A stretch of 35,774 nucleotides of DNA from Chrysochromulina tobinii. Lineage: Eukaryota. Positions 1-35,774 of this stretch are shown in pieces. Under the pieces are notes generated by a model. It searched no databases. It worked only from the letters and a program-made list of their open reading frames with translations, and had not been told where the DNA came from. Each line of letters starts with the position of its first letter. The stretch's first letter is position 1. Both the position numbers and the translations under genes were made by a program. The stretch covers positions 1-35,774 of the forward strand of contig JWZX01002598.1 of NCBI GenBank assembly GCA_001275005.1, in the 5' to 3' direction.

Positions 1-10
1 CGAAATGGAG

Positions 11-42
<32 letters not shown>

Positions 43-915
43 CGAGAGCGAGGGCGGCGGCGGCGGCGAGGAGGAGGTGGCGGCTCCGGCGGCTCCAAAC
101 TGGACCTCTCGAAGGTAGCATTGGAACATCGCCTGAGAATCTGTGTTGGCGTAAGACGTGATGACTACTTGCCAGCGAGATGCAGTCACTGGGCTGCTAA
201 AGGCGCCATAAGCAAACTCCCCATCGGGGACGGTTGTGAAGTCGGTGTTTGAGCCAGGAACGGTAACAAGTGTCCCTGAAGTGTCCGCATACTTGAGGTG
301 CACCTGCCCGAAGCGATAATGGGTGTTGCCTGCAACACGCCATCGAGAAAACGTGTAGCGAGCACCCATCTCAATAGTGTAGGTATATGGCAATGGTTGG
401 TAGTTCGGTCCAGCAAAGTCGATGGAATTTCCCAGCGGGTTCGAGGTTGTGCCATCAAAGGGAGCCGTGATCGTGCAAAGGTTATAGGAGCACGCATAGG
501 ACACGAGTGGCGAATGCTGTGGTACGGTCCAGCTCGAGCCAGCCCCAGAATAATATGTGATTCCGTTGACAGTGCTTACGGAATGGAGGGATGCCGTGGT
601 GCCCGTAGATGAGGAGGTTCCGGCTGTGGGCGGCGGCGGCGAGCTCTGGCTACGAGGGCCACAATCGTAGCAGTCGGTGCCCAAGCTGCAGATGTTGTAC
701 TCATTTCCGGGGCCGCCATCGTCGCAATCACCGTCATAGGCATAATTGCACGTGTTCGTGCATTGTCCCACCGTGCCGCTCAGCTGGAGGAGGAGGAGAG
801 CAAATGTGAGCATCGAGTGGCGGAGTGAACCAACACGGATCGCACTCAACAGCTTGCGTGCGAGGCCCTTGGCCGGCGTGGCCGGAACGTTAGTAGGTGC
901 GAGTGATGTCATCAT
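1..915 (-). CDS. Secreted/surface protein, 3'-partial: signal peptide, Cys-rich CDDGGP module, discoidin/galactose-binding-like domain, poly-Pro linker
   Basis: Hand translation gives an uninterrupted frame from ATG 915 (or ATG 813, MLTFALLLLQLSGTVGQ signal peptide) to the window edge, so it is missing from the ORF track. Contains CTNTCNYAYDGDCDDGGPGNEYNICSLGTDCYDCGPR, then a beta-rich segment ending SRWQVVITS...CYLREVQF, then PPPPSLSPPPP. Confidence 0.8.
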
Positions 916-1175
916 TCGTATCTGCGCGAGGGGCGCGCGCGCGTGAGTGTGGTCAGCAAGTGCCCACGGGCTTGGATCGGAGAGAAAGACGAGTGCATTT
1001 TACATTGGTTCGCATATCGCTCGCTTTGTCCCCGCGTCGCTCGCTTTTTGCTGAAGTTTCATACATGTAACTGACCCCTGCAAGCCTCGGAACACTGGGC
1101 TAGTGTGCAGGGTCGTCGCGGAGCCAAAGGTTTCACGGAGCCTTCTACCTTCACAGAACGGGGTGTGCACGAGAA

Positions 1176-2243
1176 ATGCGCTCGCCATCCGAATGCGCGA
1201 AGAATAACACCGTCATCGCGACCATCCTGCGTCCGGGCGCTCTGCCGTCCCTCATGCCCCTCGCAGAGTCGGCCGCTGCTGCGGGTTTCCCGTGCGTGGT
1301 CGTTCAGCCCATGGTGGAGACGTCAACAAGTAGCCCGCTGGTCCATCTGTTGCCTCTTGTGCATCCGCCGCCTCTGCCGCATTCGCGCTGGTGCAACCAA
1401 AGCAACGTTAAGGTGCATGCCGAGTACTGGTCGCGCCGTAGCCAGCTTTTGCGCGCGCGCACGTGGCGATTGCTGCTGGACGCAGGCCTCAATGTTCTCG
1501 GCCTCGACTCTTCACGCAGGCTGAAACGTGATCCGTTGCCTGCATTCGGCGCGCTCCGCACGCGTGCCGATGTGCAGTACGGAGCAGGGGCGGCGCCGGA
1601 CATGATTTCGACGACCCCGGGCTGGTTTTTGAAGCAGGTGGGGTTTCCCATGGGCGTGTGGATCCGCTCGACGCGGGCGACGCGGGCGCTGCTGGCACGC
1701 ACGGAGATACGTGTGAATGGGTGCTCGGATGAGACCCTCTTCACCGAGGAGCTCAATTGGGGTGCCGGGGCCAACGCGACGTGCTGCCACGCGGAGTGCA
1801 TGGCCAAGCTCACGGGCAGCGAGCCAGTGGTGCGCTCGTACGTTCCCCAGACTACCGAGGCCACCTGTGCAGAGGACGGGACAGTGCCTCTCGCTCCGGG
1901 GCCTCCGAAGGCGAGCCGCAACGGTTGGGCCGACTCGCGCGCTCACAATGGGTCTGGGATAAAGCGGTACGGCACAACGCGCGCTGGACTGCCGCTTTAT
2001 CAGCGAGCGTGGAGGGAGGACGCGTATAACACGCTTGCGATTCCCCTGCACAAATTCGGACGCTGCACGGGTCGCGATGCGTCGTGCGTGGGCTTGCATC
2101 CCGACTGTCCGCCGCCGCCGCCGCCGTTCACCAAGGAGATGGCCGTCGCGGGCCGCCGCAAGGAGGCCGAGGCTGCGCGTCTGCGTGGCATCCGCCACCG
2201 CGCCGAGAGGTTGGCTAAGTCGGCCAAGAAGGGGAAGCGATGA
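1176..2243 (+). CDS. Nucleotide-diphospho-sugar transferase-like protein (divergent)
   Basis: 355-aa ORF. RLLLDAGLNVLGLDSSRRLKRDPLPAF and GVWIRST resemble the GT77/Nucleotid_trans core (..GynVL.sDxD..w.rdP), but the DxD motif is degenerate. Confidence 0.5.
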   Translation: MRSPSECAKNNTVIATILRPGALPSLMPLAESAAAAGFPCVVVQPMVETSTSSPLVHLLPLVHPPPLPHSRWCNQSNVKVHAEYWSRRSQLLRARTWRLLLDAGLNVLGLDSSRRLKRDPLPAFGALRTRADVQYGAGAAPDMISTTPGWFLKQVGFPMGVWIRSTRATRALLARTEIRVNGCSDETLFTEELNWGAGANATCCHAECMAKLTGSEPVVRSYVPQTTEATCAEDGTVPLAPGPPKASRNGWADSRAHNGSGIKRYGTTRAGLPLYQRAWREDAYNTLAIPLHKFGRCTGRDASCVGLHPDCPPPPPPFTKEMAVAGRRKEAEAARLRGIRHRAERLAKSAKKGKR

Positions 2244-2373
2244 TGGGCGTCGTGCGTATAGCCGTGCGGGGGGGACGTAAGAGGTTTATCAGTGGGGCGC
2301 ATGGAAAATTCGGGCGTCGTGCTGAGCGGTAACGAAACATCGTTCCACTCTCTTTGGACAAGCGCCCGACGCC

Positions 2374-3087
2374 ATGCCTGGCAGCGCGCCCCGCTTGGAC
2401 AAGTACGAGCGGCCGCCGCATGGGCAGTTGACGTTGGAGCAATTTGCCTTAGCGCGGGCGCGCCGAGGCAAGGGCGCCTCCGTCTCTGGTTTGACCTTCC
2501 CACCCCTCACCAAGAACTGGACCTGCAAGTCGGAGGCGTCTTGGCCGGGGGCCGAGTATACGCGCCGCACCCGGCTGAAAAATAAGCTGGACCCTTCGTG
2601 GCAGCTCTCAAAAGCCTTCGAGGAAGAAGTGAAGGAGCTGCTGGGCGACACGTTCAAAGACTGGGAGGACTCGATGAAGCCCACCATTAGCTCCGTGCAC
2701 CGTGGCCAGCCTCCGAGTGAGTCAGGCAACCGGCCCATCCAGCCCAGCTACGTTCTACGCCGCGCCGAGCCCGTCGACGATCTCGGTCAGCCCCTGCCTG
2801 TTGATCTCAAGAGCACGACGATGTCATGTCAGGGATACATCTCCAAGTACCGCTCCAACGAGACGTCGTATACTAAATTTGGGCCGGTGCCTGCGTACCT
2901 TTTCGAAGACTTCGAGGGCCCAGGATTCACGATGGACAAGTGGTTTGAGACGTACGGGCGACCCACCCCAGGTTCGATCAACCTGGGCCCGAAACAGCTG
3001 TACACACACTACCAGAACTCGAGCAAGCGCTGCTGCGGCGAGAGATCGCTGCAGCAGCGCATGATAAAGGGCGTGATCACGAATTGA
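2374..3087 (+). CDS. Hypothetical protein, 237 aa
   Basis: ATG-initiated ORF with GC3-biased codons and normal amino-acid composition, unlike the Arg/Ala-rich shadow ORFs. No recognised domain. Confidence 0.65.
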   Translation: MPGSAPRLDKYERPPHGQLTLEQFALARARRGKGASVSGLTFPPLTKNWTCKSEASWPGAEYTRRTRLKNKLDPSWQLSKAFEEEVKELLGDTFKDWEDSMKPTISSVHRGQPPSESGNRPIQPSYVLRRAEPVDDLGQPLPVDLKSTTMSCQGYISKYRSNETSYTKFGPVPAYLFEDFEGPGFTMDKWFETYGRPTPGSINLGPKQLYTHYQNSSKRCCGERSLQQRMIKGVITN

Positions 3088-3955
3088 TGGCTTGAGCAGG
3101 TGGTATGGGCGGTGACGGCTGAGACTGGACCGAAGCATGGCGCACGAGCCTGCGTAGCAGCGAGCACCCCACGATCTTTTGCGCCATTCTCCGCAGAACC
3201 CGCAAAGCTGTACGGCGTGCAGGCAGCACCCTTCCCTGCAGACATATATCGTATAACGTGCGGCGCTCCTACAACCCGCGCTACCGCGTACACGTATTTC
3301 CTAAGGTTTTCATCGTATGATACAATTGAGGTCCACATCACGGTACGCGGTATGGTACGGTATGACAGGCTCCCTGCGTGCGTCTAAAATCTGTATAGCC
3401 TTTTACCGCCGGCCACCCGGGCGCCGGGGCCCCGCCGCCGCGCCGTCCGCGGTAGGCCGGTACCGCCCGCCGGCGCGCACAGTCACCGCCCACGCGCACA
3501 GTGCCAGTGACCGCGCACAGCACACTCACATGATGACGCGATACGGGATACTTACGCCCACCGTGTGCCGCGCAGGCTGGACGCTGCTGGTGCGTGCATG
3601 GGCTCCACCCTCCATATGCTCTCACGTCTCAGGGCCCTATCAGGGCTCAACTCTCACTCTCACGTCTCAGGGACTTAGGCACACGATCGAGGATGCAGAA
3701 TCGTGCGACGAAGTCGACTGATGGCGATCGACGTGCAGGATGAAACGGTCCCCCGCGCCCCGTGGCCATGAGTGTGCTCGTGTCTCCATAGTACGGTACG
3801 CTCTGATTTTGCTCTGGGCATGTGATGGCAGAGTTTGCAGCGCGGTGAGCGCGTTGCAGCTTGAACCGACCACCGTGCAAAGTGCAGAGCGTGCTCGCGT
3901 TGCCACCGGGGATTTCTTAAAGGGGACAAGAACGGAGCCTCGAATCTTGCTGGCC

Positions 3956-5243
3956 TCAAGTCCGATATTGCTGGTTTTGTTGCTCGAGCCTCTGATACTG
4001 CGATTGCAGATACTTGAAACGGGCAGCAGTTTCGTGCATCTCGCGCTGCAGCGTCATCGCGAGATCTGCTGTCGGGTGACTTTCGATTGTTGGCGGCTTC
4101 GATGCCGGCGGCTTCGCTATCGGCCGAGGAGGTGGTTGAGGAGGTGGTTGGGAAGATGGCGCCTTGGCTTTGGGCGGTGGCGGAGGTGCCGATGACACCG
4201 ACTCTGAATCAGAATCGCTGCCAGGTTTTGGCGCTGCCGCGCTGGTGGGAACGGGTTCGTCCTTGCCCAAGAAGCGACCCGATGGCCCACGTGGGCGCCT
4301 GGACGCGTGATCTTGCCGCGAGGGGTGATGCAGCTGCGGTACGTAGCCTCTCTCCACGCGTCTCACCATGAGCTTCATCTTCCATTCGCGCCTCTGCTCG
4401 ATCCGTTTGCGCTGCTTGTCGTTGGTGATGACGGCCCACTTCCGAGGTGGATATGCCGTGTGAACGATACACTCTTTGGTGACCACTCTTACCAACTCGT
4501 CGACCAAAGGGTCCTGCGCCCACTCCTCCTCGTAATGCTCCTCAAGGCGCCGCTTGCTGCGGGATTGCGATAGTGGGGGCTCCTTGAGCGTATTTGGAGG
4601 CGCGTCAGATGCCCCACGAGGGACGTGGACCCTGAAGGATGCTTGCTCGTCGAATGGCTGCGACGGGAAGCTGTAGGCTGGTTGGCCATCAATGTAAGCT
4701 TCTGAATGTGCCTTTTGACCGAAGGGTCGGCCTCCAGGCATCGTTGCCGCTGGCGGTGGCATTGGGGCTGGTCTGCTGCCGGGACCAGCCCACGTACGTG
4801 CGTTAGGCGGCACCTTGGCGGATACACGCTGCGATGCCATCGATGGATGGTACGTATGGCCCACATGCAGCAGACGATCCGCAGGTGGAGGCACCTTGTG
4901 CAGACGCTCGTGCAGCCGCAAGAGCTGTCGCTGCACCTGGCCTGATGTTTCGGACGTGCGATCATTATCGTGCGTGCCCAGGTTCCCTGGCAGAGTCTCC
5001 GACGGCAGCCCAATGTCCTCGCACATCATCTGCGAGCGCCGTCGCGCATGCACACGGGAGGGGATGGGACAGGTCAGTTCCGGCCAACGGAGCCCGAGCC
5101 CTACGGGTTCTGGCTTCTGGGTGAGGCTGAACATGCTGTCGAGACTGGCTCGACGGCGAGTTAGTCTGACGCAATGGGAAGGGCTTTTGTCCTCGGGATG
5201 GCTGCGCACGCACCAGGAGCTCTTCGTTGGCGTGGAGGGCCAT
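3956..5243 (-). CDS. NFYA: Divergent NF-YA (CBF-B/HAP2)-like CCAAT-binding transcription factor; 5' exon structure uncertain
   Basis: TNDKQRKRIEQRREWKMKL...LHHPSRQDHASRRPRGPSGRFL (~4268-4430) matches the NF-YA core VNAKQYxRIxxRR...YLHESRHxHAxxRxRGxGGRF. C-terminal coiled coil. Upstream of ~4840 there are splice-like signals, so the start may be ATG 5243 (spliced) or 4840. Confidence 0.7.
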
Positions 5244-5943
5244 TTCCTGCTCGATCGTCTCAATAATAGCTCGATGGTCGGGTGTGCGGGAAGCCACAGA
5301 TCTTCGGGTCGCTGAAGGATGGTGGCGAGTCGCGCGGCAGGCTTACGGAATTCGGAATTCGTCACATAGTAATCTTAATGACATTTTCCGAGATCGTCCT
5401 GGACGCGCGCAAATCTCAAAACCATACCACACTCTCCCCTGGATGCCGGGGAAGAAAGGTAGAAAAAGGGGGGACCGTCACAGCTCACAGGGACACTCTC
5501 ACACTCAGGCCTAGCTTGAGGCCTAGAAGCTACAAAATTGCGAAATTGGCCCCGCGCGTGCAGCGCCCGGCGCGGCGCCCCCGCGTCCGCGCGCGGTTCG
5601 TTCCATGACCCCATGCATGACCCCCCATGAACCTAGGGAGCCAGCTACGGAGCGACGAAGTTACAGTAAACGAAGGATTCGAAAACCTGGTCGTGCGTTA
5701 TACCCCTTCCCCCCTGGCCGGGCTACTGATGGCTCCGCTGTCTGTCTCTTCACGCGGTGGTTCACGGCCGCTTAACCGTTGGGGTCAAGCGGCAGGAAAT
5801 TCCTTCGGGAACAAATCGGTGTGAAGATGCGCCTTATCAAGGACGCGCTAAGGCGACCGGGCGGGGCTAAGCTATAAGCGGCCCGGCCCGGCGGCTGATC
5901 GAGTATGGCTGTGATAATAGGGGGTCCGGGGGTCCCCGAGCTA

Positions 5944-8914
5944 ATGGTAACCGCATCCGTATGTACGCCGGTCCGGTGTCTTGGGCTGAGGCGGCGCGCA
6001 TCCTCCGGCTTTTCGCTCTTTGCCAGAGGATTGACGCCTCGCGGCATCGCGCTCGGCCATCTCATCGACCTGTACACAAACCCGACGTTGCTCGACCTGC
6101 CCGATCGACAGCGGCTCGCACTTGTGCTCATCGAGCAGGTTAGCCTACATCCCGCAAAGTCGGCCATCGAGCCGGGGCTAGCCGACCTGCGCGCAGCGAT
6201 CGCGCCACTGCCAGCCTGCCTGTGGGAGGAGTTTCAGTTGAAACTGATTGGGCTGACCGAGCCGGATGACCTTTGGGACCTCATGGAAACTCTCTTGGCG
6301 CTGCTTCAACCGCCGCTCATCGAGCCACACGAGATCGAGGGCCCCTTTACCATCGACCGCTCTTCGCTGCTTGGGCTGTACGTTCGGCGCATCCACCTAG
6401 CGTTCCGTGAAACTACCTTTGAGGAGCTGTGCACCCTCGTGACGCACTTTGGCCAGTGGGTCACCGCCGCGAACGCGCCCGAGGCATCGGAGGAGCCCGC
6501 AGTCGACGATGCGGTGGCGGCGGCAGCCCCTCCGCCATGGCAGTATTTGCTGCCCGCGTCGCAGCTGGAACAGCACGTGCACCAGCTGGTGCGGCTCGTG
6601 GAGGAGGGCCTGAGCGAGCTGCCGGCGGGCAGCTTGCCGCTCAAGCGCCAGGTGCAGCAGCTGCTGCTACTCGCGCCCAACGTGCCGCAGGTCCATTACC
6701 TCGATCTGCTCTGCCACCTCCAAGACAAGGCTTACGAAGACGCACTCGGGGCATTCCATCGGTACTTCGATAAGGTGCGCGCGGCGTCATCGGGTGCCGG
6801 CGCCGGCGGCGGCGCTGCCGCTGGCGCGCCCGCGCTGAGCCGCGACAGCACGCGTGCTCCGATCCAATGGGCCAGCCTCAATCTGGCTCGACTGCAGCTT
6901 GTGTTCGCGCATAAGGAGCACGCGCTCGCGGCGATCCAGGAGGCGGTGCGCTCGGCGCAGCAGCACGAGGATAACGTGTGCCTCGCGTACGCGCTGCTCT
7001 GGATGTACGAGGCCCACGCGAGTCCAGGGACCGCCGGTCCGCCCAGGACGTTATATGAGGAGTATGCGGCGGCCGAGGCAGCCGCAGAGGCGGCACGCGC
7101 GAAGCAGCAGCAGCCGGCGGGCGCGGCGGGCGCGGCGGGCGCGGCGGGCACAGCGGGCGCGGCGGGCGCGGCGGGGATGGCTGCGGGCGCGAGCGCGCAC
7201 CAGTCTTGGCCAACTGCTACGCCCCTCTCGAGCGCCGCCTCTGCCTCAAAGCAGCGTGCGCTACTCGAGCGCTGCCTCGCGCGTGCCCACGAGCTCGGGC
7301 TGCCCGAGCTCGTGGCGCTCGCTTCACAATCCCTGGCGCTGCGCGACATCGATGCGGTGGCACAGGCGCGCTTCGGAGCGCCGCTGGAACCGGTGACGCC
7401 CACGTCGGCGGCGCCGGAGCCAGTCGTCAACTTCGGGCGCGTGCCATGCTTGCCACCTGTGCCCCTCGCGTTGCCAGGTGCGCTGATTGCCATTGATTGC
7501 ATCTGATTGCCGCTGATTGCCTTTGATTGCCGTTGATTGCCGCCACCTGCGCCCCTCGCGTTGCCAGGTGCGCTGCCCTCGCTCGCGTCAGCGCAGCCGC
7601 CACCCCTGCACGTGTGGGCGGCGCTGCGCTGCGGCGCCGAGGGGTGCGGCGGCGCGTCGCAGCTCGTGCGAGCGTGCGCCTGGGAGCACTTCGGCGACAC
7701 ACGCCTCGCGGGGCTCGCAGCTTCGCTCCAGCTTCGCTTCCACAAGCCCGCGAGCCTCAGCGGGCGCGCCGTGGCGGCGCTGCCGCCGCCCGCGCCACCC
7801 TCGGCCGTGTTGGCGGCGGGCGCGCCGGCCGACGGTGCGCCCGCGCCTCAGCGGCCTCTGATCGTCGGCATCGACCTTTCACGCCCGACGCAGACCGACC
7901 GTGTGCTCGCCGCATGTAAGCTGGCCGTGCTCGCTTTCGGTCCTAAAGGCGAAGAGGGCGCACTGCAGATGCTCGTGCAGCTCCGTCCCCACTGCGCCGC
8001 GCCGCCGCTGTTCGCCCTCTGGCGGCAGCACACGCTCGAGGTGCTCGTGCGTGGCGCCGTGCTACGTGGCGAGCAGCGGCGCGCCTCGGAGTTCCTCGCG
8101 CTCCAGAAGAAGGAGGTGGCCGCTCAGCACGGCGCCTCGGACGTGACCTGGGCCGCTGAGCTCGAACTCCTCATCCAGCAGGGTGAGAACTTTCAGGCGA
8201 TCTGCAAGGCGGCTGACCTCGAGAAGACGCGCCCGCTGGGCAAGGCGGGTGGGCTCGCTTGCCCGCGCGCCACGATCAAGCTCGCCATGGCGAAGGCGCA
8301 TGCCCTCGGCGGCGATCCCCTCAATGCCATGCCTCACGCCCTCACGGCCATCGCGCTCGCCGAGCAGGCGTCGCTGCAGTCCGTGTACGCCTCGGCGGCG
8401 CTCCAGCTCGCTGGAGGTGCAGCTCGAGCTCGATCCGCCGCGCGCGCTCGCCCTGCTGCACAAGGTGCGCCCACAGGTGATGCGCAACGGCTCCACCTAC
8501 CAGGCGGCGCAGCTCCAGGCACTCACCGCGCACTGCCGGCTCGCGCAGCTGCCGGACTTTAACGCGACGACGCCGCCGCAGCTGCAGCCGCTGCGCACCC
8601 ACATCCTACCGGCCATTCGAGACGCTCTCAACGGGTTCGTCAAGCTGCGCTGCCACAACGAGGTGGCGCAGCTCCTGTACCTTCGTGCTCGCATCTGGAA
8701 CTCTCTCACAGACGTGGAGGCCGACGCCCTCGACCAGCGCGACCGTGACGCCGAGCTCTTCTGCCGCGCCGAGGAGGAGGCGAAGCGGGCGGCCATGCGG
8801 CCCTCGGGTGCCGTCTTCGAGTACGCGGAGCCCGGCGTGCTCGAGGCGCACCTGCAGAGGCTCAAGGAGCTCGACGCCGAGGCGGCCACCCTCTATGCAT
8901 CGGCCAGCACTTGA
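5944..8914 (+). CDS. APC5: Anaphase-promoting complex subunit 5 (intron 7478-7567; apparent 1-nt insertion near 8413; start uncertain)
   Basis: Motifs SLLGLYVRRIHLAF, HYLDLLCHLQDKAYEDALGAFHRYFD and IQWASLNLARLQLVFAHKEHALAAIQEAVRSAQQHEDNVCLAYALLW are typical of Apc5. ORFs 5905-7506, 7537-8562 and 8183-8914 join via a 90-nt GT-AG intron and removal of one G at 8413. Confidence 0.88.
7115..7175 (+). repeat. 9-bp coding tandem repeat (GCGGGCGCG)n encoding AGA repeats in APC5
   Basis: About 6-7 tandem copies visible, encoding PAGAAGAAGAAGTAGAAGAAG. Confidence 0.85.
7452..7575 (+). repeat. 34-bp direct repeats (7452-7485, 7542-7575) enclosing six copies of a 10-bp TGATTGCNNN satellite; forms intron 7478-7567
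   Basis: gccacctg(t/c)gcccctcgcgttgccaggtgcgctg occurs twice with one mismatch. Units between: tgattgccat, tgattgcatc, tgattgccgc, tgattgcctt, tgattgccgt, tgattgccgc. Confidence 0.92.
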
Positions 8915-9424
8915 TGGGCGTCGTGATGGGCGGCCTCGCTCCAGGCAGCCCGTGGCCGCGCATGCGTTCCGTACGACGGCCCGAGCGTGCAGGAGTGTGG
9001 CCGTGCGGGGACGATGGCCGGGCCGTTAACGGGGCCGGGCTTGACTGTCGAACCGCCGAACGCCCCGTGGGCCGCACGACAACAGGAACACGCACGCACT
9101 CACACACATTCATACCCACTGCCCGAAATGGGATCTGATTGCAATATCTATGGCTCGAATAACGAGAACGCGGCGGCTGCCTCTGGGGGTTGTAGCGAGT
9201 GAGCGAGCGGATTCAGAGAGCGAAGAGTGACGAGAAGAGGGCATCGCCTGGGCGCGGCGTGCCCCGTTGCGAGATGAGTCGACGACCGCCCACCTGAAAC
9301 TCATCCACCTGTGTGTTTCGTCGCACCAGCGCGGGGGGACCGCGACGAAACTGTCTGACTAACGCACCAGCAGTTCTGTGTTCACAAGAAAGCCCCCCAG
9401 GGGACGGACAACGGCTTCAAAAAC

Positions 9425-9985
9425 ATGCCGGAAGTGCGAGTCCCGCTCCAGCCGGTGCAGGCGGCGGCGCGCCTCAAGATCATCAGCCTCGGCGAACCGA
9501 GTGTGGGCAAGTCGTGCTTGATCAAGCGCTACTGCGAGGAGAAGTTTGTGTCAAAGCACGTCGCGACCATCGGCATCGACTTTGGCGTCAAGCCTGTGGT
9601 TGTCGAGGGCTACGGCGACGTGCGCGTAAACTTCTTTGACTTTGCCGGCGGACCCGAATACTTCGAAATACGCAACGAATTCTACAAGGACGCGCAGGGT
9701 GCGCTGCTCGTCTTCGACCTCGCCTCGAAGGCGACTCTCGACGCGCTGGACAAGTGGCTGAAAGAGGCCGAAGAGTTTGGCATGCGCACGGCAGCGCTCG
9801 TGCTCTGCGGCAATAAGTGCGACAACAAGAAGCACGAGGTGACCGAGGCGGAGGCTCGACGCTGGGCTGGTTCGCACGGCGGCATGCCCTACTTCGAAAC
9901 ATCCGCCAAAGACGGCGATAATGTGAGCAAAGCCTTTGATCAGCTCTACAAGCTCGCCGTCCTGCCAGGAAAGGGGTGCGGCTGA
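9425..9985 (+). CDS. RJL: RJL-family Ras-like small GTPase (DNAJC27/RBJ-related, no J domain)
   Basis: KIISLGEPSVGKSCLIKRYCEEKFVSK..TIGIDFGV, VNFFDFAGG, EIRNEFYKDAQG, NKCD and FETSAK match the DNAJC27 GTPase domain. Intronless, 186 aa. Confidence 0.9.
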   Translation: MPEVRVPLQPVQAAARLKIISLGEPSVGKSCLIKRYCEEKFVSKHVATIGIDFGVKPVVVEGYGDVRVNFFDFAGGPEYFEIRNEFYKDAQGALLVFDLASKATLDALDKWLKEAEEFGMRTAALVLCGNKCDNKKHEVTEAEARRWAGSHGGMPYFETSAKDGDNVSKAFDQLYKLAVLPGKGCG

Positions 9986-10785
9986 ACATCCTCGATCACA
10001 GTGGGTTGGGTAGGCCTTAGGACTCCTTAGATGCGGTGATGAAAGAGAAACATCTGATCGACGCACCAGGAAAGCACTTCGCGGTTCGCGCGCCCACGGC
10101 CGCGGGGGGGCGCGGGGCCGAATAGTTACTCCCGAACCCCCACCATATGGCTCTCACGAGACTCATCCACGATCTTCGACGATCCCGCCACGATGTGTGT
10201 GATCGCCGCAATTTGCGATTTTCCCCCTGTTCACATGAACGACCCCCTGTTCACTGTACCCGGTACGCGCGGCGCGCCCGCTTCGCGCTCAACGTGCGTC
10301 GGTGCGATCGCTGCTCGCGCACACCGTGCCGCCTTTGCACACACGGAATCGACCGAGACCGCTCAGGTGCGTTCCTCCATGTGCCCCGCGGGCACTCCTG
10401 CATCTCCGTAGGGCGCACACATGCGTCTCCCTTTCTCTCTCACGACTGTTGGTTTTTCCGCAGTCGCGCGCCGCCAACCAATCCGCCTCCTTCCCCTCTC
10501 CACTCCCGGGCGCGCTTTACAGCCACGTGACTGCCCAATCCAGAGACCTTGAGCTGGGCTGCTTCTCTCGAGGGCATGCGACTCTCCGTTTGCGATGAGA
10601 GCTTCGGAGCCACACGCCGCACGCGAGTCCCCTCATCCTTGCGGCACGCTGTAGGCTGTGCATTTCTACGCCGAGACACGTCAAGCGCCCTTCAAGCTTG
10701 CAGCCGCCTTGTGGTCCCATATCTCCATGCTGCCGAATGCACGCATGCAGCCTATAAGCCTCTCTTCTTCTCTCTTGTTCGCAGG

Positions 10786-12238
10786 ATGATCGCGACGCTC
10801 ATCAAATGTGTAGCGGAGAAGGCCAGCGCCCACAGCAATCAAGTCACCTCGGTCACATTTTCCCCGGACGGGACCAAGATTGTGTCTGGATCGGCTGACG
10901 GGACGATCAAAGTCTGGGATTCGGGTGCGCTGCGCCCTCAAATCGCCCTTTCTTGGCCAAAACTGACGCCTGTTGGCTTGCCTGGCAGACAAACTGGAGA
11001 TGCTGAGCGAGAAGACGAACGCCCACAGCAACTACATCAGGCCGGTGGCGTTTTCCCCGGACGGGACCAAGATCGTGTCCGGATCGCACGACCAAACGAT
11101 CAAAGTCTGGGATTCAGGTGCGCCGGAGCCCTCAAATCGCGCCTCCTTGGCCAAAACTGACGCCTGTTGGCTTGCCTGGCAGACAAGCTGGAGCTGTTGA
11201 GCGAGAAGATGAACGCCCACAGCGACTTCATCAGGTCCGTCGCGTTTTCCCCGAACGGGACCAAGATTGTGTCCGGATCGGACGACAAGACGATCAAAGT
11301 CTGGGATTTTGGTGCGCCGCGAGCTCAAAATCGCGCCTCCTTGGCCAAGACTGACGCCATTTGGCTTGCCGTGGCAGACAAGCTGGAGCTGTTGAGCGAG
11401 AAGACGAACGCTCACAGCGACTGGATCAAGTCGGTGGCGTTTTCCCCAGACGGGACCAAGATCGTCTCGGGATCAGACGACAAGACGGTCAAAGTCTGGG
11501 ATTCGGGTGCGCAAAACCCCCACAAAATTGCCCCTCCTTGGCCAAAACTGACGCCTGCTGGCTTGTCTGGCAGACAAACTGGGGCTGCTGAGCGAGAAAA
11601 CCAACGCCCACAGAAGCTACGTCCTGTCGGTGGCGTTTTCCCCTGACGGGACCAAGATTGTGTCGGGATCGGTTGACCAGACGATCAAAGCCTGGGATTC
11701 GGGTGCGCCGCGAGCCCAAAATCGCCCCTCCTTGGTCAAAACTGACGCCTGTTGGCTTGCCTGGCAGGCACATTGGTGCAGTTGAGCGAGAAGACGAACG
11801 CCCACAGCGGCAGCATCTTCTTTGTCGCGTTTTCCCCGGACGGGACCAAGATTGTGTCAGGATCGCGCGACAGGACGATCAAAGTCTGGGATTCGGGTGC
11901 GCCGGAGCCCTCAAAAATCGCCCCTCCTTGGCCAAAACTGACGCCTGCTGGCTTGTCTGGCAGGTGCGCTGGGGCTGTTGAGCGAGAAGACGAACGCGCA
12001 CAGCGGCCCAGTCTACTCGGTCGCGTTTTCCCCGGACGGATCGAAGATTGTGTCGGGATCGGACGACAAGACGATCAAAGTCTGGGATATCATCAATTGG
12101 TCTCGCAAAGATCACTTGATGTTCAACGTTACCACCCAGCAATTTGTCTTGGTGGTGCTGTGGCTGAACAAATACAGCATGAAGTTTCCTGATGATGTGC
12201 TTGATCTGCTCATCGAGGCTTGCTTGCGGATGCGCTAA
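10786..12238 (+). CDS. 7-bladed WD40-repeat protein (352 aa); exons 10786-10924, 10989-11117, 11183-11311, 11378-11506, 11574-11702, 11768-11896, 11964-12238
   Basis: Six GTGCG...ACTGAC...GGCAG phase-1 introns (64-67 nt). Splicing gives an intact 1059-nt frame with seven [26 protein letters not shown] repeats. An acceptor at 10784 suggests further upstream exon(s). Confidence 0.92.
10810..12090 (+). repeat. Tandem array of ~194-196-bp exon+intron units (7 exons, 6 introns)
   Basis: Near-identical units, e.g. ttttccccggacgggaccaagat and ttggccaaaactgacgcctg recur with ~195-bp period. Confidence 0.95.
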
Positions 12239-12530
12239 GCCGGGTGAGGCGCAGAGGCGCGGGAGACGGCGGCAAAACCGCGGGTGTCGCCACTTTTGTT
12301 TATACATGAAGAAAATAATGCAGTGCGGGCCTTGGCTTCTCACCTGACATGCCCGATGTGTCAGGTGAGACAGTTTACGCCAGGGCCACGCCCCCTAGAC
12401 CTACACACGGCACTTTACAGGCTTCGTTCCACAGAGCTTGCAGCGCGGCTTTCCACAGGAAAATTGGTCAGCGAAGAGAACGGGCGCGCTCGCGCGGAGC
12501 TGCAATCGCCGCAATCGGACGCGAGCGCAG

Positions 12531-12826
12531 ATGCGCCGTCTGCTCGTGAGCCTCGTCGGCCTCACCTCACCGCTCGTACGCTCGTACGCGGTGACACCGA
12601 GCCTGCAACGGCTGCCACACATCCGCGCTTCCGCGGCGGCAGCCGCCACACCACATCGACGGCGAGTGCCGTCGATATCGAGCAGCTGATCGTCGAGCGC
12701 ACGGAGAGTGTGCGCGCGCCGCCACTGGACACGCGCACTTATCGGCACGTGACGCTCGCCATCGGGCCGCGTGCGCTGCTCGTGCACGACGCGGAAGCCG
12801 ATCACGCCGCCGCAGCCATCGAGGTT
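12531..12826 (+). pseudogene. Truncated, frameshifted N-terminal fragment of an insulinase/pitrilysin (peptidase M16A)
   Basis: PPLDTRTYRHVTLAIGPRALLVHDAEADHAAAAIEV matches the M16A N-terminus (DxRxYRxxxLxNGLxxLLxxDxxADKAAAxxxV). A signal/transit-like leader from ATG 12531 is in another frame (shift ~12648). No HxxEH motif seen downstream. Confidence 0.65.
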
Positions 12827-13098
12827 TTACGGCGGGAGCTCGTCAGCTCGAGGCTCCCGCGGCCCGACCTCCGTGGCCGTACCGTGCTGCCGTCCCTCCG
12901 CTCCTCGCCGGGCGGCCGCGCGATTCCAACAGGCCGGCGCCGCCCACGCGCGCGACGCGCACGGCACACACCACCGACTCTGAGAGACTGACCCACTGTG
13001 TGACACTCCAACGAGTGTCCCTGCACTGTCTTCACAGACCCGAGACAGGCAATCCGCGCAGCGGCCATCGCGCCGCCACACGCGACCACCCCCGCGCG

Positions 13099-13192
13099 CG
13101 AGGGAGAGCGAGCCGTGATCGAGGGAGATCGAGGGAGATCGAGTCGTGATCGAGGGAGATCGAGGGAGATCGAGGGAGAGCGAGCCGTGATC
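13099..13192. repeat. 10-bp satellite (GAGGGAGATC)n bounded by 22-bp direct repeats
   Basis: cgagggagagcgagccgtgatc at 13099-13120 and 13171-13192 with gagggagatc units between, just 3' of the ABC1 kinase stop. Confidence 0.9.
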
Positions 13193-13217
13193 CGACAGGT
13201 CGACACCGCCCCGGGCG

Positions 13218-14951
13218 TCAACTCGATTCTCTCTCGCTCGTCTCGAGCTCGTCCTGCGAGATTGTCTCGAGCTCGTCCACGACACGCTGCGCATCGGCGC
13301 GCCAGGCGGCAGCGGTGCTCACGCTCTTCTGCGCCATCAGCTGGCTGCTGCCGCGCATGAGCAGCGAGACACGCGCCGCCAAGATGAATTCGGATGGGAC
13401 GGTGACGAGCTGATCGTACGTGTCGAGCGCCTTGAGCGCCTGCGCGGGCGAGCGAGGCTTGCCGTTGCTCCACGTGTCCGGCGGCAGGTCGCGATCAAAG
13501 AAGAAGCCCGCAGTCGCCGCGAGACCCGCGGCTGAGTTATGGCGCGTCTCAAAGCCCAAGTCCGCTGCGGCGTGCGCCACGCGTAATCGAGCCGCCTCGA
13601 CTGCGGCAGCCTGCGCGTGCGCGTCGCCCTGTTCGTCGCCTGTGTGCTCGCCGTTGTGATCGCGTGTGTCATCGCCCTTGCAGTCGCCCTTGGCATCGCC
13701 CCGGACAGTTCGCGCCGTGTCGAGCGCCGCAGCTCGTCCTCTTCGGCGCTCGACACAGCGCTCTGGTCGGTACTCGGGGTCAGGCAGCGTGAGCGCCGCG
13801 GCGGGCGCATCGGCAAGCGCGAGGATGAGGCGCGCGAGCAGCAGCCGCTGGCGCGACGTGAGTCGCACGCACTGGCCAAAGTCAATCAAGCCGAGCCGCC
13901 CATCGGGAAGCAGCAGCACGTTGCCTGGGTGCGGATCCGCATGGAAGACGCCATCGAAGAAGATTTGGTGGCCGAGCGTGCGCAGCAGCAGCTCGAGCTG
14001 CCCGCGTGTCTGCCGGCGCAGCCACCAGAGCTTGGGCGCCGCGCGCGCGCGCTGTACCAGCGAGGGCGTTCGCACGTTTGTAGGCATCGGCCGCCCGAGC
14101 GCCTGCGCGCGCGCGGCTGCAAAGCCGCCCTCGCCGACCGCCTCGATGAACCGTTTGCTGATCGACTGGAGCAGCTTCTCGCCGGGGAGCCGCTCCATCA
14201 CGAGCACGCGCTCGGTCGTGAGCTCGAGGTACGGCGACGGGATGACGATGCGGGGCTCGACGCAGCGCCGACGGCACTCCAGCATGTCGCGCGCCTCGCG
14301 AGCATAGTCAAATTCCAACTGGAATCGCTTGCGTACCTCGCTCACCACCGGGCTCATGGCGGGCAGTGCGAGGCGTGCGAGCCGCGCCACGTTGCCCAGG
14401 TCGTGCCCGAAAAACTCTCGGGCCTCGCGGTACTGCAGCTTCAGCACGACGTCGCTGCCGTTGCGTAGCCGTGCCCGGTGCACCTGCCCGGTCGACGCAG
14501 CGCCCAGTGCCGTCTCGTCGACCCACTCAAGCTCGGCTGCGAGCGCCGGCGCGTCGCGCGGCAGCGTGCGCGCCAGCGCAGCCCAGGGCCGCGGCGGCAC
14601 GGCATCCTGAAGCGTGCTGAAGGCACGCACGTACGGATCGGGGAGGACATCGGCACGATTGGAAAGCACTTGGCCCATTTTAATGTAGCCTCCCGCCATG
14701 CACTGGACCAGCCGCAACGCTCGCGGCGCCTGCAGCTCGTGGTTCGTGGTGAAGCGCTCGGCGCGCAGCTCGACCGGCGCGGCCACAGTGCCCACCCAGA
14801 TGCCTGCGTAAGAGGATATGATGGGCGCGACGCCTAGCCAGAAGCGCAAACCCCGCCGCGCCCATGGTGTCGCTACGACCCATGTCGTCAGCGCTAGCAG
14901 TGCGGCACTCAGCCAAGGGACGCCATCCTCGCCAGGCGGCGGAGATGCCAT
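13218..14951 (-). CDS. ABC1/ADCK (UbiB/aarF) atypical protein kinase
   Basis: GGYIKMGQVLSNRAD, LQDAVPP, LGAASTGQVHRARL, VVLKLQY, EFDYAREA, VLVMERLPG, GVFHADPHPGNVLL and LIDFGQ. Likely start ATG 14951; the ORF is open to 15143. Confidence 0.93.
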   Translation of the reverse strand: MASPPPGEDGVPWLSAALLALTTWVVATPWARRGLRFWLGVAPIISSYAGIWVGTVAAPVELRAERFTTNHELQAPRALRLVQCMAGGYIKMGQVLSNRADVLPDPYVRAFSTLQDAVPPRPWAALARTLPRDAPALAAELEWVDETALGAASTGQVHRARLRNGSDVVLKLQYREAREFFGHDLGNVARLARLALPAMSPVVSEVRKRFQLEFDYAREARDMLECRRRCVEPRIVIPSPYLELTTERVLVMERLPGEKLLQSISKRFIEAVGEGGFAAARAQALGRPMPTNVRTPSLVQRARAAPKLWWLRRQTRGQLELLLRTLGHQIFFDGVFHADPHPGNVLLLPDGRLGLIDFGQCVRLTSRQRLLLARLILALADAPAAALTLPDPEYRPERCVERRRGRAAALDTARTVRGDAKGDCKGDDTRDHNGEHTGDEQGDAHAQAAAVEAARLRVAHAAADLGFETRHNSAAGLAATAGFFFDRDLPPDTWSNGKPRSPAQALKALDTYDQLVTVPSEFILAARVSLLMRGSSQLMAQKSVSTAAAWRADAQRVVDELETISQDELETSERESS

Positions 14952-15209
14952 CGTGGGCGGAGCTCCGCCACCGCCACCACCTCCGTTGCCGCTACGGAAG
15001 CTGCCACCGCGGCCGCGGCCGAGCGGTCGCAGCTTCAGGAAGGAGCCGGACATCATTTCACACGCGACATCTATGAACACGACTTTTCTTCCCTCAGGTC
15101 CGATCTTCTTAGTCACGTGAAGAGTTTTTTGGTTTCGCGTCATTTCTTCACAGCATTTCGATTAGAAGCGACGAGGACAAGAAATCGGCCGCTCTTGCTC
15201 CGGGAGCAG

Positions 15210-15318
15210 GCGAGTGCCTCAATAGGCCCTTCGCGCGCGCTTTCCTGCTCCGGTGGCTACTGCCACACGCCAACGCATCTCTGACGCCCGCGACCGTGCT
15301 CGTCCCCTCCCTTGGCAG
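15210..15318 (+). other. Putative GC-AG intron in the eIF4A 5' UTR
   Basis: cag|GCgagt donor at 15210, ctgac branch point at ~15281, pyrimidine tract and ggcag acceptor at 15318, 27 nt upstream of the ATG. Confidence 0.5.
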
Positions 15319-15344
15319 ACCCCATAAACCGCTAAAACCACTAC

Positions 15345-17135
15345 ATGTCTGAGGGTGCGTTCAGGCGCTCGCACCGCAGCCCGCATCAGCCCAGCACAGA
15401 CGCTGCGTTGGCTCGCCCGATCCTAGTGGCACCACTGACGCGCTCCGCTCGCCACCGGCTCACAGACCGATTCGATGATGCGAAGAAGACTATCATGTCG
15501 GAGGACGGCATGACCGTCGAGACGAACTACAATGAAGGTGTGTCCAAGTGCCTCGATGCGATGCCGATGCACTTTCGATGCAATCTGATGAAATTGCTGC
15601 ACGCGCCGTGCTCATGGTGCAGTGATCGAGAGCTTTGACGACATGGGCCTCAAGGAGGACCTCCTCCGCGGCATCTACTCTTATGGCTTTGAGAAGCCGT
15701 CGGCGATCCAGCAGCGAGCGATCAAACCGCTCATCCTGATGCGCGATACGATCGCCCAGGCTCAGTCGGGCACTGGCAAGACGGCCACCTTCACTATTGG
15801 TGCGCGCCCGTGCCTCGCGCGCGTTTGCGGCTGTGCTGCCCGCAGCAGGGTGCTGCAGTTCAGCTCTTGGCGTATGTGGCTGGCAAGGGCGGCGCTGCCG
15901 ACTCCTCCCGCCTGCTGTTCGGCTGGCGGCGGGGTTGCCAAGGCTGCGGGTGGAGACGCAGAGCGCGGCGTCGCGTCGCAAGGCTCGTTGTCGGCACCGT
16001 CGACGGCAACACGGCAGCCGCTCGTCGGACGCCGGCTAGAGACGCGCCTGCCGTCGAGCCGGGCTGGGCACCGCCGGCACAGATGCGGCATCGCAGGCTG
16101 CGTTGCTGCTCCGTTGCTGCCGCGTCGCCGTCCTTCTTCAGCCTCTCCGCTGACATGCCGGCGCTCGCCTCTCTCGTGGCAGGCCTCCTGCAGAACATCG
16201 ACCTGTCCAACCGCGACTGCCAGGCGCTCATTCTCGCGCCGACGCGCGAGCTCGCGACGCAGATCGTCAAGGTGGTGACCGCCATTGGCGACTACATGGG
16301 TGTTTCGACGATGGCGTGCATCGGCGGCACCAACGTGCGCCAGGACATGGACAAGCTGCGCGCGGGTGTGCAGCTTGTGGTGGGTACGCCAGGCCGCGTC
16401 TTCGACATGATCAACCGTCGCGCCCTCGCTGTGGATTACATTCACTACTTCTGCCTCGATGAAGCTGACGAGATGCTCTCGCGCGGCTTCAAGGACCAGA
16501 TCTACGACGTCTTCCAGAAGCTGCCTCCCTCGGTGCACGTGGGCCTCTTCTCGGCGACGATGCCGGCCGATGTGCTCGAGCTCACCTCCAAGTTCATGCG
16601 TGATCCGATTCGGATCCTCGTGAAGCGCGACGAGCTCACCCTCGACGGCATCAAGCAGTTTTACGTGATGGTCGAGCGCGAGGAGTGGAAGCTTGACACG
16701 CTCTGCGACCTCTACGAGACGCTCACGATCACGCAGGCGATGATCTTCGTCAACACGCGGCGCAAGGTCGAGTGGCTCACCGAGAAGATGCACGGGCGCG
16801 ACTTCACATGCTCTGCCATCCACGCGGACCTCGACCAGAAGGAGCGCGAGCTGATCATGCGCGAATTCCGAAGCGGCGCGTCGCGCGTGCTCATCACGAC
16901 CGATGTGCTCGCGCGCGGCATCGACGTGCAGCAGGTGTCGCTTGTGATCAACTACGACCTGCCCACGAACCGCGAGAACTATATCCACCGCATTGGCCGC
17001 GGCGGCCGATTCGGTCGTAAGGGAGTCGCGATCAACTTCCTCACCTCAGAGGACGTTCGCACGTTGCGCGAGATTGAGCAGTTCTACAACACCCAAATCG
17101 AGGAGATGCCGATGAACGTCGCGGACCTGATCTAA
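15345..17135 (+). CDS. eIF4A: Translation initiation factor eIF4A (403 aa); exons 15345-15354, 15466-15537, 15623-15799, 16183-17135
   Basis: [35 protein letters not shown] and [13 protein letters not shown] motifs; C-terminus [11 protein letters not shown]. Three phase-1 GT-AG introns give a 1212-nt frame. Confidence 0.97.
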
Positions 17136-18073
17136 GTTGCCCTACCCCACACCCCGGAGCCGTGCGGCCGCCGGCATGAGGGGTGTGCAAGCGGTGCCGC
17201 CGAAGCGCGGCACGTCTATGCGTGGGGGTGCGGTGTATCGTGGGCGCGGCGCTGCCGTCGCGGCTGGCGGCCACGAGGATGTCGGTTCGGGGGCGGGTGT
17301 TAGTCGGATGGAGATGGATGAGGTTGGGCACCCATCTCCATCCTGCGCGCGGATGGCGATGGGCAAGGCAGGCTCCCAGACTCCCTCAATCGACTCGTGT
17401 GCTCCGATTGGGCACATGAGAGGGTTCGTATAGTCTCGGCGTCGCCTGTCTTCGCTCTCCACTGGAGCCAACGGCCCGTCGCAGGCTGCGTCGGCCGTTG
17501 GGCTCGCATACTGAAGTAGGAGGCGGGCCCAAGAGGGTCCTGGCGGCCGCCGCGTACGCGTGCGAACGCCGCGGCGTTGCCATCGATCGTGATTGTGCTG
17601 TCCTTGATGTGCTTGTGGGGCAGAGGACCCCAATGCGGTCTTTATATCGTCTTTGCGCATGCCGTTGTTGACTTGTCAGTGCCACCTCACTGTATGGTAA
17701 TTCGATTCGTTGAACAAACCTGTCCCGACTCCCACGAAACGCCGACGCGCGGGCGGCGACGGCCGACGCGGACCGGCCCCGGCGACCCGCGGCTCGCGCG
17801 GGACGACGGCATCCCGCCCGCGGCGCCGGGCCGTCCGAGCTGCGAGCTCCACCGCCGTCCCACCGCGCATCACTGCACACTGGCGCTTCATCTCCTCGCC
17901 CGAACTTTGCTTGTCCACGCTACACTGACGTACACTGAAGACCGTGAACGCGAACACTCGCCTCTCGCGCTAGGCCGCTACCGTCCGCGCGGCTACAATT
18001 CGCCGCGCTACTGTCGCGACGACGACCTATACGTCACTGCGGAGAGCCGATCTATCGGACCGAGAGATGAGAG

Positions 18074-18207
18074 GTACGCCATACGCAGCGTATTGAGCCA
18101 TTGCGTATTTGCGTATTCGTGAGCTTTCTGAGGCAGCCTTTTGGCTTTTGCGTATTACGCAATACAGTTTGACAGGGTTTGCGTATTGCGTAATGCGTAT
18201 TGCGTAC
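18074..18207. mobile_element. MITE-like element with 14-bp imperfect terminal inverted repeats and internal GCGTATT repeats
   Basis: Left end gtacgccatacgca vs right-end reverse complement gtacgcaatacgca (13/14). Several gcgtatt copies in both orientations; AT-richer than the flanks; no clear TSD. Confidence 0.5.
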
Positions 18208-18459
18208 TACGTACCCGCTACGAACGACATAGTTACCGGCGCGGCGGCGCCACGCGCGCGCACCGGCCGGCGCGGGTCCGTGCCGGGTACGAGGGGTAGC
18301 CGTCTATACGCGTGGCTCTACCCTCTACACACTGTAGACCCCAAGACCCCAAGACGTTCAGTAGCCATTCCGCACCACGGGCATGACAGTGCAGCCGTGT
18401 CACTCTTGTTACAACTGTTGTTCGGGCTTCGCTCGCGCCCTCGCTTCTCCTCGCTGTGC

Positions 18460-19173
18460 TCACGCCACTGCGGATCGTCCTCCATCCACCCCGATGATTT
18501 GCCCGGTTACCCAGCTCGCGTCGTTCGAGAGCAAAAAGTAAGCGAGAGCCGCCGAGTCCTCAGCCTCACCCACACGGCCGAGCGGGTGGCTTTTGGCAAG
18601 TGCTGCCGCCATAGACTCCTTCGAGAGCATTGGCGCAGCCATTGCGGAATGCGAGATGGACGGTGCGATGGCATTCACACGCACCTTGGGTGCGAGCTCG
18701 GCGGCGAGGGCACGCGTCAGTCCCTCGATCGCACCTTTGGCGGAGGAAATGACCGCGTGATTAGTGAAGCCCTGCTGCACCGCCACGCTAGAGAAGAGGA
18801 CGACCGAGCCTCCATTCTTCTTAAGTGCTGGCTCCACGCTCTTAAGAACCTCAACAGCGCCAACGACGTGCAAGGAGAAGCAGTTGAGAAAATCTACGGG
18901 TGATGCACGCTTGAGTGGCTTGAGAACGATGTCCCCAGCACAGTACGCCAAGCCTTTGCAATCATCAGGCACTTGGCCGCTGAGGCCTGATGCAATGGTA
19001 TCTGAAGCCATCACATCGAGGACTGAAAACGGCGCCCCACCGCATTCAGCTGACAGCGCCTCGAGCTTGCTCGAGTCGCGACCGATGAGCCATGGGCGTG
19101 TGCCTGCAGCGAAGACTCGCCGGGCGAGTGCGCGACCAATCGCGCCGGTCGCCCCCACGATCGCGATCGTCAT
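18460..19173 (-). CDS. Short-chain dehydrogenase/reductase, atypical (no catalytic Tyr)
   Basis: GATGAIG Rossmann motif, YCAG, FSSVA, VISSAKGAIEGLTRALAAELAPKVRVNAIAPS, HPLGRVG and WVTGQIIGVDGG. Intronless. Confidence 0.93.
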   Translation of the reverse strand: MTIAIVGATGAIGRALARRVFAAGTRPWLIGRDSSKLEALSAECGGAPFSVLDVMASDTIASGLSGQVPDDCKGLAYCAGDIVLKPLKRASPVDFLNCFSLHVVGAVEVLKSVEPALKKNGGSVVLFSSVAVQQGFTNHAVISSAKGAIEGLTRALAAELAPKVRVNAIAPSISHSAMAAPMLSKESMAAALAKSHPLGRVGEAEDSAALAYFLLSNDASWVTGQIIGVDGGRSAVA

Positions 19174-19342
19174 CGAGGTTTTGAGGCGCGAGAGTGTGAG
19201 AGGAAGTTTCTTGTCCTTTTCCGACTTTTATCACCCGAAATGGAAAGCCGAGGAGCACGAAACCCGCGACGTGAGCGGGTCGCGCTTCTCGTCCCTCTCG
19301 CCTCGTGCTCAAGGTTGTCGCCTAGGGACCTAGGCACCGAAT

Positions 19343-20656
19343 CTAAGAAGGAGGCTCTGGCAGTCGTTGCTTGACTCGCGCTGCAGTCTCGAGCACGCGA
19401 AGCTTGCTCCTCCAGTCGTCCGCGGTCAAATAGCAACCAATCAGGTTGCGACGCCCCTGGAAGGCGTACCGGCCGTGGAGCACGCGGTGGTTGTCGATGA
19501 GGATCGTGTCGCCGCACTCGAGGCGCAGTGGCACCTGCAGCGCCTCGAGCGTCGTCTCGAGCACGCGCGCGTGCGCATAAAAATCGGCCACGTCATCAAA
19601 CCCGAGAGAGCACAAAGGCGCGCGGTCCGTGTCATTGTAGCGGAAGCCGATGACCTCGGCCGTGACCGGATGCAGCTTGAAGACCGGCGCGGTGTGCACC
19701 AGATGCCGCTCGCCCTCGACGTGCTGGAAGGGGATGGAGACGCGGCAAAAGAACGCGAAGGTCGCTGGGAAGTCACGCCGCAGTACTTCGGCCGCCATGA
19801 ACCCATCGGCCAGCTTGGTGCTGCCGCCGTGCGGTACGCTGGGGTGTGGCGGCGGCTGCTCGACGCAGTTGAAGAGCTGGATGCCCGGCTGCGCCTCGAG
19901 GTAGCAGCAGTCGGTGTGCAGCGGCAGCTCTACGTTAGTGTACGCCGTGTCGATCACGTCCTCCAGATTGCGTGGGGCCGTGTCCCATATATAGCCATAC
20001 ATGGTAGGCTGCACCATGCCGAGCTGCATCGCGAGCGCCTCCGTCGCCTCGACCGTGGGTGGCACGCCACGCACGCGCAAGATGCCGGAACGCCGCAGGT
20101 GCCGCAGCGCCGTTAGCGTGGTTTCGTCGGCCACGGCGCTCGACGCAGCCAGCGACTCCCAGGCCACATTGGGCACGTTTCCGCCCGCCATCTCTTCAGG
20201 CAACCAGGGGCTCACCTTATCGGCTCTGGACTTCACAACCTTGGTGCTCGATGCCGTCTTGGCACCGACCCGAACGTCGTAGCGGTGCTCAAAGAGCCAT
20301 TCGGCGGCAAAGGTGGAGACGTGTTCCTTGCCGCTCGCCTCGTTGGCTGCCGGCCACGCGACCTGGATATGATTGCCGTTGATATCCACGCGCGCGGGTG
20401 CGGTGCCAGAGACGTGCCGTAGCGGCAGCTCCCGCTGATGCGAAACTGGGTGCACCGACTGCGGGCAATGATCTCGGAGCCACGCGTGATGAAAGCGGCT
20501 TTCGCTGCCGTCCGACCACGTGAGATGCACAGCAGCTGGGTTGACGGCCACACCAGTTACAATAGCGGATGTTGACTGTGCGCGCCGTGTCGTACCGCTC
20601 AGCAGCGGGACAGCAGCATTTCGTGTGAGGTTGCGTCGCACTCGGGCGAGCAACAT
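19343..20656 (-). CDS. TMLHE: Trimethyllysine dioxygenase / gamma-butyrobetaine hydroxylase family Fe(II)/2OG dioxygenase, mitochondrial-type presequence
   Basis: WLRDHC N-terminal domain, DTAYTNVELPLHTDCCY (HxD), PGIQLFNC and IDNHRVLHGR. Arg-rich leader MLLARVRRNL from ATG 20656. WLRDHC and DTAYT favour TMLD over BBOX. Confidence 0.85.
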   Translation of the reverse strand: MLLARVRRNLTRNAAVPLLSGTTRRAQSTSAIVTGVAVNPAAVHLTWSDGSESRFHHAWLRDHCPQSVHPVSHQRELPLRHVSGTAPARVDINGNHIQVAWPAANEASGKEHVSTFAAEWLFEHRYDVRVGAKTASSTKVVKSRADKVSPWLPEEMAGGNVPNVAWESLAASSAVADETTLTALRHLRRSGILRVRGVPPTVEATEALAMQLGMVQPTMYGYIWDTAPRNLEDVIDTAYTNVELPLHTDCCYLEAQPGIQLFNCVEQPPPHPSVPHGGSTKLADGFMAAEVLRRDFPATFAFFCRVSIPFQHVEGERHLVHTAPVFKLHPVTAEVIGFRYNDTDRAPLCSLGFDDVADFYAHARVLETTLEALQVPLRLECGDTILIDNHRVLHGRYAFQGRRNLIGCYLTADDWRSKLRVLETAARVKQRLPEPPS

Positions 20657-21519
20657 CGCGAAGTGTCGCGCGTGCAACCGTGTGAACAACCTGATGTGCA
20701 GTGTTAATACTCGGCCGACTACTCGGAATCTATGGTGGGGCAAACCTGATCATTTTCTCACTATACACCTGTGAACACGCCTAATACACACCACCACACG
20801 TTCACAGCGCCAACGAGATGCTGCACAGGACCCTCCAACGCGAGCGTGCGGTGACACATGCGATGCAGACGGAAAGCGGAGTCCGGAGAGACTGTACCAA
20901 AACAGAGAAACGCGTTCGCGGTGCGGCCGCGGGCCGACAGGTGACCCCACATGCAGACCTTCGCAAGATCCAAGCGCTTCCATATCAAATTCTCCATGAC
21001 GTTACCATGACGTGAAGCCGATCATCCACGAATCCATCCGAGGACCATCCCCAGATATCCCAGTTAGAGCGTACCAAATGGAGTGTATACGGATCGGATG
21101 GAGACCGGCAGGCCACCAGGCCACGCCACACAGCGCAAATCCGTATCGTGATTCCGCAAACCGCCCTGTCACGCCCGGGCTGCACACCGCACCGATCCGT
21201 CGATTCCCGCATCATCACGTCTCCGTTTGATCCGCCATCGCGTGTTTTCACACCGACCGGTCCCGCGGTAACATAGTTACACGCACGGTTGGCGTAAATG
21301 GTACACCTGCAAATGGTGCTCGTCTACAACGGCTCCAAGAACAGATGCGGAATTCACGCTTGGCCACGATTCGGACTCACATGGTGATTGGGGTGCGGGA
21401 GAATCGCACAATGTCTTTCCCACTGAGAACCATGGCCTGAATCAGCTATGAATTAGCCCTGAATGGAATCCACCATGGCTGCTTTCCTATTGTATGTCAC
21501 CACGCGCCAGATGGCCACA

Positions 21520-22277
21520 CTAGTAGTAGCCGCCAAGAGGTCCCCACTTGAAGGGTTTTGCCGTCTCGTAACCAGTCTTCCTTGGGTTATGGATCTTGAT
21601 GATAGGTCCCGTGTCGAGCGTTACCTGCTGGAATTGGATGGTGTTTGGCTCCGCGAGCATCGACGGATGAAAGCGCGGATCCTTTTCTGCGCGCGTCAGG
21701 CGGCCGAGGGCACATGTGAGTCGGGACATGTGGGAGCAGGATTGGCGAGGCTATGCGTATCATCGCAGGTTCGCAGCAACAACGTACTGATCTCGTTGAT
21801 GAACTGAGTCTGTCGCCGTGTCTCGAGGTCACGTTGCATCCGCTGCACAAACACAAAGTCCCTTCGACTGAGTCCCTCACTCGTTACTGCTCTCATCTTC
21901 TGCTGCATGGGCATCTTGCCGTAGGATTGCTGCGGCGGCGGTGGGGTCGCGGGTTTCGCCGGCGCGCCTGGTGCATCCCGGAGCATTTCCATGCGATCGG
22001 AATCGCCGGACATGAAGCTGGTGAACTCTGGGATGGAAATGTAGCCATCTCCATTGAGATCGAACCGTGCGACCAGCCCTTTTAGGATATATGGCGGCAG
22101 AACAATGTTGCAAGCCTTGAGGACTTCGATGAATTCATCGACGTCGATCTGGTTGCTAAGGTCCTTGTCGATGAGCTGGAACATGCGCTTGATGCTGCCA
22201 GCATTTGCTGCAAGGTGATCCTTGAGCTTATTGAGGGCTGCTTCAACCTGACCTCCCTGAGCGAAGGAAACAGCCAT
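21520..22277 (-). CDS. EF-hand calcium-binding protein (218 aa); exons 22277-21788 and 21686-21520
   Basis: EF loops DKDLSNQIDVDE and DLNGDGYISIPE. Intron 21787-21687 (gtacgtt...ctgac...cgcag) joins in frame to KDPRFHPSML...GGYY*. Confidence 0.85.
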
Positions 22278-22535
22278 GAGCTCCCACTGGGCTGGCTCAC
22301 AGCCGTCCAGGACGGGCGAGGAAACGAACGCGGCACGACGTGAAACTACCAACCAACGCGCCGTCTTGCGCTGTTTGATTTCCGAGCCCTTCCTGGCTAC
22401 CGTAAGACATGTTGACATGCGTTGAAGAAACCCCAAAGTACAATTACACGGTACTTGACTCGACGTGTCGACCGGAACCTGACAAAAAGCGCCGTGTTGG
22501 TGGTTCCAAAATTCGGCAGTGCCGTACGAGAGTGA

Positions 22536-24731
22536 ATGGTGTGCCGACAGTGGACTCTTCGCTACGATGGGGGCTGCGCCGCGGAGCCGTTTGCGCTCTA
22601 CGGCCTAGCGACATCCATCGGGCCACCGCTCCTCGGCTCCATTGAAGGCTGGTTTGCCGATCGGTGGGGCTGGGTCGCAAGGCAGCCGGCCACTTCGGCG
22701 GCTCGTGTACTCTGGCCGACTGAGAATCAATTCAACACGTCGCTTGATCGGTACGAGAGCGCCGTACGAGAGCTTCTGCCACCGCGCACATCCGTGGAGG
22801 CCTTTGAGCAGACTGGCGATGAGCTCGACCTGCTCGAGCAGATGCGCCTGGTGCGCTTGCAGAACGTCATCTACAACTCCTCCTCCTCATGGCCCAATGC
22901 GACACACGAGGACCTGTTCCAGAGCGAGGATGCGCAGCCGCTGATCCACTTCGACCGCTACTTAACGGCCCAAGGCCTTCACGCCAACGGCGCCACATCC
23001 ATCCTCTCGGACGCTGCTGCGGTCCAGGCGTACCAGGCATGCAGCTTTGCGGCGCTGTGGCTGCAACTGCGCTTTGGGCGCGTGCCGCCGCGCCAGAGCG
23101 CCGCGCTGCTCGGCCGCTCGTACGCGCAGCTCGCACCCCTCATGCACCGCGGCGGCACCGGCGTGCCGAGCTTCCCGGCACCGCGCGTGACGGCCACGTA
23201 CTGTCTCGGCGCTGCGATCCTCGAGCGGCTCGTACTCTCACGTGGCATCGCCGTCGCATCGGCCCATCGCGACGTGATCGCCCAGCTGGCCACGGACACG
23301 GCCGATCGCACGCTGATCGCCAGCGCCGCGCATCCATCGGACGTGTACGCCGCCGGTGTCCTCTTCCACGAGATCGCCATCTCGCTCTTCCCTAACGCAC
23401 TCGGAGCCGTTTTGGCACTCCGTTTCGCGCGCAATGCGAGCGAGCGGGCGGCGCTTTGCCCTGGCGGCGCGTACCCGAGCACCTGCGGCGTACCCACGCG
23501 CAGTGCGCTGCCACCGGCCGCGCCGCTGCCGCCGTTCGAATGGTGCCAGGAACGCGCGCCGCCGCTGCCGCCGCTGCCGCCCATCGCTCCGCCGCCGCCG
23601 CTGCTGCCTTCGTTACCGACCGCCCCACCGCCAGAGCCCTCACCGCCGCCACCGCCGGATCCCCATCCGCCGCCACCACCTTCGCCGAGGAGGCCGGAGC
23701 CCTCGCCGCCGCCCAGGCCGCCGCGCCCGCCTGCCTTTCCGCCCGCTCCACCCCCTCCACCCTCACCCGAGCCACCCGAGCCTTCGCCGCCGCCGCCCTC
23801 GCCTTCGCCGCCGCCGCCCTCGCGGCCGCCGACGCCCTCGCAGCCGCCGACGCCCTCACCGCCGCCCCCCTCACCGCCGCCGCCTTCACCACCACCCAGA
23901 CCACCGCCGCCTTCACCACCGCGCCCTTCGCCGCCGCCCTCTCCGCCGCCCCCCTCACCACCGCCCCCCGCGTTTCCGCCGCTTTGGCCATTCTTGCCGC
24001 CAGTCCCACCAAAGCTGCCGCAGGCCTCGCCGCCAGCGCAGCTCGCGACGCCCGCACAGCCGCCCTCGCCGCCGCACTCACCGTTTGTGCAGCCGCTCCT
24101 CGCCGCCGTGGGCGGCGCCGCGTGCGACTGCGGCTGGCAGTCGGCCATTGCCTTCGTCGGCGGTTTCCTTCTTGGTCTTCTCGTACTCCTCCTCTACCGC
24201 TGTTGGCTGCGAGGCACCTACCTGCGCGCCGCCGCTCCCGCCAAGACCACGGTCGTCGTGTACGGCGGCGCATACGGCGCATACGGCGGCACCGGCGCGT
24301 GCGGCCGCGGTGTGAACGGGCAGTCGCGGTGTGAACACATGCCAGATGCCCTCTACGGCCTCCAAACGCCACCTTCCACGTCGCCGGCGCTCAAGAAGGC
24401 GCGCACCCGGCCTTCAGCCAGCATCACGGCCAGTTCCGCAGCCCCTCGTCCGCGCCTTGTGCCCCCTCGTCAGCCCTCGCCTGGCTCGCCGCCACAGCGC
24501 GCGGCTCCGAGCCCACGCGTGGGGGCGTCTGTAGTGCTGCCCGAGCCCAGCCGCAGTGCCCGCCCCGGCGGCTGGGACAGGCCGACGCGCTGCGTGTCCG
24601 CCATGCTGGCTGCGGGCGGGGATGGCGACGAGCATGGTGCTGGCTACGCCGGACGCACCATGCGGGACGTCGAGCTGCCGCCCCTTTGGATCGCGCCGCC
24701 CGTGAGCCCCGCGCGCCCGGATCGTCTCTAA
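22536..24731 (+). CDS. Proline-rich (extensin/pherophorin-like SPn stalk) single-pass membrane protein
   Basis: 731-aa ORF: helical N-terminal domain, ~170-aa (S)PPPP tract at ~23560-24080, TM segment AIAFVGGFLLGLLVLLLY, low-complexity tail. Confidence 0.7.
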   Translation: MVCRQWTLRYDGGCAAEPFALYGLATSIGPPLLGSIEGWFADRWGWVARQPATSAARVLWPTENQFNTSLDRYESAVRELLPPRTSVEAFEQTGDELDLLEQMRLVRLQNVIYNSSSSWPNATHEDLFQSEDAQPLIHFDRYLTAQGLHANGATSILSDAAAVQAYQACSFAALWLQLRFGRVPPRQSAALLGRSYAQLAPLMHRGGTGVPSFPAPRVTATYCLGAAILERLVLSRGIAVASAHRDVIAQLATDTADRTLIASAAHPSDVYAAGVLFHEIAISLFPNALGAVLALRFARNASERAALCPGGAYPSTCGVPTRSALPPAAPLPPFEWCQERAPPLPPLPPIAPPPPLLPSLPTAPPPEPSPPPPPDPHPPPPPSPRRPEPSPPPRPPRPPAFPPAPPPPPSPEPPEPSPPPPSPSPPPPSRPPTPSQPPTPSPPPPSPPPPSPPPRPPPPSPPRPSPPPSPPPPSPPPPAFPPLWPFLPPVPPKLPQASPPAQLATPAQPPSPPHSPFVQPLLAAVGGAACDCGWQSAIAFVGGFLLGLLVLLLYRCWLRGTYLRAAAPAKTTVVVYGGAYGAYGGTGACGRGVNGQSRCEHMPDALYGLQTPPSTSPALKKARTRPSASITASSAAPRPRLVPPRQPSPGSPPQRAAPSPRVGASVVLPEPSRSARPGGWDRPTRCVSAMLAAGGDGDEHGAGYAGRTMRDVELPPLWIAPPVSPARPDRL

Positions 24732-25280
24732 GCCCTGCAGTCACTAGGGAGAGCGCTGCAAGGGAGATGCACAGATGGCTCGAGCTGCACGGGAGCGAAC
24801 GTGGCGACGTGGGCCTGCCGGCTGGGCTCGGGGGGCGAATTTGATGTGTCTCCCGACTCGTACGACGTAGTGTGGTGGGAGTGGAAGACCACACTCAGAC
24901 CGAGACCCGCGGGGAATCGCCGCGGTTCGTTCATTCCGTTTATACGTCTCGTCTAGATTAAGTAGGTATTCGCGTCCGCGAAGCCGCGTCCGTCCTTAGT
25001 CCGTCCCCCGCTGCGCGTCCTCTCTCTTTTTAAGACACACTCTATTTAGACCCACCCGCGTCCTGGGGGAGTATCCCCTGTGTCACTAGCCTGTCATGCC
25101 TCTTCGAAAGATGGTGTCCCGACGATTCAAATTCACGAGAGACAACCCCGTGCTCGGGAGGGACACACGAAACTGCAAAACGAAACCACCAGAACCGCAC
25201 GAAGGATCGCTTGGCCTTGGGGCTAGCCTCCGCGGGGGCGGGGTGACCTCCAGGCGTGCTTGCGGCTGGCGAGCGCTTGC

Positions 25281-26454
25281 CATGCCGACGACAACACGCG
25301 GCGGCACACAAACCACGCGCGTATCCGCGCTCGCGTCGCTCGCTGCCGGTACTCGCGCGAATCTCCTCGAAGGGGTTCAGGCACCGGTCCGTCACGGGCC
25401 GCTTGAGTCCGTCTCAGTGCGCGACATTATTCTCGCGTCCCGGGATTCGCTTGGATCCGTGTCGGTGCGCGACGTCATCAGATCGCCAGGATCACCATCA
25501 TTGCAGCCGCTGTACACCACTCTTAGCCGCAGGAAGCATCGGGCGGAGGCTGTCGTGTGGTCACCGTTGTATCGCTGTGCATGCATGCTGTTGGCGCTCG
25601 GCGTGGGTGCTTTGCCAGTCGGCCTCGGCTTCGTCATGGCGCTCTTTGACTCTGAGACGACCGCAGCAGGCAGTGGGACAGTGGCTGCTCCCACAGCCCA
25701 GAGTGCACGCTGCTTGCCCACTGAAATGCTGCGCATCAATGCGACGACAACAAGCAGCAAAGGCGTTCGGCTCGCCGCGGCATGGCTAATTGATGAAGGT
25801 CCTCGAGACGAATTTCGGCGTCCAGGGCGCGCCATCCTCAGCGATGCGCGTGCCCAGGCCGTACGTGATGGCATGCGTGTGTTTGCCTTTGAGCCGTGCG
25901 CGATGCCTCCTGGCATGATGGGTCTCCTTACCGCGCGCTCAGCGGTTGAGGCGTGCCGGCTTGGTCGTGCTGTGGCCGCTCATCGCTGTCCCCCATCGCC
26001 CAGTCCGCCGTCCCGACGCCGCATTGCCCAGTCCGCTGCTGGCAAGAGCTCGCCGGCCAAAGCGATGGTCGCTCCGCAGTGCAGGGATGTCCACGATCTC
26101 GGGCGGGAGGATGGAGTGTTACTTGCGGCCGCGTGCGCCCCGGCCAACAACCGCAGCGGCACCACAGAAGAGCCGGCGCGTCCCGATGACAGCGCGGCCG
26201 TGCTGGTGGACGGCTGTCGCATGGGCTGCGCAGGCACTGGGCGCAGCCGCAGACGCGAGGGCCGCGGGCTGCGCGCTCAATTCATGCGCGACAAGAAGCA
26301 GCTACAGTATGCGCAGCGGCGCAAGCTGCAAGGGCTTGAAGCCACCTGGGCCAGCCGCACACTTGAGGAGCACGGCCAGCACTCGCCACGGAGGCGCCAA
26401 CCGTGGCATCGATCTCACCGTGAACACCTACACGTCGAAAGAGAGGTCGTCTAG
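25281..26454 (+). CDS. Hypothetical membrane protein
   Basis: Long ORF (open from 25096; ATG 25281 plausible) with one hydrophobic segment CMLLALGVGALPVGLGFVMALF. No recognised domain. Confidence 0.45.
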
Positions 26455-26781
26455 CAGCGTGTGGCATAGTTTCATAGTATACGAACAGTGTCAGAAGGCG
26501 AGTGGATGGGGCCTAGTTGCTAGAGTCCCGGTTCGGTCCTGGTTCGTACACGCCGGCCGATTGCGCCTCTACCAGAATTCGTGTTTTTGGCATGCAGTGA
26601 GAGCGGCTCTTATACATCAGTCCCTCTTTCGCACAGAATTTCGTCATTGACGACGGTCCGAGTCCGTTATGTTGTAAATGACGGTGCAGCACACCCTAGA
26701 TGCATAACCGCGGAACGCAGTCCGTCGCTTACGCGCTGTTCACCCCTTGCCCTTCTTTGCGCGTACAAACTTGACATCTCG

Positions 26782-27198
26782 ATGGCCACCGTTCAGCCCA
26801 TGTGGTACGCGGCGCTCGCGCGCCTCTACGTCGAGCGCGTGAACGACCACAACACCGCTGGCATCGAAGAACTCTGCGCTACGCCGTGCAGCCTCAAAGA
26901 GTATCATCCCAACCTCGAGGGGTTTGACGACTACTTTTCCAACCTCGAGGACGTCCACCACGACGTGAGTTCCTACATGGTCCCCAAGGTGAAGGGCAAC
27001 AACGTCCTGATCGACTACCAGAGGTTGTGGATCGATAAAGGACAAACATCAGTGGTTGATGCACAAGATGCGCTCACCTTTGATGAAAATGGACTCATTG
27101 TGCGCGTCGCGTACTCGCGCAGGCCCGTCCTGCAATCCAAGCAGCGCATGCGACGCAGGGGAGGGTCACGAGCTCACCCTCTCGTAACACATGCCTGA
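26782..27198 (+). CDS. SnoaL/NTF2-like small protein
   Basis: ARLYVERVNDHNTAGIEELCA N-terminal helix, YFSNLEDVH and DALTFDENGLIVRV terminal strand are typical of the SnoaL-like fold. Confidence 0.65.
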   Translation: MATVQPMWYAALARLYVERVNDHNTAGIEELCATPCSLKEYHPNLEGFDDYFSNLEDVHHDVSSYMVPKVKGNNVLIDYQRLWIDKGQTSVVDAQDALTFDENGLIVRVAYSRRPVLQSKQRMRRRGGSRAHPLVTHA

Positions 27199-27531
27199 TG
27201 GTGTGATGGATTCGATGATGGATGCACTCTTTGCCGCTACTCTCGATCGCTCCCCGCACACACACCGCACGCCGATAGGGTCCGACGGCGACGCACCGCA
27301 CGTACACCGCACGCGCACGCGCGCGAGCATCCCCTTATCCTGCCTTATCCCCGACTTCCCCAGGTGCGGGACCCCGGGACCTCCATCCGTGTGGCGGTGG
27401 TGTTGCGCCGTCTGACAGTAATTTTTCGAAGCAGCAAGCCCATTTTACGTGGTGAGATACAGTTGACGAGGCGGGCATGTCCTTTTAGCGCGGAGGCAAA
27501 CGCGTCGTGATGGGCGCTTCCTGGAAATGTC

Positions 27532-28067
27532 ATGCTCGGGCGAAGAAACTCCGTCATGCGACGAGCTTTGTCGAGCAGCTCCACGGCCGCCAACGCGCTT
27601 CTGTCCGAGATCGCACGCGTGGGTACGCATCATGGCCGACGCGCGCTGCCCGCATTGGTCTGACGCGCCGCGGGCTGCAAGATGTGGGGGAAGCGACGGC
27701 CATTGAGTTTTCATCACCTGTTGGGCATCGCGAATGCTCTGTGGACGCCGTGCTCTTCGGAATCGACTGGGAGGCGATGAAGATCAGCGACGGTGATGAG
27801 CTTTACCACACGACATGGGCCAACATTGCAGGACGCAAGCGGGTCTATTGGCCTGTCTCCGGCACGGTGGCAAGCGTCAACGAGGCACTTCCCGTGCGAG
27901 ACATTGAGGAGAAAGATTGGCTTGTTGAGCTGATCCTTGACGGTGATCTGCAGTCGTCCTCGCTCCTAACCGAATCTGAGTACCTCAAGGTAGTTCAAGA
28001 GCAGGGTCCGGGGCTTTTCGGCGACGAGGACGATGCAGCTCGTCTGGGTTACACCTCGTACGGGTGA
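27532..28067 (+). CDS. Glycine cleavage H-protein-like protein, mitochondrial-type presequence (two apparent 1-nt insertions)
   Basis: Three consecutive frames give MLGRRNSVMRRALSSSSTAA / RFCPRSHAWVRIMADARC / RIGLTRRGLQDVGE...VYWPVSGTVASVNEAL...KDWLVEL...LLTESEY, matching GcvH (SHEWV, IGIT, YSPVSG.V..VN, GWL, L...Y). Shifts near 27592 and 27650. Confidence 0.7.
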
Positions 28068-28478
28068 TGGTCTCGAGATTCTATTGAGAGAAAGGCGCGG
28101 AGCGAGCGCGACCGTTGCGCCCCAGAGTCTCGCCCCAGAGTCTTAATCGTCAGAGCGATGGAACTTAGAGAACCGACAACAACAACGGAAAGTGGCAAGT
28201 ATCACACCACATACCACATACCAACTTGATAGTTAGTCACATCTCCGCGCCGCGCGCGTACCCAAAAAATCGGTAGAACTGTCTCTCGCCTCTCTCCGCG
28301 GCGTCGATGGTCGGCGCGGTCAGTGTCGATATACACGTACATCCGTCTCTGGAACTCTCCGAGTCTCGATCTGCACACACGTGGCTCGAGACTCACCGCA
28401 ACGCACGCAAACCGCCTGTTCGCTGTCGAAGACAAAACTGAGCTCTGAGGCCGTCACGTGTGACACGCTCGCTTCGAA

Positions 28479-31400
28479 TCACGCCTCGAGCAGCTGAGAG
28501 TAGGGCACCTCGGGCGAGGCCGACGGCTTGGAGTAGCTGCCCCAGTAGGTGCCGTCCGAGCGCCGGCCGCACAACCCGAGCGTAAGCACCACGAGCGTGC
28601 AGTACACGGCCTCAACGGCCCACATGCAGAGCGAGCCGATCGGTCCACGGCCTGGTGTGAAGGCAAACCAATCGGGCTCTGGTAGGTAGGCGGGCGCCTG
28701 GAGCGAGTCGCCGACGCTGCGCTGGCTGATCGCCTCACGGCCCACTTCCTTAACAGCCGCACCGACGCCGATGACGCCGTAGGCGTCGTCGCTCAGGGCA
28801 GGGAAAGCGCCGAGGGCGAAGGTGAGGTACTTGGCTGCGAGTGCGAAGCTGAGGAGTGCGACTGCATGCGTCTCCACGTCATCTCCCCACGGAAGCGGGT
28901 GAGGCATGTACTCCATCGTGGCCGGCAGGCAGGGCACGAGGACCATCGCGGCGCAGATGGCTGATGAGAAGATCATCTCCGTGCGCCGCTGCGCCGACGT
29001 TTGCTGCTGCAGCACGGTAGGCGCGATCAGCGGCAGCACCGCGCGTAGAAACGTCTCAAGAAACCGCCGTCGCTCGCAGATGACGGCGCACGCGGCGCGC
29101 AAGCCGCCGTTGCAGAGTACGCGCAGCCACTGCCAGCCGAAGGCGGCGAGCACAGCGGAGATTGCCACCAAGTCGAGCAAGCGGCCGAGCGCCGAGCCGA
29201 GCACGAGCAACGCGAGCGCGCGCAGGGTGGCATCCGCCGTGAAGTAGACGGCCATGAGGGCGTTCACTTGGGCGGAGCGTACGTACTCGTCGCGCACTCG
29301 GAGGCCGGCTGAGGTGGCCTCGCTTGTGGTGAGGTCGGTCAGGCTGAGCACAAGCGTCGCGAAGGAGACGAGCGCCGAAACCAACACGATCGGCTGCTCG
29401 TGCCGCACCTTAAGGTACTCGTTGTCATCGCAGTAGATGAGGACCAGGACCACCATCGGGCCGCACTGGAGGATGGACGTGGTCGCCGCGAGCAACCCAT
29501 ATTTGGGCGACTCACGCTTCTGCGACAGGGCCGAGCGGAAGGCCTCGACGGGCACGGCGAGTCCGACGCTATTGACCGTGCTTTCGGCGAGGGCCACAAC
29601 CAAGCTTGGATTTGGTCTGTCTTGAGGACTTAGATTTGGCTGCATCTGGACTGTCTTGAGGACCCTCGGCGGTGAAGCGCCTCTGGGGCCGTGCAGCGCC
29701 ACTGGGGCGACGGCTGGGGTCGACGGCAGTTTGGGGAGACGGGCCTTGGCTGAGGCATGCTGCACGGGCCTCGCGCCCGCAAGTCTCGCCTCCTCGCTCG
29801 CCAGCTGGTGCACGGAGAGCGCGCCCACCTCGGCGGCTGTGAACCAGTCAGGGTCCGATCCATAGCAGATGAGCTTGCGCCACGGCGTCTCGCCGTTGAG
29901 GTCGGTGTATTGGCCAGCGCGCCAGCCGCCGTCGCCTTGCAAATGCCACGAGAGCCGCTGCGGGTCGCGCGGGTTCATCGAATCCGCGCGGTACTGCTGC
30001 AGCTCGCTATTCGGCGCAAAGCCAAACGAGTAACCGTCAGTGCGGTACCACCAGACGCCGTTGTGCTCGTGCGGCTCGTTGTGAGGCGTGCGACGAAGCA
30101 CGTCGTCGCGCTTACCGAAGGCGCCAAGGGCGACCGCGTTCGCGCCAGCCTCCCGCGCGCCGACGAAGACCCACTCGGCGTGCGACGGGATCGTGTCGAG
30201 GTGGTACGCGGTCGTCGCATGGCTGTAGGGCACCTCGTAGTGCTTCGTCATCAACGCCAGGTCGTTGGTCGTGACCGCGTTCAGCCAGATCGAGCCGAGG
30301 CCCACGAGCGAGCCGTTGCTCACCGAGGGAATCAGAGGCGAGAAGGGCGCGTTGGGCGGCGGCGGGAGCGAGCGGTCGATCTTCTCGTGCTGCAGGCTGG
30401 CCGCACACGCGAGATACCCATGGGACAGGTTAGGCGTGCTGACGGCGGCCGCGGCAGCAGAGCTCGGATGTTGATACGTGCTGCTCGTAGCCGCCTCGGC
30501 GGGCGTAGTGGGCGCACGCGACGACTGCAGCCGCTCAGCGAGATAGGAGCGAGCGGAGGCGATCGAGGTGCGGCGCTTTGAGGGCGGCGGCGAGGAAGAG
30601 CCGTCCACTGGGGGCGAAGGCGGCGGCGAGGGCGGAGCTTGGCGAGATGCCGGGCGGTTTGAGCGTTGAATCCCGCCCGCGCCGATGCGCGTGGCGGGGG
30701 GGCTCGATGAGAGCCAACGGCTCTCGTCGCCGGGCGCCAAAGAGTACTCCTCGGCGCCGTAGCGTGAGGTGTAGTAGAGCATCTTGGTCCACGCACCAAC
30801 GCCCAGAGCGGTGCCCACACGGTAGCCTCCGAGCCCATGTAGACCCCAGCTCAGGCGTGCTGGGTCCGACTCGTTGGACGCATCCACCAGGTAGCCACGC
30901 TTGCCCACGTCTGGAGAGGCCGCGAAGCCAAAGGAGGCGTCGTCAGTGCGGTACCACCAGACGCCGTTGTGCTCGTGTGCGACGTGCTTCTCTGTCCGCG
31001 GATCGAGATGCGTCCGACGCACCACCTCCTCGCGCCGACCAAAGGCTCCGACAGCGATCGTGGAGGATCCTTGGCGGTACGCGCCGACGAAGACCCACTT
31101 GGCGTCCGCCGGGATCGAGTCGAGCTCGTCGCCGCTCGTCGCATGGCTATACGGCTCGTCGTAGTATGTGGTCATGCCAGACAGATCCTCGAGCGCGAGC
31201 GCGTTCACGAGCACGCCCTGCTGGAGTGGGAATTTCATCAGCAGCTGCCCATCGGGCCCCTCGATGCGATACGGATGCTCCTCGCGCTCCTCGTCGAACA
31301 GCGAGGGCGGGCTCGGTGGCGGGCTTGGCGGCGGCGAGGGCTCGGGGGCGGGGCGGGGGCCAAAGGCGACGGTGGAGCGTTCCTTCTGCGTGAACGTCTG

Positions 31401-32318
31401 ATCGACAAGCTCGACAACCGTGCCCTTTTTGCTGAGCTTGGCCAAGCGAACAGTGTCACCCACCTCGGGCCGCAGCACGGGCGTCTGCCTGTCGTACGCG
31501 GTGTACATACGGGTGGCTAGGGCCGCCACCACGAGCACAAAGACCGCGGCGGTCGCAAAGGCCACCTGGCTTGCGAGCACGAAGCTCCAGATCATCAGTA
31601 CGCTGGTTGTGAGAGCGGCGAGATGCACCAGGCCTCCCATGAGCAGTTTCAAGCGCCACAGCACACCGCCGCCGCCGCCGCCGCCGCCGCTCTCTAACGA
31701 GTCCGCAAACCCGCTCATCTCCGGCGAGCTCGGGCGGGCGTTGGCGCCGAAACGGAAGCGCGCCATCAGGTCGTCGACGAGCTTGCCCAGCAGCGCGAGC
31801 ACCACGACCACGCCGATGCCATACGCGACCCCGAATGTCGCACCGAGACGTAAACTGACCGCCGGCGCCGCGGTGCACACACATGGCGATTGGAAAGGCA
31901 TGCCCACCGCATCGATGCTCTGCCCGTCGTAGCAGTCCCACGAGCCTAGCTCGGGCAGGTACAGGTACATGGCGCCTTCGCAGGCCTCGTCGAGGTGGGC
32001 GAGGCTCTCGGTGGGCAGCTGATAGTGCGAGCTGAGCGCGTTGACCACTTTGGCGGAGGCCATCTCCCGCGTTGTGATGTACTCGTCCGCATCGTAAAAG
32101 ATCGGTGGTGCAAGCGCACGCGCGCGCGCGGCGAGCGCGATCGGCAGCCGGAAGAGTTCTGTGTAGCTGCCGCATGCCTCGGCGCAGGACTCGCCCGGCT
32201 TCGTCAGGTGCCAGCAGCGCGCGTCGACCATCTCGCCTTGCAGGCAGAGTTCAGAGTCCAGTGAGATGAGCGGTGGCGGGTTGGGGGGTTTCGGGCTTGG
32301 AGGTGGCGCGGGCGGCGC
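28479..32318 (-). CDS. C-terminal part of a giant kinesin fusion: Cys-rich module, TM helices, two copies of an unnamed ~130-aa domain, XK-like multi-pass membrane region
   Basis: The 1250-aa ORF frame extends upstream of ATG 32231 as APPAPPPSPKPPNPPPLISLDSELCLQGEM to the G7 run at 32319-32325. Many hydrophobic segments. Confidence 0.75.
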   Translation of the reverse strand, partial: APPAPPPSPKPPNPPPLISLDSELCLQGEMVDARCWHLTKPGESCAEACGSYTELFRLPIALAARARALAPPIFYDADEYITTREMASAKVVNALSSHYQLPTESLAHLDEACEGAMYLYLPELGSWDCYDGQSIDAVGMPFQSPCVCTAAPAVSLRLGATFGVAYGIGVVVVLALLGKLVDDLMARFRFGANARPSSPEMSGFADSLESGGGGGGGGVLWRLKLLMGGLVHLAALTTSVLMIWSFVLASQVAFATAAVFVLVVAALATRMYTAYDRQTPVLRPEVGDTVRLAKLSKKGTVVELVDQTFTQKERSTVAFGPRPAPEPSPPPSPPPSPPSLFDEEREEHPYRIEGPDGQLLMKFPLQQGVLVNALALEDLSGMTTYYDEPYSHATSGDELDSIPADAKWVFVGAYRQGSSTIAVGAFGRREEVVRRTHLDPRTEKHVAHEHNGVWWYRTDDASFGFAASPDVGKRGYLVDASNESDPARLSWGLHGLGGYRVGTALGVGAWTKMLYYTSRYGAEEYSLAPGDESRWLSSSPPATRIGAGGIQRSNRPASRQAPPSPPPSPPVDGSSSPPPSKRRTSIASARSYLAERLQSSRAPTTPAEAATSSTYQHPSSAAAAAVSTPNLSHGYLACAASLQHEKIDRSLPPPPNAPFSPLIPSVSNGSLVGLGSIWLNAVTTNDLALMTKHYEVPYSHATTAYHLDTIPSHAEWVFVGAREAGANAVALGAFGKRDDVLRRTPHNEPHEHNGVWWYRTDGYSFGFAPNSELQQYRADSMNPRDPQRLSWHLQGDGGWRAGQYTDLNGETPWRKLICYGSDPDWFTAAEVGALSVHQLASEEARLAGARPVQHASAKARLPKLPSTPAVAPVALHGPRGASPPRVLKTVQMQPNLSPQDRPNPSLVVALAESTVNSVGLAVPVEAFRSALSQKRESPKYGLLAATTSILQCGPMVVLVLIYCDDNEYLKVRHEQPIVLVSALVSFATLVLSLTDLTTSEATSAGLRVRDEYVRSAQVNALMAVYFTADATLRALALLVLGSALGRLLDLVAISAVLAAFGWQWLRVLCNGGLRAACAVICERRRFLETFLRAVLPLIAPTVLQQQTSAQRRTEMIFSSAICAAMVLVPCLPATMEYMPHPLPWGDDVETHAVALLSFALAAKYLTFALGAFPALSDDAYGVIGVGAAVKEVGREAISQRSVGDSLQAPAYLPEPDWFAFTPGRGPIGSLCMWAVEAVYCTLVVLTLGLCGRRSDGTYWGSYSKPSASPEVPYSQLLEA
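29860..31200 (-). repeat. Internal duplicated domain (copies ~30770-31200 and ~29860-30280)
   Basis: Both copies have Y..PYSHAT....LD.IP..A.WVFVGA...GAFG.R..V.RRT...HEHNGVWWYRTD..SFGFA...DP.RLSW.L.G.GG.R.G. A 37-bp identical DNA stretch lies at 30035-30071 and 30941-30977. Confidence 0.9.
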
Positions 32319-35300
32319 GGGGGGGCGGCAGTGGCGGGAAGGTATAACCTCCGAGGGGCATTTCGAGGTACGGCAGCCAGGGCGCCGGTAGCACGCCCGC
32401 GACGGCGCTGGGCACTGTGCCCGGCATGCTCCAGAGCGCGACGCGTAGCCCGATCAGTCCGCCGCAGAGGAGCATCACGATCCACACGAGTGGAGACTGC
32501 AGAAATGGCCGCACAGCATTCCCCACAGCCTGCACCGCGCCGATCATGCGCCTCCATGCCCGGTACAAGGGACTGGCCTCGCGCGCGGCCTTTTCGGCCT
32601 TAGCACGCTTCTTGAGCGTTGCTGCGCTCGGACCATCCACAACGGCCTCCTTGTGCGCCTGCTCCGCTTGGGCCTCGAGGCATCTGCGCACCACGTGCGC
32701 GATGATGAGGAGCGCCATCAGCCCGAGCGCAAAGAGGAGCTGGTATGGCGGCAGCGCGGCGGTCAACAGCGGAATGAGCTCGGGCGGCGAAGGCGGCGCC
32801 GGGAGGCATTTGCACGGGCTGCGCGCGTGCAGCCCCGCAGGCGGGGGATCCGTGGGCTTCAGGTTGGCAAAGCAGTGCCAGAGCGATGGCGCCGTCGGAC
32901 CCGTCTTGTAGAGCAGCGTGAGTCCAGCACACGTGGAGGCTTCATCGACGGCCACATGCTCATACGAGGCGCTGTCCCACCCAGAAAGGGGAAGCATGCC
33001 CGCAAGGGTCAGCTCGTTCAGGCATGCGACTACCGCAGGCCGACCGCTGCCAACGGACGTCGCCTCTTCGTCGAACCCGCCCATGGACGCACACGCGGCC
33101 GTGCAAGACTCATCCTCCTTGGCAAGTAGCCAGCACTCGTCGCCCACGGCAGCGCCACCGCCGGGGCACGGGTGGGCCTCCCGCCACTCGGCGCACTGTG
33201 CGGCCCAGGTAAAGGCGGGCGGCGGCGGCGGTGGGCGCGGGTGGATTCTCGCATCGTAGTAGCCGTACATCGCAAGCGTCTGCCAGACGAGGAAGACTCC
33301 CGCCGCGACCAGGACCGGATGCCGCTGGGCGGAGCTGAAGAAGTCGCCAGACAGGCGCTCCGCCATCTCGGCCAGCTGCACCAGTATACGCGCCGTGCCG
33401 AGCACACAGGTCTCCACCCCACGGGACACGCCCATGGCGCAGGCCTCGAGGGCGACCGAGATCGCGGCGCGCGCCGCGCCGGGCGCACTCGCGCACGCGC
33501 GCGCACCCGCGAGGACGGCGCCGTACAGCGCGACGCACGTCGCGGTGGGCCCTTCGACGACCAGCCACCAGAGGGCAGTGCCGAGGCCCTTGAGGAGCCC
33601 ATAGAGCAGCTGGAAGGGGAGGATGAGGATGCTCAGGATCATCCAGCGCGTGTACAGCAGCAGCCAGCACATCCATCTCCCGCAGCCCTCGAAACAATCG
33701 CAAAGGCTAGTGCGCAGCACTGCGGCCTGCGTCGTCACCGGCTCGGTGAAAGTGGCAACTGTCTCGGTGGCATCGCTGAAGACCTGGGTGACGGCGACGG
33801 CGAGCGTCTCAGGAGGAGGCTTCAGTTCCGGAGGCTCCTCGAACGTGTACGCGTTCGCGGCGGCGCGGTTGGCGATCTGCTTGGCGCGCGCGGCGTATTG
33901 GAGCGTTTGGAGCGTCTCGGCGTAATTGGAGGCCGTGGGGGCGATGGTGGCGAGCATGGCGGTGTTGGCGTTGCCCCCGAGGGACTGCTCGAGGATCTGG
34001 GTCAGCTTGGAGGCACGATAAGGGACCACCTGCGCCTTGGAGGCTCTGGGGTCCGTCAGGGCATTGATGACGTTACCCAGTGCCGAGAGGCTCTGGTTGA
34101 TGGCAATGGCCTCCTGCAGAGTCTCATCCTGCGCGCCGCTCTTCTTGGCGCGCTCGGAGCCCGCGAGGTCGACGAGGCACATCTTGGCGAACACGCGCTT
34201 CTTCTGGGACGAGCCCGCGTAAAACTCGATCTCCTGCTCAACCCGGATGATGACGATGGCATGCGAGCGCGAAGACTCCGCGTTCATGAAAGTCGAGGCG
34301 ACGGCACGCTTCTTGTTGCCGCGCTCGATGATCTCTGCGAGGCCGGCGGCATCCTCGATCTGATGCTCGGTCAGGCCCTGCACATATGTCCCCAGCTTCG
34401 GGTCGCGGCGCACCTTGAGGTCCACTCCGCTCGCGTCGTCCACGAGCAGGTCGTGCACGATCTCGCGGTAGATCTGGAGGTACGAGGCGCACACACGCAC
34501 CGAGCGCCCATCCTCGAGCAAATCCACCTTGTCGAAGACGGCGTCGGCAACGCGAGGGATCACGCCGGGATCGTCGGGTGTACCCATCATCGAGTGAGTC
34601 TTGCCGCTGCCCGTCTGCCCGTAGGCGAGGATCGTCGCGTTATATCCGTCGAAGATGCCGTCGACGAGCGGCGCTGCGAGCTCTTCGTACAGAGCCTCAC
34701 TCGAGCTCAGGTGATTGAACAGGTGATCGTAAGCAAAGATGCTCTTCTGAGGCGATGACGTGTCTCCGTCGCACAGCGGCTGCTGCAGGCAGATGAGCGA
34801 CGGCTGACTCGGGTCGAGCAGCACCACATTCTGCTCGCGTGCCTTGCGCTCGGAGCGCGACATCGGGCGGCAGCGCACGCCCACGCGCACGTTGGTCTCA
34901 CGAGCCGTCGCTCGCGCCGTGCGCGCGGTGCGAGGCGCCGGCGCGCGTTCAGTCTCCGGCGGCACCGCTTCCTCCTCCTCGGGGCGTGGGCTGAGCGTTG
35001 GCTGCGGCCGCGCCTGGCGCTGCACCGAGGGCGACGCGCGTGACGGCATAGGCGAGGCTACACCAGCACAGGCGCCGGCGACCATGTCGGCGATGCCGTC
35101 CGCCTCTACTGGCTCGCCACCTGCTGGCAACATGAGCTCGGCCGCCGCCACCACGATGAACTGGTTGCTGCCATCCTGCAGACGGACGCCCCACCGGCCG
35201 GTCGCGGGGTCCTCCCGTTCGACAATAACGGCTTTGCCAGCCAACTCCTGCCGCGCACCCTGGACACGGAGGATCATGCGCCGTCCGGGGTGGGGGCGAC

Positions 35301-35538
35301 CGGCCGCCGTCGAGCTGACAAAGGTCATGCCCTCCTTTGCGGTGCCGGCGCCAGAACCAAGCCCGCCGCGGTGAGTCTTTGCCCTCCGCTGGCGGCCCGG
35401 CGATTTGTTGTTGATTGCACTCTGTGGCTCTCGCGAGGACATGCACGTGGACATTGGCTGCGGAACCAGGCACGCCACTTGCTCGCGGACCGCGGCCCGA
35501 AAGTTGGCCCAAACGAAAGTGAAGTTCCGCGGAACCAT
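32251..35538 (-). CDS. Kinesin motor-domain protein with downstream transmembrane segments (N-terminal part of the fusion)
   Basis: NVRVGVRCRP, YGQTGSGKTHSM (P-loop), SYLQIYRE, NAESSRSHA (switch I), LVDLAGSER (switch II), PYRASKLT, LGGNA and YAARAKQI at ~33875-34895, followed by several hydrophobic helices. Start ATG 35538 or 35328. Confidence 0.92.
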   Translation of the reverse strand: MVPRNFTFVWANFRAAVREQVACLVPQPMSTCMSSREPQSAINNKSPGRQRRAKTHRGGLGSGAGTAKEGMTFVSSTAAGRPHPGRRMILRVQGARQELAGKAVIVEREDPATGRWGVRLQDGSNQFIVVAAAELMLPAGGEPVEADGIADMVAGACAGVASPMPSRASPSVQRQARPQPTLSPRPEEEEAVPPETERAPAPRTARTARATARETNVRVGVRCRPMSRSERKAREQNVVLLDPSQPSLICLQQPLCDGDTSSPQKSIFAYDHLFNHLSSSEALYEELAAPLVDGIFDGYNATILAYGQTGSGKTHSMMGTPDDPGVIPRVADAVFDKVDLLEDGRSVRVCASYLQIYREIVHDLLVDDASGVDLKVRRDPKLGTYVQGLTEHQIEDAAGLAEIIERGNKKRAVASTFMNAESSRSHAIVIIRVEQEIEFYAGSSQKKRVFAKMCLVDLAGSERAKKSGAQDETLQEAIAINQSLSALGNVINALTDPRASKAQVVPYRASKLTQILEQSLGGNANTAMLATIAPTASNYAETLQTLQYAARAKQIANRAAANAYTFEEPPELKPPPETLAVAVTQVFSDATETVATFTEPVTTQAAVLRTSLCDCFEGCGRWMCWLLLYTRWMILSILILPFQLLYGLLKGLGTALWWLVVEGPTATCVALYGAVLAGARACASAPGAARAAISVALEACAMGVSRGVETCVLGTARILVQLAEMAERLSGDFFSSAQRHPVLVAAGVFLVWQTLAMYGYYDARIHPRPPPPPPAFTWAAQCAEWREAHPCPGGGAAVGDECWLLAKEDESCTAACASMGGFDEEATSVGSGRPAVVACLNELTLAGMLPLSGWDSASYEHVAVDEASTCAGLTLLYKTGPTAPSLWHCFANLKPTDPPPAGLHARSPCKCLPAPPSPPELIPLLTAALPPYQLLFALGLMALLIIAHVVRRCLEAQAEQAHKEAVVDGPSAATLKKRAKAEKAAREASPLYRAWRRMIGAVQAVGNAVRPFLQSPLVWIVMLLCGGLIGLRVALWSMPGTVPSAVAGVLPAPWLPYLEMPLGGYTFPPLPPPRAARATSKPETPQPATAHLTGL

Positions 35539-35774
35539 TTAAGAAGTTTTGAAGCCCGGGGGCCGACCCGCTCCACCACAACGCCTTAGAGCTACCCTGG
35601 CCTTGCCTTACATTTCATGGGCCTGTGCGCAGATGTCTGATCTCGGTCATCTGCCAGGTCGCGTCGATAAGGAAGGAGGTACCAACCTATGGGGTGCCGG
35701 GCGAACCAATGAGCGACATTCACGCAAACAACATTCAACATTCAAAAAAAATGAATGTTGAATGGTGAATGCTG

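Follow-up and report, generated by a model that had tools for sequence, protein, structure and literature searches.

A Chrysochromulina tobinii WD40 gene built from one-blade exon cassettes, likely part of a reshuffled immune-recognition repertoire

The window, a 35,774-nt stretch of DNA from the single-celled haptophyte Chrysochromulina tobinii (contig JWZX01002598.1), contains at 10786-12238 of the plus strand a WD40 gene whose seven exons join into one 352-aa frame with a stop codon at 12236-12238; read unspliced, the array has stops in all three frames. In the product, seven WD40 blades are preceded by a short helix at the N terminus and followed by a tail of 49 aa. A 5' non-coding leader (10281-10785, plus strand, as are all features of the gene) is shared with the headless class of paralogs described below, with blastn matches to paralog flanks at 73-97% identity from ~10281, and its 3' end carries a pyrimidine tract and an AG acceptor directly before the ATG. 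The first coding exon (10786-10924, 139 nt) codes for the helix and blade 1, and its start methionine is also that of the public annotation of the locus (KOO28237.1, here P0280), a five-blade form whose predicted structure is a WD40 propeller with a helix at residues 2-14. Five cassette exons code for blades 2 (10989-11117), 3 (11183-11311), 4 (11378-11506), 5 (11574-11702), and 6 (11768-11896), and the last exon (11964-12238) comprises a blade 7 part matched by Pfam WD40 (11964-12088) followed by the conserved tail and stop (12089-12238). The tail has three predicted helices and matches no known family in the searches reported below.

The introns, numbered 1 to 6, lie at 10925-10988 (64 nt), 11118-11182 (65 nt), 11312-11377 (66 nt), 11507-11573 (67 nt), 11703-11767 (65 nt), and 11897-11963 (67 nt). 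All six are GT..AG, phase 1, and 64-67 nt long, and all five internal exons are exactly 129 nt, as the initial annotation had described. All exons and introns were delimited by splitting the array at its repeated GT..AG signals. The same annotation called the introns near-identical, which is slightly too strong, since 46 of 68 columns are invariant and mean column identity is 88%; the variable words that it listed after an AH(S) motif are all present, although the fifth blade reads AHR and not AHS. Internal exons of the gene differ pairwise at 16-26 of 129 nt (80-88% DNA identity), and Tandem Repeats Finder reports the array with a period of 194, 6.4 copies, and a score of 1624.

RNA contigs from the culture runs bridge predicted introns, among them intron 1, and two joints are exactly GT..AG: 11311/11378 across intron 3 (run X12) and 11506/11574 across intron 4 (runs X11 and X12). 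The blade 5 exon is matched over 99 letters with 0 differences in an X12 RNA contig. Joints that skip introns occur in both RNA runs (2/2) and in neither DNA run (0/2) of one comparison. The joints have short sides of 20-40 letters and could originate from paralogs, so that splicing is established for the family and in part for the window locus. P0280 retains intron 3 and skips two exons. Tail sequence is also present in the RNA runs, from which expression cannot be assigned to single loci, and contig depth is far higher over the array than over its flank, a ratio that is not usable as a copy number.

The WD40 gene lies between a gene for a DnaJ C27-like small GTPase upstream and one for an ABC1 kinase downstream. 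The Ras-like frame of the former (9425-9985) has its own stop, and belongs to a protein cluster named DnaJ C27-like, and RNA contigs end near 10045-10100; it is thus a separate gene, and no ROC-COR or NB-ARC core was found in the window protein. No NACHT NTPase was found upstream of the array in the window gene, where coding begins at 10786 after the non-coding leader, and the gene has no HET effector domain.

The gene belongs to a multigene family and its host is a haptophyte, both as the initial annotation had proposed. An exact-match scan for the intron pattern, completed for 51 of 64 parts, returned at least 133 metagenome stretches, for 80 of which flanking sequence was taken; the pattern has no match in viral contigs. 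The 81 arrays in culture assemblies group into up to 35 clusters, some of which may be fragments of one gene: 21 are headless (class A), 9 are NACHT-WD40 genes (class B, or NLR), and 5 belong to neither class. A homolog search with the last exon is dominated by long fungal and bacterial WD40 proteins. Class A genes have in common a non-coding leader of ~500 nt, the start of the first exon, and the tail; 15 of the 20 headless arrays having both ends contain seven blade matches, and the tail is reached in frame in 12 of 20 headless genes as split by two regular-expression parsers, each of which mis-splits several paralogs. Three class A genes, represented by L050 (7983-8180), L028, and L048, carry a related insert of ~55 aa inside one blade that looks WWE-like by eye and has no Pfam or PDB match. 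P0409 has a single blade, its first exon continuing directly into an L043-like tail, which would result from exon-internal crossover or from collapse in the assembly.

Class B genes begin with a long first exon coding for a NACHT-type NTPase, a winged helix, and an APAF1-like helical domain, followed by fixed degenerate blades, 2-10 cassettes, and a C terminus unlike that of class A. NPHP3_N matches all three class B loci tested (L007, L012, and L015) with E values of 1e-28 to 1e-29, and L042 has a weak NACHT match. The initial remark that no NLR NTPase was in view is thus accurate for the window gene itself, but other loci with the same cassettes do carry one. Five class B loci (L007, L012, L015, L033, and L049) have an insert of ~290 residues within the NACHT module; that of L007 aligns over 105 residues to the Tas1 (p)ppApp synthetase (PDB 6ox6; E = 1.4e-4), with KS, DLAR, GYS, and EIQ words in common. 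Homologs of the whole class B region occur in Prymnesium and Pelagomonas, the NACHT-internal insert is present in these and other homologs, and two Prymnesium parvum homologs have a weak, below-threshold RelA_SpoT match. For one class B locus the public annotation, KOO30400.1, splices its cassettes in agreement with the pattern proposed here.

Several class B loci have further unusual features. The NLRs with the Tas1/RelA-like insert lie at L007:142-3864, L012:281-3322, and L015:4315-7962, and their homologs in P. parvum and Pelagomonas calceolata have varied N termini (ubiquitin-like, exo/endonuclease-phosphatase, EF-hand, and ankyrin). At L042:2776-6642 the same cassettes occur in another type of NLR, the NTPase of which differs; the N-terminal stretch of this protein looks HET-like by eye and has no Pfam or PDB match, and upstream of the NLR (L042:3-1736) is a P-loop frame of primase- or helicase-like appearance with only a faint AAA_16 match. 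At L012:7100-8100, 2 kb behind the NLR, is a remnant in which two to three cassettes stand inverted as a block, ahead of a forward cassette and an NLR C terminus. In L033 (also L126 and L131) the NLR carries two cassettes and then terminates in a tail of a third type, which is ~60 aa long, acidic, and WW-like by eye and has no Pfam or PDB match in L033/L126. The sequence beyond this tail is rearranged and contains four cassettes together with an NLR end of the usual kind. The arrays of L015, L049, and L064 (3 and ~10 cassettes), together with roughly four fixed blades, would give 7 and 14 blades, a rule that L007 (8 cassettes) and L012 (9 cassettes) do not fit.

The internal exons of this family are uniform in length and highly varied at a few positions. 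Stops are absent from all 244 distinct exons, 227 of which have the length of 129 nt and 243 a length divisible by three, and blade positions 15, 16, 18, 34, and 36 have entropies of 2.3-3.9 bits, with most others below 0.5. In the P0280 model the residues at positions 16, 18, 34, and 36 fall in the d-a loop or the start of strand a and in the b-c turn; in blade 2 of the window gene the hypervariable codons are 11030-11035, 11039-11041, 11087-11089, and 11093-11095. With 17 exons of deviating length, a single out-of-register exon, and 12 near-duplicates set aside, selection was estimated from the remaining 214 cassettes. The scaffold has a dN/dS of 0.19, and the five sites give ~3.4 relative to scaffold dS or 2.3 relative to their own dS, values that come from pairwise counts near saturation at sites picked from the same data, with bootstrap intervals that are too narrow and that treat related cassettes as independent. 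Four of these positions (16, 18, 34, and 36) have the same spacing as codons 7, 9, 25, and 27 of the HNWD repeats of Podospora, which are reported to be positively selected and to lie on the propeller top face (PMC1805685), and these four sites, chosen beforehand from HNWD, give a dN/dS of 3.45. Diversifying selection at the HNWD-equivalent sites, as the initial annotation implied, is supported by these ratios, which lie above 1. The 214 cassettes contain 196 distinct five-residue codes, and 19 scorable proteins whose tails are identical to the window tail at 44 or more of 46 positions contain 13 different last-blade codes. By these counts there is an excess of amino-acid change at five residues per blade.

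Exchange of cassettes among genes was analyzed with 123 cassettes from 21 culture genes, excluding first blades and odd lengths; two cassettes differ by a median of 19 in 123 nt. In class A, sharing a position does not make blades of different genes more alike than blades that differ in position (p=0.67; 72 cassettes, 13 genes), and close cross-gene pairs (6 or fewer differences in 123 nt) comprise five at different positions and none at the same position within class A, plus seven between class A and class B. No class effect is present (p=0.21) among 118 cassettes, without the five from composite loci L012 and L033, which the position comparison likewise did not include, and the same 118 show a weak same-gene effect (p=0.0035), suggesting that within-gene duplication also contributes. 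Distances of the leader correlate with those of the tail across class A (13 genes; rho 0.64, p=0.0005), blade 1 weakly tracks the tail (p=0.02), and blades 2-7 track neither leader nor tail (p 0.054-0.90). As judged from these distances, blades 2-7 have lost both position and class signal, and leader and tail share a history; the scrambled cassette order that was expected between paralogs is thus what is found.

Individual cases illustrate the same pattern. L014 and L044 have two cassettes in common in swapped order, one cassette type recurs with 1-3 differences in L057, L044, L052, and the NLR L007, and a 206-nt tract is 100% identical between L007 and the headless L057. Some contig pairs have 3' flanks (590-1400 nt) that are 91-99.6% identical and last cassettes that are unrelated (e.g., L066/L017, L006/L078, L001/L003, and L024/L038), which accords with the claim that cassettes can be swapped at a locus, with the caveat that environmental pairs of this kind could be chimeric. 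Relative to L050, the number of cassettes in L040 and L018 is higher or lower by one, and cassettes are unchanged within the pairs L028/L060 and L009/L004. L046, L064, and L069, from culture assemblies, have the same 120 nt behind the last blade and different last cassettes, and are close paralogs or two haplotypes.

We favor, at a probability of about two in three, a reading in which the window gene codes for a variable sensor of ligands, with blades replaced from a stock that is spread across the genome and also serves the NACHT-WD40 genes. The near-copies of blades elsewhere in siblings and NLRs, together with the fast-changing residues of the predicted binding face, make it likely in our analysis that the gene is part of a constantly reshuffled immune-recognition repertoire. 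Blades would be overwritten by ectopic gene conversion and unequal crossing-over, and because units of ~195 nt are 80-90% alike and their exons are phase 1 and multiples of three, any in-register exchange should give a spliceable in-frame gene whether it breaks in exon or intron; small slips would land in an intron and vanish on splicing. Selection would keep the invariant scaffold and the seven blades that close the propeller and would favor new top-face residues. The closed ring would show 35 variable residues on one face, and an exchange between any two of roughly 200 genomic units could rewrite this binding face. Top-face novelty under a fixed scaffold and tail would reflect an arms race with parasites, most plausibly viruses. 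A headless protein probably passes its bound ligand via the tail to a constant partner, and in NLR proteins such blades would control a NACHT switch carrying the Tas1/RelA-like nucleotidyltransferase. A giant virus of Chrysochromulina parva has reportedly been described. In a haptophyte study, TIR, LRR, and NACHT genes are reported to be induced in virus-resistant cells (PMC12489294). A bolder version, which we regard as improbable, is an adaptive-like repertoire in which mitotic conversion among ~200 cassettes during clonal growth would rewrite the binding faces of two coupled receptor classes, with headless seven-blade sensors delivering bound viral proteins to a ubiquitin ligase or a partner NLR and the Tas1-like enzyme of the NLRs making (p)ppApp or ppGpp and shutting down the infected cell.

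The tail bears on whether headless genes signal at all. A rather unlikely alternative is that they are mainly a reservoir or decoy, donating blades to NLR genes or acting as ligand sponges; cassettes are indeed common to both classes without class signal, headless clusters outnumber NLR clusters (21 versus 9), and repeats in Podospora are reported to move among family members including pseudogenes (PMC1805685). A pure donor would need neither a conserved tail nor seven blades nor tail transcripts, and all three count against this role: the tail is under purifying selection (dN/dS 0.22 in 13 class A genes), seven blades are kept in 15 of 20 arrays, and the RNA runs contain tail sequence. Profile matches to the tail are to proteins of the WD40-plus-tail kind or pieces of them in 16 of 18 cases, the other two being unrelated repeats, and its divergent relatives always follow a WD40 blade, which also counts against a pure donor. 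Tail searches gave no Pfam family for the window tail, no relevant Pfam match for 11 aligned tails, no useful match in a PDB sequence search, and no Foldseek match at E<=0.001 in viral and PDB libraries. The model of the tail has three helices (pLDDT 77); its best score in the ESM Atlas is 0.85, to unnamed clusters, and its best Z by VIA-align is 5.8, among generic helical bundles. It is likely that the tail docks a constant host partner. By eye it contains a hydrophobic-Pro-x-acidic motif, and its end may resemble the first helix of an F-box or cullin box; a role as ubiquitin-ligase adaptor is, on this analysis, a tentative suggestion, and if the partner is no ubiquitin ligase our guess would be an NLR. 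A complex prediction of the tail with a Skp1 taken from an unrelated viral-bin contig, run without alignments, scored 0.02 and weighs neither way.

The positions at which cassettes break distinguish overwriting of genomic units from a further alternative, in which most diversity would come from RNA processing or, as has been suggested for the ROCO genes of brown algae, from exon shuffling directed by introns, with entire exons skipped or exchanged at the similar introns. The exons are symmetric and phase 1, as this would require, the public model skips two exons, and some RNA joints skip several cassettes, although these joints are short-sided and would look the same in, and fit equally well, transcripts of paralogs. 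Excess mutual information between polymorphic sites, measured in 171 two-unit sequences, is 0.044 within 10 nt and ~0.01 at 25-75 nt within the exon and falls to ~0 at longer range, with or without an intervening intron; association inside the exon thus does not exceed 0.01 beyond 25 nt, and crossing an intron does not lower it at comparable distance. In 120 pairs identical at the first variable block, relatedness is down to 0.32 by the second block of that exon; for the introns on either side it is 0.13-0.21 (upstream) and ~0 (downstream). The aligned intron distance is 0.16. The reach into the upstream intron fits intron-directed shuffling, and the asymmetry may reflect a preferred break near the exon end. 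Long common tracts of 110-270 nt mostly start or stop inside exons, and taken with the near-zero association beyond ~25 nt in one exon, these tract ends indicate that the whole ~195-nt unit is the exchange substrate. Recombination specifically in introns, as first envisaged, finds no support, given linkage that fades inside exons and common tracts that break there. Exon skipping, moreover, would break the seven-blade ring, and we consider this alternative quite unlikely.

A neutral or selfish repeat family, homogenized by slippage, dispersed as a mobile element, and unconstrained at its variable sites, would explain gene-sized copies in unrelated flanks and the broken, inverted, and composite arrays of L012, L033, and L055, but has very little probability given a dN two- to threefold above dS at five sites over a scaffold at 0.19, the lack of stops in 244 exons, and ragged copy ends with no common terminus in alignments. 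Fixed termini of a DNA transposon or Helitron were not found, the 5' ends of 15 copies and the 3' ends of 18 being ragged and nested. A small 3' hairpin was considered as a Helitron feature and rejected, as the common sequence stops before it or runs past it in different copies.

The window array itself is assembled consistently: its 1275 nt are reproduced without a mismatch in L059, an independent assembly, and none of the window array's 77-mers recurs among 21 arrays. Replicate pairs, which were pre-grouped as one locus, are collinear in 18 of 18 cases and differ by no more than one mismatch in 15 of 18, although replicate culture assemblies may share data and errors and the related loci are all short-read assemblies. 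Scrambling as an artefact of short-read assembly of similar repeats is brought to mind by a long-read study reporting that short-read assemblies of HNWD repeats are unreliable (PMC12222747) and by the 2-3% of 127-150-mers that recur among the 21 arrays (none from the window array), but is hard to credit when replicates agree so closely, most common cassettes differ by 1-6 bases and not 0, and the position signal is missing array-wide, beyond the repeated k-mers.

Overwriting from a shared pool has its closest parallel in the HNWD/NWD NLRs of Podospora anserina (het-d and het-e, plus het-r); the window gene works like this system and is not a member of it, as it has neither NACHT nor HET. To our knowledge, the HNWD repeats are intronless. 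The word intron is absent from PMC12222747 and PMC2873952. In both systems repeats are exchanged within and between family members, four selected codons are spaced 2-16-2, and the NACHT-WD40 architecture of HNWD is matched by the algal NLR class. Podospora HNWD/NWD genes are reported to exchange highly similar WD40 repeats within and between genes (PMC1805685), through gene conversion and unequal crossing-over that break within the repeats (PMC2873952), and high internal conservation is defined there as >85% amino-acid identity over 100 aa (PMC4986451). The differences are that the HNWD repeat is given as 126 bp (PMC12222747), whereas the algal blade is a 129-nt exon with a co-homogenized intron, and that the window gene has a new tail in place of NACHT or HET, in a single-celled host without hyphal fusion.

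Brown-algal ROCO genes are described as having one repeat per same-phase exon, with diversifying selection, and as proposed immune receptors in which alternative splicing of repeat exons occurs (PMC11378527). Like the ROCO (LRR-ROC-COR) and NB-ARC-TPR genes of Ectocarpus and kelps, the window gene has one repeat per exon and a single intron phase; the ROCO exons are 72-bp phase-2 LRR units with a ROC-COR core (PMC11378527), in contrast to the 129-nt phase-1 WD40 exons here, and the algal WD40 family differs further in exchanging across two gene classes and inside exons. In fungal NLRs, RelA_SpoT is reported as an N-terminal effector joined to NACHT-WD40 (PMC4986451). As in these fungal RelA_SpoT NLRs and Tas1, an alarmone-synthetase-like domain accompanies NACHT-WD40 in algal paralogs, though not in the window gene, and the algal counterpart, whose activity is predicted, is inserted within the NACHT module and not N-terminal. 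WD40 substrate receptors of cullin ligases include F-box-WD40 and WD40-SOCS box proteins. These resemble the window protein in combining a seven-blade propeller with a short helical module containing, by eye, a hydrophobic-Pro-x-acidic motif, but neither an F-box nor a SOCS box was matched by the algal tail in sequence searches of Pfam and PDB, and such receptors are not known to have hypervariable, shuffled blades.

The family therefore joins two designs known separately, hypervariable WD40 repeats of HNWD type and one-repeat-per-exon receptors, with the same four codons selected in an alga as in a distant eukaryote lineage, the fungi. Its additions are a class of headless receptors that end in a new tail and NLRs that contain an alarmone-synthetase-like domain internally, and no prior description was found in the open-access literature searched. 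For virus recognition by bloom-forming microalgae, this WD40 family is a concrete, culturable test case.

Three other features of the window are of note. The short stretch at 12690-12830 resembles, by eye, an M16 peptidase at its start, without a Pfam match, and is covered by RNA contigs with several differences that continue elsewhere, so that it may be a gene fragment. A two-copy direct repeat (30015-30283 and 30921-31207; 57 nt at 89% and 128 nt at 77% identity, spaced ~910-920 nt apart) lies inside a long minus-strand frame (28479-32453) without a Pfam match. Arrays of 10-nt units at 7481-7543 (TGATTGCCGT-like) and 13099-13184 (CGAGGGAGAT-like) are probably in introns or spacers.
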